Assembly: GCA_964016885.1 (NCBI GenBank)
Contig: OZ024742.1
Location: 377,580,001-377,644,000, forward strand
Direction of reading: 5' to 3'
Length of the DNA: 64,000 nt
Source of the DNA: Eledone cirrhosa
Taxonomy: Eukaryota
Shown here: positions 1 through 64,000 of the stretch, piece by piece
Layout: every line of letters begins with the position of its first letter
How positions within the stretch are numbered: the first letter of the stretch is position 1
Notes under the pieces: model-generated
Databases searched by the model: none
Seen by the model: the letters and a program-made list of their open reading frames with translations, nothing else
Told to the model about the DNA's origin: nothing
Program-made: the position numbers and the translations under genes

Positions 1-925
1 TATGTGGAATAACCTATGGTTTATGCTTTAAATATATTCTTAAGATAAAACTTTTTAAAATTTTAACTTTATAGCAAGTAAATTTATGACTTCGTATAAA
101 ATAACATATGGTTCATGTTTTAATTATATTTTTAAGATAAAATTTTTTAACTTTTTAACCTTATAACATTTAATCCTTGGAGTCATTTGAGATCTTAAAA
201 AAATCACTTCTAACTTCCTTTACACTTCCTTACGGTTTTTAGAATATAATTAAGTGGTTATTCCTTTGTAATCTCTCGTAAAATTTTCATAAATTTAAAA
301 TTATTTGGATGTTTAAATTTTGACTTACAACTTTTAATAAAATAAACTATACTAGATTTTCTCTAATGTAAAATACTATATATTTATTTAAATAATTTAT
401 TATCCTTAACATACACATTTAAACTAATTATTAATATTAAATTATTAAATTAAATCTTTAATATTAAGGCAAATTTTAATCTTTAATTTTGATTTCTAAT
501 TTTAATCTTAATCTAATTTTTTAACCTATCATTATAAGTATCTTTTCAAAACGTAATGAACCCTGCATTATAAATATTATTCTTTCACTTAGATATACTT
601 ACGCTGTGTATATTTATCCTTTAAAATTTATTTCTTCATGCACTCTATCTTCACTATCAATATATATAATCGATTTTTCTTTCCTCTTCTATCTTTCTCT
701 TTCCTTTTTCTTTTTTTTCTCTCTCCCTTACATATCATCTTCTTCCAACAGTTTAATTTAAATAAACTGTTACCTTTTCAACCTTTCGGACACTCATTTG
801 CATACCCACTCATAATTTTATATTACCCTCAATAAATGTACAATCTCCACTATCCAGGAAGTTCCAACCGTTAAGGTTGTCTTTTTTTTCCGGGTATGTC
901 AATATTTATTTATAAACCAAATCTG

Positions 926-991
926 TATTTTCTCTGATGAAAGCGCACCATAATTTACCTTGGTTGCCCGTGAAATATGTATAATAAAATA
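926..991 (+). ncRNA. Type I hammerhead ribozyme, partly degenerate (same family as 56375-56437)
   Basis: tattttct CTGATGA aagcgcacca...tggttgcccgt GAAA tatgta TA ataaaata; stems I and II imperfect; flanks align by eye to the 56375 copy. Confidence 0.6.
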
Positions 992-1031
992 AATATGGTT
1001 TTATAAATATAGTTTCCATTTATTAATATAT

Positions 1032-1073
<42 letters not shown>

Positions 1074-1519
1074 ATTATTACTGTGCTCAGATGAAAAGTT
1101 TGTTGGTTATGTTCGGTGAAAACTCATTAGAATGATGATGTATATATAGATGTATAAACACATACACATACACACACTTATATATGTTGATGTATGCAAA
1201 TATATATTTCTTGAGAGATATTTATGTGGATATAACGATCTAAATTAATGCATTCACACAGCCATACATATATAGAGATATGTGTATATACATGCATGCC
1301 CGTTTGTCTTATGTATATATGTATGCATATGTGTATAATACATATATACATATATATATATATGTATGTATGTATATATGTATGGTATGTATGTATGTAT
1401 CAATGTATATATATACGTATATATATGGCTGTATGTATGTATATATGTATGAATGTATGTTTTTATGTAACTATACATATATGTATGCATATAAATATGT
1501 ATGTGTTTATGTATCTATG

Positions 1520-1554
<35 letters not shown>

Positions 1555-1570
1555 GTTTATGTAACTATGT

Positions 1571-1602
<32 letters not shown>

Positions 1603-1763
1603 TTATATATATGTCTATATATATATAGGCATATATGTATGTATCTATGTATGTATATATATGTATGTACGTATGTATATATATATATGTAATGAATGAA
1701 GGAATAGGGTAAATATTACTGTATTCTGATCAATCAATTGAGACCTGTACGGAGGCTATACGG

Positions 1764-1863
<100 letters not shown>

Positions 1864-2475
1864 ATGTATGTATGAATTAGAACATATATATTTTAAAAGT
1901 AGTTCTTTCAAATTTAATTTTGATTCTGAAGTATTTTCAAGAGAATGAAGTTTGCTGCTAATTGGGAATAATTTAAGACATAAATATCCTTCATTACATT
2001 TCTACATCTCAAATATCAGATTTGCCTCTAACGTAATTATAGGTCCCACCATTGCTTCAGCTTTCAAACACCAGCCCCCACTCTCCCCACCTCTTTCAAG
2101 TGGTTTATATCTTTATTTCAGTTGCTCTGTGTGTGTTTGTGTTTGTGTGTGTCAATATATTTTGGCTGTCAATAAGTCAATAAGTATAAATACATACATA
2201 TAAGCATGTATACATAAACACACACAGACATATATATAACAACATACATATATACGTGTATACATACATAGTTACATAACTACATACATATATACATCAA
2301 TATGTACATACACACCTTGTGTTATTGCATCTCCGTATTCGTGTTGTTTTTATCTTATAATATATATATATATATATATAAAAGGAAAGCACAGAAAAGG
2401 GACAGTCCCCTCTTCAGTTGTCTATTGGAGGTCACCGACATTTCCTTTTATTTCTAAATACACTCTATCAAGTAA

Positions 2476-2583
<108 letters not shown>

Positions 2584-2895
2584 ACATGCACACGCACATA
2601 TATGTATATATACACATAAGAAGATCCAGTTACTACGGCATCAATGTCCCAGATATGGGGGCGATATGGATTCCTAACTAAGTTGGGTATATGTGTATTC
2701 CCGTGAAAGATCCTCCGTGATTAAGAGGCCTAACATTTGGAACGATCGTGCAGTCTCCAGTGGCACACATCTCTATACTAAGGAAGGAGAGCTGCAGTGA
2801 TGTTTTCTTGGGATGTCAATCTCGTCTCTAGAAATATGTGAGATTAACTCGATCTCATTAGAGCATGTCTTCGATGTCTCTGTTTATGGAATTAG

Positions 2896-3084
2896 TTGTT
2901 TCTACTTTTGGCACAAGGCCAGCAATTACCCAGTGCATTACTGGTTCTTTATTTTATCGACCCCGTAAGGATGAAAGGCAAAGTTAACTTCGGCAGGATT
3001 TAAACTCAGATCATAAAGGGAAGTAACTCTATGCATCAGAGCATGGCGCCCGACCTTCTACCGATGCTGCCAAACCACCGCCTT
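2896..3084 (-). mobile_element. tRNA-derived SINE with Deu/Nin-like central domain
   Basis: Reverse complement contains gcctttcatccttacggggtcgataaaataaag..ccag and ends ggccttgtgccaaaagtagaaaca; many copies in the window. Confidence 0.8.
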
Positions 3085-3085
3085 T

Positions 3086-5090
3086 TATGCACGAGCGAAA
3101 TTGCACAGCAAACACATGATGGGAGAGAGAAAATCCTCAACGCTCACATGATGATGTGGACCGACATCTTAGAGCCAAGCAGACGCACTGCCAACAACTT
3201 CCAGGCGTCTAACAATGGCATACCACGATTGTATGGGCTCCGCAAAGACCACAAGACAGTCGACGACCCGACAACAGGACCACCAACAAGACCAGTATGC
3301 GGAGCAAATATAGCTAGCAACTACAGGATCTCCTTCTTCCTCTCAATGGTTATACGCCTCATAATCAAGATGTCCCCAGATGTATGTGACAGTACAGAGG
3401 ACCTCCTCAGCAGAATCAGTGAGTGCAACAAAAACAGGAACCTATCCAACTGCATAATAGGCAGCATGGATGTGGTATCACTGTACCCATCCATTAACAT
3501 TGATTTTGCTGTGGAAAAATGTGTGGAGATGATCATTGAGAGTGAGGTGGTGTTCTGCGACGTCGACACAGACGAACTGGGCCTCCTACTTAGACTTACC
3601 TACGACACTGACTACCTAGATAGCCATGACCTTAGACGTTTCGGCCCTAGTAGACCCATAAGAGGTAGACCCCCCACCATAACCTCAATAGCTAAAAAGA
3701 CTCCCATGGGAAGGTGGATTGGGTGGACCAAAACTATACGGACCCCCCAAAACAATGATCAGGTGAGAAAAATGGTCGCACATGCAATAGGGGCTAGTAT
3801 CAAAACTACCCTAAAGGGCCACATATTCAAATTCAACGAGAAGGTCTACACCCAAAATGAGGGAGCAGCCATTGGCGTCAGCATAGCTGGTGATGTTGCC
3901 AACCTTTTTATGGTATGGTGGGAAAGGAGACTTAAATATCTCCTTAATGAGAGCTCCATAGACCTCATCATGTACTCTCGTTACGTAGACGATATCAATA
4001 TATTTATAACAACATCCCCACTAGAGAGCACTAACAAGTTTGATTTAGAACGGAGCACAATGGAAAGCATCCAGCAGATAGCTAATTTCATACACCAGAG
4101 TATAACTGTAACTATCGACTACCCTTCCAAACACCCTAACAATAGACTACATGTATTAGACACGGAACTCTGGATTAACACTATAGACGATAGAGCCCAA
4201 ATCCTCCACTCACACTATGCTAAACCCATGGCCTCCAAATACCTGATACTCAAAAACTCAGCAATGTCCAGTAGTGCTAAGTTTAATATTATGATCGCAG
4301 ATTTGGTACGAGTGATGAAGAATGTGTCCCGCATGTGCGACCCAACAGAAATGGAAAGACACATCCAACACTTCATCAACCGCATGCAGTTCTCTGGCTA
4401 CAACCAAAGAGACAGAGTCAGAGTATACGAAGGAGCCATGGAGAAGTATAAGACCCTCATAGAAATGGACATGAAAGGAATTTGCCCATTATACAGGAGT
4501 AAATCATGGAATAGCTTAGATAGGGCTAGACATAAGATAAGGAAAGCCACCTCATGGTACGACAACCAGAGATACCAGAGTGTCATGTTTGTGGACGCTA
4601 CCCCTGGAGGGAAATTAGCTAACCAGTGTAGAAAGGCCCTGAGAAAGACCCACTTAAAGATTAAGGTGGTAGAAAAGCCAGGAACCACCATAAAATACCT
4701 GATCAGCAAAACCTACCCTTTTAAGAAAACCCACTGTACTAATAGGAAATGTATCATATGTAAAGTAAACCACCGGATAAACTGTAAAACTAGAAACGTA
4801 GTCTATAGCATAAGATGTACAGAGGGTACTTGCAGAAATATGACAACAACACACATAGGCGAGACAGCTCGTAGCATAGGTGAAAGGATAGACCAACACT
4901 GGGGGAACTAAAAGGACGAAAAAACGGGTCAGTACTATACGAACATGCCAGACAACAACACGACGGTTACATAGACAACATACAAATTAGAATAATATCT
5001 AAACATAGAAATGACCCAGCAGATAGGAAAATCAGAGAGGCCAGCGAAATAGAACTTAGAAGGCCAAGGCTAAACAGAAAGAATGAATGG
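3086..5090 (+). pseudogene. PLE reverse transcriptase / GIY-YIG endonuclease, disrupted
   Basis: Motifs PRLYGLRKDHK, TRPVC, SMDVVSLYPSI, GAAIG, YSRYVDD, CIIC, VVYSIRC...HIGETARS; after the stop at 4909-4911 another frame continues SVLYEHARQQH...IREASEI...LNRKNEW; first ~19 aa of the listed ORF come from the SINE. Confidence 0.85.
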
Positions 5091-5395
5091 AATAACAACA
5101 ACACCCAAACAAACAACACTCACCTAAGAGAAGTATAAATAAATAAATAGATAATTAAATAAATAAATACATACACAAGCACAATAACAACAAACACATA
5201 TAAACACACACTAGTAAAGATAGAATACATTAACCAATACACAGTCACCCAATCACGAACACACATCAAACAAAACACTATACACACACGCAAACGCATG
5301 CGCAAAGACAAAATAAAATAAACAAATAAATAAATATATAAACAGACTAAATAAAGATGGCGTAGAAAATACATTGTAACGGGAGGAAACAATAG

Positions 5396-5440
5396 CACCA
5401 CTGACGATGTTGCAGATGTGCAACGAAAGAACTTTGATAG
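5396..5440 (+). ncRNA. Hammerhead-like motif in PLE 3' UTR (weak stem I)
   Basis: CTGACGA t gttgca gatg tgcaac GAAAG aa CTT; same layout as 41947-41991. Confidence 0.6.
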
Positions 5441-5639
5441 ACTATATATATGTGTTTGTGTCTATATTGTATCTGTATTATTTTTGACCGATGGTTAGTC
5501 AATGGCAACATTGAGGACCGAATAAATTAGATTACCGATATAAAAGACACAGAAGCGAAAAGCGAAAACCAACCAAACAGTGAATGTGTTATGTTATTAA
5601 TTCTGGCAATATTACACAAATATGACCCTCCCCAAGTAT

Positions 5640-5690
<51 letters not shown>

Positions 5691-5837
5691 CACAGTAAGG
5701 TACGCAATACATTAGTAGACTGTAAACATCTAGTTTAATATAGAAATGGCATCTACAGGAATAGAACTGTTTCATTCAAACGAAATCATGTATGAAACAG
5801 TTCTAGTCCTGTATATAAATATACGAAACAAAGTATC

Positions 5838-6385
5838 ATGAAACTTGAAGCTCCTCAAAGGGCAATCACGAAAAAGATAGATGGCATGTCAGACCTTGAC
5901 TACTGGGGTCGATTGGAAAACCTGAAACTTTACTCACTCCAACGTCGCCGTGAGCGTTATATTATCTGCATGATGTGGAAAATGTTCCATCATCACTGCC
6001 CAAATGATGTTGGCATCGCCTTCAAGATACACCCAAGGCTTGGGCCCCGTGCTATCCGTCCCATTCAAAAATCTAAATCGCAACTCATAACAACAATACG
6101 GCACAATTATTTCACCTCAATCGGCCCTGCTCTCTTCAACATCACACCAGGACACGTCAAAACAGAAACTGACCACACAAAATTCAAGAAGTCTTTGGAC
6201 AAATTCCTCCAAGTAATCCCGGACTAACCACCCACACCCGGATATGTCTCCGCAAACAGTAATTCTCTTCTCGAATGGGCCATGGTGCCCAAATCCTGAA
6301 TTGAAAGACTTCGCCAGGTGGTGCTATTAAGTTAGACATGGCCTGGGCCAATACTGGCCAAAACATTTCAAAGTTATTCAAAGTT
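5838..6385 (+). mobile_element. 3' fragment of CR1-group LINE
   Basis: LEAPQRAITKKI...YWGRLENLKLYSLQRRRERY...FKKSLDKFL is a typical ORF2 C-terminus; short tandem tail ttcaaagtta x2. Confidence 0.75.
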
Positions 6386-6449
6386 ATATATATATAGTAA
6401 TAATAATAAATTTGAAGCACCGATTCTTTGCTTAAACTTTAATCTGTTA

Positions 6450-6534
<85 letters not shown>

Positions 6535-6619
6535 GTGTGTAAAAGGTAAACAGAAATAATATCGGTACAGTATATGGAAGGGATATATTAGGTTAACGCT
6601 TGAAATAGCAGGAAGTGGG

Positions 6620-6655
6620 TCTTAACGTTTCGGACGCTAGTCCTTTGTCAGAAGA
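6620..6655 (-). ncRNA. Minimal hammerhead with one core mutation
   Basis: Minus strand: tctt CTGACAA a ggac tagc gtcc GAAAC GTT aaga (CUGANGA changed to CUGACAA). Confidence 0.6.
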
Positions 6656-7136
6656 AACAATGAGAAATAAGATAGATTGAGGTGACGGGTTGGAAGCAGT
6701 ATTCAATGGCGATAGGTAGAGTAGGGTGTATTAAGAACATGTCTGTTCACAAATCTCTATTCTAGTAGCGACGTATATTTGAAAGTAGAGAAGACATTCT
6801 CAGTAAGTTATATCACAATAGAGGATGTAAATGTTACAGTGTTGTTAGCTTTTATGTGGGAACAATACAACTGCACATAACATATCCACGTGTATTTACT
6901 TAATATTTTATGTCCAGCTTGTATTACTCTCATATAAAATACTACCAGTGGTACCCGGCGTTACAGGGGATAAGGTATTTTGGAACGCGGGCCGCCAACA
7001 TACCTAATCGTGGAAAAACTGCATGCCTGGACAATAAACCGAAAAAAGCCCCAAAAAGCTGAAAAAATGAAGTTTTTCATCTATAGGATATATATAAAGT
7101 GACAATAAGAATTGTAGCTTTTTGTGAAATTTTATT

Positions 7137-7224
7137 TCATATTACAATTGTTTCTATATCGATCAGTTCGGGTTTGATCAGGCGATAAGATCCCGACTCT
7201 TAATCGATACTTCTTCAGATATGA
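7137..7224 (-). ncRNA. Type I hammerhead with extended stem II
   Basis: Minus strand: tcatat CTGAAGA ag tatcgatt...tcggg...cccga...gatcgata ta GAAAC aatt GTA atatga; 6-bp stem I, palindromic stem III ACAATTGT. Confidence 0.85.
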
Positions 7225-7416
7225 GAGTTAACATGGTTGGCCCTATCCTAACAATTTGGATAGGACCACCCATGTTAACTCCCATATCCTGCAAACTACA
7301 ACCACCTTAAACCTGGAGTACAACTCAACAAGAGACGGACCCGTAACAGCATCGAATGCTTCGACCAGCGTCGCCGCTACTAACCACAAGTTACTCACAT
7401 AATAACAACACACACA

Positions 7417-7573
<157 letters not shown>

Positions 7574-7740
7574 CATATATATTAAGTCGTTTACCAATGA
7601 GTAGAACTGGTGGTTCGAGTTGGTAAATGATGATGCAAACAATTAATTAAACCACTCAATGTCATGTAAATCATCCATCGTAGATGTGGTATCTAGTGGT
7701 TGTGCAGGCATAGTGTTGTTTTGTTATCTTTCTTCAATAC

Positions 7741-9020
7741 GATGTGGTTTGTTAATGTCACAGAATCTACCTATCATACAAGATGTCGGTTGTTAATGTC
7801 ACAGAATCTACCTATCATACAAGATGTCGGTTGTTAATGTCACAGAATCTACCTGTGACACAAGATGTGGTTTGTTAACGTCACAGAATCTACCTGTGAC
7901 ACAAGATGTGGTTTGTTAATGTCACAGAATCTACCAGTGACACAAGATGTGGTTTGTTAACGTCACAGAATCTACCTGTGACACAAGATGTGGTTTGTTA
8001 ATGTCACAGAATCTACCTGTGACACAAGATGTGGTTTGTTAATGTCACAGAATCTACCTATGACACAAGATGTGGTTTGTTAATGTCACAGAATCTACCT
8101 ATGACACAAGATGTCGGTTGTTAATGTCACAGAATCTACCTATGACACAAGATGTCGGTTGTTAATGTCACAGAATCTACTTGTCACACAAGATGTGGGT
8201 TGATAATGTCACAGAATCTACCTATCACACAAGATGTGGTTTCGTAATGTCACAGAATCTACCTATGACACAAGATGTGGTTTCTTAATGTCACAGAATC
8301 TACCTATGACACAAGACCAGGTTTGTTAATGTCACAAACTACATTGGAGTGACACAAGACCAGGTTTGTTAATGTCACAAACTCTATTGGAGTGACACAA
8401 GACCAGGTTTGTTAATGTCACAAACTACATTGGAGTGACACAAGACCAGGTTTGTTAATGTGACAAATTCTATTGGAGTGACACAAGACCAGGTTTGTTA
8501 ATGTCACAAACGAGTGACACAAGATCAGGTTTGTTAATGTCACAAACTACATTGGAGTGACACAAGACCAAGTTTGTTAATGTCACACACTACATTAGAG
8601 TGACACGACACCAGGTTTGTTAATGTCACAAACTACATTGGAGTGACACAAGACCAAGTTTGTTAATGTCACACACTACATTAGAGTGACACGACACCAG
8701 GTTTGTTAATGTCACAAACTACATTGGAGTGACACGACACCAGGTTTGTTAATGTCACAAATTCTATTGGAATGACACAAGACCAGGTTTGTTAATGTCA
8801 CAAACTCTATTGGAGTGACACAAGACCAAGTTTGTTAATGTCACACACTACATTAGAGTGACACGACACCAGGTTTGTTAATATCACAAACTACATTGGA
8901 GTGACACGACACCAGGTTTGTTAATGTCACAAACTACATTGGAGTGACACGACACCAGGTTTGTTAATATCACAAACTACATTGGAGTGACACGACACCA
9001 GGTTTGTTAATGTCACAAAT
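7741..9020. repeat. Compound minisatellite: 41-bp units switching to related 43-bp units near 8315
   Basis: gatgtggtttgttaatgtcacagaatctacctatgacacaa then gaccaggtttgttaatgtcacaaactacattggagtgacacaa. Confidence 0.95.
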
Positions 9021-9174
9021 TCTTAGAATCAGGTCACATATACAAATGACAATTCTTCCAATGTCTATAGAAGTATTCCAAGAACTAATGTCTTTCATTC
9101 TGACAAACTTCAGCTAAATATTCTTATACCGTATAATTCGCACGCAACATTCGAACAGATTTTTAAATTCTTTT

Positions 9175-9420
9175 TGTTCTTGTTACTGCTGTTATTGTTT
9201 TTGTTGTTGTTTTTGTTGTTGACTTTGTTGTTGTGCTACTGTTTTTGTTCTTGCTGCTGCTTTTGTACTTTGTTGTGCATGTTTTTGTTGTTGTTGTTGT
9301 TATTGTTTTTGTTGTTGTTGTTGTTATTGTTATTGTTGTTGTTGGTGGTGTTGTTGTTATTGTTGATGTTGTTGTTGGTGGTGTTGGTGGTGTTGTTGAT
9401 GTTGCGACTTTTGCTGCTGC
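9175..9420. repeat. Degenerate (TTG)n microsatellite
   Basis: Direct reading. Confidence 0.9.
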
Positions 9421-9498
9421 AGTTGAGATTTGCTTTGAATTTTCGTTTGTAATTTTTCTTTTATATTTTCTTATCTATGTATGCATACATACATATAT

Positions 9499-10190
<692 letters not shown>

Positions 10191-11013
10191 GTCAATTATA
10201 CGACAAACACTGCCACTGCTGAATACTTACGTAAGCATAGCTTTACATATTTATTGTAAAACGTATAAAAAAAACAACTTTGACATTCATACGTTTACTG
10301 TAAACATATGTTGAATTAACTTTTACTGTGAATCGAAAATAACAAGCAGGTTTGGTTTATGACGTAAAGCAGACCAGTTATTCAACGGCTGACATATTGA
10401 GTTGGTTGTTTGGACGTTGAGATGAGGAGTTGCTAGCCCTTTAGATTACCGAGGTATTTGTTTCACGGAGGAAGTGTGGACTGCAAATTGTTGCTAACGA
10501 GGCTCTGGGGGAGAGAGGGAGAAAGAGAGAGAGAGAGTGGGGGAGAGTGGGGGAGGGAGAGATAGTATGTGTATGTGTGAGTGAGACAGAGTAAGAGACG
10601 AGGGCGGAGAGAAGAAGAGAAGGAGAGAAAACATCATTGACCAAAGGTCTTAATGAAGCTTTATAAATAGATCACGGAACAAGGAAGGGTACATTTGACC
10701 TAAGTGAAGGATTTAAACTTGAAATGTAAAGTACCAGAACAATTACTAATTACCAATATATTTGTTGGACGCTGTACCAATTCCGGTAATGAACCTCCTT
10801 ACCGAGAGTTACCTCCTCATTAATTAATTACCAGTCATATTTCTTCTATAGATTTATTTTGTTTTCAAGTGTTTAGAATTCAGTGAACTGTTGACACTAT
10901 GTATGACAAGGCTGGCCTGTTGGATTACAATTATAGTCCATCTGACGGGCTTCCAAACAGTTTCCGTCTACCCTGTCTCCCTAACAGGGGATAGACTGAC
11001 CTGAGGCTATGGT

Positions 11014-11238
11014 TGTTGTTGTTGTTGTTACAGCTCACACCTATGCAGGTTGGAGGTGTCTTGGATGATTTTAATGATAGGGACCCCAGTCCTATCATCT
11101 CATTTTTACAGCTGAGTAAACTGGAGCCACGTGAAATTAAGTGGCTTGCTCAAGGAAACAACACATCACCTGGTCTGAGAATTGAACTCACAACCTTTCG
11201 ATTGCAAGCCCAATGCTCTAACCATTAAGCCGTGCGCC
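11014..11238 (-). mobile_element. tRNA-derived (CORE/MIR-like) SINE with (CAA)n tail, flanked by a 142-bp direct duplication
   Basis: Minus strand starts with A-box tggttagagcattgg and B-box gagttcaattc, then ccttgagcaagccacttaa; duplicates at 10872-11013 and 11239-11380. Confidence 0.75.
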
Positions 11239-11429
11239 TTTAGAATTCAGTGAACTGTTGACACTATGTATGACAAGGCTGGCCTGTTGGATTACAATTA
11301 TAGTCCATCTGACGGGCTTCCAAACAGTTTCCGTCTACCTTGTCCCCATAACAAGGGATAGACTGAGCTGAGGCTATGGTAAATTACACTTAAGATTCCA
11401 CACAGTGAGCTCGAACCCTAGGCCTGATG

Positions 11430-11910
11430 ATCGGCAGATAGAATGGAGAAAGCGTTTCCCAGGAAGATGGCAAAGCCATTCCAACTCAGGAGGCTCACAC
11501 CTGCGGCTGGCCAGCTCAGCGCCTATGGTGGTGAGTAGGGAGGTAGCCCTAGGGCCGAGGACACCAGAAGTCTCCACCACCAAGGGCAACACCACAAACC
11601 TGTCGAGAGCGACCGGTATTTGGAGAGTTTAGCCTCCTCAGAGCCCGGGTTAGTCGCAGACTGCACCAGGTTGTGACTGGAGAAAGTGTCGGTGCAAGTG
11701 GCATCCCAGACGTGGGGTTTGTCACCACGGAACAGGAAGATGGTTATACCATCTAACTTTTTGCCGTCCTCTCGGTCCAGCCCAACCGGCTCGAGCTGGG
11801 AAGAGAAACCTGCAGCGTCCAAGCCATGCTTTATGACCTCGTTGAGGGCAGCATGGCGTGGAATGCGGCTGGCACTGTGGCGACAGGAAAGTGGGTGAAG
11901 GCCGAACTCT
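11430..11910 (-). pseudogene. CRE-like non-LTR retrotransposon C-terminus (restriction-like endonuclease), frameshifted
   Basis: RHAALNEVIK...LEPVGL...DGKKLDGITI...VWDATCTDT, then PLVVETSGVLGP in another frame. Confidence 0.75.
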
Positions 11911-12054
11911 AAATAACTTTTACCTCCGATATAAGTTAAGTTTCCTGTTTGTTCAGTAGACAAGACTCCTGTGTACTATAAATAGAATAAAACAAATTAA
12001 AGTTATTTTAATTTCTTTCGGAAAATTATTGGTTGTGTCAAATGGACATTCATC

Positions 12055-12370
12055 AGTTGCGGCGATGAGTGTTCCAGTTGTTTGATCAACGGAACAACCT
12101 ACTCAAGAAATCTACATTTAAATGGCTGAGCATTCCACCGACATGTGTACCCTTCATATAATTCTCAGGGAGATTCAATGTAACACAGTGTGTGACAAGG
12201 CTGGCACGTTAAATTACAGGTACAGCCCATCGAAAGGGCTTCCAAGTAGTCTCCATCTACCCAATTTCACTCCCAAGGCATAGGCTAAGCCCATGGTAGG
12301 TTATCCAAGATTCCATTAAATAGAATCGAGCCCTCGACCTAATCATTGCGAGGCAAACATATCGACCATA
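12055..12370 (-). mobile_element. Diverged SINE, related to 10890-11430 and 60550-60780
   Basis: Shared blocks gacaaggctggc, gggcttccaa, tgttccagttg. Confidence 0.55.
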
Positions 12371-12411
12371 TTGTGTATTATTTGTGTATGTGAAATAGAT
12401 ATGTAAATATG

Positions 12412-13078
12412 TCAGCAGCAACTACAGCGGCAGAAAGTGCAAGAGTAGAAACAGCAGCTGCAGCAGCAACTACAGCGGCAGAAAGTGCAATAGTACAAAC
12501 AGCAGATGCAGCAGCAACTACAGCAGCAGAATGTGCAATAGTAGAAACAGCAGCTGCAGCAGCAACTACAGCGGCAGAAAGTGCAATAGTAGAAACAGCA
12601 GATGCAGCAGCAACTACAGCGGCAGAAAGTGCAAGAGTAGAAACAGCAGATGCAGCAGCAACTACAGCGGCAGAAAGTGCAATAGTAGAAACAGCAGCTG
12701 CAGCAGCAACTACAGCGGCAGAAAGTGCAATAGTAGAAACAGCAGCTGCAGCAGCAACTACAGCGGCAGAAAGTGAAATAGTAGAAACAGCAGCTGCAGC
12801 AGCAACTACAGCGGCAGAAAGTGCAATAGTAGAAACATCAGATGCAGCAGCAACTACAGCGGCAGAAAGTGCAATAGTAGAAACAGCAGCTGCAGCAGCA
12901 ACTACAGCGGCAGAAAGTGCAATAGTAGAAACATCAGATGCAGCAGCAACTACAGCGGCAGAAAGTGCAATAGTAGAAACATCAGATGCAGCAGCAACTA
13001 CAGCGGCAGAAAGTGCAATAGTAGAAACAGCAGCTGCAGCAGCAACTACAGCGGCAGAAAGTGCAATAGTAGAAACAC
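12412..13078. repeat. 48-bp minisatellite, ~14 copies
   Basis: actacagcggcagaaagtgcaatagtagaaacagcagctgcagcagca; period 48 (12421 to 12469). Confidence 0.95.
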
Positions 13079-14308
13079 TAACAGCAGCACCAACAGCAGC
13101 ACCAACAACAGCAGCACCAACAGCAGCAACCCCAACAGCAGCACCACCACAGCAGCACCAACAGCAGCACCAACAACAGCAGCACCACCAACAGCACAAC
13201 CAACAGCAGCAAAACCAACAGCAGCAAAACCACCAACAGCAGCACAACCAACAACAGCACCACCAACAGCAGCACCACCAACAACAGCAGCACCAACAGC
13301 AGCCCCATCAGCAGCACCACCAACAGCAGCACCACCAACAGCAGCAAAACCAACAGCAGCACCACCAACAGCAGCAACACGAACAGCAGCACCAACAGCA
13401 GCACCACCAACAGCAGCACCAACAGCAGCACCAACAACAGCAGCACCAACAGCAACACAACCAACAGCAGCACCAACAACAGCAGCACCAACAGCAGCAC
13501 CAACAGCACCACCAACAGCAGCACCAACAACAGCAGCACCAACAGCAACACAACCAACAGCACCACCAACAACAGCAGCACCAACAGCAGCAGCACCAAC
13601 AGCAACACAACCAACAGCACCACCAACAACAGCAGCACCAACAGCAGCAACACCAACAGCAACACAACCAACAGCAGCACCAACAACAGCACCACCAACA
13701 GCACCACCAACAGCAGCACCAACAGCAGCAACACCAACAGCAACACAACCAACAGCAGCACCAACAGCAGCACCAACAGCAGCACCAACAGCAGCACCAA
13801 CAGCAGCAACACCAACAGCAGCACCAACAACAGCAGCACCAACAGCAGCAACCCCAACAGCAGCACCACCACAGCAGCACCAACAGCAGCACCAACAACA
13901 GCAGCACCACCAACAGCACAACCAACAGCAGCACCACCAACAGCAGCAAAGCCAACAGCAGCACCACCAACAGCACCACCAACAGCAGCACCACCAACAG
14001 CAGCAGCAGCACCACCACCAGCAGCACCACCAACAACAGCAAAACCAACAGCAGCACCACCAACAGCAGCACCACCAACAGCAGCACCAATAACAGCAAA
14101 ACCAACAGCAGCACCACCAACAGCAGCACCACCAACAGCAGCACCAATAACAGCAAAACCAACAGCAGCACCACCAACAGCAGCACCAATAACAGCAAAA
14201 CCAACAGCAGCACCACCAACAGCAGCACCACCAACAGCAGCACCAATAACAGCAGCACCAACAGCAGCAGCACCAACAACAGCACCAACAGCACCAACAA
14301 CAGCAGCA
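13079..14308. repeat. Cryptic CAG/CAA/CAC trinucleotide tract
   Basis: Plus strand almost lacks T; mosaic of CAN triplets. Confidence 0.95.
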
Positions 14309-14380
14309 ATGTGAGCACGTTAGCCATAGCAATGTCTGCTAGGATGTAATCCAATAACTAGGTCTAACATTAATACTATT

Positions 14381-17300
14381 AGTAAAGATGCTACCACTAA
14401 TACCATAGATCTGATGACACAGTCTGCTGAGACATTACTCTAGTAAAGATGCTACCACTAATACCATAGATCTGATGACACAGTCTGCTGAGACATTACT
14501 CTAGTAAAGATGCTACCACTAATACCATAGATCTGATGACACAGTCTGCTAAGACATTACTCTAGTAAAGATGCTACCACTAATACCAGAGATCTGATGA
14601 CACAGTCTGCTAAGACATTACTGTAGTAAAGATGCTACCACTAATACCATAGATCTGATGACACAGTCTGCTAAGACATTACTCTAGTAAAGATGCTACC
14701 ACTAATACCATAGATCTGATGACACAGTCTGCTAAGACATTACTCTAGTAAAGATACTACCACTAATACCATAGATCTGATGACACAGTCTGCTAAGACA
14801 TTACTCTAGTAAAGATGCTACCACTAATACCATAGATCTGATGACACAGTCTGCTAAGACATTACTCTAGTAAAGATGTTACCACTAATACCATAGATCT
14901 GATGACACAGTCTGCTAAGACATTACTCTAGTAAAGATGCTACCACTAATACCATAGATCTGATGACACAGTCTGCTAAGACATTACTGTAGTAAAGATG
15001 CTACCACTAATACCATAGATTTGATGACACAGTCTGCTAAGACATTACTGTAGTAAAGATGTTACCACTAATACCATAGATCTGATGACACAGTCTGCTA
15101 AGACATTACTGTAGTAAAGATGTTACCACTAATACCATAGATCTGATGACACAGTCTGCTAAGACATTACTGTAGTAAAGATGCTACCACTAATACCATA
15201 GATCTGATGACACAGTCTGCTAAGACATTACTGTAGTAAAGATGCTACCACTAATACCATAGATCTGATGACACAGTCTGCTAAGACATTACTGTAGTAA
15301 AGATGTTACCACTAATACCATAGATCTGATGACACAGTCTGCTAAGACATTACTCTAGTAAAGATGCTACGACTAATACCATAGATCTGATGACACAGTC
15401 TGCTAAGACATTACTGTAGTAAAGATGCTACCACTAATACCATAGATCTGATGACACAGTCTGCTAAGACATTACTGTAGTAAAGATGCTACCACTAATA
15501 CCATAGATCTGATGACACTGTCTGCTAAGACATTACTGTAGTAAATATGATACCACTAATACCATAGATCTGATGACACAGTCTGCTAAGACATTACTCT
15601 AGTAAAGATGCTACCACTAATACCATAGATCTGATGACACAGTCTGCTAAGACATTACTCTAGTAAAGATGCTACCACTAATACCATAGATCTGATGACA
15701 CAGTCTGCTAAGACATTACTCTAGTAAAGATGTTACCACTAATACCATAGATCTGATGACACAGTCTGCTAAGACATTACTCTAGTAAATATGATACCAC
15801 TAATACCATAGATCTGATGACACAGTCTGCTAAGACATTACTCTAGTAAAGATGCTACCACTAATACCATAGATCTGATGACACAGTCTGCTAAGACATT
15901 ACTCTAGTAAAGATGTTACCACTAATACCATAGATCTGATGACACAGTCTGCTAAGACATTACTCTAGTAAAGATGCTACCACTAATACCATAGATTTGA
16001 TGACACAGTCTGCTAAGACATTACTCTAGTAAAGATGCTACCACTAATACCATAGATCTGATGACACAGTCTGCTAAGACATTACTCTAGTAAAGATGTT
16101 ACCACTAATACCATAGATCTGATGACACAGTCTGCTAAGACATTACTCTAGTAAAGATGTTACCACTAATACCATAGATCTGATGACACAGTCTGCTAAG
16201 ACATTACTCTAGTAAAGATGCTACCACTAATACCATAGATCTGATGACACAGTCTGCTAAGACATTACTCTAGTAAAGATGTTACCACTAATACCATAGA
16301 TCTGATGACACAGTCTGCTAAGACATTACTCTAGTAAAGATGCTACCACTAATACCATAGATCTGATGACACAGTCTGCTAAGACATTACTCTAGTAAAG
16401 ATGCTACCACTAATACCATAGATCTGATGACACAGTCTGCTAAGACATTACTCTAGTAAAGATGTTACCACTAATACCATAGATCTGATGACACAGTCTG
16501 CTAAGACATTACTCTAGTAAAGATGCTACCACTAATACCATAGATCTGATGACACTGTCTGCTAAGACATTACTCTAGTAAAGATGCTACCACTAATACC
16601 ATAGATCTGATGACACAGTCTGCTAAGACATTACTCTAGTAAAGATGCTACCACTAATACCATAGATCTGATGACACAGTCTGCTAAGACATTACTCTAG
16701 TAAAGATGCTACCACTAATACCATAGATTTGATGACACAGTCTGCTAAGACATTACTCTAGTAAAGATGCTACCACTAATACCATAGATCTGATGACACA
16801 GTCTGCTAAGACATTACTCTAGTAAAGATGCTACCACTAATACCATAGATTTGATGACACAGTCTGCTAAGACATTACTCTAGTAAAGATGCTACCACTA
16901 ATACCATAGATCTGATGACACAGTCTGCTAAGACATTACTCTAGTAAAGATGCTACCACTAATACCATAGATCTGATGACACAGTCTGCTAAGACATTAC
17001 TCTAGTAAAGATGTTACCACTAATACCATAGATTTGATGACACAGTCTGCTAAGACATTACTCTAGTAAAGATGTTACCACTAATACCATAGATTTGATG
17101 ACACAGTCTGCTAAGACATTACTCTAGTAAAGATGCTACCACTAATACCATAGATTTGATGACACAGTCTGCTAAGACATTACTCTAGTAAAGATGCTAC
17201 CACTAATACCATAGATTTGATGACACAGTCTGCTAAGACATTACTCTAGTAAATATGATACCACTAATACCATAGATCTGATGACACAGTCTGCTAAGAC

Positions 17301-20175
17301 ATTACTCTAGTAAAGATGTTACCACTAATACCATAGATCTGATGACACAGTCTGCTAAGACATTACTCTAGTAAATATGATACCACTAATACCATAGATT
17401 TGATGACACAGTCTGCTAAGACATTACTCTAGTAAAGATGCTACCACTAATACCATAGATTTGATGACACAGTCTGCTAAGACATTACTCTAGTAAATAT
17501 GATACCACTAATACCATAGATCTGATGACACAGTCTGCTAAGACATTACTCTAGTAAAGATGTTACCACTAATACCATTGATCTGATGACACAGTCTGCT
17601 AAGACATTACTCTAGTAAAGATGCTACCACTAATACCATAGATCTGATGACACAGTCTGCTAAGACATTACTCTAGTAAAGATGTTACCACTAATACCAT
17701 AGATCTGATGACACAGTCTGCTAAGACATTACTCTAGTAAAGATGCTACCACTAATACCATAGATCTGATGACACAGTCTGCTAAGACATTACTCTAGTA
17801 AAGATGCTACCACTAATACCATAGATTTGATGACACAGTCTGCTAAGACATTACTCTAGTAAAGATGCTACCACTAATACCATAGATTTGATGACACAGT
17901 CTGCTAAGACATTACTCTAGTAAATATGATACCACTAATACCATAGATCTGATGACACAGTCTGCTAAGACATTACTCTAGTAAAGATGTTACCACTAAT
18001 ACCATAGATTTGATGACACAGTCTGCTAAGACATTACTCTAGTAAAGATACTACCACTAATACCAGAGATTTGATGACACAGTCTGCTAAGACATTACTC
18101 TAGTAAAGATGATACCACTAATACCATAGATTTGATGACACAGTCTGCTAAGACATTACTCTAGTAAAGATGCTACCACTAATACCAGAGATTTGATGAC
18201 ACAGTCTGCTAAGACATTACTCTAGTAAAGATGATACCACTAATACCATAGATTTGATGACACAGTCTGCTAAGACATTACTCTAGTAAAGATGCTACCA
18301 CTAATACCATAGATATGATGACACAGTCTGCTAAGACATTACTCTAGTAAAGATGCTACCACTAATACCAGAGATTTGATGACACAGTCTGCTAAGACAT
18401 TACTCTAGTAAAGATGCTACCACTAATACCATAGATTTGATGACACAGTCTGCTGAGACATTACTCTAGTAAATATGATACCACTAATACCATAGATTTG
18501 ATGACACAGTCTGCTAAGACATTACTCTAGTAAAGATGATACCACTAATACCATAGATTTGATGACACAGTCTGCTAAGACATTACTCTAGTAAAGATGA
18601 TACCACTAATACCATAGATCTGATGATACAGTCAGCTAAGACATTACTCTAGTAAAGATGCTAACACTAATACCATAGATTTGATGACACAGTCTGCTAA
18701 GACATTACTGTAGTTAAGATGCTACGACTAATACCATAGATTTGATGACACAGTCTGCTAAGACATTACTCTAGTTAAGATGCTACGACTAATACCATAG
18801 ATTTGATGACACAGTCTGCTAAGACATTACTCTAGTAAAGATGCTACCACTAATACCATAGATTTGATGACACAGTCTGCTAAGACATTACTGTAGTAAA
18901 GATGATACCACTAATACCAGAGATTTGATGACACAGTCTGCTAAGACATTACTCTAGTAAAGATGCTACCACTAATACCATAGATTTGATGACACAGTCT
19001 TCTAAGACAATACTCTAGTAAAGATGCTACCACTAATACCATAGATATGATGACACAGTCTGCTAAGACATTACTCTAGTAAATCTGATACCACTAATAC
19101 CATAGATCTGACGACACAGTCTGCTAAGACATTACTGTAGTAAAGATGTTACCACTAATACCATAGATCTGATGACACAGTCTGCTAAGACATTACTCTA
19201 GTAAATATGCTACCACTAATACCATAGATATGATGACACAGTCTGCTAAGACATTACTCTAGTAAAGATGATACCACTAATACCATAGATTTGATGACAC
19301 AGTCTGCTAAGACATTACTCTAGTAAAGATGATACCACTAATACCATAGATCTGATGACACAGTCTGCTAAGACATTACTCTAGTAAAGGTGATACCACT
19401 AATAGCATAGATTTGATGACACAGTCTGCTAAGACATTACTGTAGTAAAGATGTTACCACTAATACCATAGATCTGATGACACAGTCTGCTAAGACATTA
19501 CTCTAGTAAATATGCTACCACTAATACCATAGATATGATGACACAGTCTGCTAAGACATTACTCTAGTAAAGATGATACCACTAATACCATAGATCTGAT
19601 GACACAGTCTGCTAAGACATTACTCTAGTAAAGGTGATACCACTAATAGCATAGATTTGATGACACAGTCTGCTAAGACATTACTGTAGTAAAGATGTTA
19701 CCACTAATACCATAGATCTGATGACACAGTCTGCTAAGACATTACTCTAGTAAAGATGTTACCACTAATACCATAGATCTGATGACACAGTCTGCTAAGA
19801 CATTACTGTAGTAAAGATGTTACCACTAATACCATAGATCTGATGACACAGTCTGCTAAGACATTACTGTAGTAAAGATGATACCACTAATACCATAGAT
19901 CTGATGACACAGTCTGCTAAGACATTACTCTAGTAAATATGCTACCACTAATACCATAGATATGATGACACAGTCTGCTAAGACATTACTGTAGTAAAGA
20001 TGATACCACCAATACCATAGATTTGATGACACAGTCTGCTAAGACATTACTCTAGTAAATATGCTACCACTAATACCATAGATATGATGACACAGTCTGC
20101 TAAGACATTACTGTAGTAAAGATGATACCACCAATACCATAGATTTGATGACACAGTCTGCTAAGACATTACTCT
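14381..20175. repeat. 61-bp satellite, ~95 copies
   Basis: agtaaagatgctaccactaataccatagatctgatgacacagtctgctaagacattactct; register shifts one base per 60-nt line. Confidence 0.98.
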
Positions 20176-20199
20176 TTAGTAATGAACCCATTATGAGTG

Positions 20200-20510
20200 G
20201 CCGGGTGGCAGAGTGGCCTAGTGGTAAGGTTGTTGGACTTACAATCATAATGTCAGGGGTTCAATTCTTGGGTTGTATGTTGTGTTGTTGAGCAAAACAC
20301 TTCATGTCTCATTCCCCACCTATTTTAATAGAGCGTCAGACACCATGTTTTGCAGCATAGTTATGGCCCTTTGCGTTCTGTGTTCAAATCCGCCGAGGTT
20401 AACTTTGCCTTTCATCTTTACGAGGTCGATAAAATAAAGTACTAGTGGTGCACTGGGGGTTATCGCTGGCCTTGTGCCAAAAGTAGAAACATATATTTTA
20501 ATATAGGTAT
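20200..20510 (+). mobile_element. SINE tRNA-like head followed by a Deu/Nin-domain SINE fragment
   Basis: gtggcctagtggtaagg...ggttcaattc; then gttcaaatccgccgaggttaactttgcctttcatc...aaagtagaaaca. Confidence 0.65.
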
Positions 20511-21165
20511 GAACATTTCAAAAGAAGGACATATGTATCATAGAACAAAAGATGGTTTAAGACGATTGGGTATCAAAATGGTTAAAGGAACCAATAAAAA
20601 GATCCACCGTAAACTATTGGGTTTCTCTGTTCAATATTTATATTTCGTAAAAGATAGTCAGGTATTGAATTCCATAATTTACATTCCATATTAAAGGTAA
20701 TTATCCTAATTTTCTTAATTGAATATCATATGCACTGCAGCTATTCCCATGAAGGAAACCATTGCGTACAGAATGTTGGAGTTGACAAAAACAAGTTTTT
20801 CTAAGGAAATTGCTAAACTATAAATTTAAACTCTCGGGATAAAAGGCGGGAGAGTTGTTGTTGAATTGAAAATTGAATTTATTGCTGTTATGTTGGAATA
20901 AAGTAATATTCTCGTAAATAATAAGTTTCAGTGTGACTCACGTCATATAAACCAAACACAAGGGGAATATGAAATTGATAATGGCTGTACTTGTTTATAC
21001 TTATCGTAAATGAGAAATTTAACCTGGAAATAACAGTAGAATGATTTGTAAGTTGATTACACTAACAGGTGGAATGGAAAACAAGTGAGGCTATATGTGG
21101 TCACTCGAATTGTTAAAAACAGCAGCCAAATTTCCATCAAATTACGCCCTGCTAAAATGGTTTCT

Positions 21166-21376
21166 TATCTAGGCTCAAGGTCAACAATTTCGGAGGAAGG
21201 AGAAAGTCAATTAAATCAAACCCAGTGCGTTACTGGTACTTTATTTTATCGACCCTGTAAGGACAAAAGGCAAAGATAACCTCGGCGGGATTTGAATTCA
21301 GAACGTAAAGGGACGTAACAATATACCGCGAAACAGGATGTCCGAGGCTTTAACGATACAGTCAATCCACCACCCT
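21166..21376 (-). mobile_element. Deu/Nin-domain SINE
   Basis: actggtactttattttatcgaccctgtaagg...cctcggcgggatttgaa. Confidence 0.75.
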
Positions 21377-21789
21377 TCTGACATAAATACACCATGCCCA
21401 TAATATCGGAGCTGTGATCCCTCAATTCGTTTTAATTTTTAGATACGGTGCATTTGTTCTTAGTTGTTTCGTTTTTTACAGGTTGTGGTGTGGAATTTTC
21501 AAAAGTTTGAGTATTTATACATGAAACACATTTACATCTTAAACTACAGACATTTAGTAAATGTTGTATTTGCTACATTGTTGCAGTAGAGGTTAATATT
21601 TGAACGTATCTATTAAAAGATGTTTACATCGTGTTTATCCAATCCACTCTACATAACTGTTGCCATGTATTCTGATGCTGTTCTTGTCTTCATACAACAA
21701 TATAATGTTTACTTGAAACATCTTCTACAAAATATAGTCAGAATGTAAAGGCGTCTGGCAGATATAAAAGAAAATATGTAAATACCCGT

Positions 21790-21858
<69 letters not shown>

Positions 21859-22031
21859 ATATAAATGGAAAAAATGAAACGAAATTTCATTTCCCACTCT
21901 TAGTACGGCTGTTACTTAAATATAAGTATGTACACGTACATACATATATGTATACAGACGTACAGCAGTATATATATATATATATACATACATGTACACA
22001 TATATATATGTACGTATGGATTCACCGAACA

Positions 22032-22210
22032 GTGGATTGGCAGTATCGGTAGAGGGTCGAACGCCATGCTTTCCAGCATAGTTACGTCCCTTTACGATCT
22101 GAGTTCAAATCCCGCCGAGGTTGACTTTGCCTTTCATCCTTACAGGGTCGATAAAATAAAGTACCAGTAATGAACTGGGTAATTGCTGGCCTTGTGCCTA
22201 AAGTAGAAAC
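22032..22210 (+). mobile_element. Deu/Nin-domain SINE inserted into the retrozyme-like unit
   Basis: Interrupts ttcaccgaaca|tttattataatgc, which is contiguous in the other copies. Confidence 0.85.
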
Positions 22211-22308
22211 ATTTATTATAATGCTCGGTGTGTTTGTAAACAAACTTCCCGTATTAAGCCGTAGTGTCCAGCAACCATCGTTGCTCGTTTGTTCAACACT
22301 GACAAGGA

Positions 22309-22351
22309 ACGCTGTACTAGTTCCAAGCTTATTAGCTATCGTCAGCAACGT
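22309..22351 (-). ncRNA. Hammerhead, probably inactive (GAAA to GGAA)
   Basis: Minus strand acgttg CTGACGA tagctaataagctt GGAAC ta GTA cagcgt. Confidence 0.7.
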
Positions 22352-22561
22352 TTACCTTCCTGCCAGATTGTTGAACGTCTGAAAGTATATACTTTCCTTA
22401 TGCATATTAAAGGCTGAAATTTCGTTTCATCTTTTCCGTTTATCGTTTTCGGTGCACCCGGCCGATTAACCCACTCGAAATGCAAATTGGGCTACTCAGC
22501 CGTTAATATGCATAAGGAAAGTATATACTTTCAGACGTTCAACAATCTGGCAGGAAGGTAT

Positions 22562-22604
22562 ACGTTGCTGACGATAGCTAATAAGCTTGAAACTAGTACA
22601 GCGT
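22562..22604 (+). ncRNA. Minimal type I hammerhead
   Basis: acgttg CTGACGA t agct aata agct t GAAAC ta GTA cagcgt; palindromic stem III ACTAGT. Confidence 0.9.
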
Positions 22605-22987
22605 TTCTTTGTCAGTGTTGAACAAACGAGCAACGATGGTTGCTGGACACTACGGCTTGATACGGGATGTTTGTTTACAAACACCCCGAGCATTATAATA
22701 AATGTTCGGTGAATCCATACGTATATATATATATGTGTGCATGTATGTATATATATACATACTACTGTACGTCTGTATACATATATGTATGTACGTGTAC
22801 ATACTTATATTTAAGTAACAGCCGTACTAAGAGTGGGAAATGAAATTTCGTTTCATTTTTTCCGTTTATCGTTTTCGGTGCACCCGGCCGATTAACCCAC
22901 TCGATATGCAAATTGGGCTACTCAGCCGTTAATATGCATAAGGAAAGTATATACTTTCAGACGTTCAACAATCTGGCAGGAAGGTAT

Positions 22988-23030
22988 ACGTTGCTGACGA
23001 TAGCTAATAAGCTTGAAACTAGTACAGCGT
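22988..23030 (+). ncRNA. Minimal type I hammerhead
   Basis: Identical to 22562-22604, 426 bp downstream. Confidence 0.9.
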
Positions 23031-23233
23031 TCCTTTGTCAGTGTTGAACAAACGAGCAACGATGGTTGCTAGACACTACGGCTTAATACGGGATGTTTGT
23101 TTACAAACACACCGAGCATTATAATAAATGTTCGGTGAATCATCCATACGTACATATATATATATGTGTGCATGTATGTATATATATATACATACTACTG
23201 TACGTCTGTATACATATATGTAAGTACGTGTAC

Positions 23234-23393
<160 letters not shown>

Positions 23394-23922
23394 ATATATA
23401 CTGTTATTGCTTTTGAGAAAATTAGTCAGTGAGCATTTATTACGACAGATATATTAAGGTACCAGAAAAGCCCTTACCGAAATGAAAAACGACAAAATTC
23501 TATATTTCAAAACAACTACAAGCTTCTAGATAAAAGAGAAAATTCATTTAGAAACTCTAAATTTTTGCTCTGAAAAGACAGAAATAAATGAGAATTTAAA
23601 AGAAAATGTTTAAAAGAAAACAGTATACGATATGTTATATCAACTAAACACTGTAGTAGATAACCTATGTACACATAATTTAATAGATAAGTATTATAAT
23701 CTTACTTGGAAATATGGAAAAATTAAACATCGCTTAGGGAATGTGTTTCTTATCGCTATTACATTAGAAGCATTAGAAGTTATAGCTACGTACACATACA
23801 TATATACACATACACACGCATACATATACATACATACATACATGCACATACATACATATACACACATACAGACATACACGCACACGCACATACACACACA
23901 TTTATATATATATATATGTATA

Positions 23923-23959
<37 letters not shown>

Positions 23960-23963
23960 AACT

Positions 23964-24043
<80 letters not shown>

Positions 24044-24058
24044 TAATAATATGGAACT

Positions 24059-24113
<55 letters not shown>

Positions 24114-24338
24114 AACTATTGTGGAACTATTGTCATCTTGCCTTACAGTTTGAACCTTACAGAACCACCTGCCTCTTTGAGGTCAAATACCAACCTACTA
24201 CCATCTACAAACTGACCAATGAGAATCAAGACCATTCCTGCTGACAACATCAAAGTATTCCTAACAAGCTCATATGTCCCAAGGCTCTGATACCATCAAC
24301 ACTATACACACAGAGCTGGCATATCTAAGAACTGACTA

Positions 24339-24394
24339 ACTGCCTGATGAGGTCATAGCCATTCAATGGTTATCACCGAAATATATATAGCAGT
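24339..24394 (+). ncRNA. Type I hammerhead
   Basis: actgc CTGATGA ggt c atagcca ttcaa tggttat c acc GAAA tatata TA gcagt. Confidence 0.9.
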
Positions 24395-24443
24395 AAATAA
24401 AGGATTATGAGTTCATGCAATTAACTTATGTTTCGTCACTATA

Positions 24444-24479
<36 letters not shown>

Positions 24480-25606
24480 TGCATGTATGTATACACACAA
24501 ACACACACATGCACATATATTATCATTAAGAAAATCTATGCATATATGTGTAGATGTAAATATATATAAGTGACAACTAAAGAACCAGAGAAACTAGTAA
24601 GATAGGATTAGTTGCGAACATTGGTAGTTTGTCCAGTAGACATTTAACTGCAGTAAATTTTGGCAAGTTTTGCTCAACAAATAATTTGGAGAAAAATATA
24701 GAGAATTAGTACATTTACCAACATATGTGTACAGATGTTCACCTATGCTAGCAAATATATATGTTATGTCTTAGTGCCTTTGTAGTTCTATGCAGGGGGA
24801 TGCAGAACAATTATATGAAAGACGTAAAATAAGAAAATTAAAAAAATTAAAAATCAACTTGCTTACTAAAATTTTCACTCCAACTAATTAGTTTCTGTAA
24901 GGGGATAAATATAGTTACATAATATAAATGCCCCCCCCCCCCCCCCACCACCACCACGAGAAATGGTGGCAGGATGGATGAAGAAACACACACAGATACT
25001 TCTAAATGTCAGCAGCAGCAAGACATAGGATGACCACAAGACCAACACCACTACCTAAATAAGGGTAGAGGTCAGATGTACTTAACAATAGCAAAAACAA
25101 ACACTACAGGGAGCCCACCCTAGAAAGAATTTCTATAGAATTTTGACTGAGGAATGCTCTCAAAATTGACCAATGGGAGGAGTGACCTTACAAATATTTC
25201 TAACAATTAAGATTGGGGATAACACATACACATTTTATTTGATTATTGTATTTTGTTCCTTTACCATCATATTCCTTCTACCACTTTATCATTTCTTTTG
25301 AGCTGACTCCAACACCCCTACCAACATAAGAGTGGAGGACAGATGTACTTAACAATAACAAGAACAACCACTACAGATTGCCTCGCCTCACAACGAATTT
25401 CTATAGACATTTGACTGAGGAATGTTCTCACAACTCAGCAATGAGAGGAGAAGATGTCCTTTGACACTGAAATTCGTTTGTTTAAATTCATATGATTCCA
25501 GTTCCTCAGTGAAATAACAACCCAACCAGGAACTGGGCATATCAGAGTATTTACAGAGTTAAACACCTCAACAACATGTGTACTCGTCTCTACCACACTA
25601 ATTCGG

Positions 25607-25661
25607 ACTGCCTGAAGAGGTCAAAGTCAAAGATGGCTGTCACCGAAATATATATAGCAGT
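25607..25661 (+). ncRNA. Type I hammerhead (family of 24339)
   Basis: actgc CTGAAGA ggt...acc GAAA tatata TA gcagt. Confidence 0.85.
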
Positions 25662-25832
25662 AATAAACGAAGCCAAATTTAAAAATTTTTAAACATTTGA
25701 CTTATTTATTTTATTTTACTTTACTCCGGAGTAACCAAACCAACCTGCGCACTTCGTCGAGTGTTCCAATCTGCATACTGAGGTGTTGGTATACAACCAA
25801 CATATACTCAGTATATATATATATATATATAT

Positions 25833-25979
25833 ATGAAATGAAGAATTAGAAATAGAAGCCAGGACTATCCATCATTAGTGGTCTACTAGCCATCATAGGT
25901 ATTTCTTCGCAACCTATGATGGCTAGTAGACCACTGATGATGGATAGTCCTGGCTTCTATTTCTAATTCTTCATTTTAT
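25833..25979. repeat. Inverted repeat, ~68-bp arms
   Basis: gaagccaggactatccatca...cataggt / acctatg...tgatggatagtcctggcttc. Confidence 0.9.
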
Positions 25980-26381
25980 TTATATATCATATTGCAACAA
26001 CACAGCACGCAATTTTTCATTTATATATATATATAATGCCAATCATTGTAAGTTTGAATCTAACTGATACGCAGAAACATATATATAGGAATAGGGTAAG
26101 CCCAAATCATAGTAGATTCAAATATCTCAGAGAAAGTGAGGGAGGAGGGGGCGGAGAAATGAGGTGGAACAGAAGTGAAACATGGATGACAGGTTAAAAT
26201 GTAGTCTAGATAGATGTGAAACAAAACGAGGATGTAGTTTATGGAACACCCAAATGATTTAGAAGTCGACCTTAAGTAGGAACAATAACAGTAGGTTTAT
26301 AAATATGTATTTTTATAAAATTTTCGTAGTTGTCTCTGTGGCCTAGTGGTAGGTACAAGAGACGGTGGAGATCCTGGCCTT

Positions 26382-26905
<524 letters not shown>

Positions 26906-27143
26906 CCTCATTACGCAATGCTTCAAGTAAACTACAATTTCCTTCATATATATATATAGTTGTTATATAGTAAGGTGTATTATTGGTTGTGTCATACGGT
27001 TCAATAAACTTGTGTTAGCATTATTAAGTTCTCCACGCTTTTGTATATCTCCAGTTCCATTTATGGGAACAGCTAGATGATGTAAAGCGGAGTATTTGTA
27101 TTAAAATAAAGATCCGAAGGCGTGGTATAAATTTCCAATCATT

Positions 27144-27225
27144 TTAATCACGACACATGTTTCAATAAGAGATAGATCGATCGTGTGGTCATGATCGATT
27201 ATCATTGATCTCATCAGGGGAATAA
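27144..27225 (-). ncRNA. Hammerhead with long stem II
   Basis: Minus strand ttattccc CTGATGA gatcaatgata atcgatc...gatcgat ctatctcttatt GAAAC atgt GTC gtgattaa. Confidence 0.7.
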
Positions 27226-27720
27226 TGAATTGTCTTCAAATCTATGATATGAGGGAGGAAAAACTAACGATGTTCACTTACTAGAGTTTTGTTCCCCATG
27301 GTCCTTAGTTTGCTCAGCCCAGCCGTATAACGGCAGCACGAGCGTTTGTAATTTATGTATAGTTGAAACCTTTCATATAATTAGAGGCGGTCCCCTACTA
27401 ATCAATAGGAGAGCGGACTTCTTCAGCACCTGCCAGCATAGAACCTCCAAAACCTTCCTCAGGATTTTTAGCAAGTAACCTACCACTAACTCCACCCTTT
27501 TTACCTTAGCCATAGAGTTCTTTCAATTAGCAAAAAATAGACAATCACCCACTAAGGTAGTAGACAGCTAAGATCGTTTGCGCACTTACACACGGTACTC
27601 GGTATGTTTCCACAAAGTTCTCACAGCTGAGTCCACATTTACCATTACTTTAGAATACCCTCACCATAGAGTTCTCTCAGTTAGTAAATAGTTGGACGTA
27701 TTACACACTCAGTTAAGAAC

Positions 27721-29831
27721 TATAAGGAGGGTACTGGTTGTATGAATGTAACAAAACGAGACATTGTTTGTGTATATAATATTTAATTAACGGTAGATAG
27801 AATACTTGACATGTCAAAGATAGATGTTAGAATGAAACAAAGTTAGTAGTTACCGTTTTGATTGCCAGGCAAACGCGGCTGGCAGAGGGCGCCTGGCTAA
27901 GGCCAGGCGCCTGTTGGCCAAATTAATGGCAGAGCCAAATGAGAGGCTCTTCGACCTGGGGTGCCGAAAAGGCAAAGAGAGGGAGGAAGCTTAAAGTTGT
28001 TAGTTTTATAGGGCTCTGACCGGAAGTCGCAGAAAGGGTTCCACCTCCCGTCTAGATCCCAATCAAAACAAGGGAGACAACCGCTACATAACCTCCCGCC
28101 AGAATTTTAGTGTATAAAAATCGAAATGAAAATATGTAGCAAGTTGGCGAGAATGTTGTAACAGGCATGAAAATTACGACAAAAGAATGTTTGCAAAAAT
28201 CAATGATAGATATCAAGGTAGCCAACCGCTCTTGGCCAGAGAACGACTGGACATCCATCTATCCATCACCCAAAGATACAATGTAATAAAGTAAAAGTAA
28301 TAGAAGAGCTCAAAGTTCAAAATATAGTTCACAGGTGTGCAATCACATGACAGCAGGAAAGAAAGTGTGTTCCAGAGAATGAATGCAGGTGGTTTCTGTT
28401 CTGTGGTATATCGTGAAATTTCCAACCTCCGAATGGATTTTCTCACAGGAAGAGTGCTGCAAAAATAAATTCTCTGGCTTTGGTGAAGCTGTATTGATGT
28501 ATTGCTGTTGCTGTTATATTGTTGTTGCTGCTGCTGTTGTCTCGCTGAGTGAGCGTATTCGGTGTTTAAATTCACAGTAAAAAAATTTTTTTTTAGAAAA
28601 AAATGAGTTGCGCAAAGTGCTAGAAATGGCAGCCGAAGTTGATGGTCGATGTTGAGAATGCGTTGACCTGGAAGGGTCAAGAGGCCAGCGACCAGAGAAA
28701 TAAGCATTCTTAATAAATGCGCGGTTATCAACGGTAAATTTACATTGTAAATTTATAAACCGGCAAATAGAAGAATATAGCTTAAGGCTGAAGAATCCTT
28801 GGGGGAGAAATGCTATCTCTGGCGTGCGGTTGTCTGTGAGTAGAGACATCTCAGTGAATCGAGAATTTATGCTGCCTACACGTGCCAATACAAGGTTGAA
28901 AAAAAATATTTCTAACGCGCGAGAAAATGATAGTGCAATTTTGAAAGTGACAATGATGAAAAAGAAAGGCTTCAATCAGCATAATTATAGGTGTGAACTT
29001 TGGAAAAAAACAAAAAACTTGAACGATGAAGAAAACGATGAACAAAAGGCAATGGTTCATCGAAAATAAATGTTCCTGTTGAAATGTTTTTTAAAGAATA
29101 TCAAATTTATTTTTTTTTTTTGTGTGTTTTGAAAGAGTTCGTTGTAAGAAACGAGAAACATATATATATATCGTGAAATGTTTTTTTTTGTTTTGAAAGT
29201 GTTCGTTGTAAGAAACGAGAAACATATATATATATATTGGTGAAATGCGACAGTTAATTGATGTGTGAGAGAAAAAGTATGTCTGTGCGAATTCCACATG
29301 TGCGTGTGTGCGTGTCCTTGAGTATTTTCATAGTTTGTCGCTAAATTTGCTGTGTATTCGTAATGTTACTCACAAAACCAGATGTGCTATTTTTTTCTTT
29401 TTTTTGGGGGTGACCCTTATAGCGATGAACGGCTGCGTGTTCGTATCACGTCAGGGTTACCAATATAAGGAGGGTACTGGTTGTATGAATGTAACAAAAC
29501 GAGACATTGTTTGTGTATATAATATTTAATTAACGGTAGATAGAATACTTGACATGTCAAAGATAGATGTTAGAATGAAACAAAGTTAGTAGTTACCGTT
29601 TTGATTGCCAGGCAAACGCGGCTGGCAGAGGGCGCCTGGCTAAGGCCAGGCGCCTGTTGGCCAAATTAATGGCAGAGCCAAATGAGAGGCTCTTCGACCT
29701 GGGGTGCCGAAAAGGCAAAGAGAGGGAGGAAGCTTAAAGTTGTTAGTTTTATAGGGCTCTGACCGGAAGTCGCAGAAAGGGTTCCACCTCCCGTCTAGAT
29801 CCCAATCAAAACAAGGGAGACAACCGCTACA
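27721..29831 (-). mobile_element. Non-autonomous LTR retrotransposon (Gypsy-like termini)
   Basis: LTRs 27721-28088 and 29464-29831 (368 bp, no difference seen); TSD gaac at 27717-27720 and 29832-29835; PBS tggtaaccctgacgtgat; PPT-like ctggcgggagg before the 3' LTR; no gag/pol motifs inside. Confidence 0.9.
29430..29462 (-). promoter_or_regulatory. tRNA-Trp primer-binding site, extended
   Basis: tggtaaccctgacgtgatacgaacacgcagcc resembles the complement of the eukaryotic tRNA-Trp 3' end (tggtgaccccgacgtgatttgaacacgcaacc, recalled). Confidence 0.8.
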
Positions 29832-30822
29832 GAACAATTACGCTCTTTATACGTAATTCTACACACAGTACCCGGTTTCTTTAGACAAGGAGTTCCCACA
29901 GTTATGACTAGTCACGATCTTATCAATTGAATACTACACTAGGTTTTTGGTCTGTGATCCTCTAACCATGGAGTGCTCACAGTTGCTGAATGGACAATAC
30001 TACATACACGCCATCAATGGGCCCATGACACTTACACACATCCCCGGGGTTTTGTTATTTTATTTTATTTTATTTTATTTTATTTTTATTTTTGTGTTGG
30101 GTAACACACCCCCACCACTCAAACACTTATCTTAAAAGCCCGAGGGCCCATATGACGAGAAAACGCACACACTGACACCTTAACTCAAATAACCAACGCT
30201 ACATGGAGCCCCTAGGTGGCATACATGGCGGGTGCTTGCACGCACAGACTCGGGGACTCAGATTCTCAACGGGACAACGGCATATACAGCGTTAGATAGG
30301 AGCTGACTACTTGCTCTACACATGGATGTGTATATACCAAAATATACACTATTTAGACGATACGGATGTTACAATTCAATCGATAGACGTATAGCAGAAC
30401 GTTGAACGGAATTTACTTGCGTGTGTATAGGGTTGTGGTTGACCCAGTTTTTCTAATTTACATCGTTAAAATTGAGATTTGACGAGTATAACATTTGTTG
30501 TTCTGTAACCTAACTTTCGGTGCATACTGTGTTGGTATATATATTTTTTCTCTGACCTCGCGTCGGTGTGTGTGAGTGGGTGTGTACTCACTCACACTAA
30601 TTGTGACCGACTGAAATTCTACAGATCTGATGCTGAGATTAGACCTGTCCAACGTCTTTTACAGCTATTGAGAGATAGAGACTTGATAGTTTTATGACCC
30701 TGACTGAAGACGATAGCAGTCGGCGTGTTTTGGCTGCTGATTCTTCATATGGGGAACAAAACTCTAGTGAGTGAACATCGTTAGTTTTTCTTCCCTTATA
30801 TCAAAGATTTGAAGACATTTTA

Positions 30823-30904
30823 TTATTCCCCTGATGAGATGAGTGATAATTGATCATGACAACGCGATCGATCTATCTCTTAGTGAAACATGTGTCGTGA
30901 TTAA
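30823..30904 (+). ncRNA. Hammerhead with long stem II (inverted partner of 27144)
   Basis: ttattccc CTGATGA ... GAAAC atgt GTC gtgattaa. Confidence 0.65.
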
Positions 30905-31037
30905 AATGATTGGAAATGTATACCATGCCTTCGGATCTTTATTTTTATATATATATGTATATGTATGTATATATGGGTGTGTATATGTATGTATATATAT
31001 ATATATATATATATATTTTTATATATATATGTATATA

Positions 31038-31108
<71 letters not shown>

Positions 31109-31117
31109 GTGTGTATG

Positions 31118-31177
<60 letters not shown>

Positions 31178-31198
31178 TATATGTATGTATGGTGTATA

Positions 31199-31305
<107 letters not shown>

Positions 31306-31500
31306 ATGTGTGACCCCACTCTCAAGAGCGTGAAATCAATAAACATTTGTTTGTTCTGCCCCTCTGTTTTGTTCCCGTTCAATTTTTCCTTATATATGTG
31401 TATATATGTGTGTGTGTGTGTGTGTGTATTTATATATATGTGTATATATGTATGTGTATGTGTGTGTGTGTGTGTATGTGTATGTGTGTATATATATTTT

Positions 31501-31563
<63 letters not shown>

Positions 31564-31588
31564 GTATGTGCATGTGTATGAATATATG

Positions 31589-31639
<51 letters not shown>

Positions 31640-32257
31640 ACATATGTGTGTATGTATGTGTGTGTATGTATGTGTATGTATGTATGTGTATATTTATTTA
31701 TTTATATATATAAATATATTTATATGTGTGTCTGTGTATATGTGTGTCTGTGTATGTGGGTTTATGGGTGCGCGCGAGTGTGTGAGTGAGTGTGTCTTGT
31801 GAATGTGTCTGTTGTTTTTTGGCATATAGTTGAATAGTTTAAGAGTAATTTGAGGATAATTGTAAGATATGCACTTAATATTCTGAATTTGTCTACAGAA
31901 TTCTCTAAACCTTTGTCACTTAGTAGAACCTTAATGATTTTAGCTTTTAAAGAATCTCCCTTTCCTTTAAGTCTATCTACCATGACTGACCCCCCACTGA
32001 TCTTATAGACACCTGTTAGCTTAAGAGAAACTTAATAATAAGGAATGGCATGCCATCCTGAACCTGTTTATAGAATTCTGTCTGCCTTTGTTACTCTAAA
32101 AACAAAAATAAATAAAAATAAAAATAAAAATAAACTATAGCTTTGTAGAATTAGCTTTTAATGAATTCCCTTTTCTATCAACCAATGACCTACACCCATC
32201 CCACTCCCTACCCTCTCCTACCACTTGTATAAATACCATACTTATTTTTTGATACCC

Positions 32258-32308
32258 AGATTCCTGATGATTTCTAAAGAATGAAACAGTTCTAGTCCTG
32301 TAGAATCT
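32258..32308 (+). ncRNA. PLE pseudo-LTR hammerhead
   Basis: agattc CTGATGA t ttc taaa gaa t GAA ACAG ttctagtc CTGT A gaatct; TATA-like tataaata ~30 nt upstream. Confidence 0.9.
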
Positions 32309-32438
32309 CATCTATATTAAAACTTTTATACTCTGCGATGTATTGACTACCTTACTTACTGTGGTTACCTCCGATTCAATCCGGAATAACGTACCTTTTA
32401 GCAGTCTATGTGCCCCTTATAACCATCATCAAGAAACC

Positions 32439-34583
32439 ATGCTGACCAAACTCGACCTTGATGTTTCCATGAAGAACATCCCTATCCCTCCAAGGAAACT
32501 ATACTTAAAAACACTCATCAGATGTACCGACGAGTTCATCAAGCGAATTAGATGGAGGGCCTTCTTCCTCGACAACCCTGATGTAGCATCTACCAATGAT
32601 GAGAAGTTCGGCTTCAAAACGAATAAGACACCACCCACCAACAGCCTACTCCAACCATTTGAAGAAGACCTCTTCAAGATAATCAAAGATATTAAATTCC
32701 GTAGAGCCACCACACCATTCCAGGCCTACTTAAATGCCGAATTGCGGAATATAAAAAAATCCCCTAATCTTTATGTCTCCTCCGATAAAACCAAAAACGT
32801 TTATGAGGTAGACCCACAGACCTACAATAATCTGACAAAAAATACCATCACGACCACCTACAAAAAGGTAATAGAGATGGCACTGACTGAGACAAACGCG
32901 GCCGGAAAAGAAATCGCCAAGTCCCTTAAACTACACGACCGAACCGAACCTTTAAGGGTAAAGACCCCGCACTTTACCCTGAAGGACCATAAGGGAAACT
33001 TCCTCAACAAACCATCAGTCAGACTTATCAACCCCACTCGTTCTGACATCGGCTCTATCAGTAAGAAGATCCTGGATAGAGTTCTACCATCATTGCGGGC
33101 TGCCTCACCACTTCCACTCTGGAGCAGAACATCTGAGGCAATATCATGGTTCCAAAAATTACCCGACAAACACCACACTCGCTTCCTGCAACTCGACATA
33201 GATAACTACTATGCCTCTATCTCGGAGCCCCTCCTGAAGGACGCAATTAACTTTGCCAGGAATTTTACCACCATTACCGATGCTGAGCAAGTTGTTATCC
33301 TCCACGCTCGTAAGACCTTCCTATACCACGATGGATCTTACTGGATCAACAAGAAATCTCAGACCCCATTTGACGTTAGCATGGGAGCGAGTGACTCGGC
33401 TGAAATTAGCGACCTTGTGGGCCTGTACATCCTACATCACCTGAAGAACCTCTTTACCGGCCTAACGGGAGGTTTATACCGAGACGACGGCCTCTTCGCC
33501 CTGCATAAGGTTAGCCCCAGAACCACCGATGGCTTTCGGAAAAACTTAAGCTCATTCTTCTCTAATCTAGGATTTAGTATAACTATAGAATCTAATTTGA
33601 CTAGGGCCAACTTCTTAGATGTCACCCTCGACCTAGATACTTCCCTCTATTACCCGTACCACAAACCTAACGAGTCCCTTAAATATATTAATGTTAATTC
33701 AAACCACCGCCAAAACATCACTGATAACCTAGTAAAAGGCGTCTCTATGAGAATATCCGGCCTCTCCGCCAACAAAGATATTTTTAACGCATCTGCCTCC
33801 TACTACAATGACGCCCTCGCCCGTAGCGGATTTAAAGGAAAGATAACATACCTAGAAACCACCGCAAGATTGCAGAGGAGGAATAGACATAGGCAGATTA
33901 GCTGGTACAACCCTCCCTTCAATAGAGAGGTCTCTACTCCGATAGCTAGGATTTTCTTCACTTTGCTGAAATTACACTTCCCCATACAACATAGGTACCA
34001 CACCATCTTTAATAAGAACACAATAAGACTCTCCTACTCCACTACACCTAACCTAGCTAGGAATATAGCCAACCACAATTCTAAAAAATTAAATAAGCCA
34101 ACCACCTCTGAACCTAATCCCCGGACTGGGGCTCTGTGTAATTGCCTAAATAAGGAGGCATGCCCACTTGAAAACAAATGCCTCACAAATGATATCGTAT
34201 ACAAATGCGATGTCATCTCAGGCACCGATGATTGCAAAAAAACTTACATCGGCATGACCTCCAACAACTTTAAGACCCGCTGGTATGCCCATACCCACTC
34301 CTTCAGAAGACCGGACAAATCAAACCAGACAACACTCGCCTCCTATGTTTGGGACCTCAAAAGGAACTCCACCCCCTTCACGCTTAAATGGAAAATACTC
34401 CAGAAAGCGCGCTCTTTCAACGGAGGACACAAGGGCTGCGACCTTTGTATTTCAGAGAGCTACGAAATTTTATTCGCCAAGGGCCCGCTACTGAACAAAC
34501 TCTCTGAACACTGCCCGAACTGCATGCACAAGAACTTTGCAACTTTCAAACACTTTAAGCCAGTGTTAAAGCCCGATGGCTAA
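32439..34583 (+). CDS. PLE reverse transcriptase / GIY-YIG endonuclease, intact 714 aa (Naiad-like)
   Basis: First ATG at 32439; [52 protein letters not shown]...YIGMT, CDLC, CMH; clade is inferred from these motifs. Confidence 0.93.
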
Positions 34584-34919
34584 AAACGACCTCCTCCTAT
34601 TGGCCCCTATACCTCCTTCCCACCCTACCCCCACCCCTCCTCAACCTGAAATACGGCCACTATGGTTATGTGAGTACCTCTTACCTATCTACATTTTCTG
34701 CCTGTAGAGGTGTTTTTATGTGCCTGCGTATATGCGTATATTTATTGAGTACTTATTTATTTGTATGTGTATATATTTGTGTGTGTTTGTATGTGTGTAT
34801 ATGTATGTGTATGTATATGTATGTGTATGTATGTGTGTGTGTGCACATGTGTATATGGGTATGTGTGTGTGTATGTGTGTATATATATGTATGTGTATGT
34901 GTGTATATATGTATATATA

Positions 34920-34968
<49 letters not shown>

Positions 34969-35084
34969 ATATATATATATATATATGTGTGTGTATATAT
35001 GTGTATTTTTATATATATATATATATATGTGTGTATGTGTATGTGTGTATGTGTGTATATGTATGTATGTATATGTGTGTGTGT

Positions 35085-35138
<54 letters not shown>

Positions 35139-35173
35139 GTGTGTGTGTACATATGTATGTATATATGTGTGTG

Positions 35174-35236
<63 letters not shown>

Positions 35237-35262
35237 GTATATATATATATGTATATATATAT

Positions 35263-35306
<44 letters not shown>

Positions 35307-35733
35307 GTATATATATGTGTATGTGTGTATATATATATGTGTATATATGTATATATATATGTGTATATATATGTGTATATATGTGTGTATATGTATGTAT
35401 ATATGTATATATATGTGTGTATATATATATGTATGTATGTATATATATATATATATATATATGAAAAAGTAAGTCCTTCATCAGTGACCCTCCAACCGTC
35501 CCAGGCATTTCATCGCTTTAAGGGCCATATACCTCAGGTTGGTGCGAACAACGGCTAAAAAAAGTCGTTGGGACACGTAAATAAAGGGGACGTTAGGGTA
35601 ACAAACAAAATGGTTTAAGCAACGGAAAGTGAGAAGAAATAGACAAGTCCCAGATCTCTATGAATATAAACTCGGTGAAATCGTGAACAAGAGACAAAAG
35701 ACCATCAAACCTGGTTGAAATGTGAGCAAGGAA

Positions 35734-35758
35734 GGAATTTCGCACAGGTCTAACTGGG

Positions 35759-35790
<32 letters not shown>

Positions 35791-36058
35791 AAGAAGAAGA
35801 AGAAGAAGAAGAAGAAGAAGAAGAAGAAGAAGAAGAAGAAGAAGAAGAAGAAGAAGAAGAAGAAGAAGAAGAAGAAGAAGAAGAAGAAGAATGGGTCTGG
35901 TCTACGAATTCGGTAAACATAAGTTTTGTGAAGTCGCAGACGAAAGAGAGAGAGAGAAAAAATCTGCCACTTCACAAAACTTATGTTTACCGAATTCGTA
36001 GACCAGACCCCTTCTTCTTCTTCTTCTTCTTCTTCTTCTTCTTCTTCTTCTTCTTCTT

Positions 36059-36090
<32 letters not shown>

Positions 36091-36115
36091 CCCCGTTAGA
36101 CCTGTGCGAAATTCC
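35734..36115. repeat. Inverted repeat containing (AAG)n / (CTT)n arms of unequal length
   Basis: ggaatttcgcacaggtctaac...(aag)n...gtgaagt / acttcac...(ctt)n...gttagacctgtgcgaaattcc. Confidence 0.9.
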
Positions 36116-36614
36116 ACAAAACATATAAACAACAAAATACACACAGATTTATATACAGATATATACCATATGCATATACACACACGTGAAAAGAAACCAC
36201 ACTATTTCGTGTGAGACACTATACCGGCCAATTTTACCAATTTACATTGGTAAAATATTTCTTAACATTGACTTCGCTTCTAACCCACATACACCTTTTA
36301 ATTATATATATATATACTAGCAGCTGAAAGTTAACAATTTGAAAAAAAAAAAATTATTGAAAGTTTATTATAAAGAAGCAGTATCAGGGTAAAAAAAAAA
36401 AAAACGTTATTTCGCTGTTAATAAACAACTGCCTTCTACAGTACGTTTCATTTAACTTACGCAGCATATTTATTTGTTTACATGCACAGACTCTTCTACA
36501 CACACACAACATTTAGGAAAACGGAAACAAAATACACAAAAAAACAGACATTTTATTTCTATCGTAATCAAGTGCGCTAAACCTATATTGTTTACATTCT
36601 GTGTTTTTCTACGG

Positions 36615-38000
36615 ATGGGTAGAAATAACAAAATTGCCATGGTGATATCCATCGATGAAATTTGCGACAAAACCGGCCGATGTCCCAAAATAGAACATTG
36701 CCCAGAAAATCACATCTGCCATATCTGTGCGGAACCCGAAAACTCGTTCCGTAATCGCTGGGTCGAATGTGGAACCTGTCACATCTCTGTCTGCCTTCAA
36801 TGCGCCACAGGCTTCCGGAGGATCCCAGGCCAAAAAAAGAGACATCATAATGCTATGATGGATGGAATATGGGAGATGGTCCAGCTAAAATCCTGGCCCT
36901 TTCAGTGTCTGGCCTGTGTGCCTGCCTCCACTAATGTTATTAATGTTATTGAAAAACAACAACAACAACAACAACAACAAAAACCAATGACTGTGTCTTC
37001 CTCTACCATTGTTACTGAACCACGGCAAAAACCTATGACACTGGCTTCTACTGCTATTCCTGTGGGAGAACATCAGAAACAACAACAACCCATGTCTTCC
37101 ACTCCCAGTACATCTCGACACCAACAACTGGTGACTGTGTCTTCCCCTACCATTCCCGTGGAGGAACATCATCATCACCAACAACAACAACAGCAACAAC
37201 CTGCGACTGTGTCCTCCCCTGCCATTCCCGTGGAGGAACATCATCATCACCAACAACAACAACAACAGCAACAACCTGCGACTGTGTCCTCCCCTGCCAT
37301 TCCCGTGGAGGAACATCATCATCACCAACAACGACAGCAGCAGCAGCAACAACAACAACAACAACAACCGACCAGTACAGATTTTGCGGAACTGCAGCTA
37401 ATGATTTCTGCTCTGAGAAGGGAAGTTGCAGGAATAGAGGCAAGCATTCGGGTAGGACCCCACAATGAGGGGTCTTATCGGAATGCCTTGCTAAAGAATC
37501 TCCCTGTACCTCTTACTGAAAAGACTGAAAAGACTGCGGAATCTGCTACCCATGAAGTGATTGCCATTGGGGTACCAGAGGACAAGGCTGATCTTCAGGC
37601 ATTTGCTGCCAGCTCAGCCAAAGACCTAGGCTGTGTTCCCCCAAAGGGTGCCCTCCGCCTTGGTCGACCTGGTCCAAAACCCAGACTCATCAGGCTGTCT
37701 TTCTCGGACCCCGCAGAGGCAACCTCATATCATCTGGCCTCTGCTAAAGCTGGGCGTGAAAATCGGATTACCTTCCGAACACGCCCAGGCCTACCACCCC
37801 ATGTACGTCCAAAACTACGTGCTGCAGCTTCCTTGAATCGGAACTCAGCACAAGATGAACGTTTCAGTCTGCGTGATGATGGGCAGATCTGGAGGTTTGT
37901 CAAGGCTGGTGAAACGTGGAAGAGAGATACCAGCTGGTCTGAGTGTGATCTACCCACAATATTTGGCAATGTAAAAACTGCTACAACTCTTGGAAACTAA
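36615..38000 (+). CDS. LINE ORF1p with N-terminal PHD-like finger and internal His/Gln repeats
   Basis: CHIC...WVECGTC...CLQC...FQCLAC; coiled-coil-like segment; IAIGVPE and RLGR...PRLIRL motifs typical of CR1/L2 ORF1. Confidence 0.85.
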   Translation: MGRNNKIAMVISIDEICDKTGRCPKIEHCPENHICHICAEPENSFRNRWVECGTCHISVCLQCATGFRRIPGQKKRHHNAMMDGIWEMVQLKSWPFQCLACVPASTNVINVIEKQQQQQQQQKPMTVSSSTIVTEPRQKPMTLASTAIPVGEHQKQQQPMSSTPSTSRHQQLVTVSSPTIPVEEHHHHQQQQQQQPATVSSPAIPVEEHHHHQQQQQQQQPATVSSPAIPVEEHHHHQQRQQQQQQQQQQQPTSTDFAELQLMISALRREVAGIEASIRVGPHNEGSYRNALLKNLPVPLTEKTEKTAESATHEVIAIGVPEDKADLQAFAASSAKDLGCVPPKGALRLGRPGPKPRLIRLSFSDPAEATSYHLASAKAGRENRITFRTRPGLPPHVRPKLRAAASLNRNSAQDERFSLRDDGQIWRFVKAGETWKRDTSWSECDLPTIFGNVKTATTLGN

Positions 38001-38056
38001 ACCAGAACAACCTGCCACCCTCTACACACCATCATAAACTGCGAGCAGGGTACAAA

Positions 38057-40820
38057 TTGTTGTCCTTAAATGCTCGCAGTTTATGCAACAAGATACATCT
38101 GTTCGAATCCTACGTCAGAAGCATCGACTCTGACTTCATCACAGTCACGGAAACATGGGCACATTCCTTACTCTGTGATGGGGTTTTCACCATTACTGGG
38201 TACAACCTTTTCCGCAAGGACCGCATTAACCGCCGTGGTGGTGGTGTGATGGTCTACGTTCGTTCAAACTTTTCGGTAATTCCTTGCGTTGATTTGAACG
38301 AATCACAGGAAGAAGTTTTTTTCTGTGACATACGTATGACCATGTCAACACTTCTGCTTGGTGTTGTTTATCGCCCCCCAAACTACCATCAGGACACACA
38401 GCTTTGTGATATCCTCAGAGTTGTTGCCAAGAAAACAGCCACTTATGTGTTTATTGCAGGTGACTTCAATCATCCTGAGATCGATTGGGAAACCTTTCGT
38501 TGGCCACAGGGTGCAAACGATTTCCTTGAACTAGTGCTGGACTCAAACTGGTCACAAGTAGTCACCTCTCCAACAAGAGGTGACAACACTTTGGACCTGA
38601 TCTTCACCACTACTCCTGAAGTGGTTATCAGTTGTACTACTGAGGAACCTCTAGGCGACTCTGATCATGCTATGATCATTGCCAATCTGGCACTTGAGGG
38701 CAGCAACAAAAACCAGAGCCATCTCCAATCTGCTTGCTTTGATTGGAAGAGGGCGGATTGGAACTTGTACTGCACTGAGCTACAGCGCCCAAACTGGCAT
38801 GAGATGTATAACTCTGGAGATGTGAACTCTATACTCCAGAGCATCCTGGACTCAATATGGATAGCGTGTGCAGCATCAGTGCCACGGAAGCGGAAAAATA
38901 ACCACCCCAAAAGTGCAATCTGGGAAACTTCAGCGGTCCGACTTGCCAGGAAAGAATGTCGGAACGCTGAACGGGAATATAAACTGCATAGATCAGATGC
39001 CAACAGAAAAAAACGGAATAAATCTTCTAATCATCTCAAGCAAGTGACAAAGAAGGCAGTGCTTGAATTTGAACAGTGCATCGCAACCAATCCTGACAGT
39101 AAGGTGTTCTGGAAATATGTTCATTCAAAGCAGAGACCTCACTCTCCAGTTGGTCCTCTTCGCAATCCCCACACAAGCCAGATCACTGACGATCCCAAGG
39201 AATGTGCAGAACTCATTGCTGAGTTCTATGCAAGTATCTTTACTGTTGAAAACCAGAATGTACCATCTCCACCATCTCTAACATCAAATTCCATAACAAC
39301 TATGGAATTTACACCTGCAATGTTGCGCCGTCACCTTAAGAATAAGCGCAACTATGCCTCCCCTGGTCTTGATGGTGTGACATACCTGCTTCTCAAACCT
39401 GGCGGGGATTTCCTTTTGCGCCAGCTTTCTTTTTTCTTTCAATACTGTCTCAGCAATGGTGCTACTCCGGAGCAGTGGAAAACTGCCAGTGTCATTCCCC
39501 TGTTCAAAGGGCAACCGCATGACACCTGTAAACTATCGCCCAGTCAGTCTTACTAGCTGTATGGCCAAACTGATGGAATCCTGTGTCAGAGAAACACTTT
39601 GGAACTTCTGGAGCTCTCACAGCCTCATCCAGCCCTTACAGTTTGGATTTATCCCTAATTCCAGCTGCTGTGATCAGCTTATCGAGTTCCTTGAGGACAT
39701 CACCCGGATCACTGACAGCGGCTCATGGGTGGATGTTGTTTACCTTGACTTTGCTAAGGCTTTTAATTCTGTGCCACACAAAAGACTTATGGCAAAACTC
39801 TCTGCAATGGGTGTGAGGGATGATCTTTTCGACTGGCTGAAATCCTTCATTCTCAGCCGAAAGGAAGTAGTCACGGTTCTAGGACAGCATTCTTCACCAT
39901 ATGAGATGTCATCTGGTGTACCACAGGGATCTGTTCTTGGTCCTCTTTTGTTTGTGGCATATATTAATGACATAGATGCCAACTTACAGAATGCCACGGT
40001 ACTAAAATATGCAGATGATATCAAGCTGTACCTTGAAATCAAAAGGACTGATCCTGAAATTTACAACTCTTTCCTACAATCAGACCTGGACACAATGCAG
40101 CAATGGATCACAGACTGGCAACTGAAGCTGGCTGTGGACAAGTGTACCACCATGCATTTTGGAAGGAAAAATCCAGCGTCCACATACTCCCTCCACAACA
40201 CTGACATCAAAAAATCCTCTTGTGAACGTGACCTGGGCATTACTGTCAGCAACGATTTGCGTTGGACAAAGCATGTCTCTAAGATTGTCAAGAAGGCCGA
40301 GGGTGTCTTGGCATCACTCAGCAAGACCTTTGTTAGCCGCTCTCCAGCCATCTATTTAAAACTGTATACAGCTATGATGCGACCACACTTGGAATTCGCA
40401 TCATCAGTCTGGAACCCCTATCTTGCTCAGAACATTGACCTCCTGGAAACTGTTCAGAGACGTGCAACCAAGCGCATACCCTCCATCAGACACCTACCAT
40501 ACTCTGAACGCCTTGCTTCCCTGGGCATGGATTCATTGAAGCTCCGACGTCTGGCAATGGACTTGGTGAATACCCACAAAGTCTTTAACCATCTCGCCAA
40601 CTGCAACCCTGAGCGCCTCTTTGATCTCCATGTGTCTAACACACGTGGACATGCCTACAAGATAAGAAAACAGCACAGCTCCCATGACTTTCGCAGACAT
40701 TTTTTCACGCTCAGAGTTGCTGAAGCATGGAACAAACTGCCTGCGTCAATTGTTAGCTGCCGAGACACTGCATCCTTTAAGACACCCATGCTTCCCGAAA
40801 TACGCCAAAACTACACCTGA
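38057..40820 (+). pseudogene. LINE ORF2 (APE endonuclease + RT) with one frameshift near 39510
   Basis: LNARSL, VTETW, GDFN, LDLIF, SDH; then NYRPVSLTS, QFGF, YLDFAKAF, GVPQGSVLGP, YADD. Confidence 0.92.
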
Positions 40821-41100
40821 TGTACCCCTTCCATACACATGCACACATGTGTGTATCATGACTCGTGCACTGTTAATTTTACTGATGTCTGTGCATTGCC
40901 CTATGTACTGTACATGCACTTTTTTGATGAGTTGTGGGTCACCTGGGCACTGTACACAATATTTCATTATTGTTATTGTTATTATATCATGACTCATACA
41001 CTGTTCATTTTCCTGACATTTGTACATTATTCTATGTACTATACATGCACCTTTGATGAGTTGTAGTGCACCTGAGCACTGTACACAATAATTTCATTAT

Positions 41101-41141
<41 letters not shown>

Positions 41142-41195
41142 TGTGTATATGTATGTGTATGTGTATATGTATATATGTGTATGTATGTGTATATG

Positions 41196-41254
<59 letters not shown>

Positions 41255-41389
41255 ATGTTTGTGTATGTGTATGTGTATGTATGTGTATGTGTGCGTATAT
41301 ATATGTATATATGTATGTATTTTTGTGTGTGTATATGTATATGTATGTATATATGGGTGTGTATATGTATGTATATATATATATATATA

Positions 41390-42156
41390 TATTGTTATAC
41401 TTTGGGAGGGTCATGTTGCCAATAAGAAACACACGCACCAGTTGCTTTCACTTCAATTTATTATATATTTATAAATTTACAAATCTACAAACTTATAAAT
41501 TTCTGGTTGGTTGGTTGGTTGGTTCCACAACCAGATAGTTGTTTATAGTCCTTTCGTCACACACTCAAAATTAAATTAAAAATTAAATTAAATTAAATTA
41601 AATAGAAAATATGAGTGGAACAGCAACATCACAACTTACAATTAAGGACAAAATGAAAACACACACAGGACAAAATGAAAACAAACACACACATAGAACA
41701 AACAACTTACAATTAAGGAGAAAATGAAAACACACACAGGACAAAATGAAAACACACACATACATAGAACAAACAACCAACCAACAATAAATAAATAAAT
41801 AAATAAACAAATAGATAAATGAACACAAACACACACAGACACCCGGATGTGGCGCATGCGCAAACTGAGCACACAACACACACACAGAAACAAAATGGCG
41901 TAGGATAGAAGAAAGGAAAGGCACAGAAACAAAGAAAGGAAACCCCAGTCACTGAAGAGGTCACAGAGTGTGTGACGAAAGGACTATGACTATATATAAA
42001 CAACTATCTGGTTGTGGAACCAACCAACTAACCAGAAATTTATAAGTTTGTAGATTTGTAAATTTATAAATATATAAATATATAATAAATTGAAGTGAAA
42101 GTAACTGGTGCATGTGTTTCTTATTGGCAACATGACCCTCCCAAAGTATAACAATA
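41390..42156 (+). mobile_element. PLE 3'-end fragment with inverted partial pseudo-LTR (related to the 3086-5645 element)
   Basis: 41390-41566 is the reverse complement of 41966-42156; terminus atgaccctcccaaagtataacaata nearly matches 5622-5646. Confidence 0.8.
41947..41991 (+). ncRNA. Minimal type I hammerhead
   Basis: agtca CTGAAGA g gtcaca gagtg tgtgac GAAAG ga CTA tgact. Confidence 0.9.
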
Positions 42157-42211
42157 TCGGTTTCAACACACGATTTCAGATAAAGAATCTTGCTAAACAA
42201 ATTCAGAAACG

Positions 42212-42255
<44 letters not shown>

Positions 42256-42264
42256 GTGTGTATG

Positions 42265-42322
<58 letters not shown>

Positions 42323-42343
42323 TATATGTATGTATGGTGTATA

Positions 42344-42388
<45 letters not shown>

Positions 42389-42526
42389 ATGTGTGACCCC
42401 ACTCTCAAGAGCGTGAAATCAATAAACATTTGTTTGTTCTGCCCCTCTGTTTTGTTCCCGTTCAATTTTTCCTTATATATGTGTATATGTGTGTGTGTGT
42501 ATTTATATATATGTGTATATATGTAT

Positions 42527-42571
<45 letters not shown>

Positions 42572-42583
42572 TATATATATTTT

Positions 42584-42632
<49 letters not shown>

Positions 42633-42666
42633 GTGAGAAAAACCACAGACCCTCCATCTCAACTCA

Positions 42667-42704
42667 CCTTTTGAAAAGCAGAAGAACTGCGAAACTGGTA
42701 AAGG
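42667..42704 (+). ncRNA. Hammerhead relic (core TTGAAAA) within a ~220-bp insert
   Basis: cctt TTGAAAA gcag aagaa ctgc GAAAC tg GTA aagg; the insert 42631-42850 is absent from the upstream pseudo-LTR. Confidence 0.6.
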
Positions 42705-42840
42705 AACCAAATAAATATATATATTTAAAAAAAAAATAAGACTTCAGTTGCATTTTCGATTTCATCCCTTTTTCTTTATACTTCCACTCGTGTAGGACAC
42801 CTCGGTTATTTTTCATTTTGTAAAAAAAAAAAAACCTCAC

Positions 42841-42888
<48 letters not shown>

Positions 42889-42907
42889 GCATGTGTATGA
42901 ATATATG

Positions 42908-42965
<58 letters not shown>

Positions 42966-43580
42966 TATGTGTGTATGTATGTGTGTGTATGTATGTGTAT
43001 GTATGTATGTGTATATTTATTTATTTATATATATAAATATATTTTTATGTGTGTCTGTGTATATGTGTGTCTGTGTATGTGGGTTTATGGGTGCGCGCGA
43101 GTGTGTGAGTGAGTGTGTCTTGTGAATGTGTCTGTTGTTTTTTGGCATATAGTTGAATAGTTTAAGAGTAATTTGAGGATAATTGTAAGATATGCACTTA
43201 ATATTCTGAATTTGTCTACAGAATTCTCTAAACCTTTGTCACTTAGTAGAACCTTAATGATTTTAGCTTTTAAAGAATCTCCCTTTCCTTTAAATCTATC
43301 TACCATGACTGACCTCCCACTGATCTTATAGACACCTGTTAGCTTAAGAGAAACTTAATAATAAGGAATGGCATGCCATCCTGAACCTGTTTATAGAATT
43401 CTGTCTGCCTTTGTTACTCTAAAAACAAAAATAAATAAAAATAAAAATAAAAATAAACTATAGCTTTGTAGAATTAGCTTTTAATGAATTCCCTTTTCTA
43501 TCAACCAATGACCTACACCCATCCCACTCCCCACCCTCTCCTACCACTTGTATAAATACCATACTTATTTTTTGATACCC

Positions 43581-43631
43581 AGATTCCTGATGATTTCTAA
43601 AGAATGAAACAGTTCTAGTCCTGTAGAATCT
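43581..43631 (+). ncRNA. PLE 3' pseudo-LTR hammerhead
   Basis: Identical to 32258-32308. Confidence 0.9.
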
Positions 43632-43643
43632 CATCTATATTAA

Positions 43644-43674
<31 letters not shown>

Positions 43675-43905
43675 ACGAGGGAAATGTGGTACGCAACCAG
43701 ATGGACCATAACGCACCAAAGTACTCAATACTTAGGGTAGTAGAGTGGGTGATAGGAACGAGTAGGACCCCGACGGCAGAGCTATATATATATATAAATA
43801 TATCACAATACATTCGTAGTTGAGAAAGACTGTGCTTATCTGAAGGCCTACGTGTTATTGAGAAAGATATCTTACCAACTTCATGTTGAAATATATGTTA
43901 TATAA

Positions 43906-44092
43906 TTGTTTCTACTTTTGGCACAATGCCAGCAATTACTCAGTACATTACTGGTACTTTATTTTATCGACCCCATAAGGATGAAAGGCAAAGTTAACCT
44001 CGGCGGGATTTGCACTCAGACCGTAAAGAGATGTAACTATGCTGGAAAGCATGGCGTCCGACTCTCTACCGATACTGCCAATCCACCACCCT
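43906..44092 (-). mobile_element. Deu/Nin-domain SINE
   Basis: Aligns by eye to 2896-3084 and to the reverse complement of 22032-22210. Confidence 0.85.
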
Positions 44093-44242
44093 TATATATG
44101 TTATATAATGTTATATGTAAAACATTGTTCTCAGTCAACTGCTACCAGCGAACAGAAAATATATTCACTTTACGGATTTCCTACAAGTGTTCTCGCAAGA
44201 ATAAGCAATTATTTAGCAAGGCTGTATAGTGGTAGCATTAAT

Positions 44243-44485
44243 ATGGTGGTGGTAGTGGAGATATTGGTGGTGGTGATGGGGGGGTGATGGGGGGGGGGGT
44301 AAGTGGTGTGGGTGGGGTGGGGGTAGTGGTGATGTTGGTGGTGGTGATGGGCGTAGAAGTGGTAGTGGTGGTGGTGGTGTTGGTAGTGGTAATATTGGTG
44401 GTGGTGATAGGGGGGGTAGTGGTGGTGGTTGTGGTGGTAGTGGTGGTAGTGGTGATGTTGGTGGTGGTGATGGGGGTGTGGGAGG
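44243..44485. repeat. Degenerate (GGT)n tract
   Basis: Direct reading. Confidence 0.9.
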
Positions 44486-44714
44486 TGATCGAAAATGCAA
44501 TGAATAATTTCCCGCTTCAAGCACGTGTCCCTTCCCACAAAGTGTGCATGCATGAAATGTAAGCAGGCATGTATGTATGTATGTATGTATGTATGTATGT
44601 ATGTATGTATGTATGTATGTATGTATGTATGTACGTATTTATATATGCATGCATGAATGTACGTATATATGTACATATTTTTATATGCATGTATGTATGT
44701 ATATATGTATGTAT

Positions 44715-45290
44715 GTTCTCTCTTTTTCTTCATTTCGAGTATATTTTTTTGACCGGCCACCTTCCTGGTGGCAAGGTTGTAAAAGAAAAGAAATTGTCAT
44801 CCCTTGAATCGCAAGAATGTTTTGCAAAGTTTGAAGGTGCCAGCTATCGCAGCCATTTGTAGACTATGAATTAGGGAGCTGCGCTCTTTGTCCGCAAATC
44901 CAAGTTCAGTCATACTTTGGTCCAAGCGGGTTGGTATATAACCCGTAGCTCCAATAATGATGGGTATGAAGCTAAAGGTGTATCTTGGATACTGGATTTG
45001 TAAACTCCTCATCAATGGTCCGTAGATGTCCTCCTTCTCCTGTATTTTTCTGACAACGTTGACATCAAGTGGGCAGCTGATCTCCACAACAGAACACGTT
45101 TTCAATGTGTGGTCCCAAACAACAATATCAGGCCGGTTGTGCTTTAATTTGGTGGCAGTTTTTATTTTCAGGTTCCATCAGTATTCCTTAGTGCCATCTG
45201 TCTCAATATATTCTTCCTCGTTTGTTGTTAATTTTGTTTTCCGAAGTGCGTTCCAGATGGTTCTAGCTATCCCATCTTGTCTCATGGGTA
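44715..45290 (-). mobile_element. 3' fragment of RLE-type (R4/Dong-like) non-LTR retrotransposon
   Basis: RPDIVVWD..KTCSVVEISCPLD...KEDIYG...FIPIIIGATG; (TATG)n on both sides. Confidence 0.75.
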
Positions 45291-45339
45291 GTATGTATGT
45301 AAATATGTATGTATGTATATATGTATGTATGTAAGTTTT

Positions 45340-45552
45340 TTCTCCTTGTGGAGTGAGAGACCCCCTAGTCTTCATTAAAACATCTCTCTAGGAGAAGGTC
45401 TCTCTGATATAAAACCTGCGACTTCATTTACATCCAGCGATGTAGACCAGTTCTTCTTTTCGGGTAAACGCATTCCATGTTCAGAGAGTGGGATTGGCTC
45501 CGTGCAAGGCCTTTCCTCACTTAAAAAAAGCTCCATGCTCAGGCACCGCTTG

Positions 45553-45555
<3 letters not shown>
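45340..45555 (+). mobile_element. RTE-type 5' UTR-derived short element
   Basis: ctaggagaagg...ctctgatataa..cctgc shared with 45894-45930; followed by (TATG)n. Confidence 0.5.
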
Positions 45556-45583
<28 letters not shown>

Positions 45584-45667
45584 TGTATGTATGTATGTAT
45601 GTATGTATGTATGTATGTAGGCATGTAGGTATGTAAGTATGTATATATGTATATATATATATTATGT

Positions 45668-46270
45668 CAGGTCACCAGTTGGTGCTACTGGTAACATGTA
45701 TCCCAGTCTCGTGGTCGGGTCGTTGACGACTAAACTGGCAACACCGCCAAGGTTTCTTGGTGAGGAGGGTGACTTTGGACATCTTGCAGGACTAAAAACA
45801 AAACCTGTCAAAGGTCAAAGGAGCTCTTAAGAATCAATGACCATCCAAAATCACCGGGAGAGATGACCCCTTAGCCTTTGTCAAGGCAGAATTCTAGGAG
45901 AAGGAAAACTCTGATATAACACCTGCAACCCTGATGGTATCTAATGATGTTGACTTGTTCTTCTTTTTGGTAAATATCATCTTGGTTAAGAGAGTGGGAC
46001 TGGCTTTGTGCAGTGCCTTTGCTCACTATCAAAGCTTCACGGCACAGGCATTGCTTTATATCTGGAGATCTCTCTGCACTTGTCATCACATGGTACCATG
46101 GGCCCAGCACTATGTGTCAATAATTGTCATAAGTGTAGTGTTTTTACCAGAGTTTTCAAGTCGCTGGCTGGACTAAAAAGTCACACTTCTTCAGCGCATC
46201 GGTAGGGGTTCTCCTACATGGATATAAAGTAGTGGCCGTACTCGAAAACGAGTTGGCAGCCATCATGTAT
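45668..46270 (+). mobile_element. Internally deleted RTE-like element
   Basis: 5' UTR-like block joined to a C2H2 remnant (FKSLAGLKSH) and 3' end ggccgtactcgaaaacgag...gccatcatgtatg. Confidence 0.55.
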
Positions 46271-46504
46271 GTAAGTATGTATGTATTTATGTTCTTCTGG
46301 TTTTATAATTTCACAAATTTTTACCAATAGAGAGAGAGAGAGTCGGTTTCTAACATAGACACAAGATTCTCTCATTGGACACACCATCAACTAGGTAGAT
46401 ATGTCTGCATGTCTGCATGCATGTGTAGATATGGATGTTATTGTATGTGTGGATGTGTATGTTTTGAGTCGTATGTGTGCATGTGTATATACTTTGTATC
46501 TGTA

Positions 46505-47030
46505 CATGTGTATATGCAATTATTAGATGCAAAATGTTTGGAATGTTTTACATATTTTTACTGTTCGTTTAATGGATTGTACTTGTAATTTCCTAACTAG
46601 TTGTGTTCTTTCTGTTCCTGTGAAGCCTAGCTTCTCAAGATTTGTATTGAGGCAGTTACTAACATATCCCAGTGCCCCAATAATCACAGGCATAAATCTG
46701 AAGGTATAATCAGGGTGGAGTATCTGCAGATTTCTCATTAGTTCTGCATCAATAATCTCCTTTTCACTAATCTTTGATATTATATTGGCATCTGCTGGGC
46801 AGCTAACTTCCACTACTGTGCATGTTTTCTTCTCCCTGTCCCATAAAATATGTCTGGTCTGTTATGCCTGCATTTTATTGGGGATTTTACTGGAACATTC
46901 CACCAGTACTCTTTCATATTATGCATATGTATGTCTTCCACATTTCTGTCGCTTTTAATGTGTTTCGGGGCTACCTTTTCTAAGGATTGCGTTGTACACT
47001 TTTTTGGTCACTACATCATGCCTCATAGGT
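46505..47030 (-). mobile_element. 3' fragment of a second RLE-type non-LTR family
   Basis: EVSCPADANI..KISEKE...LQILHPDYTFRFMPVIIGALG. Confidence 0.75.
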
Positions 47031-47171
47031 ATATAGTACCGCGATGACATATTTGTATGTATGTATTACATCTTTGTATGTATGTATGTATGTATGTATG
47101 TATGTATGTATGTATGTATGTATGTATGTATGTATGTATGTGTTTATGGACCGATGGATGTGTTTGTATGT

Positions 47172-47880
47172 ATGTTTCTCTTTCTCTTAATTTCGAGTAC
47201 ATTTTTGCCCAGCCAACTTCCTGGTGGCAAGGTTGTAAAAGAAAAGAAATTGTCATCTCTTGAATTGCAAGAATATTTTGCAAATTTTGAAGGTGCCAGC
47301 TATCACAGCCATTTGTAGTCTACGAATTAGGGAGCTGCGCTCTTTGTTCACAAATCCAAGTTCAGCGATACGTTGGTCCAAGCGGGCTGGTATATAACCT
47401 GCAGCTCCAATAATGATGGGTATGAAGCTGAAGGTGTATCTTGGATACTGGATCTGCAAACTCCTCATCAATGGCCCGTAGAAATCCTCCTTATCTTGTA
47501 TTTTTCTTACAATATTGACATCAAGTGGACAGCTGATCTCTACAACAGAACACGTTTTCAATGTGTAGTCCCAAACAACAATATCAGACCGATTGTACTT
47601 TGATTTTGTGGCAGTTTTTTTATTTTCAGGTTCCACCAGTATTCTTTAGTGCCATCTAGCTCAACATATTCCTCCTCATTTGTTTTTAATTTTGTTTTCC
47701 TTCGTGTTTTCCAGATGGGTCTAGCTATCATATGGTGTCTCATAGGAAGGTAGTAAAGAGACGACATTATTTCGCAGTTGGCAACAATGTGGCTAGCATC
47801 TTCGATATTTGTTTTACAAAGCCTACATTTATTGTCGACTGATGGCCCTCCACTTTTGTGTAGCAGATATTTGGTAGGGA
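47172..47880 (-). mobile_element. 3' fragment of RLE-type element (family of 44715)
   Basis: CCHC knuckle CRLCKTNIEDASHIVANC, then RSDIVVWD...VEISCPLD; frameshifted. Confidence 0.8.
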
Positions 47881-47914
47881 TTTCTATGTATGTATGTATG
47901 TGTATGTATGTATG

Positions 47915-48260
47915 TATTGCACTTCCAGACGGCGAGGGTCCTCCTATGGCGCTGACATGCAGCGTCTGTGCGAGACTCTGCCTAAGCAAAACTGGACTCG
48001 AAAGTCATCTTCGCTGTCATAAAGTAAGACCAGTGGTTGACTACCAGGCTGCTGTTGGAGATGCTACTCATCATGCTTGCCAAACATGTGGTAGAGAATG
48101 TAAATCAGCAGGAGGGCTCAAGCGACATGCAAAAGTACACGAACTCCAACCACAGCCGACTATTCCCAGTGAATGTTTTGGTTGCCGACTCTGTGCAAGA
48201 CATTTTAGATCATTGGCTGGGCTAAAAAGCCACATTCGATCGCAGCACTGTTAGTTGCTA

Positions 48261-48302
<42 letters not shown>

Positions 48303-48525
48303 GCTTATGTGCGTGCGTGTGTGTATATATATATATGAATATGTATATTATTATTGTTGTTGTCGTTATTATTATTATTGGTATTATTATTATTATTATT
48401 ATTATTGTTATTAATGTATGTGTGTGTATGTGTGAGTGTATGTGTATGTATGTGTGTATGTATATATGTATGTATGTATATATATATATATATATATATA
48501 TTTCTTTCTTTTTTTTAAATTTATT

Positions 48526-48558
<33 letters not shown>

Positions 48559-48660
48559 TTTTTATTTTATTTTATTTTATTTTATTTTATTTTATTTTAT
48601 TTATTTTTTTTCTTCCTGTGCAATGGCCATACTCGATAACGAGGGGGAAGCCATCATGTA
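47915..48660 (+). mobile_element. RTE-like LINE 3' end with three C2H2 fingers; 3' UTR split by microsatellites
   Basis: CSVC...SKTGLESHLRCH, CQTC...GLKRHAKVH, CRLC...GLKSHIRSQH; terminus ggccatactcgataacgag...gccatcatgtatg as at 46234-46270. Confidence 0.65.
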
Positions 48661-48793
48661 TGTGTATGTGTATGTATGTATATGTATGTGTATATATGTA
48701 TTTATGGACGAATGGATTTATTTTTCCCGGTGGCAAGGTTATAAAGAATTGCGTCAGACACTATACCGACTCGGTCAAACCGAGGAGAAAGTA

Positions 48794-49170
48794 CACTCGG
48801 GTCTCGAATAATCGTCCCCACTCCACTTAATAATTTTTCAGATTTTCTGCTCTTATTCCACACCCCCTCTCCGTTTATTAAATTTTGCTAATCTATCTCT
48901 GGCAACATTTTATTTTAAGTGGTAGCATTCCTGCGACAATTAATTTTCTTTATACATTATAAAATATTATATATGGCAAAAAAGTACATTACTAGAAATC
49001 TCATATGTTATAAAAATAAATATGATAGGTTGGTGTCTCAATATGTCAACTAAACGACTAATTCTGTTGTTTTTTTTAAATTCAACGGAGACAACCTAGA
49101 AAAATTACCCCCTCCCCCCGCTTATTCCAACTTCCACTTATTTCACCCCCTATTATTTGGGACCCGAGAG
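48794..49170. mobile_element. MITE-like element
   Basis: TIR-like ends ctcgggtctcgaataat / attatttgggacccgag. Confidence 0.55.
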
Positions 49171-49695
49171 GAGATTAAATCAGCCTTTGTCTTACCTTTG
49201 GACAACATCGGTGGTGTGGCAAAGGGAGACCTGTGTGTATGAGTGACTGCTGGTCTTACACCTTGTTGTGTGTGTATGTATATATCAAATTATATTGCCT
49301 CGGTGTGAGTGTGTGTCTGTGAAACAAATACACCAGGTCCGAACACAAATGAACCAAACCCCCACTGTCACTGCCTTTGTCTCTCCCGCTCTCCCTATCT
49401 CTCATTATATTGGGCAAATGGGATCCCATGCGTTGGCTGCACCGCGGACAGAATAGAGAAGGCGTTTTCCTGGATGATAGTGAGGGAGACGGGCTTGAAG
49501 AGCCATTCCATCTGGTGAGGGTCACACCTGCGAGTAGCCCACTCTGTGCCGAAGGTCGTCCTAGAGCCAAGGACACCAGAGAACCTATACCTCGGAGAAC
49601 TTTCTAGCTGCAAATCTAAATATACACTTTGGCAGTAGCAGTAAATATATATAATCAAGGTATCTAAAATAAACAACTGAGAGATTATATATATG

Positions 49696-49771
<76 letters not shown>

Positions 49772-50050
49772 TAAGTGGTATATTATCTAAGTTGAGAAAG
49801 TTACTAGAAATATGTATGAAGAAATCTACTTAGTAATGACAGCCATAACTGTAATATATATACTACTTGTACGGCTTCCTAAAGTTAATTCCCATCACTA
49901 TATTCTGTGGAAGGGGTTCTATTAATTGCGTGTTGGTTAATATGAAATGACTAGTTTGCTGGGTCAGTGACGACGAAAGATATCAGTGAACGAACATCTA
50001 TAAAAGAGATTATACCCATTTAGTCTATCTTCTCTCACAAAACTAATAAT

Positions 50051-50262
50051 GGTTTCTGACTTAGACATAAGGCCAGCAATTTGAGGGGAGGGGAAAGTCG
50101 ATTAAATCGACCCCGGTGCATTACTGGTGCTTTATTTTTTCGACCCCGTAAGGATGAAAGGCAAAGCTAATCTTGGCGGGATTTGAACTCAAAACGTAAA
50201 GGGCCGTAACTCTATGCCACAAAGCGTCGTGTCCAAGACTCTACCGATTACTGTTAATCTAG
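50051..50262 (-). mobile_element. Deu/Nin-domain SINE
   Basis: cgaccccgtaaggatgaaaggcaaag...ggcgggatttgaactc. Confidence 0.8.
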
Positions 50263-50394
50263 CCTGTTAATGCTGTCGAGTAAGACATAAAAAACACAGT
50301 TTTCCTCCCACTTTAGAAATTTACGACATTTTTTCTTCATGGCGCCAAAAAATTAATAATTAATATAAATTGAATTGTAAAGAGGAGACAACTG

Positions 50395-50640
50395 CGACTA
50401 ACCCACGTTCTGTTGCTCTTCGGGCTGAGGAGGGCAAACTCTTCATGTATCGGTCGCTCTCCCACAGGTTTACGGCCGTGCCCCTAGCAGTGGAGACTTC
50501 TGATGACCTTGGCCTTAGGGATACCTCCCTATTACCACCATAGGCGCTGATCGAAAAGGAATGGCTCTTCCAGCGCATCTCCATCACCATCCTCCGGGAA
50601 AACGCATTCTCCATTCTGTCTGCCGGGGCCGCGGGTGGCC
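50395..50640 (+). pseudogene. CRE-like retrotransposon 3' fragment
   Basis: NPRSVALRAEEGKLFMYRSLSHRFTAVPLAVETS...EWLFQRISITILRENAFSIL; homologous to 11430-11700. Confidence 0.7.
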
Positions 50641-50869
50641 AGCACGTGGGACCCTACTTGCTCATAATACAGAGAGATGGGGGCGATGACAGTGGGAGTT
50701 CGGCTCTTCCGTGTTCGGCCCTGGTGTGCAGCGTCAGTTGTCCGTAGGGAGGTAGTGATCCATATATATATATATTATATTATATTGTTCTCTATCGTTT
50801 CACCAGTCAGTTCCAAAACTCTTACACTTTTGACCAGTGGCAGCCATTTTATAACTTTGCCTTACTAGT

Positions 50870-50959
50870 ACCTCTCTCTCTATTTCTATCTCTTTTGCTC
50901 TATCTGTCTGTTTGACTGCCTCTCTCTCTCTCATTCACTCTTCCTCTCCCCCCCCCCCC

Positions 50960-50999
<40 letters not shown>

Positions 51000-51156
51000 T
51001 TCTCTCTCTCTCTCTCTCTGTCTGACTGCCTCTCTCTCCCAACTCTCTCTCTCCTCCCTCTCTCTCTATTTTTCTTTATCGCTCTTTTTCTCTCTGTCTA
51101 TCTGTCTGTCTGCCTCTCTCTCTCCCACCTCTCTCTCTCACTCCTTCCCTCTTGGA

Positions 51157-51205
<49 letters not shown>

Positions 51206-51316
51206 TAACTGTTGACTGTATATGAAGAACCGGAAGAGAGATTTTGTTAGTAGAGTGGTATGAGAGAAAATGCGATGGAGAGAGGAGAAATAGATAGTGA
51301 GAGAGAGGGACCGAAA

Positions 51317-51352
<36 letters not shown>

Positions 51353-51518
51353 TAGATAGATAGAGAGAGAGAGAACTGAGAGAGAGAGAGAATGATAGAG
51401 AACGAAAGAGAGATAGAGAGAGAGAAAGAGGACGACGAAAGAGAGAAGGAAGAAAGAGGGAAGAAAAGATCGAGAGAGTGAGAGAGATAAGGAACGAAAG
51501 AGAGAGTGAGGGAGAGGA

Positions 51519-51560
<42 letters not shown>

Positions 51561-51600
51561 TGAGAGAGAGAGAAGAAGCGAAAAAGTGTGAGAGAGAATG
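50870..51600. repeat. (CT)n-rich tract followed by (GA)n-rich tract
   Basis: Strand purine bias flips near 51210. Confidence 0.9.
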
Positions 51601-51844
51601 GTAGTGGTTATAAACGTTACGCTCGGAATATGTACATATATATATATGTAGATAAATCTACCAAGAGTTTACGGTAGTGTCCAATCCGTATGAAGAACTC
51701 AATGTAATCCGGATATCATGGAAAGAAGAGATGCAATGAAAAATCACTTTCGGTGAAAGATAAACGGAATACAGAGTCAAGATAAAATATTAAAAAAATA
51801 ATGAATAAAACAATGAAACAGTTCCTTATATTAAACAAAAAAAG

Positions 51845-51999
51845 TTCATTATTTAACGATCGTTTCTAGGATATATATGTGTTAGAATTGGCATGCATAT
51901 TCAACAGATCTATGTACAAAATTATACAAAATTATACAAACTATCAAAATTAAATATACATACCAAACACATATATATGCCGTCTTCAGAAATAATGAA
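51845..51999 (-). ncRNA. Hammerhead with ~116-nt stem II region (mirror copy)
   Basis: Reverse complement of 52995-53149. Confidence 0.8.
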
Positions 52000-52994
52000 A
52001 TATATTTATTGATAATAACAACAATTCAAAATTTCAGGTCCGTTTGGGAACAGAGTTCAAATTGACCAATGAAAATACAAAAAATTTTATGCAGTTAGGT
52101 GTGTGTATATACATGTAATTTACTTCGTACACATATTTACATAAAGATATATGTTCACATGCATACGCATGCCAAAAAGATGTATGTAAATACAAAAATT
52201 CAAGGCTAATGTCTCTGTAAGTTTATAATCCACAGATAAAATGCGTATAGACACATAAATATGAAATAAATGTATACACACATTCATATACTCACACATA
52301 TTCGTACACTCACACACACACGCGCGTATATGCATAAACATACACATAACTACGAACATACATACACACACACACCCCCACACACATATATATGTGCATA
52401 TAGCATTATCATAAGCATATGGACATTAATGCACGCACATAAACACTGCCACACATATTTAGATCAGGATGCCGAAACCGTTGAATACTGACCTCTCCCC
52501 CCCCCCTCCCACCTAATTTCTGTATCCTGATCTAAATATGTGTGGCAGTGTTTATGTGCGTGCATTAATGTCCATATGCTTATGATAATGCTATATGCAC
52601 ATATATATGTGTGTGGGGGTGTGTGTGTGTATGTATGTTCGTAGTTATGTGTATGTTTATGCATATACGCGCGTGTGTGTGTGAGTGTACGAATATGTGT
52701 GAGTATATGAATGTGTGTATACATTTATTTCATATTTATGTGTCTATACGCATTTTATCTGTGGATTATAAACTTACAGAGACATTAGCCTTGAATGTTT
52801 GTATTTACATACATCTTTTTGGCATGCGTATGCATGTGAACATATATCTTTATGTAAATATGTGTACGAAGTAAATTACATGTATATACACACACCTAAC
52901 TGCATAAAATTTTTTGTATTTTCATTGGTCAATGTGAACTCTGTTCCCAAACGGACCTGAAATTTTGAATTGTTGTTATTATCAATAAATATAT

Positions 52995-53149
52995 TTCATT
53001 ATTTCTGAAGACGGCATATATATGTGTTTGGTATGTATATTTAATTTTGATAGTTTGTATAATTTTGTATAATTTTGTACATAGATCTGTTGAATATGCA
53101 TGCCAATTCTAACACATATATATCCTAGAAACGATCGTTAAATAATGAA
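52995..53149 (+). ncRNA. Hammerhead with ~116-nt stem II region
   Basis: ttcattattt CTGAAGA cggc atatatatgtgtt...aacacatatatat ccta GAAAC gatc GTT aaataatgaa; perfect 10-bp stem I, palindromic stem III ACGATCGT. Confidence 0.8.
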
Positions 53150-53203
53150 CTTTTTTTGTTTAATATAAGGAACTGTTTCATTGTTTTATTCATTATTTTT
53201 TTA

Positions 53204-53252
<49 letters not shown>

Positions 53253-53360
53253 AATTAACATATCTACCGACATATGTATACCGATGCATACCTATGCTAG
53301 CAGATATATATGTTTTGTCTTAGTAACTTTGTGGTTCTATGCAGGGGAATGCAGAACAAT

Positions 53361-53608
53361 TATATGAAAGACGTAAATAAGAAAGTTATGAAAATTGACT
53401 TACTTACTAAAATTTCACTCCAACTAATTAGTTTCTGTAAGGGGATAAATATAGTTATGCCTGGAAACTTAGCTGAGAATAGACTCCCTGATGACGTAAG
53501 GCTTCTCTATAGTTATTACATAACTATATTTATCCTCTTACAGAAACTAATTAGTTGGAGTGAAATTTTAGTAAGTAAGTCAATTTTCATAACTTTCTTA
53601 TTTACGTC

Positions 53609-53617
<9 letters not shown>
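53361..53617. repeat. Inverted repeat, ~97-bp arms; same repeat family as 24710-24920
   Basis: tatgaaagacgtaaataag...atatagttat / ataactatat...cttatttacgtctttcata. Confidence 0.9.
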
Positions 53618-53645
<28 letters not shown>

Positions 53646-53651
<6 letters not shown>

Positions 53652-54884
53652 GATAAATCTACCAAAATATACGGTAGTGTCCAATCCGTATGAAGAACTC
53701 AATGTAATCCAAATATCATGAAAAGAGAAGATGCATTCAAAAATTTTCGATGAAAATCATAGGAAAACAGAGTTAAGATAAATAAATAAAAACAATGAAT
53801 AAAAACAAAGAACAAGTTCCTTATATTAAATATTAAAAATTCATCATTTATGGTGAATTTTTAATATAAGGAACTTGTTCTTTGTTTTTATTCATTGTTT
53901 TTATTAATTTATCTTAACCCTGTTTTCCTATGATTTTCATCGAAAATTTTTGAATGCATCTTCTCTTTTCATGATATTTGGATTACATTGAGTTCTTCAT
54001 ACGGATTGGACACTACCGTATATTTTGGTAGATTTATCTACATACTTTGCTCCTAATTTTATACAGGTATTCATATTTTAATATATACTTTTTATATACA
54101 TAATTTTATAACTCCCTATATATATAGTTGAGCTCTCTTTCTTGTCCATTATCCATATTACAATGGAAAAACAATACTTGGGAACTTCTTTAAAGAATAT
54201 ACCGATACCTTCTAAGGATGAATTCTTACTTCTTATGATATACAAAAAAACAACCAATTCATCAAAAGGGTCAGATGGAGGGCCTACCACTTTGATAGAA
54301 AAACAAAACATATTGATAAGAAATATTTATATCATTTCACTACATATAAGAACCCACCACACAACTCCTTGCTTGAAAACTTCGAGAAAGACCTATTTAA
54401 CTTAATCAAACACCTCAGATTTAAGAAATATAAATCTAATTTTCAAAAAGATCTTGACTCTACCCTATTGGTTCTAAAAAATCTAGCAAAGTTCACGTCC
54501 ACTCTGACAAAACTGGAAATCTATACCACATGAATATTGATAATTACAATGACTTCATTTATAAAGAACGCAGGAAAAATTATTAAAAAAACAAATAATG
54601 CGGCTCTTACCAATATCAACAACAAAACATACAACATAGTAAATAAACTCAATATTGAAGACAGAACTGAACCTTTGGCACTGAAGAAACAACACTTTAA
54701 CCTGAAAGATCACAAACCTAACTTTAACTCTAATCCTTCTATAAGACTTATATGCCCTTCCAAGTCTGACATTGGCATCATTAGTAACATTTTTTTAGAT
54801 AGAATCATCCCACAATTAAGAATAAAATGATGACTTTTTTAATATAAGGAACTTGTTCTTTGTTTTTATTCATTGTTTTTATTA

Positions 54885-54885
<1 letters not shown>
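53646..54885 (+). mobile_element. Degenerate Naiad-like PLE with inverted 5' duplication and internal deletion
   Basis: Inverted repeat 53646-54044; broken ORF from 54163; short pseudo-LTR remnant 54835-54885 before (TA)n. Confidence 0.75.
54163..54830 (+). pseudogene. PLE ORF N-terminal part, frameshifted
   Basis: SLKNIPIP...FIKRVRWRA...SDKTGNLY...LKDHKPNF..NPSIRLICPSKSDIG, homologous to the 32439 ORF. Confidence 0.85.
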
Positions 54886-54915
<30 letters not shown>

Positions 54916-54919
54916 TATA

Positions 54920-55361
<442 letters not shown>

Positions 55362-55554
55362 TATATTAGGTATAGGAAACAGTGGTCACAGCATTGGATA
55401 TTTGAGTTCTGCAAGTACTTGTGAATTTGCACATAGCATAACTAGGCTGTAGTACCACCGTGGAAACACCTGTAAGCACACGGAATAGATTACCTTTTTT
55501 ATGATGTCTACCTGTTATTATTCATTCTTTATATATATATATATATATATATAC

Positions 55555-56330
55555 AGTAAAAGTATGTGTTCCTACATGTAAAAAATACATATAGGATACA
55601 AGTATTATCCAACCGTATGCCAATGTGGTTCTATGGCAAGTTAATAAATTAATACGCCAGAACATATAAAATCAAGGTTTAGCAAATAGAGAAAAGTTCA
55701 CTGTACTTACTATATGTCCCTTTACCGCGGTTTCCGATCCCAAAATAAACAGATAATCGAAGCCGATATCTATTGAGAAAGAGATCTTCGTCAGATGGCT
55801 TTTCTCACTCGGAGAATATAAAATTCTCGAGTTTGAATCACAAACTGGCACCATACAAAGCTGTTCCCAAATGAGAGTGAATGAGAGAAGAAACAATCTT
55901 GTCTAGTGTCGTGTGCAAAGACAGAAAGCGGGGCGGACAGGTCAATGTCCTGCTACTAAAAATAGCAGCAGTTCAAACGACAAAAAGTCTTCTCAACCTT
56001 AGGTGATCTCTTTCTCAATGGAAATCCGCTTCGATTATCTGTTTATTTTGGGATCGGAAACCGCGGTAAAGGGACATATAGTAAGTACAGTGAACTTTTT
56101 GAAATTTGTTTTAAAACTTTTTCTCTAATTGCTAAACCTTGATTTTATATGTTCTGGCTTATTAATTTATTAACCTGCCATAGAACCACACTGGCATACG
56201 GTTGGACAATACTTATATCCCTATATGTATTTTTTACATGTAGGAACACATACTTTTACTATTATTCTCCCCTAAGGTTGAGAAGACTTTTGGTCGTTTG
56301 AACTGCTGCTATTTTTAGTAGCAGAACATT
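55555..56330. repeat. Two interleaved inverted repeats
   Basis: 55555-55787 vs 56004-56260; 55943-56002 vs 56270-56331. Confidence 0.85.
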
Positions 56331-56374
56331 GGTATCTTTTTCTTGGTTATGTCAAAATTTATAAAACAAACTTT

Positions 56375-56437
56375 GTATTTTATCTGATGAAAGCGTACCA
56401 AAGTTTTGGTACCCTTGAAATATATATAATAGAATAC
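56375..56437 (+). ncRNA. Type I hammerhead
   Basis: gtattttat CTGATGA aag c gtaccaaa gt tttggtac c ctt GAAA tatata TA atagaatac; a decayed inverted copy lies at about 56645-56705. Confidence 0.9.
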
Positions 56438-56772
56438 ATATGGTTTAATAAATATAGTTTCCATTTATTTAATATCATTGAATATTATACTCCAGAAAAC
56501 TTGTCGAGTGCTCTGAATCAGTTATAAACATTTATATTTGTTGAATTTCCAACAAATTGAATATCCCTTTTCCTTATATATATATATATATATATATTAA
56601 TATTAGAAATATTAATAAATAGAAAATATCTTTATAACAACATATTTATTTCATTATACATATTCCAAGGATACAAGATTATAGTACGCCTTCAGATAAA
56701 ATACAAGAGTGCTTCATATCTGTTATAAATTTAACTTTGTTGAATATTCATCAGCAAAGCATATAACTCATC

Positions 56773-56812
<40 letters not shown>

Positions 56813-56916
56813 GTTTACATATATATATATATATATATATACATACATACATATACGTGTTTTGCAACGGGTCACTTTGTGGCTCAATGAAAAGTTAATA
56901 AATTAAATAATCAGAG

Positions 56917-57242
56917 CTATATATCATAAAACATGTCTATAGAATCATCAGATAAAATATATATCATTTCCTTTCCCAATTAGCATAATTAACTATATAA
57001 AAAATCGAATAGACGAGGCTATAAGAATAAGGCTTCTATGAAGAAATCTCCAACAAATAACCGAAACTAGCCCTTCGCGTCGGCCGCGACGCGAAGGGCT
57101 AGTTTCGGTTATTTGTTGGAGATTTCTTCATAGAAGCCTTATTCTTATAGCCTCGTCTATTCGATTTTTTATATAGTTAATTATGCTAATTGGGAGAGGA
57201 AATGGTATATATTTTATCTGGTGATTCTATAGACATGTTTTA

Positions 57243-57252
<10 letters not shown>
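56917..57252. repeat. Palindrome, ~165-bp arms, 4-nt loop with GC-rich apex
   Basis: ctagcccttcgcgtcg gccg cgacgcgaagggctag. Confidence 0.93.
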
Positions 57253-57276
<24 letters not shown>

Positions 57277-57845
57277 ATTTAGGAGTCGCAGAAACCCAAA
57301 TGCTGGATTTTTCCAACCATCCAGGGGTCCGGGTAAATTTTTCAATCATATATTTTTTTATTTGTTTGACCCGAATTACTTGGTCGTTTCTATGGCTTTG
57401 CGGATAATGGTTTTAACCATCGTCTCAGTGTGTTTTACCTTTTAACGTATGTTGTAGCTCTGGTTCGTTAGAATTATTGAGCGCTTGCCACACATCTCGG
57501 AAGTTGTTTTTCGCTAATTTCCAAAGCCGAAATACGATTCTCGATAATTTATATTTGTATATATATATATATATATATAAACAGGAAAAATGAAACGAAA
57601 TTTCATTTCCCACTCTTAGTATGGCTGTTACTTAAATATAAGTATGTACACGTACATACATATATGTATACAGACATACAGTAGTATGTATATATATATA
57701 TACATACATGCACACATATATATATGTACATATGGATTCACCGAACATTTATTATAATGCTCGGAGTGTTTGTAAACAAACATCCCGTATTAAGCCGTAG
57801 TGTCCAGCAACCATCGTTGCTCGTTTGTTCAACACTGACAAAGGA

Positions 57846-57888
57846 ACGCTGTACTAGTTTCAAGCTTATTAGCTATCATCAGCAACGT
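57846..57888 (-). ncRNA. Minimal hammerhead
   Basis: Minus strand acgttg CTGATGA tagctaataagctt GAAAC ta GTA cagcgt. Confidence 0.9.
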
Positions 57889-58265
57889 ATACCTTCCTGC
57901 CAGATTGTTGAACGTATATACTTACCTTATGCATATTAACGGCTGAGTAGCCCAATTTGCATATCGAGTGGGTTAATCGGCCGGGTGCACCGAATACGAT
58001 AAACAGGAAAAATGAAACGAAATTTCATTTCCCACTCTTAGTACGGCTGTTACTTAAATATAAGTATGTACACGTACATACATATATGTATACAGACATA
58101 CAGTAGTATGTATATATATATACATACATGCACACATATATATATGTACGTATGGATTCACCGAACATTTATTATAATGCTCGGAGTGTTTGTAAACAAA
58201 CATCCCGTATTAAGCCGTAGTGTCTAGCAACCATCGTTGCTCGTTTGTTCAACACTGACAAAGGA

Positions 58266-58308
58266 ACGCTGTACTAGTTTCAAGCTTATTAGCTATCATC
58301 AGCAGCCT
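58266..58308 (-). ncRNA. Minimal hammerhead, stem I variant
   Basis: Minus strand aggctg CTGATGA ... GAAAC ta GTA cagcgt. Confidence 0.85.
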
Positions 58309-58760
58309 ATACCTTCCTGCCAGATTGTTGAACGTATATACTTACCTTATGCATATTAACGGCTGAGTAGCCCAATTTGCATATCGAGCGGGTTAACACT
58401 GACAAAGGAACGCTGGTTGCTGGACACTACGGCTTAATACGGGATGTTTGTTTACAAACACTCCGAGCATTATAATAAATGTTCGGTGAATCCATACGTA
58501 CATATATATATATGTGTGCATGTATGTATATATATATACATACTACTGTATGTCTGTATACATATATGTATGTACGTATACATACTTATATTTAAGTAAC
58601 AGCCGTACTAAGAGTGGGAAATGAAATTTCGTTTCATTTTTCTTGTTTATCGTATTCGGTGCACCCGGCCGATTAACCCACTCGATATGCAAATTGGGCT
58701 ACTCAACCGTTAATATGCATAAGGTAAGTATATACGTTCAACAATCTGGCAGGAAGGTAT

Positions 58761-58803
58761 ACGTTGCTGATGATAGCTAATAAGCTTGAAACTAGTACAG
58801 CGT
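58761..58803 (+). ncRNA. Minimal hammerhead
   Basis: acgttg CTGATGA tagctaataagctt GAAAC ta GTA cagcgt. Confidence 0.9.
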
Positions 58804-59327
58804 TCCTTTGTCAGTGTTGAACAAACGAGCAACGATGGTTGCTGGACACTACGGCTTAATACGGGATGTTTAATATATTATAATAAATGTTCGGTGAATC
58901 CATACGTACATATATATATGTGTGCATGTATGTATATATATATACATACTACTGTATGTCTGTATACATATATGTATGTACGTGTACATACTTATATATA
59001 TATATATATATATATGCATTTTATATATATATATGCATTTTATCTTTACGCCGCGGATAAAATAAAATACCAGTAATACACTGGGTCGAATTAGTCGACT
59101 ACCCCTTTCCTTCAAATTCTGGCCTTGTTCCAAATGTAGAAACAATTTTTGTTATAAACCATTCATTGATGAAAATCGATAACTTTGAAGATTTCCACTG
59201 GCTTCTAACATTTTAAGACACTTTCTTTCCAAATATAAACAAAAAAAAATGGTAAAAGTGATAGTTGTAGAACTTCGGTGCCTAAGAGATGCACATTTTA
59301 CTATATTTGATTACGAATACCCGGGTA

Positions 59328-59543
59328 CGAGGGTGGGCTGAAAAGGTCATAGGATGACTATGAAGGAGTGGTGATAAAGCTGTGAAATCTTACATGCATT
59401 ATTAATTTCAACTCTACTAATAAATTTTTTTTTGTTTCTATCCAGGGACTATGTTGAAAAATAAACCTCATTTTGTTATTCCATGAGAGTATCTTGGTCA
59501 GCCTATGAACCTTTCAGCCTATGAACCTTTCAATCGACCCTCC
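59328..59543. mobile_element. Mariner-type MITE
   Basis: TA|cgagggtgggctgaaaaggtcatagg ... cctatgaacctttcaatcgaccctcc|TA. Confidence 0.7.
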
Positions 59544-60109
59544 TATAAGCCTCCAATATAAACATACTTAAAATTCCCAAAATAGTGGAAATCTCGTTAA
59601 AAATGGCAAGAAGAGTTGTATTAGGTATTAGATGTGACTGTGTAAGATATGTACGTGTGTGTTTAAATATTGATTTATAAGTTGTAAAACTTCAAAGCTT
59701 TACATCGAATCTTCTATCTATAAAACCTAAACTAAGAAAATAAATCGTACACAGGAAAATAAAATAGATATTTTTGCGAGTGAAATAAGATTTTTGATAT
59801 TGTAACATTTATCTGGATATCAATGCTTACAAAAAATACAGTTTGTTTTCGTTATTGTTACACATATTTTTAGATCAATTTTTTGTTATTATTAAATCCG
59901 TATTTTCCCCCAATACATTGCTATTCTAAGAAGGTATTAAAAAATATTGTATTAAATAAAAATTTCACTTCTATCTAATATATAGAGAACATGATGTAAC
60001 AGTGTTTCTGTCATGTTTTACAATAGAAGTTTGTGTCAATTTAGTAAACTGCGTGTAATTTGTTTAGCTTTAATGTTAAACATTAGTAACCCATTGTTTT
60101 CGGTATACA

Positions 60110-60499
60110 CAGGGTGTCCCAAAAAAATGTACACACCTATACAGTCAGTATTTATTAGAATGTATACACATTTTGCTTACCTATACAGGCAGTATTACCT
60201 ATACAGGCAGTATTACCTATACAGGCAGTATTTATTTCCCAAAAATAAAATGATCTACAGACATAATTCAATTGTATGTAAGCACCCAAAAATGTTTACA
60301 AAATTTAAATAATTATTTCTACTTTAGGCACAAGGCCAGCAATTACCCAGTGCATTACTGGTACTTTATTTTATCGACCCCGTAAGGATGAAAGGCAAAG
60401 TCAACCTCTACATAATTTAAATAATGCATATAAAATAGAATTTATTTTAATGCATTTTTAAAAGATGTTTTTAAGAATACATTTTTTGAGGACACCCTG
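60110..60499. mobile_element. Tc1/mariner-type MITE with SINE fragment inserted (about 60314-60408)
   Basis: TIRs cagggtgtcccaaaaaaatgt / acattttttgaggacaccctg followed by TA. Confidence 0.75.
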
Positions 60500-61867
60500 T
60501 ATTAATAATTTATATTGAATGGATTTCAATATTCTTCAAAGATTAACGTAGCATATTGAGCAAGTGTAATTTATTATAACCTCGGGCGACTCAAGTATAG
60601 TGAATGTAATTGGGTAGACAGAAACTCATTGGAAGCCCGTCGGATGGATGGTGCTTGTAATTAAAAGGGCCAGCTTTGGTACACACTGTCTCATGCTGAA
60701 TCACTCTGAAAATTGGGTTAAAATTATTTCACGTGTAAGATATTCCTATCATCGAACAACTGGAACACTAATCCTCGAACCCGGTGGAGGTTCATTCCAT
60801 TCTATTCCACATCTGAGGCCATCAATATGGATTGTTGAACTAAAGGAGAGCATTTTAGAAGAATGAATTCTAGAATAAGTTATATTATACATTCTATTTC
60901 CTAACACACAAATCAGTGATGTCGTTATAAAAAAAATAAGCTACTTCATTCCATTTACAATAGAAATCTGAAGTGTTTGTGACTAAATAATAAATGTAAT
61001 TTCATGCCTGTATAAAACATAAATATTTCCTAAAATAATCAAATTAATATAAAATACATAGCTATATTTCATTATAACTAAATTGTAAATACGAACGTAA
61101 TTGATTATAAACAGATTTTCAAGATAGATTCAAGTAATTTCAAACAATAACAGAAAATATTATTTAAATAAAATTGATGAGTAAAAGTTTGATGTTTAGT
61201 TTCGAGATGACAAAGTTTATTAATATTTTCTATCATTCCTTTTTTTCTTCCTCTTCTTTATCCAACTTTGTTCAATAATCTAAACTCTTGGAGAAGTGAG
61301 ATATTTCTATATACGCCACTTCAACTGTCAGCGAGTATTTGATGGATTGTTACAGAAAAGAGAACGAGAGATTCATTTGCAATTTTCTAATTTGGGTCTG
61401 TATTTCAGTCTTTTAAACAGCTGCTTTTCTGTTATTAAAAAGAAATTAAATCCATCGAATGTTGTCATCCTTTCCACAATTCTATGATCAAATATTTTAT
61501 ACTCGGACATTGTATACAATTATCAACCAGAAGTTTCTGCTGAGCAAATATAATTTATATTTTTATATATTGATACATGATACAAATTAAAACAAGTGTA
61601 GGAGAGGGGTTTCAATGAAATCGATCGTAGTACACGACTGGTACTTATTGGTTGCAAAAAAAATGAGAAATCAATTACGGTAAAAAGGGAAAGTAATTTT
61701 ATGTAACATTATCTTGTCTGTGTTTCGTTGTTTCTTAACGAAGACATTGGCGACATTGTTGAAACCCCTCCCTTCCTTTCTTTCTACAATTAATATTAAA
61801 AAATTAGCGATTAATTATCTTTGAATATAATTTCTGGAGCATTATTTGTGTGTATGGCTTATAATGA

Positions 61868-64000
61868 AACATGGTGTAGTGTTAGAGGAAGATATAACAT
61901 GGTGTAGTGTTAGAGGAAGATATAACATGGTGTAGTGTTAGAGGAAGATATAACATGGTGTAGTGTTAGAGGAAGATATAAGATGGTGTAGTGTTAGAGG
62001 AGGATATAACATGGTGTAGTGTTAGAGGAAGATATAACATGGTGTAGTGTTAGAGGAAGATATAACATGGTGTAGTGTTAGAGGAAGATATAAGATGGTG
62101 TAGTGTTAGAGGAAGATATAACATGGTGTAGTGTTAGACGAGGATATAACATGGTGTAGTGTTAGAGGAAGATATAACATGGTGTAGTGTTAGAGGAAGA
62201 TATAACATGGTGTAGTGTTAGAGGAAGATATAACATGGTGTAGTGTTAGTGGAAGATATAACATGGTGTAGTGTTAGAGGAAGATATAACATGGTGTAGT
62301 ATTAGAGGAAGATATAACATGGTGTAGTGTTAGAGGAAGATATAACATGGTGTAGTGTTAGAGGAAGATATGACATGGTGTAGTGTTAGAGGAGGATATA
62401 ACATGGTGTAGTGTTAGAGGAAGATATAACATGGTGTAGTGTTAGAGGAGGATATAACATGGTGTAGTGTTAGAGGAAGATATAAGATGGTGTAGTGTTA
62501 GAGGAAGATATAACATGGTGTAGTGTTAGAGGAAGATATAACATGGTGTAGTGTTAGAGGAAGATATAACATGGTGTAGTGTTAGAGGAGGATATAACAT
62601 GGTGTAGTGTTAGAGGAAGATATAACATGGTGTAGTGTTAGAGGAAGATATAACATGGTGTAGTGTTAGAGGAAGATATAACATGGTGTAGTGTTAGAGG
62701 AGGATATAACATGGTGTAGTGTTAGAGGAAGATATAAGATGGTGTAGTGTTAGAGGAGGATATAACATGGTGTAGTGTTAGAGGAAGATATAAGATGGTG
62801 TAGTGTTAGAGGAAGATATAACATGGTGTAGTGTTAGAGGAAGATATAAGATGGTGTAGTGTTAGAGGAAGATATAACATGGTGTAGTGTTAGAGGAGGA
62901 TATAACATGGTTTAGTGTTAGAGGAAAATATAACATGGTGTAGTGTTAGAGGAAGATATAACATGGTGTAGTGTTAGAGGAAGATATAACATGGTGTGGT
63001 GTTAGAGGAAGATATAAGATGGTGTAGTGTTAGAGGAGGATATAACATGGTGTAGTGTTAGAGGAAGATATAACATGGTGTAGTGTTAGAGGAAGATATA
63101 ACATCGTGTAGTGTTAGAGGAAGATATAAGATGGTGTAGTATTAGAGGAAGATATAACATGGTGTAGTATTAGAGGAAGATATAACATGGTGTAGTGTTA
63201 GAGGAGGATATAACATGGTGTAGTGTTAGAGGAAGATATAACATGGTGTAGTGTTAGAGGAAGATATAAGATGGTGTAGTGCTAGAGGAAGATATAACAT
63301 GGTGTAGTGTTAGAGGAGGATATAACATGGTGTAGTATTAGAGGAAGATATAACATGGTGTAGTATTAGGGGAAGATATAACATGGTGTAGTGTTAGAGG
63401 AGGATATAACATGGTGTAGTGTTAGAGGAGGATATAACATGGTGTAGTGTTAGAGGAAGATATAACATTGTGTAGTGTTAGAGGAAGATATAACATGGTG
63501 TAGTATTAGAGGAAGATATAACATGGTGTAGTGTTAGAGGAGGATATACCATGGTGTAGTATTAGAGGAAGATATAACATGGTGTAGTGTTAGAGGAAGA
63601 TATAACATGGTGTAGTGTTAGAGGAAGATATAACATGGTGTAGTGTTAGAGGAGGATATAACATGGTGTAGTATTAGAGGAAGATATAACATGGTGTAGT
63701 ATTAGAGGAAGATATAACATGGTGTAGTGTTATAGGAAGATATAACATGGTGTAGTGTTAGAGGAGGATATAACATGGTGTAGTGTTAGAGGAAGATATA
63801 ACATGGTGTAGTGTTAGAGGAAGATATAACATGGTGTAGTATTAGAGGAAGATATAACATGGTGTAGTGTTAGAGGAGGATATAACATGGTGTAGTGTTA
63901 GAGGAGGATATAACATGGTGTAGTGTTAGAGGGAGATATCACATGGTGTAGTATTAGAGGAAGATATCACATGGTGTAGTATTAGAGGAGGATATACCAT
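61868..64000. repeat. 28-bp satellite, at least ~76 copies, runs off the window
   Basis: aacatggtgtagtgttagaggaagatat. Confidence 0.98.

What the first reader, a model, noticed from the sequence alone, without database searches (positions are those of the whole stretch)
52995..53149. Hammerhead with ~116 nt between CUGAAGA and GAAA
Seen: perfect 10-bp stem I, palindromic stem III, a GUU site and a 13-bp helix (atatatatgtgtt/aacacatatatat) closing a large insert. Downstream sequence matches the leader of the PLE at 53853-54163, placing the motif in a pseudo-LTR. Inference: an expanded-stem-II class (also 7137, 27144, 30823) that length-limited descriptors would miss; the insert may be an extra domain.
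Basis: partly seen in the sequence, partly recalled or inferred. Interest (0 to 1): 0.7.

Follow-up and report, generated by a model that had tools for sequence, protein, structure and literature searches.

The report
Long-armed hammerhead of Hydra retrotransposon
This is a hammerhead (predicted self-cutting RNA) motif at the end of a young, multi-thousand-copy Penelope-type jumping gene; its middle arm is stretched into a 116-base rod that is conserved across four related families, and the element's RNA likely starts inside the motif and is likely copied uncut.

Summary
The motif sits in the terminal repeat of a young, autonomous Hydra-type Penelope-like element: 4,925 exact copies of its 3' core, and one relative with an intact 813-aa ORF and a 4.2-kb 3' UTR. 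The long stem II is family-wide (72 of 75 copies have 115-116 nt) and folds as an unbranched rod. Three sister families carry mostly 95-103-nt homologues with compensatory changes, an invariant tip and, in one family, the U3-A8 core swap. The 26 published Hydra hammerhead rows have 26 nt or less, and Rfam misses the motif. Copies do not start at the cut site (0 of 30). They pile up 7 nt before CUGAAGA (35 of 88 within 12 nt), often with an extra G, which likely marks a capped start inside stem I. A tail hairpin is predicted to lock the motif off. One sequencing run shows strand-specific A>G changes in the rod and core. Cleavage is untested and the rod's role is inferred. This scan has already noted long-armed Hydra hammerheads and cap-bounded copies on other DNA. 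Verdict: new variant of a known kind.

The parts
52995..53004 (+). Stem I, 5' strand (10 nt)
   Evidence: compensatory changes across families
52998..52998 (+). Modal 5' end of genomic copies (7 nt before C3); inferred capped transcription start
   Evidence: 35 of 88 at -10..+1, mode -7; extra G
52984..52989 (+). AATAAA, at about this place in all four families; possible polyadenylation signal (inferred)
53005..53011 (+). Hammerhead core CUGAAGA (C3-A9); U3-A8 variant in sister family R
53012..53127 (+). 116-nt stem II rod: C.A, 2 bp, C x C, 13 bp, 5-nt 3' bulge, 17 bp, then tip
   Evidence: (insert z = -8.2)
53048..53087 (+). Tip with sequence conserved across four families (UGAUA..UUGUA / loop of variable length / UACAUAGAUC); holds an 11-nt duplication in this family
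53128..53139 (+). GAAA, palindromic stem III (ACGAUCGU), GUU; predicted cut after 53139
   Evidence: 8-bp intermolecular duplex, -10.0 kcal/mol
53140..53149 (+). Stem I, 3' strand; predicted to pair alternatively with the tail
53150..53212 (+). Tail up to the short 3' end of insertions; holds UUCAUUGUUU (53177-53186) and UUCAUUAUUU (53189-53198), complementary to the 3' strand of stem I
53213..53250 (+). (TA)n target at the short end
52470..53212 (+). Right arm: 5'-truncated 3' end of the element (3' UTR remnant, hammerhead, tail)
   Evidence: 88% to L252
51645..52477 (-). Left arm: inverted copy with a second identical hammerhead (51845-51999), running to the long 3' end 210 nt after the cut site, then (TA)n
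53646..54890 (+). Neighbouring decayed copy of sister family P (inverted leader, leader, broken Hydra-type ORF from 54163, tail); not the motif's own parent

Best explanation
This is a type I hammerhead motif in the terminal repeat of a young, autonomous Hydra-type Penelope-like retrotransposon, with stem II predicted to fold as a 116-nt rod whose pairing is conserved across four families, and it likely works as a switchable, mostly switched-off ribozyme at the front of the element's RNA. Shown: family, copy number, anatomy, covariation, where copies begin and end. Inferred steps: (1) the RNA is capped and starts 7 nt before the core, inside stem I, so the 5' copy has only 7 bp of stem I; (2) the tail pairs with the 3' strand of stem I and holds the motif off, so the template stays uncut; (3) the element's reverse transcriptase primes at (TA)n targets from two internal sites, about 73 and 210 nt after the cut site, and copies through the motif to the cap; stopping there leaves about 215-nt or 350-nt copies, often two head to head, while going on gives longer copies; (4) cleavage would occur only transiently, in a downstream copy with full stem I and as a dimer through the palindromic stem III, probably with protein help; (5) the rod is a tolerated extension of stem II, and its invariant tip is most likely a binding site for the element's protein.
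For: Element: L252 holds hammerhead, intact 813-aa ORF, 4.2-kb 3' UTR and hammerhead; RWR, DKT, CxCx5C and YIG motifs as in PMC8557442 section 11. Copy number: 4,925 exact matches, control 0. Rod length: 72 of 75 copies with both core halves have 115-116 nt. Selection on structure: 97.4% of 895 cells paired in 36 sequences; 8 of 25 pairs change on both sides; slid controls 27-51% paired; U3-A8 core swap in family R, a variant described in PMC4209133. 5' ends: 35 of 88 at -10..+1, mode -7; 35 of the 60 resolvable ones. Cut site: 0 of 30 tail-bearing copies begin there. Extra G: 19 G against 4 A in 65 (TA)n-flanked junctions, background 33 G to 377 A; by my count 41 of 52 listed perfect head-to-head junctions have a central G/C. 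An extra G as a cap mark is stated in PMC11702581. Two 3' ends: 34 short and 34 long ends directly at (TA)n, of 88. Switch: P(stem I) = 0.00 in 8 of 8 representatives folded from -7 with the tail; 0.87-1.00 with full stem I before the tail is made. Precedent: an uncut template, internal priming at two sites and protein-assisted cleavage in PAc (PMC11167929).
Against: No cleavage data. The base of stem II is C.A, not the G10.1-C11.1 pair that PMC4209133 calls highly conserved. U17 can pair with A14, and the hammerhead fold lies 3.4 kcal/mol above the minimum. At equilibrium the tail hairpin also beats full stem I in 6 of 8 representatives at tail+75, so the motif may rarely be on at all. The tail complement is only modestly unusual: 10 of 10 pairs in 1.7-10.6% of shuffles, duplex energy reached in 1.2-5.7%. 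The tip helices never vary, so covariation says nothing about them. The number of pairs changed on both sides (8) is reached by 52 of 500 shuffles, and the sequences are only four related families. The G excess is not significant against the smallest matched background (4 G, 3 A, p = 0.31), and in a mixed set of 42 edge junctions G was only 11. In family R stem I still forms from -7 before the tail is made (0.97-0.98). Pfam finds no RT or GIY-YIG domain, and no tree was built.
Confidence: 0.62

Rival explanations
1. The conserved tip is a DNA-level internal promoter element about 50-90 nt after the start. The RNA folds it into a rod only so that the hammerhead core still comes together.
For: D. 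virilis Penelope has an internal TATA-less promoter (PMC2377424). The tip is conserved in sequence while the flanking helices are replaced. TGATAG/TGATAA resembles a GATA-factor site (recalled, no call).
Against: The two halves UGUA and UACA stay complementary while the spacer between them varies from 4 nt (R) to about 20 nt (N), which fits a hairpin better than a linear site. Family Q has TGATAT.
Confidence: 0.2
2. The pile-up of 5' ends marks a polyadenylation cut of read-through RNA, or an exonuclease or reverse-transcriptase stop at the structure, not a capped start.
For: AATAAA stands about 21 nt before the core in N, P and Q and at a similar place in R, which would put a cut near -7. C, the templated base at -8, is the commonest letter at (TA)n junctions (42 of 65).
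Against: An uncapped end does not explain 19 G against 4 A. C is also the commonest background letter there (995 of 1,405). Only 4 of 107 hammerheads in the random sample have such a hexamer, against 48 of 729 control windows.
Confidence: 0.2
3. The rod is a neutral expansion. Any hairpin is tolerated in stem II, the motif is a weak or vestigial cutter, and the tip's conservation reflects recent common descent.
For: Stem II length varies continuously from 12 to 116 nt among unrelated families. A second, unrelated family has a branched 96-104-nt insert. One P copy keeps both core halves with a 79-nt insert. The rod is rich in AU/GU repeats. Hammerhead mutants did not affect PAc insertion in vitro.
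Against: The proximal helix has been wholly replaced in Q and R while the tip and length (about 100 nt) are kept. The core shows a compensatory U3-A8 swap in R.
Confidence: 0.25
4. Chance motif in AT-rich, microsatellite-rich DNA.
For: The 13-bp helix is partly (AT)n, which is self-complementary.
Against: 107 hits against 0-1 in shuffles; z = -7; covariation in non-repetitive Q and R stems; fixed place in element ends.
Confidence: 0.01

Closest known systems
Hammerheads of Hydra-clade Penelope-like elements (Craig et al. 2021, PMC8557442; seen: passages, section 11, rows of supplementary Files S1 and S2)
   Same: Type I, near the element's 3' end; (TA)n targets; short stem III; a mismatch at the base of stem II (U.U in many Hydra rows, C.A in PLE-X1_cBra) and a U at the cut site are common there.
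   Different: All 26 Hydra rows seen have 26 nt or less between the core halves, and the longest row in File S2 has about 54 nt; here 115-116 nt. Described elements are under 3 kb; this unit is about 7.1 kb because of a 4.2-kb 3' UTR.
[quoted passage not shown]
   Same: Palindromic stem III for dimer action; U3-A8 variant; thousands of dispersed single motifs; opposite-strand pairs 100-700 bp apart; low activity in vitro.
   Different: Their 'larger than usual' helix II is 7-8 bp with G10.1-C11.1; here about 45 bp with a C.A base. Stem I is 10-14 bp, not 4-5 bp.
PAc Poseidon element of Anolis (Frangieh et al. 2024, PMC11167929; seen: passages and part 2 of section 3)
   Same: Two internal priming sites that define the 'tail'; uncut RNA as template; AT-rich target; hammerhead needs the protein.
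   Different: PAc's ORF starts inside stem II and its tail is 30-40 bp. Here the ORF starts about 440 nt after the core (L252) and the two ends are about 137 nt apart.
Adineta Penelope elements with inverted pLTRs (Arkhipova et al. 2013, PMC3846280; seen: passages)
   Same: Head-to-head inverted repeats with palindromes at the junction; long spacers before the 3' pLTR.
   Different: That paper explains the palindromes by self-priming on an antisense template; the passages seen do not tie the junction to a cap or to a hammerhead.
Discontinuous Clec2 hammerhead of mammals (Martick et al. 2008; seen: title in a reference list; details recalled)
   Same: A hammerhead core interrupted by a long insertion.
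   Different: Recalled as a type III ribozyme in a host mRNA with an unstructured insertion; not a retroelement motif with a conserved rod.

Membership tests
Type I hammerhead ribozyme | CUGANGA and GAAA boxes with NUH, ends closing in stem I | tested here: met
Type I hammerhead ribozyme | Stems I and II supported by compensatory change | tested here: met
   3 of 9 stem I pairs and 5 of 7 tested stem II pairs change on both sides; four related families only
Type I hammerhead ribozyme | G10.1-C11.1 pair closing stem II | tested here: not met
   C.A in all four families; mismatches here are common in listed PLE hammerheads
Type I hammerhead ribozyme | Match to an Rfam hammerhead model | tested here: not met
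   0 matches at E <= 10 in 52900-53260
Type I hammerhead ribozyme | Self-cleavage after N17 | not testable with these tools
   No raw RNA reads available; genomic copies run through the site
Type I hammerhead ribozyme | Tertiary contact between stems I and II | not tested
   A C x C mismatch at pair 4 is widespread, role unknown
Dimer-type PLE hammerhead | Short palindromic stem III | tested here: met
   ACGAUCGU, duplex -10.0 kcal/mol
Dimer-type PLE hammerhead | Location in pLTRs flanking an RT-endonuclease ORF | tested here: met
   L252, L031, L043
Hydra clade of Penelope-like elements | N-terminal RWK-like motif, DKT in place of DKG, CxCx5C linker, C-terminal GIY-YIG | tested here: met
   RWR 36, DKT 114, CNCRNKANC 672, YIG 706 (0-based) in the L252 ORF; by motif only, Pfam silent
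Hydra clade of Penelope-like elements | Insertion into (TA)n | tested here: met
   68 of 88 copies end directly at (TA)n
Hydra clade of Penelope-like elements | Short element, generally under 3 kb | tested here: not met
   unit about 7.1 kb; descriptive rather than strict in PMC8557442
Hydra clade of Penelope-like elements | Placement in the Hydra clade on an RT tree; CCHH motif absent | not tested
   no tree or alignment with the published Hydra proteins was made
Non-LTR retrozyme (tandem 150-400-nt repeats; size range recalled) | Head-to-tail tandem units without an ORF | tested here: not met
   copies are dispersed or head to head and belong to an ORF-bearing element

The most novel reading that the evidence does not exclude
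The long-armed hammerhead is the control centre of this retrotransposon. The capped RNA begins inside stem I. A tail hairpin that also serves as the priming site switches the ribozyme off. The conserved tip of the 100-116-nt rod binds the element's protein. Host A-to-I editing rewrites the rod and the core (A11.1 opposite C10.1, and A15.1), so a host editing enzyme tunes a ribozyme. Stem II lengthened independently several times in this lineage, leaving tens of thousands of hammerheads that standard searches cannot see.
Probability: 0.22. Interest if true: 0.8.

Novelty: new variant of a known kind. Interest (0 to 1): 0.48.

Why it matters
What PLE hammerheads do, and how pseudo-LTRs and inverted copies form, are open questions (PMC8557442, PMC11167929). 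Here a young family with an intact ORF fixes the likely RNA start, both priming sites and an on/off switch to within a few bases, so each can be tested with short constructs. The survey also suggests that descriptor-based counts miss many motifs: 9 per Mb with more than 90 nt in stem II, or roughly 27,000 genome-wide (Poisson range about 12,000-51,000, extrapolated by hand). If the A>G signal is editing, it would be a case of a host enzyme editing a ribozyme core. On its own, the long arm is a structural variant of a known motif.

Tried and rejected
(1) 'Palindromic non-autonomous element': my first reading from 30 top hits. Rejected once unbiased copies ran further upstream into a long 3' UTR and a Hydra-type ORF. 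(2) Template jumps to a SINE RNA: 276 exact SINE-hammerhead junctions. Rejected: in the six loci examined the SINE sits inside the hammerhead's 5' end, five with a duplicated target, and a rough chance estimate is 278 (it counts all SINE variants, the search only one). (3) A poly(A) tail at the -7 junction: the one A-run (L282) is slippage in an inverted U-run. (4) A polyadenylation signal as a general feature of these hammerheads: 4 of 107. (5) Cap G from the mixed junction set: 11 of 42, inconclusive; the (TA)n-anchored search was the cleaner test. (6) RNAalifold on the MAFFT alignment recovered stem I and the tip but not the proximal rod, because the families are out of register there. The first pair count used a mis-registered structure and is void; it was redone. 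(7) Rfam: only microsatellite-driven miRNA hits among the 150 of 215 rows shown for the window, none at the motif. Pfam: nothing. (8) A DNA search with 53005-53212 returned nothing because its words are too common. (9) Expression: no RNA holder listed; contig depth was not used to infer starts, ends or levels. Runs X5 and X6 (other organisms) gave few contigs and no cross-species variants. (10) Luense et al. 2017 (PMC5785218) is not held, so its variants were not checked. (11) A bug shifted some offsets; they were corrected.

Full report
Observation. The 155-nt region folds at -46.5 kcal/mol, z = -7.0, with 0 of 200 shuffles as stable. The 116 nt between CUGAAGA and GAAA form one unbranched rod: a C.A mismatch, G.U and G-C pairs, a C x C mismatch, 13 bp, a 5-nt bulge, 17 bp, a 3-bp helix between internal loops, and an apical hairpin (insert alone z = -8.2). 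An identical motif lies on the minus strand at 51845-51999, in an inverted repeat spanning 51782-53212 at 97% identity. Rfam gives no match at E <= 10.

The element. The genome is 3.0 Gb. A 28-nt pattern across the 3' core has 4,925 exact matches and a 29-nt tail pattern has 7,527, with controls 0. I examined the first 88 of the 4,925, taken in order along contig C1. Locus L252 shows the whole unit: hammerhead, intact 813-aa ORF, about 4.2 kb of microsatellite-rich 3' UTR, hammerhead. The protein has RWR, DKT, CxCx5C and a C-terminal YIG, the marks given for the Hydra clade in section 11 of PMC8557442. Pfam does not recognise it and I built no tree, so the clade call rests on motifs. The window holds a 5'-truncated 3' end (52470-53212) and an inverted copy (51645-52477), each ending at (TA)n, 87-89% identical to L252.

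Is the long arm the norm, and is it selected? Of the 88 copies, 75 retain both core halves, and 72 of these have 115 or 116 nt. Family P, found around 20 of the top hits to the neighbouring ORF, carries the motif before and after its ORF with mostly 95-102 nt and GUA. A 1-Mb sample of 100 evenly spaced 10-kb stretches gave 107 relaxed type-I motifs against 0-1 in five shuffles. Insert lengths were 52 at up to 20 nt, 36 at 21-40, 6 at 41-60, 3 at 61-90, 9 at 91-130 and 1 at 291. The sample revealed families Q (103 nt, 1,364 first-look candidates) and R (103 nt, 1,456 candidates), both found downstream of Hydra-type endonuclease sequence in some loci. In Q and R the proximal helix has a different sequence but stays paired. 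R has the core UUGAAAA, the U3-A8 swap described in PMC4209133. On 36 sequences picked by hand (5 N, 17 P, 9 Q, 5 R; 32 of them from the 61 distinct motifs, plus 4 more R copies), 97.4% of 895 cells pair and 8 of 25 pairs change on both sides. Slid controls give 27-51% paired. Shuffles reach the paired fraction 0 of 500 times but the pair count 52 of 500 times. These are four related families, not 36 independent events. The tip (UGAUA..UUGUA / loop / UACAUAGAUC) is almost invariant in sequence with a loop of variable length; its pairs never covary, so its structure is predicted only.

Other long arms. The motifs at 7137, 27144 and 30823 have 57, 47 and 47 nt and no BLAST similarity to this rod. 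A further unrelated family has a branched 96-104-nt insert. Long stem II is therefore a recurring trend, not one class.

Where copies begin and end. After correcting an offset bug, 35 of 88 copies begin between -10 and +1 of C3 (mode -7, 14 copies). Six more map at -20 to -11, several by AT-rich over-extension; 10 begin inside the motif and 37 further upstream. Grouped into 51 insertion events, 26 contain such an edge start. Of 16 close head-to-head pairs, 13 have both arms starting at this edge, and each of the 16 has one short and one long arm. The pattern behind this set excludes copies that start at the cut site, so I tested that separately: 0 of the first 30 tail-bearing copies begin there. 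At (TA)n-flanked junctions the base before the -7 start is C in 42, G in 19 and A in 4 of 65 (T was excluded as a continuation of the repeat). The background is C 995, A 377, G 33 (G against A, p = 7e-16). Narrower backgrounds give p = 1.5e-4 and p = 0.31, the last on very few sites. An extra G at full-length 5' junctions is read as a cap mark for L1 (PMC11702581, one passage), and D. virilis Penelope has an internal promoter (PMC2377424, passages). At the 3' side, 34 copies stop at a short end and 34 at a long end directly at (TA)n, of 88, matching the two internal priming sites shown for PAc (PMC11167929).

A predicted switch. All four families carry UUCAUUGUUU in the tail, complementary to the 3' strand of stem I; a 10-of-10 window is present in 74 of 106 distinct tails. 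Folded from -7 with the tail, stem I has probability 0.00 in 8 of 8 representatives. With full stem I and no tail it is 0.87-1.00. With full stem I and 75 nt of tail the hairpin still wins in 6 of 8. Shuffled tails reach 10 of 10 pairs in 1.7-10.6% of cases, so the support is moderate. The palindrome ACGAUCGU gives an 8-bp dimer helix of -10.0 kcal/mol, and the monomer hammerhead fold lies 3.4 kcal/mol above the minimum.

Possible editing. Contigs of run X4 (kind not on record, 88 Mb) show A>G at 53044, 53106, 53118, 53120, 53127 and 53131 in 4-41% of summed depth. Run X2 of the same organism shows 0.01% or less at these sites, and no T>C site is specific to X4 (X1 agrees for the five of these sites listed). 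This is the pattern of A-to-I editing of the sense strand. Position 53127 is the A opposite C10.1 and 53131 is A15.1. X4 is a different sample, its kind is unknown and these are contigs, so this is a lead, not proof.

Mechanism and rivals. The most likely reading is given in Best explanation. The rivals are an internal promoter in the tip, an uncapped processing end at -7, and neutral expansion. My confidence is about 0.93 that this is a selected hammerhead motif of a PLE terminal repeat, about 0.7 for a capped start, about 0.65 for cleavage in some context and about 0.4 for the tip as a protein site.

Comparison and novelty. The 26 Hydra rows of File S2 in PMC8557442 have 26 nt or less between the core halves; the C.A or U.U base and the GUU site have precedent there. 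My searches found no paper on such long stem II arms in retroelement hammerheads, none linking Penelope to strong-stop DNA and none on editing of cephalopod ribozymes (listings only). The library lacks most subscription papers, including Luense et al. 2017, which may bear on this. PMC6765202 was seen as passages and the bioRxiv retrozyme paper as part 1 of 5 (its supplements are closed). Earlier notes of this scan report long-armed Hydra hammerheads in this and other genomes and cap-bounded copies in other PLE clades. I reached both readings before seeing them; they are not independent support. The added points here are the four-family covariation with an invariant tip, the start inside stem I, the tail switch and the A>G signal. 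Verdict: real, a new variant of a known kind, interest 0.48.

Noticed in passing
window 32264-34580 (+): Intact Hydra-type ORF (759 open codons) preceded by a compact hammerhead with a 12-nt stem II and a long stem III. 62 scored genome matches, most 94-97% identical, many without stops; 93,364 first-look candidates.
   Followed up: partly
random sample L051-L150; window 24344, 25612, 56384: Among 54 hammerheads with inserts of 24 nt or more, 41 have a mismatch at the 4th pair of stem II, 30 of them C x C, across unrelated families (my tally). It may be a conserved tertiary or protein contact.
   Followed up: partly
L092 (minus, core 8566) and L140 (minus, core 6745): An unrelated hammerhead family with a branched 96-104-nt stem II insert and different stem III sequences.
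   Followed up: partly
window 53044-53131, run X4: Strand-specific A>G differences at six sites, including A11.1 and A15.1, nearly absent from runs X1 and X2; possible A-to-I editing, run kind unknown.
   Followed up: partly
L306-L311 and 276 genome sites: An abundant SINE-like repeat (55 ends per Mb) inserted at the 5' end of the hammerhead in sister families, mostly with a duplicated target; number near chance.
   Followed up: yes
L252:3884-8030: The family's 3' UTR is about 4.2 kb of internally repeated, microsatellite-like sequence that is carried along in copies.
   Followed up: no
window 14380-20175: 61-bp tandem satellite (about 95 units, 96% alike); most units hold CTGATGA but no matching hammerhead was found; it follows a repetitive 651-codon open frame at 12394-14346.
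   Followed up: no
window 53361-53617 (core at 53488): Another palindromic insertion with a hammerhead-like motif: 48-nt stem II, C.A base, palindromic stem III, GUU; a relative at L068 has 52 nt.
   Followed up: partly
L071, L076, L140, L145 and 7 other loci: 12 head-to-head hammerhead pairs of other families have centres 6-181 nt before the core, so each family may have its own start site.
   Followed up: no

What the first reader, a model, noticed from the sequence alone, without database searches (positions are those of the whole stretch)
57579..58995. Second retrozyme-like cluster with the same terminus but an independent inversion
Seen: the same unit as 21863-23235 but with CTGATGA instead of CTGACGA (a change at the variable core position) and a small deletion after ttgaacgt. 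The left end matches those at 21863 and 54920. The inversion point differs and includes a ~20-nt re-copied patch (aacactgacaaaggaacgct). Cluster-specific variants are shared by all its units. Inference: each cluster was copied from one template by more than one pass, as expected for reverse transcription of a circular RNA.
Basis: partly seen in the sequence, partly recalled or inferred. Interest (0 to 1): 0.75.

Follow-up and report, generated by a model that had tools for sequence, protein, structure and literature searches.

The report
Two-armed hammerhead retrozyme, Penelope-type insertion
This is one insertion of a 422-base non-coding repeat with a hammerhead (predicted self-cutting RNA) motif that occurs over 11,000 times in this animal genome, and its back-to-back layout in TA repeats, with one long and one short outer end, suggests it was likely copied by a Penelope-type retrotransposon enzyme from both ends of a DNA break, probably off a small RNA circle.

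Summary
In detail: two head-to-head arms (1.9 and 1.4 units) of a 422-bp type I hammerhead repeat lie in (TA)n, joined by a 21-nt re-copied patch. The ribozyme core has 11,548 exact matches genome-wide. This cluster has no private allele shared by its units, and they are no closer to each other (1.9-4.0%) than to other clusters (0.4-1.4%). The family gives better evidence. Arms start at two fixed sites about 57 nt apart, and 50 of 52 classable two-armed insertions pair one of each. That is the Penelope 'tail', which in vitro marks two RT start sites. Opposite arms share rare alleles more than matched controls (5/28 vs 6/328; not significant at the strictest cut-off), and arms read through the cleavage site without a scar. 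Best reading: a non-LTR retrozyme inserted by double-ended Penelope-type priming on one RNA. A circle is likely but not shown: an uncleaved multimer fits too, and some long arrays grew after insertion. No RNA data; partner enzyme not identified. The scan reported this anatomy earlier for other repeat families in this genome. New member of a known kind.

The parts
57560..57578 (.). (TA)n target tract at the left outer end
   Evidence: sequence; 65 of 87 young arms of this end type have a perfect (AT)5 directly before the terminus
57579..58396 (-). Left arm: unit positions 1-422 (57579-58000) then 1-398 (58001-58396); RNA sense is the minus strand; starts at the long ('tail') terminus T1
57579..57635 (-). 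~57-nt 'tail' between the two fixed termini (T1 and T58), with a predicted GAAAUGAAAU-UUCG-UUUCAUUUU hairpin; present at only one outer end of the insertion
57846..57888 (-). Type I hammerhead, copy 1: 6-bp helix I, CUGAUGA, 4-bp helix II with U.U at its base, GAAA, 2-bp palindromic helix III (ACUAGU); predicted cleavage GUA between 57852 and 57851
   Evidence: fits the description in PMC4209133 (passages read)
58266..58308 (-). Hammerhead copy 2, core intact, two substitutions in helix I
58395..58415 (+). 21-nt templated patch = unit 253-273, ending at the predicted cleavage site; 2-nt microhomology on each side (AA, TG)
58414..58995 (+). Right (inverted) arm: unit 235 to 1 (58414-58648), then 422 to ~58 (58649-58995); RNA sense is the plus strand; outer end is the short terminus T58; ~14-bp deletion near unit 181-199
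58761..58803 (+). Hammerhead copy 3, intact; predicted cleavage between 58797 and 58798
58996..59015 (.). (TA)n target tract at the right outer end (a target-site duplication cannot be told inside the microsatellite)
21863..23236 (.). Sister insertion A of another subfamily, same T1/T58 anatomy, with a SINE-like insert at 22032-22207
54920..55176 (.). Sister insertion C: short two-armed insertion (T1 arm ~147 nt, T58 arm ~100 nt), truncated before the ribozyme

Best explanation
This is one insertion of an abundant non-coding 422-bp repeat with a type I hammerhead motif (a non-LTR retrozyme), likely made when a Penelope-like RT/endonuclease cut a (TA)n tract and both cut ends primed copying of the same RNA, probably a monomeric circle. 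Shown: the unit and its copy number; the hammerhead consensus with one compensatory change; (TA)n targets; two fixed outer ends about 57 nt apart, paired one long with one short in 50 of 52 insertions; variable inner ends, often joined at microhomologies; arms that run past one unit length and through the cleavage site without a scar. Inferred: multimeric transcripts self-cleave through the dimer-dependent ribozyme and are ligated to circles; one (dimeric) PLE protein binds the tail and starts one cDNA at T1 and the other at T58; each cDNA runs a random distance with strand displacement; host end-joining fuses the two cDNA 3' ends, here with a 21-nt templated patch; the units then decay independently. 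My odds: double-ended Penelope-type priming about 0.85, both arms from one RNA about 0.7, circular rather than linear multimeric template about 0.55.
For: Core pattern 11,548 hits, control 0. Helix I pair changes on both sides (U-G 16, A-U 10, G-U 8 of 38 distinct rows); 92.9% of cells paired vs 30-47% for slid controls. 50 long/short vs 2 same/same pairs, binomial p 3e-13; 42 vs 2 in loci picked by pattern only. 46 of 50 insertions exceed one unit in summed arm length; 18 of 100 arms cross the cleavage site twice or more; 20 of 50 fit neither direction of fold-back. Opposite arms disagree at 40 of 763 common-site comparisons vs 8,169 of 46,860 between clusters; alleles seen in at most 1 other locus are shared in 5 of 28 clusters vs 6 of 328 haplotype-matched control pairs, p 1e-4. 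Single clusters carry a rare allele in both arms (L149, L150, L171). 20 of 44 junctions have at least 2 nt of microhomology. A coding PLE-like family in the same genome and window shows the same head-to-head, two-terminus, (TA)n anatomy. PMC11167929 (parts 1-2 of 4 read): a PLE protein cuts and extends both strands, starts at two sites that bound the tail, and is modelled as a dimer. PMC4209133 (passages): short palindromic helix III works as a dimer, so cleavage is thought to be allowed in multimers and avoided in monomer circles.
Against: This cluster has no private allele shared by its units and shares no rare allele between its arms. At the strictest cut-off (allele in no other locus) sharing is 2 of 28 vs 5 of 328, p 0.07; control pairs are not independent, and L198's shared alleles lie beside the inversion centre, where conversion is likely. 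Long arrays L093, L164, L144 and L143 show two-unit periodicity with lag-2 distance down to 0% and lag-1 up to ~4%, best read as duplication after insertion. Some clusters mix subfamilies within or between arms (L135, L182, L096, L155, L097), which one monomer circle cannot give. [quoted passage not shown] The coding family has the same anatomy, and my pattern scan found no hammerhead in its terminal repeat, so the anatomy does not need a circle. No pLTR homologous to the unit was found in the 18 coding loci examined.
Confidence: 0.6

Rival explanations
1. Same Penelope-type double priming, but the template is an uncleaved linear multimeric transcript from a tandem source array; no circle is involved.
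For: [quoted passage not shown] The coding family makes the same layout. Mixed-subfamily arms exist.
Against: Units of short young arrays differ mainly by private changes, and some share a rare allele in all units. By inspection of the 44 resolved junctions none recurs in an unrelated cluster, as transduction from a source array would give (small sample). A dimer-active hammerhead is expected to cut multimers and spare monomer circles (PMC4209133).
Confidence: 0.27
2. A monomer was inserted, and the tandem and inverted copies arose later at DNA level (unequal crossover, fold-back, conversion).
For: Lag-2 duplications in long arrays and a few palindromic centres (L151, L164, L198) show that such events occur.
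Against: 20 of 50 insertions fit neither fold-back direction. The strict long/short pairing has no DNA-level cause. In this cluster the units share no derived change that would mark a later duplication.
Confidence: 0.06
3. A LINE (non-PLE) enzyme inserts the RNA by L1-style twin priming.
For: Inverted arms with microhomology junctions also occur in L1 insertions (recalled).
Against: No poly(A). The second start is fixed near position 58 instead of lying next to the first arm's end, and the arms overlap in sequence. Tail-at-one-end, inverted copies and (TA)n bias are described for PLEs (PMC8557442, PMC3846280, passages read).
Confidence: 0.05
4. Assembly artefact (fold-back read) or segmental duplication of cluster A.
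For: One duplicated pair of loci exists in the sample (L136/L137).
Against: Arms differ by 2-4%, the junction is not a palindrome and holds a patch, flanks are unrelated, and the anatomy recurs at 50 separate loci.
Confidence: 0.02

Closest known systems
Animal non-LTR retrozymes (Cervera and de la Pena 2020, PMC7229834, passages and Discussion read; Li, Clavereau and Pollet, bioRxiv 10.64898/2026.07.22.740005, parts 1-3 of 5 read)
   Same: Non-coding tandem unit of a few hundred bp, GC 37%, one type I hammerhead per unit, strongly self-paired RNA, dimers to multimers, high copy number; PLE mobilisation via circRNA is proposed there.
   Different: Unit slightly above the 170-400 nt range of the 2020 paper. 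In the text I read, neither paper describes two fixed termini, (TA)n targets or two-armed inverted insertions ('inverted' and 'microsatellite' have 0 occurrences in PMC7229834). Expression, cleavage and circles are untested here, and no homologous pLTR was found.
Endonuclease-positive Penelope-like elements (PMC8557442, PMC3846280, passages; PMC11167929, parts 1-2 of 4)
   Same: Partial tandems, head-to-head inverted 5'-truncated copy, tail at one end only, microsatellite targets, microhomology 5' junctions, hammerhead in the repeat.
   Different: No ORF (longest stop-free stretch 84 codons). Tail ~57 nt rather than 30-40. In vitro no difference in start site between strands was seen, whereas here long and short ends are paired in 50 of 52 insertions.
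Non-autonomous Chlamys elements such as MRC1 (PMC8557442, passage)
   Same: Non-coding PLE passengers that form multicopy head-to-tail insertions.
   Different: They resemble their autonomous partner at the 3' end and most Chlamys lack a canonical hammerhead; here the partner is unknown and a hammerhead is present.

Membership tests
Non-LTR retrozyme | Type I hammerhead with conserved core in each unit | tested here: met
   Core CUGANGA...GAAA found in 218 of 256 units examined; helices supported by pairing counts and one two-sided change. Rfam gathering scan did not detect it.
Non-LTR retrozyme | Short tandem units without LTR or ORF | tested here: met
   420-424-bp period; longest stop-free frame 84 codons.
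Non-LTR retrozyme | Dispersed multicopy family with unrelated flanks | tested here: met
   11,548 core matches; flanks differ.
Non-LTR retrozyme | Transcribed and accumulating as circular RNA | not testable with these tools
   No RNA holder was listed; this is no evidence either way.
Non-LTR retrozyme | Self-cleavage activity | not testable with these tools
   Needs in vitro transcription of monomer and dimer.
Non-autonomous passenger of an EN+ PLE | Head-to-head inverted, 5'-truncated copy beside partial tandems | tested here: met
   77 of 81 strand switches are head-to-head; 66 simple two-armed arrays.
Non-autonomous passenger of an EN+ PLE | Tail extension at one end only (two RT start sites) | tested here: met
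   Termini at unit 1 and ~58; 50 of 52 pairs long/short.
Non-autonomous passenger of an EN+ PLE | Insertion bias for AT-rich microsatellites | tested here: met
   65 of 87 T1 ends follow a perfect (AT)5; 32 of 64 T58 ends follow a perfect (TA)6, most others a near-perfect tract.
Non-autonomous passenger of an EN+ PLE | Sequence homology to the pLTR of an autonomous PLE | tested here: inconclusive
   Only one coding family (18 loci) compared: best hit 17 nt. A shared 12-mer around T1 is a terminus in 1 copy only. Other PLE families were not searched.
Autonomous PLE | RT plus GIY-YIG ORF | tested here: not met
   No ORF in the unit.

The most novel reading that the evidence does not exclude
One dimeric Penelope-type enzyme loads a single small circular RNA and fires two reverse transcriptases, one from each end of a cut (TA)n tract, at two fixed sites 57 nt apart; both roll round the circle with strand displacement. 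The thousands of insertions would then be an in vivo record of coupled, asymmetric twin rolling-circle priming, giving direct genomic evidence that animal retrozyme circles are the transposition template and a rule (one long end, one short end) that the in vitro PLE system has not shown.
Probability: 0.4. Interest if true: 0.7.

Novelty: new member of a known kind. Interest (0 to 1): 0.42.

Why it matters
The element class is known and PLE mobilisation has been proposed from co-occurrence and pLTR similarity. How PLEs make their tandem and inverted insertions is still called open in the papers read (PMC8557442, PMC11167929). This family gives a large natural dataset with a sharp rule (50 of 52 long/short pairing; arms longer than one unit; shared haplotypes between arms). 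It yields a cheap test: give a PLE protein this RNA as circle or linear multimer with a (TA)n target. The single locus adds little by itself, and the scan has already noted the same anatomy for other families in this genome.

Tried and rejected
Rfam at gathering threshold found no hammerhead; the motif was identified by consensus and pairing counts. Sequencing-run search: no RNA holder listed. Laying four contig runs on 58170-58490 listed no contig bridging the junction; most records were not shown, so this says nothing either way. My first exact-match junction caller failed near mutations and was replaced (some 'insertions of 10 nt or more' there are still mis-calls). Hypothesis that arms stop at the cleavage site (linear monomer template): rejected, 3 of 179 inner ends fall in 268-278 vs 4.7 expected; the patch ending there, with L185 and L187, stays a post hoc curiosity. 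Hypothesis that T58 arms stall where they meet the T1 primer on a circle: not supported, first-lap ends in 415-452 are 5 of 29 (T58) vs 4 of 21 (T1). Simple fold-back: rejected. The neighbouring coding family as partner: not shown; Pfam and PDB gave no match for its ORF, so its PLE identity rests on motifs read by eye (motif names recalled). One pattern count for its termini was not obtained. Literature: 7 searches listed no paper on this family or on coupled long/short pairing; the library lacks most subscription journals, I read no supplements, and those of the bioRxiv preprint are closed, so family lists there may include it. Loci L061-L090 were not analysed apart from three re-fetched regions; L210, arrays touching a locus edge, 12 complex arrays and duplicate L137 were left out of the counts.

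Full report
Observation. The region 57579-~58995 holds two head-to-head arms of a 420-422-bp unit between (TA)n tracts. With 57579-58000 as unit positions 1-422, the left arm reads 1-422 then 1-398; a 21-nt patch equal to unit 253-273 follows (58395-58415); the right arm, on the other strand, reads ~58-422 then 1-235 from its outer end. The cluster at 21863-23236 is 93-96% identical, and a third short two-armed copy lies at 54920-55176. The CTGATGA/CTGACGA difference and the 8-bp deletion are real. Flanks of the three clusters are unrelated.

The unit. The minus strand of the reference unit folds far better than shuffles (z -7.2 linear; -7.5 circular) and has no ORF. It carries a type I hammerhead: 6-bp helix I, CUGAUGA, 4-bp helix II with U.U at the base, GAAA, a 2-bp palindromic helix III and a GUA cleavage triplet between unit 274 and 273. 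Rfam did not detect it. On 41 copies (38 distinct; I left out gapped rows), 92.9% of cells pair, against 30-47% for slid controls, and one helix I pair changes on both sides between old and young subfamilies; the rows are related, so this is one or two events. The geometry matches the canonical metazoan type I motif that needs a dimer to cleave (PMC4209133, passages). A 27-nt core pattern has 11,548 exact matches in the 3.0-Gb genome, reversed control 0.

Are the variants cluster-specific? No. The deletion pattern has 4,106 matches; the exact cluster-A pattern has 111. Among about 115 other loci, every allele shared by all units of this cluster occurs elsewhere; the rarest are 187A (5 of 112) and 98A (8 of 115), in loci picked for similarity. 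The unit junction of this minor subfamily has 26 matches at 15 places. Units of this cluster differ from each other by 1.9-4.0% and from the nearest unit elsewhere by 0.4-1.4%. That fits independent decay from a common master and is no evidence for a single template.

Family anatomy. I parsed 142 stretches: 72 around the first core matches on contig 1, 48 around further deletion-pattern matches, 17 picked for similarity to this cluster, 3 of the cluster-A type, and the two window clusters. They gave 66 simple two-armed arrays, 74 single arms and 12 complex ones; arrays at a locus edge and L210 were dropped. Outer ends fall at two fixed sites: unit position 1 and position ~58, nearly always against (TA)n, with 2-5 nt of TA microhomology. 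After removing one duplicate locus, 50 of 52 arrays with both ends classable pair a long end with a short end (p 3e-13; 42 of 44 in pattern-picked loci); 13 more have one unclassed end. 77 of 81 strand switches are head-to-head. Inner ends are scattered, with no excess at the cleavage site (3 of 179 vs 4.7 expected). Of 44 resolved junctions, 20 show at least 2 nt of microhomology, 4 show 1 nt, 4 are blunt and 16 have inserts, some mis-called. Summed arm length exceeds one unit in 46 of 50; 18 of 100 arms cross the cleavage site at least twice; 20 of 50 cannot be a fold-back of either arm. No common indel lies at the cleavage site. So the template was not a unit-length cleaved linear RNA: it was a circle or an uncleaved multimer.

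One template for both arms? In the 28 of 50 arrays with enough overlap, opposite arms disagree at 5.2% of common-site comparisons (40 of 763) vs 17.4% between clusters (8,169 of 46,860). Alleles seen in at most one other locus are shared in 5 of 28 vs 6 of 328 haplotype-matched controls (p 1e-4); at most two, 8 of 28 vs 13 of 328; in no other locus, 2 of 28 vs 5 of 328 (p 0.07). L149, L150 and L171 carry a rare allele in both arms. Against: this cluster shares none; conversion may explain L198; several clusters mix subfamilies; long arrays (L093, L164, L144, L143) show two-unit periodicity with near-identical lag-2 units, best read as duplication after insertion.

Comparison with Penelope-like elements. 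Partial tandems, an inverted 5'-truncated copy, a 30-40-bp tail at one end and (TA)n bias are described PLE features (PMC8557442; PMC3846280; passages). In vitro a PLE protein cut and extended both strands, started at two internal sites that bound the tail, is modelled as a dimer, and did not need ribozyme cleavage (PMC11167929, parts 1-2 of 4). This genome has a coding family with open frames of about 820 aa whose RT and GIY-YIG-like motifs I recognised by eye (Pfam and PDB gave no match). Its copies, two of them in this window (51645-53212, 53646-54880), are head-to-head in (TA)n with two fixed ends (9 at position 177-185, 6 at 321, 1 at 206). It shows no clear homology to the unit, and a shared 12-mer at T1 is a terminus in one copy only, so the partner is not identified.

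Mechanism. Shown: anatomy, termini, pairing rule, read-through of the cleavage site. Inferred: a PLE protein binds the tail, nicks both strands of (TA)n, and primes one cDNA at position 1 and the other at ~58 on the same RNA; both run a variable distance; end-joining fuses them, here with a templated patch. Independent choice of start site by each end would give half long/short pairs, so the observed rule points to coupling on one particle. A circle is favoured because a dimer-active hammerhead should cut multimers and spare monomer circles, and because circles are the main RNA form in other retrozymes (PMC7229834, Discussion). It is not shown: no RNA holder was listed.

Novelty. Non-LTR retrozymes and their proposed PLE origin are in print (PMC7229834; bioRxiv 10.64898/2026.07.22.740005, parts 1-3 of 5). 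Seven searches listed no paper on this family or on the pairing rule; supplements were not seen. Earlier scan notes on other families in this genome report the same anatomy (unchecked, read after I had formed my view); none matched this sequence or place. Verdict: new member of a known kind, with a useful and testable mechanistic rule; interest 0.42.

Noticed in passing
window 51645-53212 and 53646-54880: Two head-to-head insertions of a coding PLE-like family in (TA)n, each with the two fixed ends of that family; the second holds a broken N-terminal ORF piece (54165-54830). Copies with open frames of about 820 aa exist elsewhere (e.g. L237).
   Followed up: partly
window 56380-56430 (+): A second, unrelated type I hammerhead-like motif (CTGATGA, longer helix II, GAAA, TA-palindromic helix III; fold z -3.7); related sequence occurs in other loci (L244, L243, L236).
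   Followed up: partly
window 55550-56250 and 56900-57245: Two further inverted-repeat structures next to (TA)n tracts, the second a near-perfect palindrome with a GC-rich centre; probably other PLE-type two-armed insertions.
   Followed up: no
L093, L164, L144, L143, L147: Long arrays show a two-unit higher-order period; in L147 the two alternating units differ by the subfamily 8-bp indel. Why duplications favour dimers is unexplained; a dimeric template is not excluded for L147.
   Followed up: partly
window 58395-58415; L185; L187: The patch and two arm ends stop at or within 2 nt of the predicted cleavage site; no significant excess overall, but they may be rare run-offs from cleaved linear RNA.
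   Followed up: partly
window 22032-22207: SINE-like insertion inside cluster A's left arm, flanked by a short AACA duplication.
   Followed up: no
window 14380-20175, 61868-64000, 7741-9019: Satellites of 61 bp (95 copies), 28 bp (76 copies or more) and 41-43 bp.
   Followed up: no
window 12413-14308: 48-bp and 15/27/42-bp tandem repeats with strong A and C skew that could encode a low-complexity A/T/P-rich, mucin-like exon.
   Followed up: no
L136 and L137 (contig 1, about 930 kb apart): The same insertion with the same flanks in inverted orientation: a segmental duplication.
   Followed up: no
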